Shown piece by piece: positions 1 through 24,000 of a stretch of DNA of 24,000 bases. The stretch spans positions 82,854-106,853 of the forward strand of contig JBBQUT010000008.1 of assembly GCA_038212215.1 (NCBI GenBank). The letters run 5' to 3'. The notes under the pieces were generated by a model. The model made no database searches and was not told the DNA's origin. It saw nothing but the letters and a program-made list of their open reading frames with translations. How positions within the stretch are numbered: the first letter of the stretch is position 1; each line of letters begins with the position of its first letter. Both the position numbers and the translations under genes were made by a program. The stretch comes from Mycobacteriales bacterium. Lineage in GTDB: Bacteria > Actinomycetota > Actinomycetes > Mycobacteriales > Jatrophihabitantaceae.

Positions 1-1800
1 AAGATTCGTCGGGGACAGATTGACCGCCATCGTGAGGTCTCTCCCGGCTGCGCGCCATGCGGCGCATTGGCGCAGAGCCTGATCGAGCACGATCGTAGTG
101 AGGGCGGCCATCAGGCCAGCCGCTTCGGCCAACGGGAGGAACTCGTCCGGGTAGACGAGGCCATGCTCCGGGTGCTGCCAGCGCACGAGCGCTTCGACAC
201 CCGTGACGCAGCCGGTGACAAGGTCGAGTTTGGGCTGATAGTGCAAGACAAGTTCATCGCTGTAGAGGGCATTACGCAGAGCCTCGGTTGTGGCTAACGG
301 GTCTATCCGGTGGGCGTCGCCCGCGGGGTCGTAGACCTCGAACCCGGAACCCTTGACCTTGGCTTGATACATGGCGGTGTCGGCGTGCTGGAGTAGCTGG
401 CGCGTGTCGTCGCCGTGTGCGGGGTAGAGCGCGATGCCGACGCTCGCGCCGAGGTGCAGGGTCACGTCGTCGATGACGAATGGCGTATGCAGCGCGTCGC
501 GGAAACGTTTCGCGGCCGCACTCGCGTCCTCGCCGCTGCATCGCTGAAGCAGGACCGCGAACTCATCTCCACCGATCCGGGCGAGCAGGTCGCCCGATCG
601 AAGCGTCTCGTTGAGCCGTGTTCCTGCAAGCCGGAGCAACGCGTCCCCGACGGGGTGACCAAGGCTGTCGTTGACCTGTTTGAATCGATCCAGGTCGATG
701 AGAAGCACGGAAAGTTCGCATCCGGCCGTGGGATCGGCGAGGGCACGCGAAAGGCGGGCGTAGAACTGCCGCCGGTTGGGCAGGCCAGTCAGGTCGTCGG
801 TGCGTGCCTCATGACGTGCAAGCGCGAGTGCCTGGATCTCGCGGAACCTGAGGGCCGCGCGCATGAGGGCGGTGAGCACGCATGCCGCGCTGAGCGCAAC
901 GGGAACGACAGGTAGCCGGACGAGGCTTCCGTAGGTCAGCAACGCGAGTCCGATGACGCCGGACAGCAGCGGAAAGGCGACGGCGGCGACGCCAACCGGT
1001 CGGAGCTGTTGCTGCTGCTTTTCCTGCTGGTAGCAGGCCGCGGCCGCCACTATGACGAGCCCTAGCACCCATCCGGCGTCCCACATCGTGCCGAGGACGA
1101 AGGAGCCGTCCGCGTTGCGGAACAGAAAGCTGATGTCACTGACGGTAAAGGCGCCGAGTCCGACGCCGAGCATTAGCCAGACGCGCGGTGGCCGCCACCG
1201 GAAGAGGGCGTAGACCCCGACAAGCGTGCACAGCAGAAGCAGGTCCGCGGCGGGATAGACGATGTTCGTGGCGACGACTGCGGCGGAACCGTGTGTGTCG
1301 CGGACAATGAGCGGCAGCGCGAATGCGGAGGTGGCTGCGGCTGTGGCGAGCGCGCCGACGATGCCGTCCAGCCACAGGCTGCGCGGGAGCGCGGCGCTCT
1401 CGCTGCGCAACAATAGGAAGAACCCAAACCACATCAGCGGATAGATGGCAACGTAACCCACGTCGGCCAAGCTCGGGAATTGAAGCGGTTGGCCGCTGTG
1501 GACCGCGAGGAGCGAGTGGATGTCTCCGGCGGTCCAAAGACCACCAGCGAGCGCGAAGAACGTCCACGTCAGCCGGTTGGCTGGCACCAGCACTACGCGC
1601 AGGACCATCAATGTGGTCGACAGCGCGAGCACCAGGGGCTGCAGCCACAGGTCTCGGAACGTGTTGAGATGGGGGTGTACGCCGATCGGCAGGACCAGCC
1701 AGACGATGTAGCCACCGAATCCGCACAGCATCAGCCGTCGTATCCACACCAACCCGGACGGCGACCAGGGCGATTGGAGTTCCGACCGGTCGGACGTCAT
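1..1800 (-). CDS. Membrane-anchored diguanylate cyclase/phosphodiesterase (multi-TM sensor + GGDEF + EAL); 3' end runs off the left edge
   Basis: Absent from the ORF track because there is no stop in the window. My translation of the minus frame from ATG 1800..1798 gives MTSDRSELQSPWSPSGLVWIRRLMLCGFGGYIVWLVL..., with about 300 aa of hydrophobic TM segments. This is followed by DDLTGLPNRRQF...RSGDLLARIGGDEFAVLLQ (RxxD I-site plus GGDEF, ~541-600) and LHYQPKLDLVTGCVTGVEALVRWQHPEHGLVYPDEFLPLAE (EAL, ~100-260). I found no in-frame stop in the stretches I translated. The ATG overlaps the TGA of the upstream receiver gene (ATGA at 1797-1800). Confidence 0.9.
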   Translation of the reverse strand, partial: MTSDRSELQSPWSPSGLVWIRRLMLCGFGGYIVWLVLPIGVHPHLNTFRDLWLQPLVLALSTTLMVLRVVLVPANRLTWTFFALAGGLWTAGDIHSLLAVHSGQPLQFPSLADVGYVAIYPLMWFGFFLLLRSESAALPRSLWLDGIVGALATAAATSAFALPLIVRDTHGSAAVVATNIVYPAADLLLLCTLVGVYALFRWRPPRVWLMLGVGLGAFTVSDISFLFRNADGSFVLGTMWDAGWVLGLVIVAAAACYQQEKQQQQLRPVGVAAVAFPLLSGVIGLALLTYGSLVRLPVVPVALSAACVLTALMRAALRFREIQALALARHEARTDDLTGLPNRRQFYARLSRALADPTAGCELSVLLIDLDRFKQVNDSLGHPVGDALLRLAGTRLNETLRSGDLLARIGGDEFAVLLQRCSGEDASAAAKRFRDALHTPFVIDDVTLHLGASVGIALYPAHGDDTRQLLQHADTAMYQAKVKGSGFEVYDPAGDAHRIDPLATTEALRNALYSDELVLHYQPKLDLVTGCVTGVEALVRWQHPEHGLVYPDEFLPLAEAAGLMAALTTIVLDQALRQCAAWRAAGRDLTMAVNLSPTNL

Positions 1801-2186
1801 GACAGCGTTGCGCGGTGTTGGGCGGCGGCGGTCACGGCGGCGTGCACTACGTCGCCGGGCGCACCCTTCACGACGTAGCAATAAGCGCCCGCCTCGCGAG
1901 CTTGCTTCTGCAGCGACGCGTCATCGTATGCGCTGACCATGACGACGGCGGGGGCTACGGGTAGCTGCAGCAGGAGCTCGGTGAGCGTGATTCCGCTGAG
2001 GCCGGGCATCCTGAGGTCGGTCACGACCACGTCGGGTCGCAACGTCTTGTCCAACGCGAGTGCCTGGCTGCCGTCTGAGGCCAGCCCGACGACGTTATGG
2101 TCAAAATCGGTGAGGAGTTCCCTCAGCTGCGTTCCGACGTGTAGGTCGTCGTCGACGATGAGAACACGAATCCGGTTGTCGGTCAT
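1797..2186 (-). CDS. Stand-alone CheY-like receiver (response regulator without an output domain), 129 aa
   Basis: The sequence contains IRVLIVDDD...VVVTDLRMPGLSG...VMVSAY...YVVKG, which are the receiver acidic pocket, phospho-Asp, T/S and K motifs. No HTH or other output domain follows. It has ATGA overlaps with both the kinase (2183-2186) and the GGDEF-EAL gene (1797-1800). Confidence 0.9.
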   Translation of the reverse strand: MTDNRIRVLIVDDDLHVGTQLRELLTDFDHNVVGLASDGSQALALDKTLRPDVVVTDLRMPGLSGITLTELLLQLPVAPAVVMVSAYDDASLQKQAREAGAYCYVVKGAPGDVVHAAVTAAAQHRATLS

Positions 2187-3994
2187 GCGGGCACGCGCTG
2201 TCGGATCGCGCGGTCGAGCTTGGCTGAGCCCGGAATGTTGGGCTCGTCAGGGACAAACGCGGAGATCCGGGTACCCGACCCTGGAGCCGTCTCGAGGTGC
2301 CAGTTTCCGCCGGCGAGCTCGACTCGCTCGCGCATGCCGATCAACCCGAAGTGTCCTTTCCGCAGCTGGGCCGCCGCTTCGTCGGGAGAGAAGCCGACGC
2401 CGTCATCGCTGATGCTGAGCACGGTCCCACCGTCGCGGCGTTCAAGCCGCACTTGCAGGTGGTGGGCAGCTGCGTGTTGGCGGACGTTGAGCAGCGCCTC
2501 CTGGGCTACTCGGTATAACGCTGTCTTGCCGGTGGCCGACAGTTGCTTCTGGCCGAGTTCACTGACCAGGGTGACGTCGATGCCGGTGTTGGCGAACACG
2601 GTGGATATATGATCGCGCAACGCATCTTCGAGGCCGCTCTCGTCGAGAGCCGGCGGTCGCAAGTTCGACATCAACCGCCGCAGCCCTTCTACTTCCGCAC
2701 GCAACTCGGTCATGGCCTCCGCTGCTAGGGCCCCTGCGCGCTCGGAATTGCCGCGGCCGCCTACCCGCACCGCGCGCTCGAGCAGATACCCCAGCGCAGC
2801 CAGCCTTTGCACCGGGCCGTCGTGCAACTCCGCTGCGATGCGCACACGTTCGTCCTCACCACTACGCATCGTGGAGTCGAGCAGAAGCGCGCGCTCGGCC
2901 TGTACCTTACGCAGTTCACGTTGGGTGCGCAGGAGCTCAGCTTGCACGAGGAGTTGCCGCAGGGACACCAGCACTGAGAGCACTGCGATCGCGAGGAACA
3001 ACGCGAGACTTGTGATGGGGTCGTGCCGCTCCCTCCAAACCACAAGGCTCAACGTGGTCGCAAGGCCCACGTACGGCATCCATGACACACGCCGGCGGTA
3101 GGTACGCGAATCCTGCGTCGTGAAGTCCTCGCGAGCGGTGGGCGCGTACGCGGCCCCCGCGACGGCGAAGAAGGCCAGCGACACGATCCAGCCCACGTCA
3201 ACACGATCTCCGCCCGCATAGGTGCCGTGCACGGCAACCCAGCTGTAGATCAGATCAGTGAGGACGAAGCCGACCATGCCGACACCGAACAAGCTCAGCG
3301 GTAGCCGGAGCCCAGTCGGCACAGCTCGAAGGAGCAAACTAGTCAAGCCGACCAGCAACACCATGTCGCCCAGTGGGTAAGCGATCGAAACCGTCATCGC
3401 GACGCCGCTCTGCCCGCCTGCAACGATGATCGGCGCCAGACTCACGAACCAGATCGGCACCGCGGCCGCTATCGCTACCACGGCGCCGTCCAGGGCGAGG
3501 GTCAGATGGCGTCGAATGCTGGATGACCCCGACGGAAAGCGCAGGATGGCGATCAAAATCAGCGCATAGAACGCTAGGAAGGGAACGTCCACGAGTGAAG
3601 GAAACGGTCGGGCGTGGTCAACAACCTCGTGATAGGTCTGCATCACATCACCGATCAGCTCAGCCAAGAGAGCGGCCGAGACGAGCCGCCAGAAGCGCTC
3701 CATCCGTGGCTGGCCCCGACTGCGGCGCGCCGCCCCCCATGCCGTGAGGACGGCGAACGCATTCAGCGGGACGAAGAACAGGCCTCCCACCAACGTCTTG
3801 TGCGCAGTGCCCCCCCAACGCTGTAGCTGCCACCATCCATACGCGACGAGAATTGCCAGGCAAACCATCGCAGAACGGCTGAGCCGGCCACGGGCAGGGC
3901 CACTGCTTTGCACACGCAGAAACGCTGTCCGCCCGGCGATGCCGAACCGAATGCGATGCCGCCTGTTCCAGTGCATAACAAGGAGATCGGCCAT
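2183..3994 (-). CDS. Sensor histidine kinase, HisKA_3 (NarX/LiaS-like) type, with a large N-terminal multi-TM sensor domain
   Basis: The H-box is AAELHDGPVQRLAAL. The HATPase_c motifs are QEALLNVRQHA (N box), DDGVGF (G1) and GLIGMRERVELAGG (G2). About 330 aa of TM helices lie upstream. The start is uncertain: the first ~40 Arg-rich codons may be non-coding, and an internal M at MVCLAILV is an alternative. Confidence 0.88.
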   Translation of the reverse strand: MADLLVMHWNRRHRIRFGIAGRTAFLRVQSSGPARGRLSRSAMVCLAILVAYGWWQLQRWGGTAHKTLVGGLFFVPLNAFAVLTAWGAARRSRGQPRMERFWRLVSAALLAELIGDVMQTYHEVVDHARPFPSLVDVPFLAFYALILIAILRFPSGSSSIRRHLTLALDGAVVAIAAAVPIWFVSLAPIIVAGGQSGVAMTVSIAYPLGDMVLLVGLTSLLLRAVPTGLRLPLSLFGVGMVGFVLTDLIYSWVAVHGTYAGGDRVDVGWIVSLAFFAVAGAAYAPTAREDFTTQDSRTYRRRVSWMPYVGLATTLSLVVWRERHDPITSLALFLAIAVLSVLVSLRQLLVQAELLRTQRELRKVQAERALLLDSTMRSGEDERVRIAAELHDGPVQRLAALGYLLERAVRVGGRGNSERAGALAAEAMTELRAEVEGLRRLMSNLRPPALDESGLEDALRDHISTVFANTGIDVTLVSELGQKQLSATGKTALYRVAQEALLNVRQHAAAHHLQVRLERRDGGTVLSISDDGVGFSPDEAAAQLRKGHFGLIGMRERVELAGGNWHLETAPGSGTRISAFVPDEPNIPGSAKLDRAIRQRVPA

Positions 3995-4106
3995 CCGGCG
4001 GTCTTCTTGAGTAGAACCTGCTGCTCACCCGGAACTGGCCTCCCAACGAGCATGGCACTGGAACGGATCACCGTCGACAGAGCGCCCCGATTACACCGAC
4101 GAGGAC

Positions 4107-4420
4107 GAGCGAGGCCCGAGATCCCGAAACCGAGGTGGTAGCCGGCGGTCAGGGCCGCGGACTGTGACTTGCGTTGCTGAAGCAGGTGAGCGGTGCGGCC
4201 CGACGTGAGGCTCGCCAGGACTGCCAGCCCGAGTGCGTCACCGACCTGTCCAGTCGTGTTCACGAGGAAGAACGCCCAACCGTACTCGGCTACAGGCTTC
4301 ACAAATGGTGCAGACACCGAGCATCAAGGCCGCCGTGAAGAGCGCCGCGCCGGTGCACACCGCCGGCAAGCAGTCCAACGGCGCGCCCCCGGCAGAGCGG
4401 GCCCGCCATCTGTCAGCCAC
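4107..4420 (-). pseudogene. Remnant of the C-terminal TM helices of an MFS (EmrB/QacA-like) transporter, frameshifted and lacking its N-terminal part
   Basis: Two minus-strand ORFs in different frames (4238..4420 and 3763..4317) read ...PLDCLPAVCTGAALFTAALMLGV and then ...GWAFFLVNTTGQVGDALGLAVLASLTSG...AALTAGYHLGFGISGL. These resemble the last helices of 14-TMS drug-exporter MFS proteins (the LxNTxxQxGxALGLAVLG motif). No upstream N-terminal half exists, because a plus-strand gene starts at 4500. The tail of the ORF overlaps the kinase 5' region. Confidence 0.45.
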
Positions 4421-4499
4421 GTTCTAGAGCGCCGCATGCCGCGTCGGCGTGACCGGGTTACCGTCGATCGTGGGTATGCGAGGTCGAGGGGGTGTGCAG

Positions 4500-4691
4500 A
4501 TGAACAAGCGTGTGTGGGTTCCGGTCGGCGTGGTGATCGCGTTGCTGGGATTGGTGTTCACCCTGCAGGGCGTCGGTCTGCTCACCGGTAGCTCGATGAC
4601 CGGCAAGGCGTTCTGGGCCGTCGCCGGGCCGGTGATCGCTGTGATCGGGCTCGCGCTCGTCCGAATCGGCTCTCGCGGACGACTGCGATGA
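4500..4691 (+). CDS. Small two-TM membrane protein (63 aa), first gene of the molybdoenzyme triad
   Basis: MNKRVWVPVGVVIALLGLVFTLQGVGLLTGSSMTGKAFWAVAGPVIAVIGLALVRIG contains two hydrophobic helices. The ATG at 4500 is preceded by a GAGGGGG Shine-Dalgarno-like run. The gene ends 15 nt before the next gene. Confidence 0.6.
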   Translation: MNKRVWVPVGVVIALLGLVFTLQGVGLLTGSSMTGKAFWAVAGPVIAVIGLALVRIGSRGRLR

Positions 4692-4706
4692 CAGGGGCGT
4701 CCCGCC

Positions 4707-5402
4707 GTGGATGAGCATCGCTCGTCGGCTGCCGGCGCGCCGGTCGGGCGACGCATCGTGCTCGGTGTGCTCGCAGCCGGGCTCGCCGGCGTGCTCACCG
4801 GTGACGCCGTGTCGAACACTCTGGCTCGGGTGTTGGGGCCTCTGGAGGCCCGCGATCCGACCGGGCTGCTTTCGCTGTTCCCGCTCGGCGACACGTTCCG
4901 CTTCTATTCGGTGACCGGATCGGTGCCTCGACGCACTGCCGCGACTTACCGACTCAACGTCTCGGGCCTGGTCGCGCATCCTGCCGTCTACACGGTCGCC
5001 GATCTGCAGGCCCTTCCTCAGACGACGCTAGTTCGCGACTTCCACTGCGTCACCGGCTGGCAGGTACCCGAAGTGCACTGGGCCGGCGTGCAGCTTTCCG
5101 ATGTGCTCGCACGTGCGCAACCGCTGGCGACTGCCACGGCGATCCGGTTCCGCTCGTTCGACGGCAGCTACACCGAGAACATGACGTTGGAGCAGGCTCG
5201 TCGTCCGGACGTCATTGTGGCCCTGCAGATGCTCGGCCAGCCCGTCACGCATGATCACGGTGGCCCGGTCCGGATGTATGCGGGCTCGATGTATGGCTAC
5301 AAGAGCACGAAGTGGTTGTCCGCGATCGAACTGCTCGACCACGTCGACCCGGGGTATTGGGAGACGCGCGGCTACCCCCTCGACGGCGTCATCCAGAAGT
5401 AG
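4707..5402 (+). CDS. Molybdopterin-dependent oxidoreductase, sulfite-oxidase/YedY (MsrP-like) family catalytic subunit
   Basis: The sequence contains LVRDFHCVTGWQVPEVHWAGVQL (conserved Mo-ligand Cys context) and DGGPVRMYAGSMYGYKSTKWLSAIELLD. The N-terminus (GRRIVLGVLAAGLAGV) is an Arg-Arg-containing signal or anchor. The start is GTG at 4707. Confidence 0.85.
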   Translation: MDEHRSSAAGAPVGRRIVLGVLAAGLAGVLTGDAVSNTLARVLGPLEARDPTGLLSLFPLGDTFRFYSVTGSVPRRTAATYRLNVSGLVAHPAVYTVADLQALPQTTLVRDFHCVTGWQVPEVHWAGVQLSDVLARAQPLATATAIRFRSFDGSYTENMTLEQARRPDVIVALQMLGQPVTHDHGGPVRMYAGSMYGYKSTKWLSAIELLDHVDPGYWETRGYPLDGVIQK

Positions 5403-5415
5403 GACAAGCCAGCCG

Positions 5416-6048
5416 ATGTCTGTGACTCCCGAACCCGCGGCGCCGTCGGCGACGATCGCGCGCTTCACCCGCGCCGAGCGCTACGTCCACCGACTCACCG
5501 CCGCGCTGATGATCGTCTGCATCCTCACCGCGGCGGTTCTCTACAACGGCACGCTCGCGATCCGCGTCGGGCATCGTCGCCAGATCGAACTCGTCCACGT
5601 CTACGCCGGGTTCGCGCTGCCCGTGCCGATGCTGCTCGGCTTGGCATTTGCCGCCTACCGCCACGATGTATCGCGCCTGAATCGCTTCACCCGCGCGGAT
5701 TGGCGTTGGCTGCGCTCGCGTACGCGCCGCGACGGCTCGATCCCGATCGGCAAGTTCAATGCCGGGCAGAAGCTGAACGCCAACCTCACCGCCGGCGCGA
5801 TTCTCGTCCTGCTGGGGACCGGCGTGATCATGTACTTTCCCAGCCTCACCCGCTTGGCTTGGCGTACCGGAGCGACCTTCGTGCACGACTGGTTCGCCTT
5901 GGCGATCGGGCTGCTCATTCTCGGCCACATCTACTTCGCAACGAAGGATCGCGAAGCTCGCCGAGGAATGCGCACCGGACGTGTCTCACGGGCGTGGGCC
6001 CGCGACGAGCACCCCGAATGGGTGGACGAACTCGACAGTTCGCGGTAA
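5416..6048 (+). CDS. Cytochrome b561 / Ni-hydrogenase-type b cytochrome family membrane protein (210 aa), likely redox partner of the molybdoenzyme
   Basis: I shortened the start from the ORF-track 5215 to ATG 5416, 13 nt after the upstream stop. FTRAERYVHRLTAALMIVCILTAAVLY...HVYAGFALP...GKFNAGQKL...FVHDWFALAIGLLILGHIY shows four TM helices with conserved His residues, typical of the PF01292-like dihaem cytochrome b family. Confidence 0.8.
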   Translation: MSVTPEPAAPSATIARFTRAERYVHRLTAALMIVCILTAAVLYNGTLAIRVGHRRQIELVHVYAGFALPVPMLLGLAFAAYRHDVSRLNRFTRADWRWLRSRTRRDGSIPIGKFNAGQKLNANLTAGAILVLLGTGVIMYFPSLTRLAWRTGATFVHDWFALAIGLLILGHIYFATKDREARRGMRTGRVSRAWARDEHPEWVDELDSSR

Positions 6049-6125
6049 CACGCCGGCTCCGCATGCACCGACCGTCGCGTCAGGCTCGAAGACGTGCCGA
6101 TCAGCGGCGATGAGCGCCCGCTGGG

Positions 6126-6148
6126 AGCGGGCTGTTTTGCGAATATCG
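6126..6148 (+). terminator. Candidate intrinsic terminator after the cytochrome b gene
   Basis: GCCCGC (6126-6131), a TGGGA loop, then GCGGGC (6137-6142), followed by TGTTTTG. This is a 6-bp GC stem with a T-tract, about 80 nt after the stop at 6048. Confidence 0.45.
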
Positions 6149-6168
6149 GTCAGGTGCTTCGATGAGCC

Positions 6169-6627
6169 ATGACCAGTCACGATGATGTCGTACGCGTCGC
6201 CAGCGCCAGCCGCGAGATTGCCGCGCCCGCCGAAAAGATCTTCGAGCTCATTGCCGACCCGACTCAACAGCCTCGCTGGGACGGCAACGAGAACTTGGCG
6301 GAGGCACCCGCCGGGCAGCGAATCCGCGCCCTGGACGAGGTGTTCATCATGACGACCACGAAGGGCGACATCCGGGAGAATCACATCGTCGAGTTCGACG
6401 AGGGTCGCCGCATCGCGTGGAGACCGGCCGAACCGGGCCAGGAACCGCCGGGGCACCTTTGGCGATGGGTGCTCGAGCCGATCGACACGTCACACACGCG
6501 CGTCACGCACACCTACGACTGGACCCGGTTGACCGACGAGAAACGCATCCCACGTGCTCGGGCGACAACGGCCGACAAGCTGCATGCCTCGCTGGATCGA
6601 CTTGCGGCGCTCGCGGGACGTGACTGA
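6169..6627 (+). CDS. SRPBCC-superfamily protein (polyketide cyclase/dehydrase-like, 152 aa)
   Basis: The N-terminus VRVASASREIAAPAEKIFELIADPTQQPRWDG and the later HLWRWVLEPIDTSHTRVTHTYDW match the typical Polyketide_cyc2/SRPBCC pattern. Confidence 0.75.
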   Translation: MTSHDDVVRVASASREIAAPAEKIFELIADPTQQPRWDGNENLAEAPAGQRIRALDEVFIMTTTKGDIRENHIVEFDEGRRIAWRPAEPGQEPPGHLWRWVLEPIDTSHTRVTHTYDWTRLTDEKRIPRARATTADKLHASLDRLAALAGRD

Positions 6628-6651
6628 CGCACCGCGGCGTTGGGTCTGGAC

Positions 6652-7056
6652 TCAGCCGGTGACGGTGAGCGTGCCGGCCATGTTCGGGTGATAGGTGCAG
6701 CCGAACTTGTACGCGCCGGGCACGGACGGCGCCGTGAAGGTGCTTGTTCCGCCGCTGCCGGCGATGTTTCCGGTGTCGAACTTGTGGTTCACCTTGTCGG
6801 TCAGTGTGTGCGCCACCGAGTCGTTGTTGGTGACGGTGACCTTGGCGCCGGCCTTGACGCTCAGGTCACCTGAGTAGGCGAAGTTGGTGATGGTGATGTG
6901 AGGTGCGCTCGCCGCCGTGCCCGATCCAGCCGTGCTGGACGCCGTTGCAGCAGGAGTCGTCGCAGTAGGCGTCTTGGTTGCGCCCGAGGAGCTGCAGGAT
7001 GCGAGTAGTAGCGCGGCGACGGCAGTGGTGGCCACGAATGCGATGTGTCGTCTCAT
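6652..7056 (-). CDS. Secreted lipoprotein with a type-1 (blue) copper cupredoxin domain (134 aa)
   Basis: The signal peptide plus lipobox is MRRHIAFVATTAVAALLLASC|SS. A Thr/Ala/Ser-rich linker follows. The cupredoxin ligand pattern is NNDSVAHTL (His) ... GCTYHPNMAG (Cys-x2-His-x2-Met). Confidence 0.85.
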   Translation of the reverse strand: MRRHIAFVATTAVAALLLASCSSSGATKTPTATTPAATASSTAGSGTAASAPHITITNFAYSGDLSVKAGAKVTVTNNDSVAHTLTDKVNHKFDTGNIAGSGGTSTFTAPSVPGAYKFGCTYHPNMAGTLTVTG

Positions 7057-7228
7057 GCCCGCTGATACGGGCCGCTTCTGCGATCGGTTCAGCTACGAAC
7101 CAGACGCCGATCCAGCATGCTCTCAGCTCACGTGGCGCTAGACCGAGTCACCCGCTCGATGGCCGGCGCGTGACGGTGCGAATCCAGCGCCTGACTCCGG
7201 GCGCAGCCACTCCCGCTGTGCAGCGGTC

Positions 7229-7555
7229 TCAGGCGCGCAAGAGTGGACGTAGATCGTCAAGACGCTCGAACATCCACCAGATGTAGCGGCGGGTGCCGTT
7301 CTCGCGCAGCGGGTGCAGGTCCGCCAGTTCGGGGTCGGCGAGAAAAGCGTCGAAGGCCACCCGATCGCGCCACTCAACCAGCACGAGCGCCTGACGCGGC
7401 TCGGTGTCGCCGAGCTGAGCGGGATGCTGCGCGTGCATGCCCAGCGCGACGACACGTCCGGCGTGCCGCGCGACTGCTTCTGGTGATCGGCGCGAGTAGG
7501 CGCGGTAATCGGCGTTGTCGGCAAGGTCGAAGAGGTTCAGCGCATAGAGGCTCAT
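7229..7555 (-). CDS. DUF1330-like (dimeric alpha/beta-barrel) protein, 108 aa
   Basis: The length and pattern (LYALNLFDL...YRAY...ALVLVEWRDRVAFDAFLADPELADLHPLR) resemble DUF1330 family members. This assignment is from memory and has not been searched. Confidence 0.55.
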   Translation of the reverse strand: MSLYALNLFDLADNADYRAYSRRSPEAVARHAGRVVALGMHAQHPAQLGDTEPRQALVLVEWRDRVAFDAFLADPELADLHPLRENGTRRYIWWMFERLDDLRPLLRA

Positions 7556-7602
7556 CGCGTCGAACCGTACTCAGTGATCGGCGCGCAGCTCCTAGCCACA
7601 CA

Positions 7603-8922
7603 TCACGCCAGAGCGATGAGAACGCGCTCGATCGCCGCGACGCCGCGGTCCAGCTCGCCGGCTTCGATCGTCAGCGCCGGACGAACCCGCATGCTGGACG
7701 TGCCGCAGCCCAGGACGAGCACGTGCTCGTCCGCAGCCAGCCGGCGGACGGCCTCGTCGCGCAACTGCGCGGTGGGCAACGTGAACGCGCACATCAGCCC
7801 GCGACCGCGCACATCGGTGACGATTGGTAGCCGGGCTGCGATCCCGTGCAGCGAGGCGAGCAGGTGCTCGCCCAGATCGCTCGCTCGCGTGATCAGGTCG
7901 TCGGTCTCGATGACCTCGAGGATCCGCCGCGCGCGCACCATGTCGGTAAGGTTGCCGCCCCAGGTGGAGTTGATCCGCGAGGACACCGCGAACACGTTTT
8001 CGGCGATCTCGTCGACACGACCGCCGGCCATCACACCGCACACCTGGGCCTTCTTGCCGAAGGCCACGATGTCAGGCTGCACGCCCAGCTGCTGGTAGGC
8101 CCAGGCGGTGCCGGTCATGCCGACGCCGGTCTGTACCTCGTCCATGATGAAAAGCGCGTCGTAGTCGCGGCACAGTTGCTGCATCGCCTGCAGAAACTGC
8201 GGCCGCAGGTGATTGTCGCCACCCTCGCCCTGGATCGGCTCGGCGATGAAGCAAGCGATGTCGTGCGGGTTGGCCTCGAACGCCGCACGCGCGGCGTCGA
8301 GCGCTGCTGCTTCAGCGGCCTCGACGTCGGCCGTGCCGTTGATCGACGGCGACGGGATGCGCGGCCAGTCGAACTTCGGGAAGCGGGCAACCTTGTTCGG
8401 GTCGGTGTTGGTCAACGACATCGTGTAGCCGGTGCGGCCGTGAAACGCCTTTTCCAGGTGCAACACCTTGGTGCCGAGTGCGGGGCTGATGCCGTGCGCC
8501 TCGTTCCAGCGGCTCTTCCAGTCGAAGGCGGCTTTGAGCGCGTTCTCGACCGCGAGACCGCCGCCGTCGATAAAGAACAGGTGCGGCAGAGCGGGATCTC
8601 CGAGAACTCGCGCGAACGTCTCGACGAAGCGCGCCATCGGCACGGTGTAGATGTCGGAGTTGCTCGGCTTGTTGACCGCCACCCTGCCGAGCTCGGCGAC
8701 GAATTCCTCGTCGCCCGCGAGATCGGGATGGTTCATGCCGAGGGCGGACGAGGCGAAAAACGTGAACAGGTCGAGGTAGGTCGAGCCGTCGCGCGCGTCG
8801 ACCAGGGTCGAGCCCTGCGAGCGGTCGAGGTCGAGCACCAGGTCGTAGCCGTCGGCGAGCATGTGTCGCGCGATGGCGTCGTGGACATCGGTTGGGGCGA
8901 TATCTGGCCGCGTCATCGTCAT
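7603..8922 (-). CDS. lat: L-lysine 6-(epsilon)-aminotransferase, class-III PLP aminotransferase (439 aa)
   Basis: The N-terminus is HDAIARHMLADGYDLVLDLDRSQGSTLVDARDG. The PLP region is LFIMDEVQTGVGMTGTAWAYQQLGVQPDIVAFGKKAQVCG. An Lrp/AsnC gene lies immediately upstream on the same strand, as for lat-lrpA (Rv3290c-Rv3291c) of M. tuberculosis. Confidence 0.88.
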   Translation of the reverse strand: MTMTRPDIAPTDVHDAIARHMLADGYDLVLDLDRSQGSTLVDARDGSTYLDLFTFFASSALGMNHPDLAGDEEFVAELGRVAVNKPSNSDIYTVPMARFVETFARVLGDPALPHLFFIDGGGLAVENALKAAFDWKSRWNEAHGISPALGTKVLHLEKAFHGRTGYTMSLTNTDPNKVARFPKFDWPRIPSPSINGTADVEAAEAAALDAARAAFEANPHDIACFIAEPIQGEGGDNHLRPQFLQAMQQLCRDYDALFIMDEVQTGVGMTGTAWAYQQLGVQPDIVAFGKKAQVCGVMAGGRVDEIAENVFAVSSRINSTWGGNLTDMVRARRILEVIETDDLITRASDLGEHLLASLHGIAARLPIVTDVRGRGLMCAFTLPTAQLRDEAVRRLAADEHVLVLGCGTSSMRVRPALTIEAGELDRGVAAIERVLIALA

Positions 8923-8928
8923 CCCGTC

Positions 8929-8950
8929 ATTCTACCGGAAGAATTCCGGT
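8929..8950 (-). promoter_or_regulatory. Candidate lat promoter -10 box (TAGAAT) with an overlapping 7-3-7 inverted repeat operator; possibly a leaderless start
   Basis: The minus strand reads ACCGGAA-TTC-TTCCGGT-AGAAT-GACGGG-ATG. The inverted repeat ACCGGAA/TTCCGGT spans 8934-8950. TAGAAT (8934-8929) ends 6 nt before the lat ATG (8922), and there is no convincing SD. Confidence 0.35.
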
Positions 8951-8960
8951 CTCTGCACCG

Positions 8961-9449
8961 CTAGCCGGAAGTTTTACGGTTGATCAGCCCGGGAAGCACC
9001 GGCTGGGCGCGGCGCTCGAAGAACGACTGCAGCACGACGGTGGTGCGCGTCGAGACGTTCGCCCGCTTGCGAATCTCGCGGATGAGCGCCTCCAGTGCGG
9101 TCGGCGATTCGACTCGAACGAACAGTACGAAGCTGTCCTCGCCAGCGACGGAATGGCACGACTCGATCTCGCTGAGCCCGCGCACCCGCTCCGGGATGTC
9201 GTACTCGTGTGCGGGATCGAGCGGGGTGATCGCGACGACAGCGGCGAGCGGCAGCCCGATCGCCTCGGGATCGACGTCAGCGCTGTAGCCCCGAATCACG
9301 CCGTCGGTCTCCAGCCGCCGCACGCGCGCCTGGACGGCCGACACGGAGAGCCCGGTCGCCTTCGCTAGCGTCTTGAGGGTGGCGCGGCCGTCCGCGACGA
9401 GCAGCGACGTGATCCGCAGATCGGTGCCGTCGTCGAGCTGCCTGGTCAC
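8961..9449 (-). CDS. lrpA: Lrp/AsnC-family transcriptional regulator (162 aa)
   Basis: The HTH is DLRITSLLVADGRATLKTLAKATGLSVSAVQARVRRLETDGVIRGY, followed by a RAM/AsnC_trans_reg domain. I shortened the start to GTG 9449 (VTRQLDDG), which is preceded by AAGGA and lies 10 nt after the gpx stop. The ORF-track start at 9539 would overlap gpx. Confidence 0.85.
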   Translation of the reverse strand: MTRQLDDGTDLRITSLLVADGRATLKTLAKATGLSVSAVQARVRRLETDGVIRGYSADVDPEAIGLPLAAVVAITPLDPAHEYDIPERVRGLSEIESCHSVAGEDSFVLFVRVESPTALEALIREIRKRANVSTRTTVVLQSFFERRAQPVLPGLINRKTSG

Positions 9450-9459
9450 GGTCGCGTCC

Positions 9460-9951
9460 TTAGGCGAGGACGGACTCGATGGCGGCGCGCACCGCAGGAT
9501 CGTCGGGTTCGGTCCGCGGGCGGAACCGGGCCACGACACGTCCGTCCGACGAGATCAGGAACTTCTCGAAGTTCCACTGGATGTCGCCGGCGGCGCCGTC
9601 GGCATCCGGCGTGTCGGTCAGTTCGGAATACAGCGGATCACGCTCAACACCGTTGACCTCGAGCTTGCTCGTCATCGGAAAGCTCACCCCGTAGGTCGCC
9701 GAGCAGAATTCGGCGATCTCCGCTGAGGTCCCCGGCTCCTGCCCGCCGAACTGGTTGCACGGGACACCGAGGACGGTGAAGTTGCGCCCGGCCAGTTCCG
9801 CGTGCAATGCCTCCAGCTTCGCGTACTGCGGCGTGAGCCCGCAGCGGCTGGCGACGTTGACGACGAGCGCGGCACTCCCGCCGGTGAGCGCGCCCAGCGT
9901 CGTCGGTTCCCCGGCAAGGGTGTGCAATGGGAGTTCGAGAAGATCAGTCAT
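9460..9951 (-). CDS. gpx: Glutathione peroxidase (Cys-type), 163 aa
   Basis: LVVNVASRCGLTPQY (catalytic Cys motif), VLGVPCNQFGGQEPG and WNFEKFLISSDGRVVARF are canonical GPx signatures. I shortened the start to ATG 9951. The upstream 115 codons in the ORF track have no GPx similarity. Confidence 0.9.
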   Translation of the reverse strand: MTDLLELPLHTLAGEPTTLGALTGGSAALVVNVASRCGLTPQYAKLEALHAELAGRNFTVLGVPCNQFGGQEPGTSAEIAEFCSATYGVSFPMTSKLEVNGVERDPLYSELTDTPDADGAAGDIQWNFEKFLISSDGRVVARFRPRTEPDDPAVRAAIESVLA

Positions 9952-10002
9952 ACCCTCGAGCTTAGGCGGGGGTGGCCGTGCAGCGGATGCGACGATCACC
10001 AC

Positions 10003-10386
10003 ATGAGCGATCCGTCCAGCCTGTTCACCCGACTCGCCCCTGTCCTTCGGGTGAACGATCTTGCGAGCGAGCGCGCGTTCTACGAAAGCCTCGGCCTGGC
10101 TGTCATCTATGAGGGGCCGGAGTACCCCGACTTCGTTGCCTTCGCGACGTCGTCGGAGTCGGTGCACTTCGGCATCGAAGCGAGTGCAGGCGAGATGGAT
10201 CCGCCCACCGTGCTGACCTTCCAGATCGGCGTCAACGACATCGAGGCGGCGCTCGCGCGGTGCGCCGAGGCCCAGCTCAGTTACGAGCTCGAGCACAACG
10301 ATCCGGCACCGGGCTGGTCCTTCCGCCGGCTGCTGCTGCGCAGCCCTAACGGGTACCGGGTCGCCCTGGAGGGCCCGCGCGAGTAG
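10003..10386 (+). CDS. VOC/glyoxalase-bleomycin-resistance family protein (127 aa)
   Basis: LAPVLRVNDLASERAFYESLGLAVIYEG...FRRLLLRSPNGYRVALEG is a typical glyoxalase-fold beta-alpha-beta pattern. The start was set to ATG 10003. Confidence 0.7.
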   Translation: MSDPSSLFTRLAPVLRVNDLASERAFYESLGLAVIYEGPEYPDFVAFATSSESVHFGIEASAGEMDPPTVLTFQIGVNDIEAALARCAEAQLSYELEHNDPAPGWSFRRLLLRSPNGYRVALEGPRE

Positions 10387-10390
10387 GTGC

Positions 10391-10427
10391 TTGCACGCAC
10401 GTTCGATATCAGTTTATAGTCATCGCA
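10391..10427 (+). promoter_or_regulatory. Candidate sigma-A-type promoter giving a leaderless alkB-like transcript
   Basis: The layout is TTGCAC (10391-10396), an 18-nt spacer, TATAGT (10415-10420), 6 nt, then ATG (10427). There is no SD. This is a locally AT-rich patch in an otherwise GC-rich window. Confidence 0.4.
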
Positions 10428-11059
10428 TGACAGTCGGCTTCCAGGCATCGCTGCTCGATCTCGATGCCGACCGCGGTCCCGGTCCGCTAGTCGGCGCTGT
10501 CCGCCGCACCCCGCTGCCCCGGGGCGCGTGGGTGGATCTCTGTCCCGGGTGGCTGCGCGGTGCCGACGCACTGTTCGAACGGCTGCGCGACGGTGTCGCC
10601 TGGCGCGGCGAGCGACGCCAGATGTACGAGCGCATTGTCGACGTCCCACGGCTGCTGGCCTTCTACGATTGCGCCCAGCCGCTGCCCGATCCGATGCTTG
10701 CCGAGGCAAAGGCGGCGCTCGACGAGTACTACTCCCCCGAGCTCGGCGAACCTTTCGCCACCGCGGGCCTATGCCTGTACCGCGACGGCCACGACAGCGT
10801 CGCCTGGCACGGCGACCGCATCGGACGTAGCCGCACCGAGGACACCATCGTCGCCATCGTGTCGATCGGCGCCCCGCGCCCGCTGCTGTTGCGTCCGGCC
10901 GGCGGCGGCCCGACGAAGCTGCGCCACGACGTCGGGCACGGCGACCTACTGGTGATGGGTGGCAGCTGCCAGCGAACGTGGGAGCACTGCATCCCGAAAA
11001 CCTCGCGCCCGACCGGGCCACGGATCAGCATTCAATTCCGGCCGCACGACGTACGCTGA
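10427..11059 (+). CDS. alkB: AlkB-like Fe(II)/2-oxoglutarate-dependent dioxygenase (210 aa)
   Basis: The sequence contains CLYRDGHDSVAWHGDRIG (the HxD iron ligands), GDLLVMGGSCQRTWEHCIP (distal His) and PRISIQFR (2OG-binding Arg). Confidence 0.8.
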   Translation: MTVGFQASLLDLDADRGPGPLVGAVRRTPLPRGAWVDLCPGWLRGADALFERLRDGVAWRGERRQMYERIVDVPRLLAFYDCAQPLPDPMLAEAKAALDEYYSPELGEPFATAGLCLYRDGHDSVAWHGDRIGRSRTEDTIVAIVSIGAPRPLLLRPAGGGPTKLRHDVGHGDLLVMGGSCQRTWEHCIPKTSRPTGPRISIQFRPHDVR

Positions 11060-11064
11060 ATCCA

Positions 11065-11096
11065 CCGCCTTCGAAAACTCAGCCGCCTTCGAAAAC
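11065..11096. repeat. 14-bp direct repeat (CCGCCTTCGAAAAC) x2, period 18 bp, spanning the antiporter stop codon
   Basis: The copies lie at 11065-11078 and 11083-11096. On the minus strand the repeat reads GTTTTCGAAGGCGGC-TGA-GTTTTCGAAGGCGGT, so the last codons (VFEGG) are duplicated after the stop. Confidence 0.8.
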
Positions 11097-12542
11097 GGTG
11101 CGCAGCACGTCCGCGCATTCCTCGTCACCCAGCACGAGCACCTCGTCCCCGGCGTGCAGCCGGGTCGCGGTTCGCACCAGCACCAAGCCACGCTCGCGGA
11201 CCACGAAGCTGATCCACGCGTTTTCCGGCAACTCGGTGAGCTCGCCGATGGTGCGGCCGTCCGCCGGTGCCCCGAGCTGGATCGTGTAGCGGTGCACGCC
11301 GTGCGGTTCGTCACGCAGCCGGACGCCGAGCGACCACGGTTCGGGTTCCACCGGCCGCATCGGCACCTTCAACAACTGCGCGACGCCCGGCGTCAGGCTG
11401 CCCTGCACGAGCACCGAGAAAACCACGACGACGACGACGATTCCGAACAGCCGTTGCGCATCGGGGATGCCCGCGGCCAGGATCAGTTCCCCCAGCAGCA
11501 GCGGCACCGCGCCCTTGAGGCCCGCGAACAGCACGAAGAGGCTCTCCTTGCCGCTCAGCCGCGCAGGCAGCAGGCAGAGCCCCACGAACATGGGTCGGAT
11601 CACGAATGCCACCGCGACGGCAAGCACCAGGCCCGGAACCCACACGTCAGCGCGCGAGATGACCGACAGGTTGACCGTCAGCCCCAGGACGACGAACGCG
11701 ACGATCTCGGCCAAGCTGGCAAGCGCGGAGTGGAAGCGTTCGATCTCCAGCTTGTACGGCGCACGCTCGTCGCCGAGGATGATGCCCGCGACGAAGACCG
11801 CGAGAAATCCCGAACCGTGCGCCAGGGTCGCTGCGCCGTAAAGCAGCAACGCGCAGGCCAGCGTTCGCAGCGGGTACAGGCCCTCACCAGGCAGGCTCAC
11901 CCGACGCATGAACCACAGCAACGCACGTCCGCCCACCACACCGACAAGTCCACCCACCACCATCTGCAGCAGGAACTGCAGCCCCACGTCGCCGAGTGCG
12001 CCGATACTGAGTTCGCCGGCCGCGATCAGGCTTGCCATCAACGCGATGCCCACCGGATCGTTCGCGCCTGACTCACCCTCCAGGATCGTCGCGCTACGGC
12101 CGCTGATTTCCCGAGGGCCGAGTACCGAGAACACGACGGCCGGATCCGTCGGCGCTATCGCGGTCGCTACGAGCAAGGCGGGAAACCACGACAGCCCCAC
12201 TGCGACATGCAGCAGGACGGCTGCGCCTGCGGTGGTAAGAAAGGTGCCGAGAACGCCGACGACGACGATCGAGCCGGCTGCTGAACGAAACCTACCCAGC
12301 CCGATGCGCATGCCGCCGTCGAAGAGGATGCCCACCAGCGCCGCGGTAAGGATGTTCTCCACCGTCTGCACCGGCGGCGCATGCAGTTGCGGGACAAGCT
12401 CCTGCGCGATCGCGGACGCCACCAGCACCAACAGCGGCACCGGCACCTTCAACCGTTCGGTGAGCCGATTGGACAGCACCGCGACCAGCACGACCGCAGC
12501 CGACAGCAGCACGATCAGGGCGAAGTGGCGGGCTTCGTTCAT
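11079..12542 (-). CDS. Cation:proton antiporter (CPA1, NhaP-type Na+/K+:H+ exchanger) with a C-terminal TrkA-C/RCK_C-like domain, 487 aa
   Basis: There are about 12 TM helices with ESGANDPVGIALM (the conserved exchanger motif). The C-terminus YTIQLGAPADGRTIGELTELPENAWISFVVRERGLVLVRTATRLHAGDEVLVLGD is RCK_C-like. Confidence 0.88.
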   Translation of the reverse strand: MNEARHFALIVLLSAAVVLVAVLSNRLTERLKVPVPLLVLVASAIAQELVPQLHAPPVQTVENILTAALVGILFDGGMRIGLGRFRSAAGSIVVVGVLGTFLTTAGAAVLLHVAVGLSWFPALLVATAIAPTDPAVVFSVLGPREISGRSATILEGESGANDPVGIALMASLIAAGELSIGALGDVGLQFLLQMVVGGLVGVVGGRALLWFMRRVSLPGEGLYPLRTLACALLLYGAATLAHGSGFLAVFVAGIILGDERAPYKLEIERFHSALASLAEIVAFVVLGLTVNLSVISRADVWVPGLVLAVAVAFVIRPMFVGLCLLPARLSGKESLFVLFAGLKGAVPLLLGELILAAGIPDAQRLFGIVVVVVVFSVLVQGSLTPGVAQLLKVPMRPVEPEPWSLGVRLRDEPHGVHRYTIQLGAPADGRTIGELTELPENAWISFVVRERGLVLVRTATRLHAGDEVLVLGDEECADVLRTVFEGG

Positions 12543-12600
12543 CGGGTCTCCGGGTGGCAGGCTCCGACCCTACGCGACCGCGCTACGAGGCCAAGTCCGC

Positions 12601-13659
12601 TCAACAGATACGCGGCAGTTGCTCACCCAGCGGAATGTCGACGACCCTGGTCGCCCCGAACGCGGTACCGGCCACCACCATGCCTGGGTGCTCGTCGACG
12701 CAGGCGCCGATGATCGCTGCCTGCTGCCCGAGCGGATGTGCCCGCATTGCAGCCAATACCGCCTCGGCGTGCTCGGGCGCCACGATGGCGACGAGCTTGC
12801 CCTCGTTGGCGACATACATCGGATCGAGCCCGAGCATCGCGCAGGCATTCCCGACCTCCGGCGGCACCGGGATGGCGCGTTCGGTGAGGTGGACACCGAC
12901 CCCGGCGGCTTTCGCGATCTCGTTCAGCGAGGTCGCCAACCCGCCGCGCGTCGGATCGCGCAGCACGTGCAGGTCGGTCGTCACGCGCAAAAGATCGGCG
13001 ACCAGTGAGTGCAGCGGTGCGGTGTCGCTGAAGATCTGCGCCTCGAACTCGAGACCCTCGCGCACGCTCATGATCGCGATGCCGTGCTCGCCGATCGCGC
13101 CGCTTACGATCACGACATCTCCGGGACGCGCCCGCTCGGGCCGGATGTCAACTCCGTCGGGCACCAGCCCGATGCCAGCCGTGTTCACGTACACCTGATC
13201 GCCGTGACCGGCGTCGACGACCTTCGTGTCCCCGGTGACGACAGCAACCCCCGCCTGCACGGCAGCGGCGCCGAGGTCCTTGGCGACACGAGCGATCACC
13301 GCGAGGTCGGTGCCCTCCTCCAGTACGAATCCGCAGGAGAGATAAGCAGGAACCGCGCCGCTCATCGCAAGATCGTTGACGGTTCCGTTCACTGCCAGAT
13401 CGCCGATCGAGCCGCCCGGGAAGAACAGCGGTCGCACCACGAATGTGTCTGTGGAGAAAGCGATCCGGACGCCGCCGAGTCGCACGACGGCGGAGTCCGC
13501 GAGCCCGCCCGGAGCTGCACCGAATGCCGGCAGGAACAGGTTCTCGATGAGCTCCGCGGACAGCTGCCCGCCCCCGCCGTGACCCATGACCACGGTGGGG
13601 CTGTCGCGAAGCGGCGCCGGGCACGTCCACCCGTCGATGTCGAGCACGCTGTCAGCCAA
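12601..13659 (-). CDS. hypE: Hydrogenase maturation protein HypE (carbamoyl dehydratase)
   Basis: The AIR-synthase-like fold is indicated by [51 protein letters not shown] and [10 protein letters not shown], plus the diagnostic C-terminus PRIC. The listed start at 13659 is TTG, and GTG at 13647 is an alternative. The gene overlaps the hypD stop by 8 nt. Confidence 0.93.
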
Positions 13660-14767
13660 CGGGAGTCACCTCGCGCTGCGTGTTCAGCCGCCGATAGAGG
13701 TAGTACGCGGCGCAGGCACCTTCGCTGGACACCATGGTCGCGCCCAGCGGTTTGCGGGGCGTGCAGGTCGTGCCGAACGCGCTGCACTCGTGCGGCTTGA
13801 TCAGCCCCTGCAGCACCTCACCGCTGCGGCAGACGGAGGACTCCGCGGTGTGGATGTCGCTGACGTCGAAGCGGTACTCGGCGTCAAGGGCGCGATACTT
13901 CGCGGCTAATCGCCAACCGCTGTCGGGGATCGTGCCGATGCCGCGCCAGCCGCGGTCGGTGATCTCGAAGACGTCGTCGATCAGCTTGCGGGCGGCCAGG
14001 TTGCCCTCGGCGGTGACGGCACGCGGGTACGCGTTGTCGAGTCGCGCTTCACCGGCTTCGAGCTGGCGGACGGTGCGGCGAATACCTTCCAGGATGTCGA
14101 GCGGCTCGAATCCGGTGACAACGATCGGGATGCGGAATTTGTCGACGAGAGCGGGGTACTCCTCGATCCCCATCACGCTGCACACATGACCCGCGGCAAG
14201 GAATGCCTGCACGCGGCAACTGGGCGACTGCATGATCGCCTCGATCGCCGGGGGCACGCGCACGTGCGAGACGAGCATGCTGAAGTTCGCGATTGCGAGC
14301 CGGTTGGCCTGGTAGACCGCCATCGCATTCGGCGGCGCGGTGGTCTCGAAACCGATACCGAAGAAAACCACTTGTCGCTCAGGGTTCTCGCGGGCGATCT
14401 TCAACGCGTCCAGTGGCGAGTAGACAACACGCACGTCGCCGCCCTCGCTCTTGACGCGGAACAAATCCCGCTCGCTGCCGGGCACCCGCAGCATGTCGCC
14501 GAACGAGCAGAAGATCACGCCGGGACGGGAAGCGATCTCCAACGCCTTGTCGATCAGCGCCAGCGGCGTGACGCACACCGGGCAGCCCGGTCCGTGAATC
14601 ATCTCGACTTGATCGGGCAGTAGCTGGTCGATCCCGTGCCTGATGATGGAGTGCGTCTGCCCGCCGCACACCTCCATGATCGCCCAGGGCTTCGTCACCG
14701 TCCGGCGGATGTCGTCGAATAATCGCGCCGCAAGATCCGGGTCGCTGAACTCCTCGAGATACTTCAC
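13652..14767 (-). CDS. hypD: Hydrogenase maturation protein HypD ([4Fe-4S] scaffold), 371 aa
   Basis: The sequence contains [30 protein letters not shown] and a C-terminal Cys cluster, [26 protein letters not shown] shortened the start to GTG 14767 (VKYLEEF), which forms a GTGA overlap with the hypC stop. Confidence 0.93.
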
Positions 14768-15054
14768 CGCGGTGCCTCCTCGCCCGCCTCGGCCGCCGCC
14801 TGTGCCCACGCGTCGCCGAATTCTTTGTCTAGTTCACCGAGTTCGCGAAAGTGCGCGAGTGTGTCCATCGCCGACTGCTCATCCAAGCGCTGCAACGCGA
14901 ATCCGACGTGCACGATCGCGTACTCCCCCACCTGGATGTCGGGCACGAACTCGAGGCACACCTCCTTCTCGACACCGCCGAAGTCCACCGTCGCCATGCG
15001 GGTCTGGTCTTTCTCCCAGATCTCGCACACTCGGCCGGGAACGGCTAGGCACAT
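14764..15054 (-). CDS. hypC: HypC/HupF-family hydrogenase assembly chaperone (96 aa)
   Basis: The N-terminus MCLAVPGRV has the essential Cys2. The OB-fold signature is [21 protein letters not shown]. The gene overlaps the hypF 3' end by 10 nt. Confidence 0.92.
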
Positions 15055-17369
15055 GCGGTCCTCCTTGGGTCGTTATCGGTCGGGGTGATGCGTGCCGCGA
15101 CGGCCAATTGGCCGAGGGCGAGGCCCGCGTCGCTGGGCGGCACAAGTCGATGCCGCAACACCTGGAATCCCACCGCTGCCAGGCGATCCACGCACAACGT
15201 CGTGAGCACGGCGTTGAGGAACACACCGCCGGAGAGCGCGACGCGACTCAGCCCGGTGCGGTTGCGCACCGCCTGGGCCTGCGCGAGAACGAGGTCGGCG
15301 ACCGCGTGGTGGAAGCGTGCAGCGACAACGTCCTCGGCTACTCCGGCGAGGACGTCCGCAGCCGCCGACGCGATGACCGGTGCTGCATCAAAATTCTCCG
15401 AGAAAGACCTGTCGCCGAAGGAGTACGGCCGCCCGCACCGGTCGAGCGCGCCACGGGCCACTTCTTCGAAACGCATCGCAGCCTCCGCCTCGTAGTCGCA
15501 GCGGTGACACACGCCGGTCAGCGAGGACATCGCGTCGAACAGCCGGCCCATGCTCGAAGTCGGCGTGCAACCGAAGCCGGTATCGAGTTGCCGGGCCAGC
15601 ACGCGGCGTTCGACTGCCGACCCTGCGGCGACGCACGGCAACCGCTCATCCCACACGACACCGGCCGCCCGCAGGTGCGACAGCGCCATGCGCCAGGGGT
15701 TACGCACCCCCGCATCACCGCCGGGAAGGGCGACGTAGCCGAGATGGGCCACCCGCTGGTACCCGTCGTAGTCGGCGAGCAGCACCTCGCCACCCCATAC
15801 GGCCCCATCGTCGCCGTAACCGGTGCCGTCGAAAGCGAATCCGATCACCCGTGACGATCCGTCGAACCCGTTCTCGGCCAGCGCGGCGGCGATGTGCGCA
15901 TGGTGGTGCTGCACCGTTCGCAGTGGCAGCCCGCACGAGCGGGCCCAAGCGCTGCTGCGGAACGCTGGGTGGCGGTCGGCGACGACGACTTCGGGACGGA
16001 CCTGCGTCAGCGCCGCCAGATGCGTGGTCGCGGTCTCGAACGCCGCCAGAGTGGCGAGATCGTCCATGTCGCCGATGTGCGCGGACATCCAGGCGTAGCG
16101 GCCTTCACCCATGCAGAACGTGTTCTTCAGGTCGCCGCCGACCGCGAGTGCGGGCCGCACGGGTATGGGCATCGCAATCGGCATCGGCGCATATCCACGG
16201 GAGCGGCGCACCGGCAACGGCGCTTCGCCGGCCGGTCGCACGATCGAGTCGTCGCACGGCACGTGGATCGGGCGGTCGTGGCCGAGCCAAGCGTCCGCAA
16301 GCGGGGCCAACCTGGTGCGCGCTTCAGCATCGTCAATGACGATCGGCTCACCCGAGACGTTCCCGCTGGTCATCACCAGCACGCGTGGGCCCGGTGGATC
16401 CCCCGCGAGCCCGAACAGCAGCTGATGAACTGGGGTGTAGGCCAGCATGACACCGAGATCGGGATGCGCTGGGGCGACCGCTTCGGCCACGACGACGGGG
16501 TGGCGTTTGGGTAGCAGCACGACGGGCCGACGCGGGTCGTTGAGCTGCGCGCGTGCCTCCTCGGACACCAGCACGATCGACTGCGCGCAAGCCAGATCAG
16601 CGACCATCACGGCAAATGGCTTGTCGCCGCGGTCTTTGCGTTTGCGCAGCGACGACACGGCGGCGCCGTTCGTCGCGTCGCAGGCCAGGTGATAGCCGCC
16701 CAGGCCCTTTACTGCGACGACGGCACCTGCCGACAGCGCACGGCGGGTCTCGGCCATCGCAACCCCACCGTGGACGTCGGCTGCGCCGGGACGGTACAGG
16801 GTCAGGGTCGGCCCGCACTGCGGGCAGGCGACGGTCTGGGCGTGGAAGCGGCGGTCCGCGGGGTCGGCATACTCGCTCTCGCAGCGTTCGCACAACGGGA
16901 GATCTGCCATCGTGGTGGCCGGTCGGTCGTAGGGCAACGCACGCACGATGGTGAAGCGGGGCCCGCAATTGGTGCAACTGATGAACGGGTGGCGGTAGCG
17001 ACGGTCGTCGGGGTCCGCGAGTTCGGCAAGGCAATCGGCGCAGGTCGCGATGTCTGGTGACACCAGCGTTCGCCCGCTGCCGCCTTGCGATCCGGCGATG
17101 CTGAAGCCGGTGCCCCCGGCGCAGGCGATCACCTCATTCGTCGTGCGTTCCACCCGAGCGAGCGGTGGCGCGTCGGCGCACACGCGCGCGCCGAATTCCG
17201 CGAGCGCGACCGTGTCACCCTCGACCTCGATCGTGACCCCGGCGGCGGTATTGCCGACGGAACCGCTGAGTCCGAGTTCGCAGGCCAGGGCGTAGACGAA
17301 GGGGCGAAAGCCAACGCCCTGGACGACACCTTCCACCTGGACGCGAAGGCGCGCGCGCGTGCTGTTCAT
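15045..17369 (-). CDS. hypF: Carbamoyltransferase HypF (774 aa)
   Basis: The acylphosphatase-like N-terminus is VEGVVQGVGFRPFVY. There are two zinc-finger pairs, CADCLAEL...CTNCGPRFT and CERCESEY...CPQCGP. A YrdC-like domain (VAVKGLGGYHLACDA) and a Kae1-like C-terminal domain follow. Confidence 0.95.
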   Translation of the reverse strand: MNSTRARLRVQVEGVVQGVGFRPFVYALACELGLSGSVGNTAAGVTIEVEGDTVALAEFGARVCADAPPLARVERTTNEVIACAGGTGFSIAGSQGGSGRTLVSPDIATCADCLAELADPDDRRYRHPFISCTNCGPRFTIVRALPYDRPATTMADLPLCERCESEYADPADRRFHAQTVACPQCGPTLTLYRPGAADVHGGVAMAETRRALSAGAVVAVKGLGGYHLACDATNGAAVSSLRKRKDRGDKPFAVMVADLACAQSIVLVSEEARAQLNDPRRPVVLLPKRHPVVVAEAVAPAHPDLGVMLAYTPVHQLLFGLAGDPPGPRVLVMTSGNVSGEPIVIDDAEARTRLAPLADAWLGHDRPIHVPCDDSIVRPAGEAPLPVRRSRGYAPMPIAMPIPVRPALAVGGDLKNTFCMGEGRYAWMSAHIGDMDDLATLAAFETATTHLAALTQVRPEVVVADRHPAFRSSAWARSCGLPLRTVQHHHAHIAAALAENGFDGSSRVIGFAFDGTGYGDDGAVWGGEVLLADYDGYQRVAHLGYVALPGGDAGVRNPWRMALSHLRAAGVVWDERLPCVAAGSAVERRVLARQLDTGFGCTPTSSMGRLFDAMSSLTGVCHRCDYEAEAAMRFEEVARGALDRCGRPYSFGDRSFSENFDAAPVIASAAADVLAGVAEDVVAARFHHAVADLVLAQAQAVRNRTGLSRVALSGGVFLNAVLTTLCVDRLAAVGFQVLRHRLVPPSDAGLALGQLAVAARITPTDNDPRRTACA

Positions 17370-18121
17370 TGCGCCTGCTCGATGAGCACGGCGTTGGTGC
17401 GCGCCAGCTGCTCGGCACTGCGCGACTCAAGTTGCGCAAGCTGATCGGGGGTCAGGATGTCGCACACCCAGTCCCAGTGCATCGCGACGTGCGCACCGAC
17501 GGTGAGCGTGGCTCGGTCCTCGCCCAGCAAAGACACACTGCCGACTGACCACGCAGCATTCTGCTCGACCGGTTCGTCCAGAGCGAGCAGCCCGTCGCGC
17601 AGGACGAGCGGACGCGACCGGACGCGCACCCGCGTGCCTTCGACAGCGACAATCTGTCCCCACCTGATTCGGCACTGCTGCAGGATCGACACAGCTACAG
17701 CGACGTTGATTCCCTTGCGCAGCAGGCCGACCCATGGATAGACGACGAAGACCTGGAAGCTATGGTGCGCACTTCCGGGGCTCCAACTGGCACCGGGTTG
17801 GCCGGCGAAGCGCGCTTGCAATGTGGTCATCACGTCGCGGGGGGCGACGGCGTCGAGCAGGTCGTTGCCGATCCAGTACGCCTCCACCACCCGCGCGTCG
17901 AGCGGGTCGGCGATCCCGGTGCGGGCGGCGATGAGTTGAAGATAGGCCCAGGCGCCGTCGAAGTGGCGCGCGTGGTCGGCGATCTGCTCGTCGCCACGTA
18001 GTAGGAGCGAGGTGTCTCTCGGGCCGCAGTAGCCGAGTTCGTTGGGCGGATAGGCGTAGCGCGCGAACAGGCTCGCTCCCGTTATGGCTGTTCGGGCGCC
18101 GGCCAACTCGGTAGCGCTCAC
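17366..18121 (-). CDS. Conserved hydrogenase-cluster protein of unknown function (251 aa; I believe DUF6390-like, unverified) with a HypC-like C-terminal segment
   Basis: I shortened the start to GTG 18121 (VSATELAG), which forms GTGA with the upstream hypC-paralog stop. The 3' end forms ATGA with the hypF start. The N-terminus has ARYAYPPNELGYCGP. For the C-terminus see the finding on HypC-like similarity. Confidence 0.75.
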   Translation of the reverse strand: MSATELAGARTAITGASLFARYAYPPNELGYCGPRDTSLLLRGDEQIADHARHFDGAWAYLQLIAARTGIADPLDARVVEAYWIGNDLLDAVAPRDVMTTLQARFAGQPGASWSPGSAHHSFQVFVVYPWVGLLRKGINVAVAVSILQQCRIRWGQIVAVEGTRVRVRSRPLVLRDGLLALDEPVEQNAAWSVGSVSLLGEDRATLTVGAHVAMHWDWVCDILTPDQLAQLESRSAEQLARTNAVLIEQAQ

Positions 18122-18366
18122 TCCCTCGGCCGACCCATCATCTCCAGGCCGCTCAGCGCCGCTTCGGCCGCAGCCTCGTCGACGCATTCGACGACAAAGC
18201 CCATATGGATGATCACCCAGTCACCGGGTTTCAACGTCACCTGGTCCGCCTCGTCGAGCATCCCGATATTCACCCGACGCTGCGCACCGAGGACGTCCAC
18301 GAGCATCAGCTGATCGCCATAACCTTCGACTCGCGACAGCACGCGGCCGGGAATACCGAGACACAT
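18118..18366 (-). CDS. hypC: Second HypC/HupF-family chaperone paralog (82 aa)
   Basis: The sequence contains MCLGIPGRVLSRVEG...GDWVIIHMGFVVECVDEAAA. I shortened the start to ATG 18366, which is preceded by GGGGAGGG and lies 1 nt after the protease stop. Confidence 0.88.
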   Translation of the reverse strand: MCLGIPGRVLSRVEGYGDQLMLVDVLGAQRRVNIGMLDEADQVTLKPGDWVIIHMGFVVECVDEAAAEAALSGLEMMGRPRE

Positions 18367-18367
18367 C

Positions 18368-18946
18368 TCACCCTCCCCTCTGGAACCCAAGCTGCGCGGG
18401 CGGGTCGAGCCGGCCCGATCCCAAGGCACAGACCAGATTGTTGACCGCGGCGACCGCCTCGTCCACCGCGTCGTTCACCGGATCGCTCAGGCCGATGCCC
18501 TCGTCGAGGTCGGCGGGCACGCAGCCCACCAGATAGGTCGGGGGCAGCGTAGCCCCCATCGAGCCGAGGCTCGCCAGCACGGCGACCGGTGACATCGCGT
18601 GTGCGTCGAAGTCCGCGGCACCGATGTCGTCGGGCCCGACGGCCATCAGGGTAACCGTCCCGGGTGGAGCACCGGCCGGTCCATCGGGAGGTACCGCGTC
18701 CACTAGGACGAGCACGTCGACACCCTCCAGCAGGTCATAGGTCAGATACATCCCACGGATGCCGTAGTCGACGACGCGGACGTCCGCGGGTAGCGGCTCG
18801 GCCCGGGCACGCGACAGTAAAGCGGTCGCCACAGCCGGTCCGAATCCGTCGTCACCGAAGAAGATGTTTCCGATGCCGGCGACCAGAACGCGAACCCCCT
18901 GCTCAGACGTGATCTTCACCCCGGGTCGTGGTGTCGTTTGGTACAA
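18368..18946 (-). CDS. hupD: [NiFe]-hydrogenase maturation endopeptidase (HupD/HyaD/HybD family)
   Basis: VRVLVAGIGNIFFGDDGFGPAV matches the GxGNxxxxDDGxG motif. The sequence also has VVDYGIRGMYL, VLVDAV and DAHAMSP. The start is ambiguous: TTG 18946 as listed, or GTG 18919. Confidence 0.88.
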   Translation of the reverse strand: MYQTTPRPGVKITSEQGVRVLVAGIGNIFFGDDGFGPAVATALLSRARAEPLPADVRVVDYGIRGMYLTYDLLEGVDVLVLVDAVPPDGPAGAPPGTVTLMAVGPDDIGAADFDAHAMSPVAVLASLGSMGATLPPTYLVGCVPADLDEGIGLSDPVNDAVDEAVAAVNNLVCALGSGRLDPPAQLGFQRGG

Positions 18947-19001
18947 ACATCGTCGATCTCCTCCCTGGCGCTGCGACGGACTAGTGGCTTTCGCTCGGAC
19001 A

Positions 19002-19202
19002 TCACGGTGACTGCAGGTTCGGCGCTTCGGCGCCAGAGGATTGCGGGTCTACCGAGGTGTCGGACCGCTCGTCCGACCCGCCCGCCGGCCGGTCGACCGG
19101 ACCCCCGGAGGGGCCATCCGATCCGGTGTCACGCGAGCCGGGGGCACCGCGCTCGGCTTGCGATTCCTCGTCGAGATTCGTTCCTGCTACGGCGTCAGGC
19201 AT
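19002..19202 (-). CDS. Small acidic, Gly/Ser/Pro/Asp-rich, probably disordered protein (66 aa), unknown function
   Basis: ATG 19202 is preceded by a strong SD (TAGGAGGAGCT-ATG). The sequence has 13 D/E against 4 R/K and no Cys. My hand count gives GC3 of ~74%, lower than my impression of the neighbouring genes but still coding-like. It sits between co-oriented operon genes. Confidence 0.5.
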   Translation of the reverse strand: MPDAVAGTNLDEESQAERGAPGSRDTGSDGPSGGPVDRPAGGSDERSDTSVDPQSSGAEAPNLQSP

Positions 19203-19210
19203 AGCTCCTC

Positions 19211-19315
19211 CTACATGCTTCGCATCTTCAGGTACCGCTTGATGTCAGGCAGTGAACGCACGCCCATCACCAGCGCACCAGCGGCGAACGCGGCAATCGC
19301 AACCGTCGCCAGCAT
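19211..19315 (-). CDS. 34-aa single-TM micro-protein, unknown function
   Basis: MLATVAIAAFAAGALVMGVRSLPDIKRYLKMRSM has one hydrophobic helix and a basic amphipathic tail. ATG 19315 lies 11 nt after the upstream stop and is preceded by GTAGGA. The ORF-track N-terminal extension overlaps the upstream gene. Confidence 0.5.
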   Translation of the reverse strand: MLATVAIAAFAAGALVMGVRSLPDIKRYLKMRSM

Positions 19316-19326
19316 TCCTACAGCTC

Positions 19327-20751
19327 TCACGATCGACTCTCCTCTCGGTTGTCGGACTGCACCGGAACATGCGGCGCAAGCTCGTCGGGGGCGAAGTAGA
19401 GGTAGCGGCCGTACCACTCGTGCAGATCCGCGGCCGGATCGTCGATCAGCACGACCGCGACGTGTGTTTCACCGTCGACATCGAAATGGACGCCCGCGAC
19501 CTTCGCGACGCGCCCCGCGAAGAACAGATCCTGCGCGTCGGCGCGTCGGGACGGGTGCACCGTCACCATGCTGCCCGCCGATACCGCGATACCGCCGATG
19601 AGCACCTCGTCCGTGCCCGGCGAAACGCTTTCGTCGGCAGAAGGATCCCACCAAGGCACCGCGCCGCCGAAATCAGTGCTGCCGAAGTCCGAGTCGTCGA
19701 AGCCGGATGAAGCATCGACGACGCTCTCGATCGCGTGCGGGTCGCGGAGAATGCCGTGCAGTTGCTGCATGTCCTGCGCCGACATCGCATCACAGCGATC
19801 GATGATCTGCGCCGCCATCGGATCGGTAGCGCGCGCCGCAGCCTTCTCTGCATCGGTCAGGGTCATGACTCGCAGCGTCAAAATCTCGTCGATCTCGGTG
19901 CTGTCGAACAATGCACCTGCGCTCTGCTCCGCAATCTCGGGGTGATCGTAGAGAATGATCGGTGACACCAGCATCAGCGAGTTGTCACCGGGCGGTCCAG
20001 CAAGCACCGGCCAGCAACGATGCTGCTTACACTCTCGCGCTGCATTCGCGTCGGGTGGATCTGTCATGGATAGGGCTTCGGCGTGCTCGAGTGATACCAA
20101 CAGATGGGCGCCGATGAACGACGCAGAGATCGCCGTCTCGCGGTCGCTCACGGCTGAAATGTCGGCAACGTTGGCGACGTTTGCGATACTCACCGAGAGC
20201 CGGAGCACATCGCCGATGCTCGTCATGTGGACCTGCAGTTCACCACGCAATTCGCGGCGGGTGCGTACCAGCCGACCGGCGAGCGCGCCGCCGTCGTCCC
20301 GGATCTCGTCGATGTCCTCGCCCGCAGGTACATGCAGGGCAACGCATCGAGGGTCCCCGAGCTGCTCGAGACGCCACGGCCCGACCGTGATCTCTCGTTC
20401 GCGTGCTTCGTCCCAACTCAGCCATCGCTGTTCGCCGACGATGAGTTCGGGCACGAACTCGAATTCACCGGTGCGCCCGCAACGCTGCGCCGCGCGCCGC
20501 TGCAACTGTAGAAAGCGCAGGTGCACGGTCACCGTGGCGTCGGCGAGGACGGGCGCGTGGAGCAAGAATTGGGATTCGAGCGTGGCGTCCTCGCCGTGCC
20601 CGGACTCCATCGCGCCGACGGGTCCCAGCACGCCGAACTGCCAGCGGGACTGGTTCTTGGCGGAACTGGCGCGATATGGGTAGAGCAGGTAACCCTCGTA
20701 CAGTACGGCGTCAGCAACGGTGCGCGCGTAACCCAGGCTGTCGGCGCTCAT
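19327..20751 (-). CDS. Conserved hydrogenase-cluster protein of unknown function (474 aa)
   Basis: I shortened the start to ATG 20751 (MSADSLGY...), which forms ATGA with the upstream stop. The ORF-track start at 21150 would overlap the upstream gene by 400 nt in another frame. The N-terminal motif is VLYEGYLLYPYRASSAKNQSRWQFGVLGP. I recognise no catalytic domain. Confidence 0.8.
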   Translation of the reverse strand: MSADSLGYARTVADAVLYEGYLLYPYRASSAKNQSRWQFGVLGPVGAMESGHGEDATLESQFLLHAPVLADATVTVHLRFLQLQRRAAQRCGRTGEFEFVPELIVGEQRWLSWDEAREREITVGPWRLEQLGDPRCVALHVPAGEDIDEIRDDGGALAGRLVRTRRELRGELQVHMTSIGDVLRLSVSIANVANVADISAVSDRETAISASFIGAHLLVSLEHAEALSMTDPPDANAARECKQHRCWPVLAGPPGDNSLMLVSPIILYDHPEIAEQSAGALFDSTEIDEILTLRVMTLTDAEKAAARATDPMAAQIIDRCDAMSAQDMQQLHGILRDPHAIESVVDASSGFDDSDFGSTDFGGAVPWWDPSADESVSPGTDEVLIGGIAVSAGSMVTVHPSRRADAQDLFFAGRVAKVAGVHFDVDGETHVAVVLIDDPAADLHEWYGRYLYFAPDELAPHVPVQSDNREESRS

Positions 20752-21389
20752 GAGCGACTCCGCTGATGGCCGCTGAGCAGGTCGCGCATCGTGTCGTCCC
20801 ACGAGGTGTCCCCGCGTGCGGCCTTGTGCCGTACCAGCGACTCGATGACGCCACGGTCCAGGCGCAGCCAGCCGGTGCCCGGGTAGTAGCTCTCGATCAT
20901 GTCGCGCCAGACGCTGATCGGCAGGTCGTAGCGGGCCTCGCGATCCCACGGCACCTGCTCGACGCCGAAGCCGCGCTCGCCGCGAGTGAAGATCGTCCCG
21001 GAGAACAGCAGGACCACGGACACCGCACCGTCGTGCAGCGCATGCAGATACTTGGACGCCGTGACGTCGAAGTCGTACGTGCACGGCAACGGCAGATCGA
21101 CCTCGGTACGGCCAGAGAAACCCTGCACCATCGTGCTTGTCTGCATCCACAGGAACGGCTTCAGCGTGTCGTACCAGCGCTCCCGCGCGCCGAACATGTC
21201 GAGCAAACCGCGCGCTTCCTCAGCGGTGTACGCGCGCCGTTGCGGCTCGATGCGCACCTGCACGCGCAGCGCGATCGTGTGCACCGGCGTTGCGGTCGAC
21301 TCCTCGACGCGCAGCCGCGCAGTCAGTTGTGGCGCGACCGCGTACGGCTCAGGAAAGATGTCGGCAACGGCGAAGGACACGTCGGTCAT
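20748..21389 (-). CDS. Conserved hydrogenase-cluster protein of unknown function (213 aa; I believe DUF6084-like, unverified)
   Basis: This is a clean ORF with ATGA overlaps at both ends. I recognise no motif. The sequence begins MTDVSFAVADIFPEPYAVAPQLTARLRVEE... Confidence 0.8.
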   Translation of the reverse strand: MTDVSFAVADIFPEPYAVAPQLTARLRVEESTATPVHTIALRVQVRIEPQRRAYTAEEARGLLDMFGARERWYDTLKPFLWMQTSTMVQGFSGRTEVDLPLPCTYDFDVTASKYLHALHDGAVSVVLLFSGTIFTRGERGFGVEQVPWDREARYDLPISVWRDMIESYYPGTGWLRLDRGVIESLVRHKAARGDTSWDDTMRDLLSGHQRSRS

Positions 21390-22048
21390 CGGGTGCCCTC
21401 ACTCGCGGCCTGCGTTCGGCCGGCGACCGGCCGGCTGCGCGCGGTGACCTTCTCGAAGAACGACTCGATGTGCGCCCGCGCGTCCTGCCCGCCGTCGAAG
21501 CCTCGCCACAGCGAGCGCAACCGTCCGACGAGTTCGTAGCACGTGTCGATGGGGACGAGATGGCAGCTGAGCTGACCCGATCCGCGACCCGGCGTGCGCA
21601 CGAGCAGAGCTTCGACGTCGGGTAGGAGCGTGTCCAGTTCGGGATTGTCGGCGCACACCGTGCTCCATGCGTCCAGCGGCAGTTCGGATTCCGTCGCGCC
21701 CGCCGGGCCGGGATAAAAGGCGACCACCCGTCCGAGCGTCGAATTGTGGAAGAAGAACGCGAGCCCGACCGGGATTTCCAGCTCGTCCCATTGCCCTGGC
21801 CCCAGCTGGAAGTCCGGGAACGTGAGGTAGCGGTCCGGTACGGCGCGGTAGCGCAGTTCCGCACCGTCCGCCGTGAATAGCAGGTAGCACGGACGGCAGG
21901 TGCACATCAGCGACCGGTTGGTGCGGTCGACGACGTGTGAGTGCTCGTCGCCGACGGCGACGCCGCACATCTCGCAGACCTCGCCCGCCGGGGGCTGTGG
22001 CGGCCGCGCGGCGATACGACGCAGCACGAACAACGGCGTCGCGCTCAT
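21386..22048 (-). CDS. Conserved hydrogenase-cluster protein of unknown function with an N-terminal Cys/His metal-binding-like motif (220 aa; I believe DUF5947-like, unverified)
   Basis: The N-terminal motif is C25-E-M-C28 ... H36-S-H38 ... C49-T-C51-R-P-C54. The 3' end forms an ATGA overlap with the next gene. Confidence 0.8.
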   Translation of the reverse strand: MSATPLFVLRRIAARPPQPPAGEVCEMCGVAVGDEHSHVVDRTNRSLMCTCRPCYLLFTADGAELRYRAVPDRYLTFPDFQLGPGQWDELEIPVGLAFFFHNSTLGRVVAFYPGPAGATESELPLDAWSTVCADNPELDTLLPDVEALLVRTPGRGSGQLSCHLVPIDTCYELVGRLRSLWRGFDGGQDARAHIESFFEKVTARSRPVAGRTQAASEGTR

Positions 22049-22052
22049 GCCA

Positions 22053-22086
22053 ACGCCGCGCTCACGACAACGCCGCGCTCACGACA
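22053..22086. repeat. Perfect 17-bp tandem duplication (ACGCCGCGCTCACGACA x2) spanning the hhyE-like stop codon
   Basis: The copies lie at 22053-22069 and 22070-22086. The gene's TGA (22079-22081) lies in copy 2, and the equivalent TGA in copy 1 sits in the 30-nt intergenic gap before ATG 22048. Confidence 0.85.
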
Positions 22087-22993
22087 GCGCCGCGGACGGC
22101 ACTGCCACCGAGAGGATGCCGTCCCGGACGAGCACCGGCAGCGGCTCGAGGTGCTCGCTCGGGTCGTCGAGACCAGCGCCTGCGCGGCGAACGTCGAAAT
22201 GTGCATGGCACGAGCCGCACCGCAGCACGCCAGTGCCGACCGGATCGCCCAGCCGGCGCTCGACGACACCGCCGGCGAGGCTTTGCCCGCAGTGCGCACA
22301 GCGGTCGCGGAAACAGAAAACGTCATTGCCGATGCGGCAGGCGCACACGACAAGGCCCGCAATGTCGAAACCGGCGAGCGCGCCGGACGCGAGGCCGGCA
22401 AGCTCCGGCAGCGCCGCCCAAGTCGCGTCCGCCGGGCGGTCGATCCGTGCCCGCAGCGAGTCGAGCGAGATCACCCCGCCGACCGGACGCGCATCGCTAG
22501 GCCCGCTGGCATCGACCTCGATGCGTGTCATCTCCGGCGCGGCGGCTTCGACCGCACCTTCGACCGCGAGTTGCAGCGTGACTGACGACGACGGGCATCC
22601 GTCGCAGCTGCCGAGCAGCCGCAATCGAACCACGCCGGCGTCGTCGATCCCGACCAGTTCGACATCGCCGCCGTGTGAGCCGAGGTAAGGCCGCACTGTG
22701 TCCAGCGCGCGCCGGATGCGGGTCTCGGCGTCGTAGGGATGCAGATCGTGCACAAGCAGCAGGCCCGACACCAGTTCGTCGTCGACGAGCGCGTCCAGAA
22801 CCGATGCGTCGAGCCGGCCCGCGTCATCGAGAATTTCCAGCACCCGTCCCAGTCCCGCGCCGTATAACCCGGACACGCAAGCGACCAAGTCCTCGGCCCG
22901 CGTTCGCGAGGCCGGTCCCCCGGCGGCGCTTGCCTCGATCAGCGCCTCGATCCGGTCACCGACCGAGCGCAATTGTTCGTTCGCTACCGTCAT
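22079..22993 (-). CDS. hhyE: Hydrogenase-associated putative Fe-S protein: NifU-C-like domain plus Rieske-like domain (HhyE-type), 304 aa
   Basis: I shortened the start to ATG 22993, which forms ATGA with the hhyL stop. The NifU-like region is VRPYLGSHGGDVELVGIDDAGVVRLRLLGSCDGCPSSSVTL. The C-terminus CFRDRCAHCGQSL...VLRCGSCHAHFDV shows a CxH...CxxH Rieske-type pattern with extra Cys residues. Confidence 0.8.
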   Translation of the reverse strand: MTVANEQLRSVGDRIEALIEASAAGGPASRTRAEDLVACVSGLYGAGLGRVLEILDDAGRLDASVLDALVDDELVSGLLLVHDLHPYDAETRIRRALDTVRPYLGSHGGDVELVGIDDAGVVRLRLLGSCDGCPSSSVTLQLAVEGAVEAAAPEMTRIEVDASGPSDARPVGGVISLDSLRARIDRPADATWAALPELAGLASGALAGFDIAGLVVCACRIGNDVFCFRDRCAHCGQSLAGGVVERRLGDPVGTGVLRCGSCHAHFDVRRAGAGLDDPSEHLEPLPVLVRDGILSVAVPSAALS

Positions 22994-24000
22994 TCGCCGG
23001 TGACGGACTGCGTGGGCGAATGCAGGGTCTGCAACGTCTTGCCTTCGCCGAGGTACATGTGCACGCCGCACGGCAGGCACGGATCGAAGCTGCGGACCGT
23101 GCGCATGATGTCGATTCCCTTGAAGTGCTCGCGATCGTTCTCCTCGAAGATCGGCTGACCCTGCACGGCGTCCTCGTAAGGGCCGGGTGTGCCATAGGAA
23201 TCGCGCGGGTTCGCATTCCACGGCGTCGGCGGATACGGATGGTAGTTGGCAATCTTGCCGTCGCGGATCACCATGTGGTGGCTGAGCACCCCGCGCACGG
23301 CCTCGGTGAAGCCGCAGCCGATTCCCTCGTCAGGAACTTCGAACGTTTCCCACGTCTTGGTCCGACCGGCACGAATCTCCACGAGCGCTTTCTCGGCGAA
23401 GTGCAACGCGCACGCCGCGGCGTAGGCCTGGAAGTAGGTGCGGGCCCGGTTGCGCTCGATGGTGTTGCTCCACTGCGGGATCTTCCATTCGAACTCGACC
23501 GGCGGCTTCAATGCGGTCTTCGGCAAGTTGATCTTGACGCTGCTGCCGGTCGACTTGACGTAGCCGATGTCGACCAAGCCGGCCAGCGCGGTCGTCCACA
23601 ATCTGGCGAGCGGGCCACCGCCTGTGTCGAGCGCGAGATAGTCCTTGCCGTCGTACCAGCGCGGCGACATCACCCAGCTGTACTTGTCGTCCAGGTTGCG
23701 CTTCTGCGGGCGGGGGTTCGTGTGCTGGTTCCACGGGTGGCGACGATCCACCGGATTGCCCAGCGGATCGGTCTTGACGAAGGTCTCCTGTCCTTCCCAG
23801 TCGTCGTAGTAGGAGCTGCCGAGCAGGATCCGGATGCCGAGGTTGATCTCCACCAGGTCCGTGGTGACCAGCTTGCCGTCAACGACGATGCCGGGGGTCA
23901 CGTACATCTTGCGACCCCACTGCGTCATGTCCTTGTAGTCGAAATTGCAATACTCCGGATCCTGGAATGACCCCCAACACGCAAGCAGCGTGCGGCGAAG
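22990..24000 (-). CDS. hhyL: [NiFe]-hydrogenase large subunit, group 1h/5 (Hhy-type); C-terminal 336 aa only, 5' end beyond the right edge
   Basis: The frame stays open upstream of the listed M at 23928 to position 24000 (...LRRTLLACWGSFQDPEYCNFDYKDMTQWGRK...). The C-terminal Ni-binding motif is RSFDPCLPCGVH, followed by a 22-aa tail. The genomic context is a protease, hyp genes and an HhyE-like gene. Confidence 0.9.
   Translation of the reverse strand, partial: LRRTLLACWGSFQDPEYCNFDYKDMTQWGRKMYVTPGIVVDGKLVTTDLVEINLGIRILLGSSYYDDWEGQETFVKTDPLGNPVDRRHPWNQHTNPRPQKRNLDDKYSWVMSPRWYDGKDYLALDTGGGPLARLWTTALAGLVDIGYVKSTGSSVKINLPKTALKPPVEFEWKIPQWSNTIERNRARTYFQAYAAACALHFAEKALVEIRAGRTKTWETFEVPDEGIGCGFTEAVRGVLSHHMVIRDGKIANYHPYPPTPWNANPRDSYGTPGPYEDAVQGQPIFEENDREHFKGIDIMRTVRSFDPCLPCGVHMYLGEGKTLQTLHSPTQSVTGE

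Follow-up and report, generated by a model that had tools for sequence, protein, structure and literature searches.

The C-terminal ~100 residues of a 251-residue protein encoded between a hypC paralog and hypF form a divergent HypC-family domain, although sequence similarity to HypC stays below threshold everywhere. The protein belongs to the family DUF6390 and, in its AlphaFold2 model, consists of two domains, the first all-alpha and the second a highly diverged OB barrel of the HypC family that ends in a helix. Taking sequence, model and gene linkage together, we give roughly even odds (about 0.5) to the reading that DUF6390 is a Cys/His ligand-binding partner of HypC, probably metal-binding, that holds, senses or hands over its ligand. 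The window analyzed is a stretch of 24,000 nucleotides from a Mycobacteriales bacterium (contig JBBQUT010000008.1, positions 82,854 to 106,853), and its relevant features are as follows.

17366..18121, reverse strand: DUF6390 gene, the subject of this study (251 aa, GTG start)
17675..18121, reverse strand: its N-terminal all-helical domain, residues 1-149 (both models show eleven helices)
17366..17674, reverse strand: its C-terminal HypC-like module, residues 150-251 (Cys150, beta-barrel 153-223, helix 225-250)
17672..17674, reverse strand: Cys150 codon (TGC), opposite HypC Cys2 when hhalign is run in extended or global mode
17477..17479, reverse strand: His215 codon (within HWDWVC220), opposite the conserved His of HypC
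18118..18366, reverse strand: hypC paralog (HypC1, 82 aa), directly upstream with a stop/start overlap (PF01455, E = 4.6e-18)
15045..17369, reverse strand: hypF, directly downstream with an ATGA overlap (774-aa ORF; tblastn match to relatives' HypF genes)
14764..15054, reverse strand: canonical hypC (HypC2, 96 aa; PF01455, E = 5.7e-26; tblastn synteny)
13652-14809: hypD, after the HypC2 gene (tblastn synteny)
12601-13659: hypE, after hypD (tblastn synteny)

Gene context and family membership

The DUF6390 gene is real and is translationally coupled to the upstream hypC and the downstream hypF. Its GTG start shares the GTGA at 18118-18121 with the hypC1 stop, and its TGA stop shares the ATGA at 17366-17369 with the hypF ATG; both junctions can be read in the sequence, confirming the placement given by the sequence-only reading. 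The source genome also contains hypA, 2.2 kb beyond the window.

That reading had called the protein unknown. We found that it belongs, over its full length, to DUF6390 (PF19927), a large family already catalogued, matching at E = 5.3e-83 and 278.7 bits against a cut-off of 25, over positions 3-242 of the 244 in the profile. Homologues number more than 4,700, and at 50% identity the family forms more than 1,000 clusters; Pfam lists it without an assigned function, and the window protein is a typical member that shows no difference from it. Within the literature library searched, no paper names DUF6390, and a search there for Hhy maturation factors yielded none on this protein.

A divergent HypC-family domain and its helical partner

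The AlphaFold2 model of the full window protein (pLDDT 90.7, pTM 0.88) has helices up to residue 150, then the barrel and the final helix, the order of OB beta-barrel and C-terminal alpha-helix that characterizes HypC. In Foldseek, HypC chains were the top matches by probability and by target-normalized TM (3vyt_A, 1.00 and 0.79; 3vys_A, 1.00 and 0.73; 2z1c_B, 0.99 and 0.62), at weak E-values of 0.03-0.1, by which ribosomal S17 and S11 outrank HypC.

Direct sequence searches did not recover this relationship. The window protein matches neither PF01455 nor TIGR00074 even at E <= 10, so that the Pfam comparison proposed by the sequence-only reading came out negative; scanning the C-terminal 104 residues with Pfam and NCBIfam up to E = 10 likewise gave no HypC match, and when all 56,027 six-frame ORFs of the source genome were searched with a HypC HMM, DUF6390 was not among the hits. 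In the reverse search of the genome with an HMM of the DUF6390 C-domain, HypC1 ranked fourth (E = 0.08), below a PRC-barrel protein, at best a weak sign of relatedness. A profile search of the sequences of solved structures returned only noise. In profile-profile alignment, hhalign aligned DUF6390 to HypC with a score of 27.4 (P = 1.3e-4; probability only 45-53%), ~9 SD above 200 column shuffles (9.0 +/- 2.1, maximum 18.7), with 11.0 for the reversed alignment and 12 (P = 0.16) for a decoy OB-fold profile, that of ribosomal protein S17. Both alignments to HypC that had been made by eye were recovered, the hhalign core pairing 'TVGAHVAMHWDWVCDIL' with HypC 'vGDyVlVHaGFAi', and the extended and global alignments pairing 'QCRIRWGQIV' with 'MCLAVPGRV'. 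Across the family, 30 of 142 diverse DUF6390 members weakly matched the HypC model TIGR00074 at E <= 1 (best E = 4.5e-5, none above the 48-bit cut-off), which made it the sole recurrent match among 18,950 NCBIfam models; any other family was matched by at most 3 of the 142. The suggestion that the C-terminal ~100 aa are HypC-like is upheld by the OB barrel and C-terminal helix, whose model matches HypC chains in Foldseek, and by hhalign scores above the shuffles; together with the family's TIGR00074 matches and a conserved Cys, these support counting it as a third HypC-related unit in the cluster.

The two residues that align with functional HypC positions are conserved. Cys150 is invariant in 40 close homologues (40/40) and, among 93 representatives of clusters at 50% identity, occurs in 89 (96%), the exceptions being mostly truncated or chimeric predictions. 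The internal Cys singled out by the sequence-only reading is conserved. His215 falls on the conserved HypC His (His51 of E. coli HypC) in every hhalign mode, with ValHWdwvCd opposite VlVHaGFAi in the core, and like its counterpart it lies in the strand after G-D-x-V. In the 93 diverse sequences, Cys32 (91%), His120 (97%), His215 (90%) and Cys220 (84%) are also conserved, and all five residues are kept in stand-alone proteins and in all examined fusions to helix-turn-helix (HTH) domains.

Compared with HypC/HybG/HupF (PF01455, TIGR00074; 2z1c, 3vys, 3vyt), DUF6390 thus shares the OB barrel followed by a C-terminal helix, the Cys just before strand 1, the His in a G-D-x-V-x-x-H strand and a place among hyp genes. 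It differs in length (251 versus 70-110 residues) and in the position of the Cys: in place of an N-terminal Cys exposed by Met removal (M-C-[LIV]-[GA]-[LIV]-P), the aligned residue is internal, at 150 in the motif Q-C-R-I-R-W-G, preceded by a helix of the 149-residue helical domain. The motif C-R-I-R/S-W-G stands against M-C-L/I-G/A-I/V-P in HypC, no HypC model reaches its cut-off, and the DUF6390 unit also occurs fused to DNA-binding domains; to our knowledge, canonical HypC has no such fusions. The 'CITCSD' HypC-like proteins, encoded beside SIS-domain genes in actinobacterial hydrogenase clusters, resemble DUF6390 in having a HypC-derived module with an internal Cys and in the kinds of cluster they occupy, but they are found directly by PF01455 (E 1e-6 to 1e-10), contain a CxxC motif and have no helical domain of the DUF6390 kind. 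One example is annotated as a 236-aa HypC/HybG/HupF family protein on the M. intracellulare plasmid NZ_CP012886.

The N-terminal domain carries an invariant motif, YAYPPNxLGYC32GP, a YW-G motif (82-85) and H120. Foldseek with this domain alone found no fold match in the PDB (best E = 4.1). Residues 120-150 are modelled at pLDDT 93-96 when the C-domain is included and at 63-74 when it is left out, which is consistent with a domain interface at 120-150.

Gene linkage and fusions to DNA-binding domains

In operons of several [NiFe]-hydrogenase types, the gene before DUF6390 is usually a hypC paralog. In many unrelated genomes hypC immediately precedes DUF6390 or one of its HTH fusions; besides the window, the examples are G069, G108, G109, G210, G349, L109-L112, L116 and L118. 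In G178 and the M. intracellulare plasmid DUF6390 comes directly after hypD. One HypC-DUF6390 pair sits away from any hydrogenase gene, next to a ferritin gene; a stand-alone relative occurs in the order hypA-hypB-hypC-DUF6390-SBP_bac_5; and in two genomes DUF6390 adjoins another ABC importer, joined in G017 by a PadR gene and CooC/MinD-type ATPases. One locus has AhpC as a neighbor. DUF6390 was observed in lineages of aerobic soil bacteria: Actinomycetota, Chloroflexota, Dormibacterota and Sulfobacillus.

Among ~45 sampled genomes that encode a group 1h large subunit, only 11 contain DUF6390, and a search of a plasmid collection, which presumably includes the C. necator megaplasmid, found it in Mycobacterium and Sulfobacillus records only, indicating that it is dispensable for the enzyme class in general. 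Its presence in Huc-type, group-3-type and Sulfobacillus membrane-bound hydrogenase clusters rules out a family specific to Hhy. Nor does it replace HypA, since the source genome has hypA and other clusters hold hypA/hypB together with DUF6390.

In relatives, both domains together are joined to PadR, ArsR (HTH_20/HTH_5), MarR, GntR and XRE (HTH_3) domains. These fusions recur in many independent clusters and assemblies and sit between hypC and SBP_bac_5 ABC importers of the Nik/Opp type, for which the best NCBIfam match is NikA in three of five, far below the curated NikA cut-off. Recurrent fusion to five DNA-binding families beside importers points to a ligand-sensing module, by analogy with sensor domains that are found as one domain on several unrelated DNA-binding domains. 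That pattern holds for the relatives only; the window protein is the stand-alone form and lacks a DNA-binding domain, which means that a sensor role is extrapolated to it from them. The likeness to one-component metal sensors (ArsR/SmtB family, NikR) likewise lies in the relatives' DUF6390 unit, carried on DNA-binding domains near Nik/Opp-type importers and hydrogenase genes, and in the conserved Cys/His set, whereas the window protein has no DNA-binding domain and the putative sensor domain is unrelated to known metal-sensing domains. Two other kinds of apparent fusion were set aside. A HypF-DUF6390 fusion (P0319), one cluster member on two short contigs that starts at profile position 63, is probably an assembly or gene-calling chimera, and long open frames around DUF6390 in high-GC genomes are stop-free frames only.

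Candidate functions of DUF6390

We propose that the DUF6390 protein and the HypC paralog from the gene just before it act as stoichiometric partners. In the model Cys150 lies at the joint of the two domains, where its HypC counterpart is a free N-terminus, and the helical domain would consequently cover the face that HypC presents to HypD and the large subunit. Conservation in the family is dominated by Cys32, His120, Cys150, His215 and, less strictly, Cys220. These five may together make up a ligand-binding site where the two domains meet, the ligand most likely being a metal ion, with nickel and iron as candidates. DUF6390 would hold, sense or hand over this ligand in the course of [NiFe]-hydrogenase biogenesis; where it is fused to a DNA-binding domain, ligand occupancy would control hydrogenase and Nik-type transporter operons. 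A broader version of this proposal, which we advance tentatively and rate somewhat below the ligand-binding role itself, is that DUF6390 is an unrecognized metal-binding sensor and chaperone module (Ni or Fe most likely), a HypC barrel capped by a new helical domain. Its stand-alone form would pair with a HypC paralog in the maturation of air-hydrogen-oxidizing hydrogenases, and its fusions to ArsR, PadR, MarR, GntR and XRE domains would make up a new class of regulator in Actinomycetota, Chloroflexota and Dormibacterota, through which expression of hydrogenase and Nik-type uptake operons would respond to metal supply or maturation state.

The sequence-only reading had favored a specialized chaperone or decoy in Fe-site assembly. 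The HypC-like barrel with Cys and His at the HypC ligand positions fits that idea, but membership in a catalogued family that is neither Hhy-specific nor universal among Hhy clusters, together with the DNA-binding fusions, points beyond it or against it. In its explicit form, the HypC-like module would dock on HypD or the HhyL precursor as a dedicated carrier of, or competitive decoy for, Fe(CN)2CO in aerobic maturation, and would resemble the additional HypC paralogs HupF and HoxL of aerobic hydrogen oxidizers. We regard this as possible but doubtful. It agrees with the fold, with Cys150 and His215 on the HypC ligand positions, with a gene wedged between hypC and hypF here and directly after hypD elsewhere, and with most contexts examined, where DUF6390 occurs only near [NiFe]-hydrogenase or hyp genes. 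Against this, the Cys is not N-terminal, and the 149-residue domain packs on the barrel in the model, probably blocking the HypC-type docking face; the operon already encodes two canonical HypC proteins, and recurrent fusion to five DNA-binding families would be unexpected for a cofactor shuttle.

A thiol or redox sensor or protector, whose conserved cysteines would report oxygen or redox state and tune or shield maturation while fused forms tuned operon transcription, seems unlikely. Three conserved Cys residues, a family seen in aerobic soil lineages, the single AhpC neighbor and the MarR and PadR partners speak for it, since proteins of the latter two families frequently respond to redox or small molecules. 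Strictly conserved His120 and His215 alongside the cysteines nevertheless suit a metal site better, and most neighbors have to do with metals (Nik/Opp-type importers, hypA/hypB, CooC-type ATPases, ferritin and ArsR-type partner domains). Less probable still is that the barrel is a generic OB-like fold resembling HypC by convergence rather than ancestry. No curated HypC model reaching its cut-off, the Foldseek E-values that put S17/S11 first and the PRC-barrel protein above HypC1 would be expected under convergence, but HypC leads in Foldseek probability and target-normalized TM, hhalign picks out HypC specifically and gives no signal for S17, TIGR00074 is matched far more often than any unrelated family, both functional HypC residues align and are conserved, and the genes are physically linked to hypC.

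Group 1h and 2a [NiFe]-hydrogenases allow soil bacteria to live on atmospheric hydrogen and are in development as oxygen-insensitive catalysts. Which extra maturation factors these enzymes use is an open question (PMC10657181, PMC6883350). For DUF6390, our analysis contributes a structural description (a HypC barrel whose Cys is internal, under a helical cap that has no solved relative), a likely partner in the HypC paralog encoded upstream, and the hypothesis of Cys/His ligand binding, which the fused forms would use for sensing. Should the stand-alone form be important for maturation, it would be a candidate helper for heterologous production of hydrogenases. If the fused forms are metal-responsive, they would explain co-control of hydrogenase and nickel-uptake genes in phyla for which we know of no regulator acting on both.

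The DUF6390 gene and its operon

The window protein is a full-length member of DUF6390 (Pfam PF19927, E = 5.3e-83), a catalogued, uncharacterised family with more than 4,700 matches in a 90%-clustered collection and 1,058 clusters at 50% identity (E ≤ 1e-3). Two members bear the JGI name "hydrogenase maturation factor." Our literature search found no paper with the family name, and the protein is not treated in the papers found on Hhy/Huc accessory genes; we found no prior description of its relationship to HypC, of its cap domain without a solved relative or of its fusions to regulators. Pfam annotation of the neighbors and tblastn synteny place the gene in one continuous minus-strand operon:

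18121–17366, minus strand: DUF6390 gene, a 251-codon ORF from GTG (18121) to TGA (17366)
Minus strand, first part of the operon in order: hhyL, NifU-Rieske (HhyE type), DUF5947, DUF6084, an unknown protein of ~500 aa, HycI protease
Minus strand, second part, from HycI protease: HypC1, DUF6390 gene, HypF, HypC2, HypD, HypE
G000:C8:109011–109337, plus strand: hypA (PF01155, E = 3.7e-30), 2.2 kb past window position 24000

The sequence-only reading had described overlaps on both sides of the gene, and both are present: its start overlaps the stop of the 82-aa hypC paralog (GTGA), and its stop overlaps the hypF ATG (ATGA). An alternative in-frame ATG at 18187, upstream of the GTG, would add 22 residues that are absent from homologues, making GTG the better start call. 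Because hypA lies just outside, the lack of hypA/hypB in the window is an edge effect. About 6.5 kb downstream of hypE, a candidate ORF (5215–6048, plus strand) matches Ni_hydr_CYTB, a hydrogenase-type cytochrome b (E = 3.9e-16).

The C-terminal barrel and the N-terminal cap

We built an AlphaFold2 model of the window protein on 40 homologues (pLDDT 90.7, pTM 0.88), in which helices to residue 150 are followed by a β-barrel (153–223) and a long helix (225–250), the barrel and C-terminal helix being a layout shared with HypC. Foldseek against the PDB returned OB-fold proteins exclusively; ribosomal S17/S11 had slightly better E-values (0.03–0.1) than HypC chains, while the highest probabilities and by far the best target-normalized TM scores fell to the HypC chains 3vyt_A (1.00; TM 0.79), 3vys_A (1.00; 0.73) and 2z1c_B (0.99; 0.62), most ribosomal matches scoring below 0.5 and one 0.56. 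Comparing 93 diverse DUF6390 sequences with 31 actinobacterial HypC sequences gathered with PF01455, hhalign gave a score of 26–27 (probability 45–53%, P = 1.3–2.1e-4), against 9.0 ± 2.1 (maximum 18.7) for 200 column-shuffled controls, 11.0 for a reversed alignment and 12 (P = 0.16) for an S17 decoy profile. The confident core, GDxVAlHWdWVCd on HypC vGDyVlVHaGFAi, is exactly the second block previously aligned by eye; the first block was recovered by greedier and global alignments, with Cys150 on HypC Cys2 and G-x-V of strand 1 in register.

When 142 diverse members were each compared with all 18,950 NCBIfam models (E ≤ 1), 30 matched TIGR00074 (hypC_hupF; best E = 4.5e-5) and three a second HypC model, with no unrelated family matched by more than three; in the protein P0520, residues 197–238 align with TIGR00074 positions 17–57. 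The window protein itself matched no HypC model. Its internal Cys is conserved: C150 never varies among close homologues and is kept in 96% of the diverse set, H215 in 90%, and most exceptions match the family over part of its length only and are therefore probably truncated or chimeric. Searched against 56,027 genomic ORFs, a C-domain HMM of DUF6390 ranked HypC1 fourth (E = 0.08), below a PRC-barrel protein, and a HypC HMM did not retrieve DUF6390 from the same ORFs. Fold, structure search, profile-profile comparison, curated models and conservation agree on the HypC-likeness of the C terminus, confirming the HypC-like module and supporting the structural half of the sequence-only interpretation. 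We regard divergent homology with HypC as very probable and pure fold convergence, weighed with the ribosomal E-values on one side and the S17 decoy on the other, as highly improbable. In the curated-model sense DUF6390 lies outside HypC, whose defining Cys is N-terminal, whereas that of the window protein is internal.

Residues 1–149 are all-helical and hold the strongest DUF6390 motifs (F-A-R-Y-A-Y-P-P-N-x-L-G-Y-C32-G-P, Y82-W83-x-G85 and H120). Modeled alone, this domain reached pLDDT 79.6 and had no Foldseek fold match in the PDB (best E = 4.1). Residues 121–150 drop from pLDDT 93–96 in the full-length model to 63–74 without the barrel, suggesting packing of the H120–C150 segment against the barrel. 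The protein joins a HypC-derived barrel to a new helical domain, with the ligand Cys buried at the predicted joint, where C32, H120, C150, H215 and C220 may form a shared site.

A second HypC-derived protein with an internal Cys is encoded at loci L032–L035 (genomes G021, G108, G036 and G059) and L105 8070–8780 (M. intracellulare plasmid NZ_CP012886). It carries C-[IV]-T-C-S-D-E-A-V-P/Q-V-R/T-V, then VHAKEAI, matches PF01455 weakly (E 1e-6 to 1e-10) and, in the hydrogenase clusters of actinobacteria, its gene always directly precedes one for a SIS-domain (GmhA-like) protein. G021, G036 and G059 have a group 1h hydrogenase and this CITCSD-type protein without DUF6390; G108 has both hydrogenase and DUF6390.

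Distribution and gene neighborhoods

DUF6390 occurs in 19 of 401 sampled Actinomycetota genomes, one copy each. A group 1h-like large subunit, called with an HhyL fragment as probe (≥62% identity), occurs in ~45 of the 401, just 11 of which carry DUF6390; in 7–8 DUF6390-bearing genomes all [NiFe]-hydrogenases are more distant than group 1h-like. The gene is immediately 3′ of a hypC gene in the window and in G069, G108, G109, G210 and G349, and immediately 3′ of hypD in G178 and in a Huc-type cluster on NZ_CP012886 that adjoins Calvin-cycle genes. Group-3-type clusters (G140, G346, G371) have the order large subunit, protease, HypC, EamA permease, DUF6390. Permease genes between hypC and DUF6390 are:

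L065 8693–9637: EamA/DMT family, Pfam EamA match
L067 8618–9577 and L072 7367–8272: EamA/DMT family, by resemblance and synteny only

On a Sulfobacillus acidophilus plasmid the order is hypFCDE, tatA, DUF6390, hydA. A Chloroflexota-type relative has hypA, hypB, hypC, DUF6390, SBP_bac_5, and a second such arrangement is an isolated HypC-DUF6390 pair beside a convergent ferritin gene (L111 7775–9431), located on a 990-kb contig at a great distance from hydrogenase genes. Away from hyp genes, DUF6390 in G017 (L070 7173–14059) and G190 (L058 4196–10357) adjoins an ABC importer with an SBP_bac_11 binding protein (best NCBIfam match a 2-aminoethylphosphonate binding protein, far under cut-off), a double-length permease and a TOBE-domain ATPase; the genes adjoining DUF6390 in G017 also include one for a PadR regulator and two for CooC/MinD-type ATPases. 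Our plasmid-collection search for DUF6390 returned no record from C. necator, and the M. smegmatis gene list has hypF (MSMEG_2711) and hypC (MSMEG_2712) directly adjacent (PMC2799521). From this distribution and these neighbors, the protein is an optional accessory, tied to hypC and not to a single hydrogenase class.

Fusions to DNA-binding domains and the proposed role

Among longer family members, a complete DUF6390 unit is joined to an N-terminal PadR (at least 11 clusters at 90% identity), ArsR (HTH_20/HTH_5; at least 10 clusters), GntR or XRE domain, or to a C-terminal MarR domain (17 members, including GenBank MAGs in which an uninterrupted 419–420-codon frame was confirmed). All fusions examined keep C32, H120, C150, H215 and C220. 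On long contigs the fusion genes lie within [NiFe]-hydrogenase operons, directly 3′ of hypC (80 nt downstream or overlapping) and directly 5′ of one or two SBP_bac_5 ABC importers, whose closest NCBIfam model is NikA in 3/5, all far under the curated cut-off. By established domain-architecture logic, recruitment by five unrelated DNA-binding families marks a ligand- or signal-binding domain.

At L108 (7314–7916), L109 and L110 (both 6853–7455), a 200-aa protein that combines an FmdE domain with a zf-dskA_traR zinc finger and matches no NCBIfam model is encoded last in the first Nik/Opp-type importer operon; hypC and the ArsR-DUF6390 gene follow directly. At L107 9121–10305, a gene for a 394-aa protein with no Pfam or NCBIfam match separates the PadR-DUF6390 gene from that of a Nik/Opp-type binding protein; a group 1h hydrogenase is encoded downstream. 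The apparent HypF-DUF6390 fusion P0319 (425 aa, metagenomic; an N-terminal HypF fragment with zf-HYPF and partial YrdC, then DUF6390 from profile position 63) is probably a chimera, with one cluster member on two short contigs.

The sequence-only reading proposed a chaperone or decoy for Fe-site assembly, which, as a protein docking on HypD or HhyL, we consider rather unlikely. The HypC-like barrel and the overlaps with hypC and hypF stand, and the fusions, in which DUF6390 supplies the part of a regulator that does not bind DNA, next to genes resembling metal importers, move its function towards sensing or binding. Sensing by thiol or redox chemistry, with the same conserved cysteines, seems improbable. 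The gene is tightly coupled to the hypC paralog, and the conserved Cys/His set of its product would instead bind a metal; Nik-type importers, hypA/hypB and CooC-type neighbors hint at nickel, and HypC ancestry and the ferritin neighbor at iron. We favor, at a probability of about 0.5, a metal-binding DUF6390 protein that, standing alone, may work together with HypC1 in holding, sensing or handing over the ligand during large-subunit maturation.

What the first reader, a model, noticed from the sequence alone, without database searches (positions are those of the whole stretch)
19002..19315. Two likely unannotated micro-proteins (34-aa TM peptide and 66-aa acidic disordered protein) between the unknown block and the protease
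The 314-bp gap in an otherwise gap-free operon contains two small co-oriented ORFs. The first is MLATVAIAAFAAGALVMGVRSLPDIKRYLKMRSM, one TM helix plus a basic tail. The second is a D/E/G/S/P-rich 66-aa ORF with a very strong SD (AGGAGGAG) 4 nt before its ATG.

Both have GC3 of ~75% by my hand count, which is coding-like but below my impression of the neighbouring genes. Automatic pipelines often miss ORFs this short. A TM peptide plus an acidic partner could anchor or regulate the otherwise soluble-looking hydrogenase or its maturation machinery.
Basis: partly seen in the sequence, partly recalled or inferred. Interest (0 to 1): 0.6.

Follow-up and report, generated by a model that had tools for sequence, protein, structure and literature searches.

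The report
Two small hydrogenase-operon helper proteins
Both small reading frames are real, conserved genes in the operon for the hydrogenase that scavenges hydrogen from air. One is an already catalogued one-helix membrane micro-protein (DUF6893); the other belongs to an unnamed family of floppy acidic proteins that some bacteria fuse to a hydrogenase-assembly factor.

Summary
Both ORFs exist on the minus strand and are real genes.

**ORF 1** is Pfam PF21833 (DUF6893, 57-58 bits against a cut-off of 24.6).
- Its conserved start is GTG 19330, giving 39 aa rather than 34. This start overlaps the upstream stop codon as GTGA, so the "314-bp gap" is not a gap.
- DUF6893 lay next to the maturation protease in every group 1h cluster inspected, including C. 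necator pHG1.
- This scan has already reported it several times on other genomes as an untested membrane-anchor candidate.

**ORF 2** (66 aa, charge -9.5, no His or Cys, predicted disordered) matches no Pfam, NCBIfam or PDB entry, but it is conserved.
- It has syntenic homologues in 10 of 60 relatives.
- All of them keep a Shine-Dalgarno (SD) site and start codon at the same place.
- pN/pS is 0.49 with no stops, and this frame scores best of the six.
- About 128 "hypothetical proteins" and 80 clusters at 50% identity carry an invariant EEPQxERGxxGSRDTGSDxPxGGPxDRPxG core.
- It was found only in hydrogenase clusters and in about half of those that have DUF6893.
- It is recurrently fused to a second acidic "PPYEGR" protein. 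In some mycobacteria it is fused to the C-terminus of DUF6390, a HypC-like maturation factor.

My best reading is that ORF 2 is a detachable disordered tail module of the maturation machinery. It is not specifically DUF6893's partner. Function is untested for both genes.

The parts
19211..19330 (-). DUF6893 micro-protein gene, 39 codons from GTG 19330 to TAG 19213-19211. It encodes one hydrophobic helix followed by the conserved C-terminal SLPDIKRYLKMRSM.
   Evidence: PF21833 scores 56.9 bits (39 aa) and 58.1 bits (34 aa) against a cut-off of 24.6. The start codon is conserved at -39 in 9 of 9 relatives. The GTGA overlap with the upstream stop is seen.
19211..19315 (-).
   Evidence: The ATG at this position is present in only 4 of 9 relatives. 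A gene caller used it for P0121.
19337..19346 (-). SD GAGAGGAGAG for the DUF6893 gene, lying inside the 3' end of the upstream gene. The GGAG core is 8 nt before the GTG.
   Evidence: Sequence. The equivalent SD is conserved in relatives.
19002..19202 (-). 66-aa acidic, disordered protein (here called AC66). The conserved core spans residues about 10-41; the variable acidic tail ends in NLQSP.
   Evidence: Syntenic homologues at E 1e-16 to 2e-7. SD and start conserved. pN/pS 0.49 with 0 stops, the best of six frames. 128 homologues. 80 representative clusters. AF2 pLDDT 65 with no secondary structure.
19205..19212 (-). SD AGGAGGAG for AC66, overlapping the TAG stop of the DUF6893 gene.
18947..19001 (-). 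55-nt spacer before the protease gene. It holds the protease SD (AGGGAGGAG, 18966-18958). In relatives this position holds a third acidic gene (the PPYEGR family), which is missing here.
18368..18946 (-). HycI/HupD-type hydrogenase maturation endopeptidase, the constant neighbour of DUF6893.
   Evidence: PF01750 E 4e-13 and TIGR00072 E 1.4e-32.
17366..18121 (-). DUF6390 protein. In some mycobacteria its homologue carries the AC66 and PPYEGR modules as a C-terminal tail.
   Evidence: PF19927. Fusion proteins P0146, P0204 and P0205. HypC is the top fold match of its beta-module.
19327..20751 (-). Upstream PHG069-like protein of unknown function (474 aa). Its stop codon overlaps the DUF6893 start.
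   Evidence: It lies directly upstream of DUF6893 in 80 of 80 Mycobacterium loci.

Best explanation
Both ORFs are translated genes of the group 1h (Hhy-type) [NiFe]-hydrogenase operon.

(1) ORF 1 is the 39-aa DUF6893 micro-protein.
- It has one membrane-spanning helix. The topology is probably N-terminus out, with the invariant basic tail (PD-x-[KR]-RY-[LM]-[KR]-x-R-x-M at the C-terminus) on the cytoplasmic face.
- It is translationally coupled to the upstream PHG069-like gene.
- In other clusters it always sits beside the maturation endopeptidase.
- The inferred role is to bring the last maturation step, or the finished enzyme, to the membrane.

(2) ORF 2 (AC66) belongs to an uncatalogued family of intrinsically disordered acidic proteins built around an invariant linear motif, EEPQxERGxxGSRDTGSDxPxGGPxDRPxG.
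- It behaves as a detachable module. It occurs free, fused to a second acidic PPYEGR module, or fused to the C-terminus of the HypC-like maturation factor DUF6390.
- The inferred role is to act in trans as a flexible acidic tail of that maturation machinery, binding a partner through the conserved motif. It is unlikely to be a specific partner of DUF6893.

What is shown: coding status, conservation, synteny, fusions and predicted disorder. What is inferred: membrane topology, binding partners and any effect on the hydrogenase.

My odds:
- Both are real genes: 0.9.
- Both are dedicated to Hhy or its maturation: 0.8.
- AC66 works with DUF6390: 0.4.
- DUF6893 tethers something to the membrane: 0.35.
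For: DUF6893:
- HMM score above the cut-off.
- Start and SD conserved.
- All 20 of 20 DUF6084-positive relatives carry it.
- In a 301-genome phylum sample, 26 of the 27 genomes scoring above the cut-off also carry DUF6084, and where both places were listed on one contig DUF6893 lay 1.5-2.6 kb away on the same strand.
- It lies next to the protease in Streptomyces, MAGs, Mycobacterium, the Kitasatospora plasmid and C. necator pHG1.
- In 80 Mycobacterium species the unknown gene is directly upstream in 80 of 80. The protease is directly downstream in 74 and starts by overlap in 5 more.
- The N-terminus is ME[VI] and the C-terminal tail is basic, which fits N-out, C-in by the positive-inside rule.
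- M. smegmatis Hhy is membrane-bound and resists cholate, yet has no predicted transmembrane segment (10.1101/769216).

AC66:
- Ten relatives have a syntenic homologue of 64-70 aa with SD and start in register.
- Its frame has the lowest pN/pS (0.49 against 1.2-1.7) and no stops. Third codon positions vary twice as much as first and second.
- Pairwise dN/dS is 0.11-0.70.
- There are 15-19 invariant residues across 22-25 sequences.
- The same gene order is found in S. niveus and in MAGs.
- In the searched relatives it occurs only in genomes that have DUF6893 (11 of 11).
- Fusions seen: AC66 + PPYEGR in one 150-165 aa protein; PPYEGR + the AC66 C-terminal half in another class; and DUF6390 + AC66 + PPYEGR in three clusters that are 68-70% identical to the first over the fused tail, located inside an hhy/hyp cluster.
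- The DUF6390 beta-module has HypC as its top fold match.
- AF2 predicts disorder.
Against: - There is no expression, proteomic or genetic evidence.
- AC66 is dispensable in many clusters. No match was found in five hhy- or DUF6893-carrying genomes with all or nearly all candidates scored, nor within 3 kb of DUF6893 in 80 Mycobacterium loci.
- The window's copy lacks the widely conserved C-terminal PxGDQGG end.
- The window's genome has lost the PPYEGR partner gene.
- AF2 of the natural fusion shows no docking of the tail onto DUF6390 (pLDDT 35-64).
- The HypC fold match is weak (E about 0.01-0.03).
- C. necator has DUF6893, yet from my own knowledge, not checked here, its enzyme was purified as a soluble protein. 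That weakens a simple anchor model.
- DUF6893's tightest linkage is to the protease, not to the structural subunits.
Confidence: 0.55

Rival explanations
1. The acidic protein is the dedicated electrostatic partner of the basic tail of DUF6893, and together they anchor or regulate the hydrogenase at the membrane.
For: The two genes are adjacent and tightly packed here (8 nt apart) and in 8 relatives, in S. niveus and in MAGs. Their charges are opposite, +4.5 and -9.5. AC66 was never found in a genome lacking DUF6893.
Against: DUF6893 occurs without AC66 in 11 of 22 relatives and in 80 of 80 Mycobacterium loci. In two families AC66 follows hypE, 3-4 kb from DUF6893. Its fusions are to the PPYEGR protein and to DUF6390, never to DUF6893. 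The invariant AC66 motif is G/P/R/D-patterned rather than simply acidic.
Confidence: 0.12
2. AC66, together with the PPYEGR protein, is a metal-buffering acidic peptide. It would be a carboxylate-rich Ni(II)/Fe(II) reservoir for maturation, comparable to the disordered metal-binding tails of SlyD, HypB or UreE.
For: It is rich in Asp and Glu, disordered, encoded among hyp genes, and fused to a HypC-like (iron-handling) factor in some genomes.
Against: It has no His and no Cys, the usual Ni ligands of those tails. The conservation is a precise G/P/R/D motif rather than a compositional bias.
Confidence: 0.12
3. AC66 is a general protective hydrophilin-like protein that stabilises the hydrogenase during dormancy or desiccation, without a specific maturation role.
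For: It is a highly hydrophilic disordered polyanion (GRAVY -1.11). Group 1h enzymes are expressed in starvation and in spores (established knowledge; one search shows hhy induction at slow growth).
Against: A 30-residue invariant motif and domain fusions argue for a specific partner. The family is small, 80 clusters in 1.84 billion representatives, and was found only in hydrogenase clusters.
Confidence: 0.08
4. The 66-codon ORF is not functional as a protein. It would be a chance open frame in GC-rich DNA, or a spacer translated only to couple the protease gene.
For: GC3 is slightly below that of neighbours (0.73). The product is low-complexity and disordered. Many clusters do without it.
Against: The frame has the lowest pN/pS of the six, no stops in any of 11 genomes, and a conserved SD and start. 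Residues are invariant across orders. The module persists when moved or fused.
Confidence: 0.03
5. AC66 is a Pup- or ubiquitin-like small protein modifier: about 65 aa, acidic and disordered, with many homologues ending in GDQGG.
For: Size, disorder, actinobacterial distribution and the conserved Gly-Gly C-terminus in many homologues.
Against: There is no Pfam match to Pup or to any family even at E up to 10. The window's protein and its closest relatives lack the GG end. The terminus is GG, not GGQ or GGE. No ligase-like gene was seen in the Pfam-annotated clusters.
Confidence: 0.03

Closest known systems
Pfam PF21833 (DUF6893), which NCBI names 'DUF6893 family small protein'. Members include the peptide encoded just after the protease on C. 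necator H16 pHG1, called PHG071 in earlier scan notes.
   Same: ORF 1 matches the full 32-position model at 57-58 bits. It has the same length class, the same hydrophobic helix plus C-terminal PD-x-[KR]-RY-L-K-x-R-x-M, and the same position beside the group 1h maturation protease.
   Different: Nothing substantive. Here it lies upstream of the protease with two arrangements of neighbours, whereas in pHG1, the Kitasatospora plasmid and family f31 it lies downstream. The family has no tested function, and no paper in the searchable library mentions it.
HypC/HupF-type chaperones and the DUF6390 (PF19927) protein of group 1h clusters.
   Same: In some mycobacteria AC66 is the C-terminal extension of DUF6390. 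The beta-module of DUF6390 best matches HypC structures 3vyr, 3vyt and 2z1c. AC66 therefore probably works in the same maturation step.
   Different: AC66 has no fold and no sequence similarity to HypC. In this window it is a separate gene, three genes upstream of DUF6390.
HucM, the membrane-associated stalk subunit of the group 2a hydrogenase Huc (Grinter et al. 2023, PMC10017518; details from my own knowledge).
   Same: It is a small operon-encoded extra protein that explains how a subunit set without transmembrane segments contacts the membrane. That is the role proposed for DUF6893 with Hhy.
   Different: There is no homology. HucM is a much longer helical scaffold with a solved structure and a shown role. 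DUF6893 is a 39-aa single helix with no data.
Disordered metal-binding tails of Ni chaperones (SlyD, some HypB, UreE).
   Same: They are flexible, charged appendages of hydrogenase or urease maturation factors that can be fused or separate.
   Different: Those tails are rich in His and Cys. AC66 has neither, and it has a fixed G/P/R/D motif.
Pup (prokaryotic ubiquitin-like protein, PF05639).
   Same: About 64 aa, acidic, intrinsically disordered and actinobacterial. Many AC66 homologues end in Gly-Gly.
   Different: There is no HMM match. The window's protein ends in QSP. It has no GGQ/GGE end and no pafA/dop context.

Membership tests
Pfam PF21833 DUF6893 | Whole-protein HMM score above the gathering cut-off of 24.6 bits. 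| tested here: met
   58.1 bits for the 34-aa version and 56.9 bits for the 39-aa version, covering model positions 1-32 of 32.
Pfam PF21833 DUF6893 | A 33-40 aa product with one hydrophobic helix and an invariant C-terminal P-D-x-x-R-Y...R-x-M end. | tested here: met
   Alignments. Invariant residues are M1, G5, G23, P28, D29, R32, Y33, R37 and M39. The product is 39 aa in 79 of 80 Mycobacterium species.
Pfam PF21833 DUF6893 | Gene lies beside the HycI-type endopeptidase of a group 1h hydrogenase cluster. | tested here: met
   In the window only AC66 lies between them. Elsewhere the two are directly adjacent.
Pfam PF21833 DUF6893 | Insertion in the cytoplasmic membrane. | not testable with these tools
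   The only indications are a 22-residue hydrophobic stretch and the charge distribution.
AC66 family (unnamed; defined here by alignments A1 and A2) | Invariant core E-x-Q-x-x-R-G-x-x-G-x-R-D-x-G-x-D-x-P-x-G-G-P-x-D-R-P-x-G in a protein of about 65-70 aa. | tested here: met
   The window protein carries all 19 invariant positions of A2. The profile scores it at E 4.6e-28.
AC66 family (unnamed; defined here by alignments A1 and A2) | Encoded inside a group 1h hydrogenase/hyp cluster. | tested here: met
   All syntenic loci examined.
AC66 family (unnamed; defined here by alignments A1 and A2) | C-terminal P-x-G-D-Q-G-G (or G-G-G) end, seen in most homologues. | tested here: not met
   The window protein ends in NLQSP, as do its closest relatives. 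This feature is therefore not universal in the family.
Pup / ubiquitin-like modifiers | Match to PF05639, or a C-terminal GGQ/GGE. | tested here: not met
   No Pfam family at E up to 10. The C-terminus is QSP.
Canonical [NiFe] maturation factors (HypA-F, HupF-K) | Match to the Pfam or NCBIfam models of these families. | tested here: not met
   No Pfam or NCBIfam hit for AC66. No PDB sequence hit with the family profile at E up to 10.
His-rich Ni-binding chaperone tails (SlyD, HypB, UreE type) | Clusters of His or Cys ligands. | tested here: not met
   There are no His or Cys among the 66 residues.

The most novel reading that the evidence does not exclude
DUF6893, AC66, the PPYEGR protein and DUF6390 together form a membrane-proximal maturation and tethering complex specific to atmospheric-H2 hydrogenases. 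The one-helix peptide would recruit the endopeptidase and the newly processed enzyme to the membrane. The disordered acidic modules, attached to a HypC-like chaperone, would hand over or shield the large subunit. This would explain the long-unexplained, detergent-resistant membrane association of Hhy, whose known subunits have no transmembrane segment.
Probability: 0.12. Interest if true: 0.7.

Novelty: new member of a known kind. Interest (0 to 1): 0.4.

Why it matters
Group 1h hydrogenases carry out much of the soil sink for atmospheric H2. How they are assembled, and how the mycobacterial enzyme is held at the membrane without any transmembrane subunit, is still unresolved (10.1101/769216).

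DUF6893 is the only predicted membrane element in these clusters. That makes it a cheap knockout target, although this idea has already been raised several times in this scan.

It is uncatalogued, carries a sharply conserved linear motif, and has recurrent fusions that point to a concrete partner (DUF6390, which is HypC-like). An anonymous "hypothetical protein" thereby becomes a testable maturation-factor hypothesis. It also gives annotators a motif with which to name about 130 orphan small proteins.

Tried and rejected
- **Non-coding explanations for the region.** Rfam gave only a chance miRNA hit at E 0.71. No promoter or minus-strand terminator was found.
- **AC66 in plasmids.** tblastn of AC66 against plasmids gave no match.
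- **AC66 in PDB.** The family profile against PDB sequences gave no match at E up to 10.
- **AC66 and PPYEGR as paralogues.** hhalign probability was 0.4%, so they are not homologous.
- **AF2.** AC66 alone is disordered. In the natural DUF6390-AC66 fusion the tail stays at low confidence and does not dock, so this was uninformative about binding.
- **A retracted inference of mine.** I first concluded that C. necator pHG1 and a Kitasatospora plasmid lack DUF6893. That came from a too-strict regular expression. After a lead from earlier scan notes I found the peptide after the protease in both, at 38.9 and 47 bits. The argument "the soluble enzyme lacks the anchor" is withdrawn.
- **M. smegmatis.** I could not confirm its peptide directly. 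The one genome-contig scan returned 80 other Mycobacterium species. The literature shows only that MSMEG_2714, a "hypothetical protein", sits at the right position and is co-induced with the operon.
- **Tool limits.** Alignment A3 was too diverse for the search for related loci. The 39-aa query was too short for the search for homologous proteins. A 41-aa query found only 3 candidates.
- **Discarded hits.** The long hits P0156, P0158, P0178, P0194, P0207 and P0208 look like frameshifted gene calls and were not used.

Full report
**Setting.** The window is high-GC actinobacterial DNA. The closest named homologues come from Jatrophihabitans and Mycobacterium MAGs. On the minus strand it carries a group 1h [NiFe]-hydrogenase operon in this order:
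- hhyL (partial)
- NifU-like HhyE
- DUF5947
- DUF6084
- a 474-aa protein with no Pfam match
- the two small ORFs
- a HycI/HupD-type endopeptidase
- a HypC-like gene
- DUF6390
- HypF

**Observation.** The SD before the 66-codon ORF is AGGAGGAG at 19212-19205, overlapping the TAG stop of the first ORF, with ATG at 19202. GC3 is 0.70 and 0.73 against 0.76-0.87 in the neighbours. No Rfam family, promoter or minus-strand terminator offers a non-coding explanation.

**ORF 1 is DUF6893, and it is 39 codons.**
- Pfam PF21833 matches at 58.1 bits (34-aa version) and 56.9 bits (39-aa version), against a cut-off of 24.6.
- In nine syntenic relatives a GTG or ATG lies exactly 39 codons before the stop, behind a GAGAGGAG-type SD. 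In six of them it overlaps the upstream stop as GTGA or ATGA.
- In the window this start is GTG 19330, overlapping TGA 19329-19327. The "314-bp gap" is therefore two tightly packed genes plus a 55-nt spacer.
- The product is 39 aa in 79 of 80 Mycobacterium species. There the N-terminus is ME[VI] and the C-terminus is basic...RYLKLRRM. By the positive-inside rule this suggests N-out, C-in.

**Distribution of DUF6893.**
- All 20 of the 61 related genomes that carry the group 1h marker DUF6084 also carry DUF6893.
- In an even sample of 301 genomes of the phylum, 26 of the 27 genomes scoring above the cut-off also have DUF6084. Where both places were listed on one contig, DUF6893 lay 1.5-2.6 kb downstream on the same strand.
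- The exception, G302, is a Mycobacterium with hypA-hypB-DUF6893-protease-hypC-hypF. It looks like a cluster that has lost its structural genes.
- DUF6893 was adjacent to the protease in every cluster inspected. It is upstream in Mycobacteriales and Streptomyces. It is downstream in another class (family f31), in a Kitasatospora plasmid and on C. necator pHG1.
- I had first concluded that the last two lacked it. A lead from earlier scan notes made me re-check, and the peptides score 47 and 38.9 bits.
- This scan has reported DUF6893 at least six times before on other genomes, with the same "untested membrane-anchor candidate" reading. No searchable paper mentions the family.
- In M. smegmatis, Hhy is exclusively membrane-bound and resists 5% cholate, although no transmembrane region is predicted in its known subunits (10.1101/769216). 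A "hypothetical protein", MSMEG_2714, lies between MSMEG_2715 and the protease MSMEG_2713 and is co-induced with the operon (PMC5445863). I could not verify that MSMEG_2714 is the DUF6893 gene.

**ORF 2 (AC66) is a real gene of an uncatalogued family.**
- It matches no Pfam family even at E up to 10, no NCBIfam model (searched to E 0.1), and no PDB sequence at E up to 10.
- Ten of 60 related genomes have a homologue at E 1e-16 to 2e-7 with no internal stop.
- In eight of them it sits between DUF6893 and the protease.
- Every copy has an SD and a start in register, giving 64-70 aa.
- On a codon alignment, the proposed frame has mean pN/pS 0.49 and no stops in 11 sequences. The other frames give 1.2-1.7 with 4-12 stops. 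The antisense frame that shares wobble positions gives 0.55 with one stop. Third codon positions differ twice as often as first and second.
- Pairwise dN/dS is 0.11-0.70.
- A search of 5.8 billion proteins found 128 homologues of 65-89 aa. Every source name listed is "hypothetical protein", none has a Pfam domain, and they include Streptomyces niveus, Modestobacter and Mycobacterium MAG entries. The window's own 66-aa product is already a gene call there.
- A profile search of 1.84 billion representatives found only 80 clusters, so the family is small.
- The core is sharply conserved, with 15-19 invariant residues forming EEPQxERGxxGSRDTGSDxPxGGPxDRPxG.
- The protein has charge -9.5 and no His or Cys.
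- AF2 gives pLDDT 65, pTM 0.15 and no secondary structure.

**What AC66 travels with.**
- The order hhyS-hhyL-NifU-DUF5947-DUF6084-unknown-DUF6893-AC66-(third gene)-protease recurs in S. niveus and in MAG contigs.
- The optional third gene encodes another acidic, disordered protein of 70-135 aa. It has the motifs PPYEGR, SPSDEQP and GPSHxxGTG and no Pfam match. It is not homologous to AC66.
- The window's genome lacks this third gene, although both congeners have it.
- In a second family of the order, AC66 and the PPYEGR gene follow hypE instead.
- In another class, a single 134-160 aa protein after hypE has PPYEGR at its N-terminus and the AC66 C-terminal half at its end.
- Elsewhere, AC66 and PPYEGR are fused in the opposite order in 150-165 aa proteins.
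- Most informative are three protein clusters, 68-70% identical to the first over the fused tail. The first is from Mycobacterium sp. SWH-M5 and has 8 member sequences. Each is DUF6390 followed directly by AC66 and PPYEGR. They are encoded in an hhy/hyp cluster after hypF, and that cluster has DUF6893 alone before the protease.
- An AF2 model of this fusion gives a confident beta-module plus helix. Its best PDB fold matches are HypC structures (3vyr, 3vyt, 2z1c; TM 0.64-0.82 on the target, weak E-values). The acidic tail stays disordered and undocked.
- AC66 is not universal. It was found in 11 of 22 DUF6893-positive relatives. It was not found in five hhy- or DUF6893-carrying genomes with all or nearly all candidates scored, nor within 3 kb of DUF6893 in 80 Mycobacterium species.

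**Interpretation.**
- Both are genes dedicated to the Hhy system.
- DUF6893's fixed neighbour is the endopeptidase. The most economical idea is that it places the final processing step, or the finished enzyme, at the membrane. That is inference only, and it is weakened by the presence of the peptide in C. necator.
- AC66 behaves as a movable, disordered module with a specific linear motif. Its fusion partners point to the PPYEGR protein and to the HypC-like DUF6390 rather than to DUF6893. I therefore read it as an in-trans tail of the maturation machinery.
- The rivals (electrostatic partner of DUF6893, metal buffer, protective hydrophilin, Pup-like tag, spurious ORF) are listed with their odds.

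**Verdict.**
- One half is already catalogued and has been found repeatedly by this scan.
- The other half is a new, small, well-defined family with a concrete, testable partner hypothesis but no functional data.
- Interest is moderate.

Noticed in passing
window 18947-19001; L002:1712-2005, L003:1198-1479, L009:1709-2020: A third acidic, disordered gene family (motifs PPYEGR, SPSDEQP and GPSHxxGTG; 70-135 aa; no Pfam match) follows AC66 in most relatives. It is absent from the whole genome of the window, although both congeneric genomes have it. This looks like a recent deletion of about 290 nt.
   Followed up: partly
G017:C1:2277875-2277967 and 2284910-2285002; G032:C216:27172-27264 and 34428-34520; also G008, G029, G059: Several relatives carry a second DUF6893 copy. 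In G017 and G032 it lies about 7 kb from the first on the opposite strand; in G008 and G029 it is 7-8 kb away on the same strand; in G059 it is on another contig. I did not examine their contexts. An earlier scan note also describes an orphan copy after glpK in another genome.
   Followed up: no
L040 (G302:C1:2942800-2954900), DUF6893 at 5993-6112: This Mycobacterium genome has hypA-hypB-DUF6893-protease-hypC-hypF...hypE but no DUF6084 and no structural genes nearby. It appears to be a deletion remnant of an hhy cluster that kept the peptide-protease pair.
   Followed up: partly
L127 versus L128, 5790-5909: The NCBI annotation of GCA_001905305.1 (Mycobacterium sp. SWH-M5) leaves the DUF6893 gene uncalled, while gene calls on an identical Logan contig include it. 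The PLSDB table for the M. intracellulare plasmid NZ_CP012886.2 also omits it (L029:6973-7092).
   Followed up: yes
alignment A1, C-termini; L033-L039: Most AC66 homologues across classes end in P-x-G-D-Q-G-G (or GGG). The window's clade has lost this end (NLQSP or NLQTP). I have no explanation for the Gly-Gly terminus.
   Followed up: partly
window 18916-18966: The protease start is ambiguous. The strong SD AGGGAGGAG (18966-18958) is best spaced for an out-of-frame ATG (18950-18948). The in-frame starts are TTG 18946 and GTG 18919. An earlier scan note had already flagged this.
   Followed up: no
L127:10074-10814: A 246-aa protein with no Pfam match lies between the DUF6390 fusion and a SIS-domain (GmhA-like) gene in the mycobacterial hyp cluster.
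   Followed up: no

Follow-up and report, generated by a model that had tools for sequence, protein, structure and literature searches.

The 24,000-nt window, i.e., the whole stretch of DNA analysed, carried three consecutive genes on its minus strand, coding for a DUF5947 protein of 220 aa (21386..22048; PHG067/MSMEG_2717 type), a DUF6084 protein of 213 aa (20748..21389; PHG068 type) and a protein of 474 aa without Pfam family (19327..20751; PHG069 type). As read in the original prediction, these genuine genes were joined by ATGA overlaps, located at 21386-21389 between the DUF5947 and DUF6084 genes and at 20748-20751 between the DUF6084 and 474-aa genes. The length of 474 aa was counted from the ATG at 20751; the raw open reading frame (ORF) reached a GTG farther upstream.

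The neighbours, all on the minus strand, corresponded to those originally described. Upstream lay the 3' part of hhyL (22990..24000, the gene exiting the window), coding for the large subunit of a group 1h [NiFe]-hydrogenase, in which the L2 motif SFDPCLPCGVH was followed by the conserved C-terminal tail MYLGEGKTLQTLHSPT, the tail peptide of pre-HhyL being MYLGEGKTLQTLHSPTQSVTGE. The hhyL gene was joined by another ATGA overlap (22990-22993) to the gene coding for HhyE (22079..22993), a protein made of an N-terminal helical region, a NifU-like domain with a CxxC motif (Pfam NifU, E 5.6e-22) and a C-terminal Cys-rich Rieske-like domain (weak Rieske-ferredoxin NCBIfam matches). The gap between HhyE and DUF5947 was about 30 nt here and fell inside a 17-bp tandem repeat. 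Downstream, a maturation endopeptidase of the HupD/HycI family (18368..18946; Pfam HycI and TIGR00072, E 1.4e-32) preceded the hyp cluster (12601..18366), which encompassed HypC (18118-18366), DUF6390 (17366-18187), HypF (15045-17369), HypD (13652-14809) and HypE (12601-13659), as displayed by Pfam matches.

Two small ORFs on the minus strand, overlooked in the first reading of the sequence, lay between the 474-aa gene and the protease. The first one (19211..19330) encoded a micro-protein of 34-39 aa assigned to DUF6893 (PF21833; E 2.1e-15, 56.9 bits for a gathering cutoff of 24.6 bits), with a single transmembrane (TM) helix and a basic tail PDxKRYLKMRxM, and its start overlapped the stop of the 474-aa gene as GTGA. 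The second one (19002..19202), recognised by reading the sequence, encoded an acidic low-complexity product of 66 aa, was preceded by a GGAGGAG ribosome-binding site and gave no match in Pfam.

Conservation of the locus and its known counterparts

The gene order HhyL, HhyE, DUF5947, DUF6084, 474-aa protein and protease was kept in 80 of 80 actinobacterial species genomes and on two proteobacterial plasmids, in agreement with the earlier statement that such genes accompany group 1h hydrogenases. Overlaps of 4 nt (NTGA) were retained in most loci, at the DUF5947/DUF6084 junction (62/77) as well as at the DUF6084/474-aa junction (70/79), and the proposed translational coupling was conserved. At loci across phyla, the module was always found with 1h genes or with the protease, and group 1h motifs were present in every associated large subunit whose motifs were examined. 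Full-length large subunits of loci L081, L082, L084 and L087 displayed both L1 (TSRICGICGDNH) and L2 (SFDPCLPCGVH), and L2 was present in the window and in L089, both of which held the 3' part of hhyL only. The tail MY(L/V)GxG(K/R).L..HSP was common to all associated large subunits examined, and would be a conserved substrate for the endopeptidase. The N-terminal half of HhyE (HhyE-N) was conserved in PHG066 of C. necator, in M. parvus and in metagenomic loci. DUF6084 was missing from some module loci and is dispensable in some lineages.

In 74 of 78 loci, a micro-ORF of the type matching DUF6893 separated the 474-aa gene from the protease; DUF6893 was placed after the protease in L084, L087 and a contig with a hypA-hypB-module layout. 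About 14 loci had the 66-aa ORF in the corresponding place (48-85% identity), and in mycobacterial loci it was located at other points of the hyp cluster. YceI-family genes, a family linked to polyisoprenoid binding, adjoined the module in L084 and L087.

The three genes are known conserved hypotheticals of group 1h/5 clusters and are not newly found. PHG067-PHG069 from C. necator pHG1, the genes following hhyE/MSMEG_2718 from MSMEG_2717 onwards in M. smegmatis and hhaABC from Thermomicrobium roseum are direct orthologues, alike in order and in overlapping starts, and nothing essential differs between them and the genes described here. On pHG1 (tblastn, 34-46% identity, order preserved), DUF5947, DUF6084 and a hypothetical protein are annotated between a NifU-family gene and the protease, as in the window. 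Compared to known clusters, the window showed in addition the Rieske-like C-terminal domain of HhyE, the 17-bp repeat at the HhyE/DUF5947 junction and the two small ORFs before the protease. These conserved hypotheticals have been named hhaABC, and were co-induced with structural hydrogenase genes (PMC6776052); PHG066-069 have been labelled "unknown function" (PMC4377017) and PHG067/MSMEG_2717 has been suggested as an electron acceptor (PMC6883350). Literature searches on the DUF families, the hha genes, HhyE and cryo-EM of Hhy brought up no study of the function or structure of these proteins, in line with the claim that they have no established role. The module had also been called undescribed, which holds for its function and not for its genes, two of which are Pfam DUFs and one of which had already been floated as an electron acceptor.

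Families, predicted folds and ligand motif

The DUF5947 protein matched its family (PF19372; E 3.7e-75) with 251.9 bits over profile positions 2-176 of 177 (gathering cutoff 25 bits). Its N-terminus harbored a Cys5His2 motif, C-x2-C-x7-H-x-H-x10-C-x-C-x2-C, predicted to bind metal, whose residues (C25, C28, H36, H38, C49, C51 and C54) were invariant in 13 sequences across phyla. Neither Pfam nor NCBIfam detected a ferredoxin, rubredoxin or Rieske domain in this protein, zinc-finger matches being sporadic and sub-threshold. The paired Cys knuckles forming the Zn site of the zinc-ribbon nickel metallochaperone HypA resemble the DUF5947 N-terminus, and DUF5947 was set shortly after hypA and hypB on one contig. 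However, DUF5947 differs from HypA by the extra HxH and CxCxxC elements and by its C-terminal domain, about 150 aa in length and unrelated, and their alignment (hhalign) reached a probability of 2%, with the Cys knuckles alone aligned.

The DUF6084 protein matched PF19562 (E 2.7e-93) with 311.8 bits over profile positions 1-211 of 213 (gathering cutoff 25 bits). Its AlphaFold2 (AF2) model (pLDDT 77) displayed a beta-sandwich of Ig-like, LEA-2 or ApaG-like type followed by C-terminal helices, and Foldseek against the PDB returned only generic beta-sandwich domains (Ig-like, LEA-2 and ApaG-type) with target-normalised TM-scores of at most 0.45. The 474-aa protein fell into no Pfam or NCBIfam family, although its homologues numbered 8,000 or more at 90% clustering, and its representative matches 4,560 at 50% clustering. 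Its AF2 model (pLDDT 80.7) began with a helix bearing a conserved motif, continued into a large beta-sandwich and an acidic helical region, also conserved, and ended in an SH3-like domain. Foldseek found no global match to this model in the PDB, only the SH3-like domain resembling PetP, BAH and nitrile hydratase beta, and gave small SH3-like phage proteins only in the viral BFVD. Both proteins modelled as non-enzymatic beta-sandwiches, and no redox-cofactor motif was present in either of them. Conservation peaked in low-pLDDT segments (residues 11-40 and 261-310 of the 474-aa protein, residues 49-83 of DUF6084), a pattern typical of partner-binding regions.

The earlier view that none of the three proteins carries a catalytic or Hyp-family domain was upheld, searches of Pfam, NCBIfam, PADLOC, PHROGs and PDB sequences giving DUF labels or nothing. 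NCBIfam, PADLOC and PHROGs returned nothing for any of the three, PDB profile searches with the three family alignments (A1-A3) yielded chance-level matches only, and hhalign detected no kinship among the families. Pfam and NCBIfam showed no match to Hyp (HypA-F) or HycI profiles, to thioredoxin-like, peroxidase or ATPase domains, or to models of group 1d accessory chaperones (HyaE, HyaF-HupH and HoxO, Q, R, T and V).

Two other identities of the 474-aa protein were considered and rejected. A weak match to Phage_TAC_7 at residues 281-332 was found in 67 of 77 family members (best E 2.9e-4), the members not being mutually independent, and scored 15.9 bits in the window for a gathering cutoff of 25 bits. 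The DISARM protein DrmA was the top Foldseek match in the PDB (7s9v_A, E 1.6e-5), but with a TM-score of 0.22 and an rmsd of 21.9, and PADLOC remained empty. Both matches could be taken as hints that the genes are unrelated passengers, for instance the remnant of a phage or defence element, neighbouring the hydrogenase by coincidence. Given a synteny kept in 80 of 80 loci and across phyla, with either 1h genes or the protease invariably at hand, the probability of this reading is close to negligible; the empty PADLOC and PHROGs searches, and a BFVD search yielding small SH3-like domains only, also speak against it.

Gene fusions and alternative operons

In-frame fusions of the 474-aa protein with the endopeptidase were found in seven of ten long representatives (Pfam scan) and appeared again in assemblies independent of one another, among them an Acidimicrobiaceae MAG from NCBI; ten further long relatives brought no additional fusions. 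The fused endopeptidase domain was intact, retaining the GNxxxGDDGxG, DA and DAH motifs, and in L084 it was the sole protease of the cluster. Other fusions joined DUF6084 to the 474-aa protein (a 28-member cluster), DUF5947 to the 474-aa protein (4 contigs) and the NifU-like HhyE-N to DUF5947 (L087 and L089). HhyE-N and DUF5947 are probably fused in S. cattleyicolor as well, where they read in one stop-free frame.

Some lineages keep the module together with hypA, hypB and the protease, apart from the structural genes. One contig carried hypA, hypB, HhyE-N, DUF5947, the 474-aa gene, the protease and DUF6893 on one strand, and HhyLS and hypCDE on the opposite strand. At another locus, HhyE-N, a DUF5947/474-aa fusion and the protease were encoded together, and no gene for a hydrogenase lay closer than 8 kb. 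The protease fusions and the operons shared with maturation genes favor assembly or cofactor insertion over coupling to the quinone pool. Among the roles originally put forward, the first one is therefore preferred and quinone coupling loses ground, while tethering at the membrane is still conceivable. Read at the sequence level, the fusions suggest that these proteins help in final enzyme assembly together with the processing protease, rather than carrying electrons. The block of three genes described originally was present, but the functional unit appeared larger, with the addition of HhyE-N, the protease and DUF6893.

A candidate module for the assembly of group 1h hydrogenases

With a probability of about one half, we consider that the three proteins, HhyE-N and the HupD-type endopeptidase, probably with DUF6893, constitute a module dedicated to late-stage assembly and maturation of group 1h [NiFe]-hydrogenases. 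DUF5947 would be its metal-binding component, through the Cys5His2 motif, and the physical partner of the N-terminal domain of HhyE. DUF6084 and the 474-aa protein would act as non-catalytic beta-sandwich scaffolds or chaperones, whose most conserved loops may become ordered only upon binding of a partner. These scaffolds would hold the large-subunit precursor, or an assembly intermediate of the large and small subunits, beside the endopeptidase, which would cut off the conserved C-terminal tail of HhyL once the metal is inserted; DUF6893 may locate this processing step at the membrane. While the genes with their coupling, synteny, fusions, operon variants, ligand motif and non-enzymatic folds were observed directly, the physical complex, its substrate and its step of action are inferred.

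Several observations are at odds with a role in maturation. Neighbouring genes of an operon may fuse, and the fusion persist, without their products sharing a step. In actinobacteria, overlaps chain the genes to hhyL and hhyE, the so-called structural operon, and their induction goes along with that of the structural genes. DUF5947, with seven invariant Cys/His ligands, could be a redox protein, and the TM peptide DUF6893 and the YceI neighbours would suit a link to the membrane or to quinones. DUF6084 is absent in some lineages. Moreover, Methylacidiphilum fumariolicum SolV possesses an active, membrane-associated, high-affinity 1h enzyme, reportedly without these genes (PMC7174314), so that the module is not a universal requirement for 1h maturation.

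Part of these observations would fit an electron relay and membrane tether connecting mature cytosolic HhyLS to the menaquinone pool, with DUF5947 as carrier, a beta-sandwich scaffold functioning like HucM and DUF6893 as anchor. The invariant ligands, the electron-acceptor proposal for PHG067/MSMEG_2717 (PMC6883350), the overlaps and co-induction with hhyLS, the TM micro-protein following the 474-aa gene in 74 of 78 loci and the adjoining YceI-family genes in L084 and L087 all point in this direction, as does the membrane association of Hhy, which has no TM subunit. We nevertheless regard it as unlikely. Against it stand the recurrent fusion to an intact endopeptidase and the operons grouping the module with hypAB and the protease away from hhyLS, and neither the 474-aa protein nor DUF6084 bears a cofactor motif. 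HhyE-N is in many cases no Fe-S protein: C. necator, L085 and L087 lack its CxxC, and this speaks against electron relay as a universal role. None of the three proteins was among those selected for listing from the Hhy activity band of M. smegmatis, which were HhyS and HhyL only, and the C. necator enzyme is described as two-subunit and cytoplasmic despite the module being encoded.

A third reading is that the module protects or repairs Hhy, stabilising or re-metallating it (Fe-S clusters or Ni) over long dormancy in air, instead of serving primary biogenesis. Induction of the genes with Hhy under starvation or persistence, the fusion of a NifU-like domain to a Cys/His-rich protein and the behaviour of an optional add-on, given that an active 1h enzyme exists without the module in at least one organism, are in its favor. 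It is improbable in our view, as the endopeptidase fusion points to a one-off step of biogenesis and the thioredoxin-like, peroxidase or ATPase domains looked for in Pfam and NCBIfam were absent from the three proteins; on sequence data alone, it also largely overlaps the maturation reading.

Assembly by dedicated accessory proteins has counterparts in other hydrogenases. Group 1d accessory sets (HoxL/O/Q/R/T/V of the R. eutropha MBH, HyaE/HyaF of E. coli) are thought to chaperone the assembly of subunits and cofactors in air and are likewise non-Hyp proteins, specific to one class and encoded between structural and protease/hyp genes. They showed no sequence relationship to the proteins described here (Pfam, NCBIfam), which combine beta-sandwich and SH3-like folds with a Cys5His2 motif, and a role as Tat-signal chaperone does not apply since group 1h small subunits are cytosolic and without signal peptide. 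HucM of the group 2a hydrogenase Huc (PMC10017518) is likewise an extra protein found with a high-affinity, O2-insensitive hydrogenase without cytochrome b anchor, and a scaffold or membrane-link role is conceivable in both cases. However, no homology to HucM was found. HucM co-purifies with mature Huc, none of the three proteins was among those selected for listing from the Hhy activity band, and the 474-aa protein occurs fused to the maturation protease.

Group 1h hydrogenases, which enable soil bacteria to live on hydrogen taken from the air, constitute a major biological sink for atmospheric H2, and their insensitivity to O2 makes them attractive as catalysts. Their assembly in air and the membrane link of a cytosolic two-subunit enzyme are questions in the field (PMC6883350, PMC7174314, PMC10657181), and among the unexplained components of the locus the genes described here are the best conserved, the family of the 474-aa protein by itself comprising more than 4,500 clusters at 50% identity without a Pfam model. 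The fusion evidence moves these proteins from "conserved hypotheticals" to a specific and testable prediction, a joint action with the endopeptidase, within reach of the existing genetics of M. smegmatis and C. necator, which also bears on the design of synthetic operons for producing hydrogenases. A bolder and more tentative proposal, which we hold to be somewhat unlikely, is that HhyE-N, DUF5947, the 474-aa protein, the endopeptidase, DUF6893 and, where present, DUF6084 form an unrecognised and very widespread "maturasome" for atmospheric-H2 hydrogenases. Its protein families, and at least one of its folds, would have no characterised relative, and its task would be to link, at the membrane and in the presence of air, the joining of the subunits with two steps on the large subunit, metal insertion and C-terminal processing. 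If true, this maturasome could be what the heterologous production of O2-insensitive, high-affinity hydrogenases has been lacking.

Gene order and junctions of the hydrogenase block

The genes lying between hhyE and the maturation protease were all encoded on the minus strand. They comprised a DUF5947 gene (21386..22048, 220 aa, Pfam E 3.7e-75), a DUF6084 gene (20748..21389, 213 aa, Pfam E 2.7e-93) and a gene for a 474-aa protein (19327..20751), starting with the ATG at 20751 within a raw open reading frame of 19327..21150. ORFs of these sizes, joined by two ATGA overlaps, had been announced by the original prediction, and both overlaps were read directly in the sequence, as 'ccgATGAccg' at the DUF5947/DUF6084 boundary and 'tcATGAgcg' at the DUF6084/474-aa boundary. 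All three ORFs were genuine genes, as displayed by the two Pfam matches and by thousands of homologous clusters for the third.

On the 5' side, only the 3' end of hhyL was covered (minus strand, from 22990 up to the window edge); it encoded the group 1h L2 motif SFDPCLPCGVH and, at the C-terminus, a tail of 22 aa. It overlapped by ATGA with hhyE (22079-22993, minus strand), which encoded a NifU and Rieske-like protein. A 30-nt spacer separated hhyE from the DUF5947 gene, whereas 50 of the 75 related loci compared had a 4-nt overlap there. Across the stop codon of hhyE and the start codon of the DUF5947 gene ran a tandem repeat of 17 bp (22040-22094; 3.2 copies, 92% matches), which probably pushed the two genes apart.

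The block as predicted held for its three genes, but two small ORFs before the protease had been overlooked. The first (19211-19330, minus strand, 39 aa) was a DUF6893 micro-protein with one transmembrane (TM) helix and the tail PDIKRYLKMRSM, whose GTG start overlapped the stop of the 474-aa gene. Similar micro-ORFs (one TM helix, tail PDxxRYLKMRxM) occupied this place in 74 of 78 related loci and were found 3' of the protease in other phyla. The second, between the DUF6893 ORF and the protease (19002-19202, minus strand), encoded an acidic, low-complexity protein of 66 aa behind a strong ribosome-binding site (GGAGGAG). It matched no Pfam family. About 14 loci had a conserved counterpart in this position (48-85% identity), and in mycobacterial loci it was found at other points of the hyp cluster. 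Genes for the maturation endopeptidase, HypC, DUF6390, HypF, HypD and HypE followed in this order on the same strand. DUF6390 (17366-18187, minus strand, E 7e-83), a conserved protein of unknown function, occurred in 62 of the 80 related loci, with varying position and orientation.

When one genome per species was scanned, at least 580 relatives of the 474-aa protein were confirmed; 80 loci were kept, all in assemblies labelled actinobacterial apart from one labelled Sericytochromatia. The order HhyL, HhyE, DUF5947, DUF6084, 474-aa protein, (DUF6893), protease, HypC was found in 80 of 80, with gaps at contig ends only. The 4-nt NTGA overlaps recurred at the DUF5947/DUF6084 (62 of 77 loci) and DUF6084/474-aa junctions (70 of 79). 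A search of 72,556 plasmids gave the same 13 records for DUF5947 as for the 474-aa protein; DUF6084 matched 11 of these 13. Gene order was identical, with overlapping reading frames, on Cupriavidus necator pHG1 and a Methylocystis parvus plasmid, and the three genes mapped onto PHG067, PHG068 and PHG069 of pHG1 (PMC4377017). The full-length large subunits of four compared Hhy loci (L081, L082, L084 and L087) all displayed the group 1h motifs TSRICGICGDNH and SFDPCLPCGVH; the latter was also present in the window and L089 subunits, covered by the 3' part of the gene only. The predicted companionship with group 1h hydrogenases was thus borne out by the 80 loci, the two proteobacterial plasmids and the large-subunit motifs. 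Because of this synteny and of negative PADLOC, PHROGs and BFVD searches, it is very unlikely that the genes are passengers or of phage origin.

Sequence and structure of the encoded proteins

As predicted, no catalytic domain was recognisable: Pfam returned only DUF5947 and DUF6084, and the 474-aa protein matched nothing in Pfam or NCBIfam. Its homologues nevertheless formed at least 8,000 clusters at 90% identity, every one labelled 'hypothetical', and its profile obtained 4,560 matches at E<=1e-3 (1,631 at E<=1e-30) among 1.84 billion representatives. The AF2 model (pLDDT 80.7) displayed four parts: an N-terminal helix, a large and very confident beta-sandwich (residues 57-263), a helical region (285-347) and a C-terminal SH3-like domain. 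Foldseek gave no global match in the PDB or the viral library BFVD, and the SH3-like domain was the sole part matching PetP, BAH and nitrile hydratase beta. DISARM DrmA (7s9v_A) was the best PDB match (E 1.6e-5, probability 1.0); with a TM of 0.22 and an rmsd of 21.9 over 344 columns, and PADLOC negative, a DrmA identity was not supported.

In a set of 128 diverse representatives (33-60% identity), the 474-aa protein was conserved chiefly in residues 11-40 (AD..L.EGY.LYPYR...KN..R...G..P) and 261-310 (P..L.D.P..A..S.....D..EIDE.L.L......EK....D). Both segments had low pLDDT, while the confident beta-sandwich was poorly conserved. DUF6084 (pLDDT 77) was modelled as a beta-sandwich with C-terminal helices; its Foldseek matches were generic sandwiches throughout (Ig-like, LEA-2, ApaG, Kir-type; target-normalised TM <=0.45), and its conservation was likewise concentrated in low-pLDDT segments. 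Such a pattern is expected of subunits ordering only within a complex, and the models suggest that these segments may be functional surfaces of that kind. Neither protein showed a cofactor-binding or catalytic signature.

DUF5947 harbored the ligand motif C-x2-C-x7-H-x-H-x10-C-x-C-x2-C, with C25, C28, H36, H38, C49, C51 and C54 invariant in 13 of 13 sequences from actinobacteria, alpha- and beta-proteobacteria and metagenomic lineages. Database searches echoed only sporadic, sub-threshold zinc-finger matches, and a comparison with HypA was negative.

Only the N-terminal half of HhyE (HhyE-N, helical and NifU-like) was conserved across phyla. C. necator PHG066, L085 and L087 lacked the CxxC of the NifU-like domain, and the Rieske-like Cys-rich C-terminal domain of the window HhyE was absent from five of five orthologues compared, which weakens the view of HhyE as a universal Fe-S electron carrier. 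The large-subunit tail beyond the cleavage-site His (window 22990-23055, minus strand) was conserved across phyla. All six subunits compared (window, L081, L082, L084, L087 and L089) shared MY(L/V)GxG(K/R).L..HSP, and the module might use this tail for recognition.

Fusions and alternative operons

Ten of the long representatives of the 474-aa family were searched with Pfam. Seven were fused in frame to a HycI/HupD endopeptidase; the fusions were full-length in independent assemblies (one an NCBI Acidimicrobiaceae MAG), with intact protease motifs and short linkers, and in L084 the fused gene was the only protease of the cluster. One of the ten was a DUF6084/474-aa fusion, representing a 28-member cluster on many contigs, and one a DUF5947/474-aa fusion found on four contigs. 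Upstream of fused genes, HhyE-N was often fused to DUF5947 (375 aa in L087; 399 aa in L089, with both Pfam domains). The same fusion is probably encoded by S. cattleyicolor pSCAT, judging from HhyE-like and DUF5947 regions in one stop-free frame. Through these fusions, HhyE-N, DUF5947, DUF6084, the 474-aa protein and the endopeptidase are linked up as a single functional unit.

The pSCAT locus (NC_016113.1, 553000-577000) was rearranged, with the protease and 474-aa genes upstream of HhyL and no DUF6084 detectable within 24 kb. Two further layouts set the module apart from the structural genes. One contig carried hypA, hypB, HhyE-N, DUF5947, 474-aa, protease and DUF6893 genes on one strand, with HhyLS and hypCDE opposite. 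In the other locus, the protease accompanied HhyE-N and the DUF5947/474-aa fusion, and none of the genes within 8 kb coded for a hydrogenase. DUF6084 was missing in these three variant loci. The partner kept upon rearrangement was the protease, once also hypAB, and not HhyLS.

A proposed role in late assembly of group 1h hydrogenases

Endopeptidases of the HybD/HycI type act once, on the Ni-loaded large-subunit precursor. Given this one-time action, the fusions and the protease partnership, the favoured reading (probability about 0.5) is a module for late steps of assembly and maturation, specific to the main lineage of group 1h. It would consist of HhyE-N, DUF5947, DUF6084, the 474-aa protein, the HupD/HycI endopeptidase and the DUF6893 micro-protein. 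DUF5947 and HhyE-N would form its metal-handling part, the DUF6084 and 474-aa beta-sandwich proteins would be chaperones or scaffolds presenting the precursor or an L/S intermediate to the protease, and DUF6893 would possibly site this step at the membrane.

An electron relay or membrane tether is unlikely by comparison, and a protection or repair role is more doubtful still. The rivals are kept alive by the overlap coupling of the actinobacterial genes to hhyL and hhyE, the seven invariant Cys/His ligands of DUF5947, the TM micro-protein within the module and the YceI-family genes adjoining it in some loci. MSMEG_2717, the Mycobacterium smegmatis counterpart of PHG067, has been mentioned as a possible electron acceptor in a paper that also allowed for an assembly role (PMC6883350). 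For the M. smegmatis Hhy activity band, the proteins chosen to be listed were HhyS and HhyL. The reported complete absence of the module from Methylacidiphilum also speaks for the rivals: according to Schmitz et al., homologues are not encoded in M. fumariolicum SolV, whose 1h enzyme is nonetheless active, membrane-associated and of high affinity (PMC7174314).

YceI-family genes directly followed DUF6893 in two Hhy clusters of metagenomic or MAG origin; a PadR-YceI fusion lay upstream of hhyS. YceI-type genes were located in L084 (10044-10565), L087 (11084-11596 and 2576-3772) and L088, and might account for the missing link between Hhy and quinone.

The nearest functional analogues are isoenzyme-specific accessory proteins of group 1d O2-tolerant hydrogenases (HoxL/O/Q/R/T/V, HyaE/F); the proteins could be assigned neither to these nor to Hyp proteins, phage TACs or DrmA. 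The genes themselves are known unknowns, in line with the predicted absence of an established role. Those of Thermomicrobium roseum (hhaABC) were described as conserved hypotheticals induced 5.5-fold on starvation (PMC6776052), those of C. necator (PHG066-069) as of 'unknown function' (PMC4377017), and a literature search returned nothing on the function of DUF5947, DUF6084, DUF6893 or DUF6390. New here are a wider definition of the module, the fusions to the endopeptidase, the operons linked to hypAB, the frequent Cys loss in HhyE-N, the invariant DUF5947 ligand motif, the size of the family of the 474-aa protein, for which Pfam has no model, and the two small ORFs. With its function put forward as a proposal, the module is directly relevant to an unsettled point in the biology of atmospheric H2 oxidisers.
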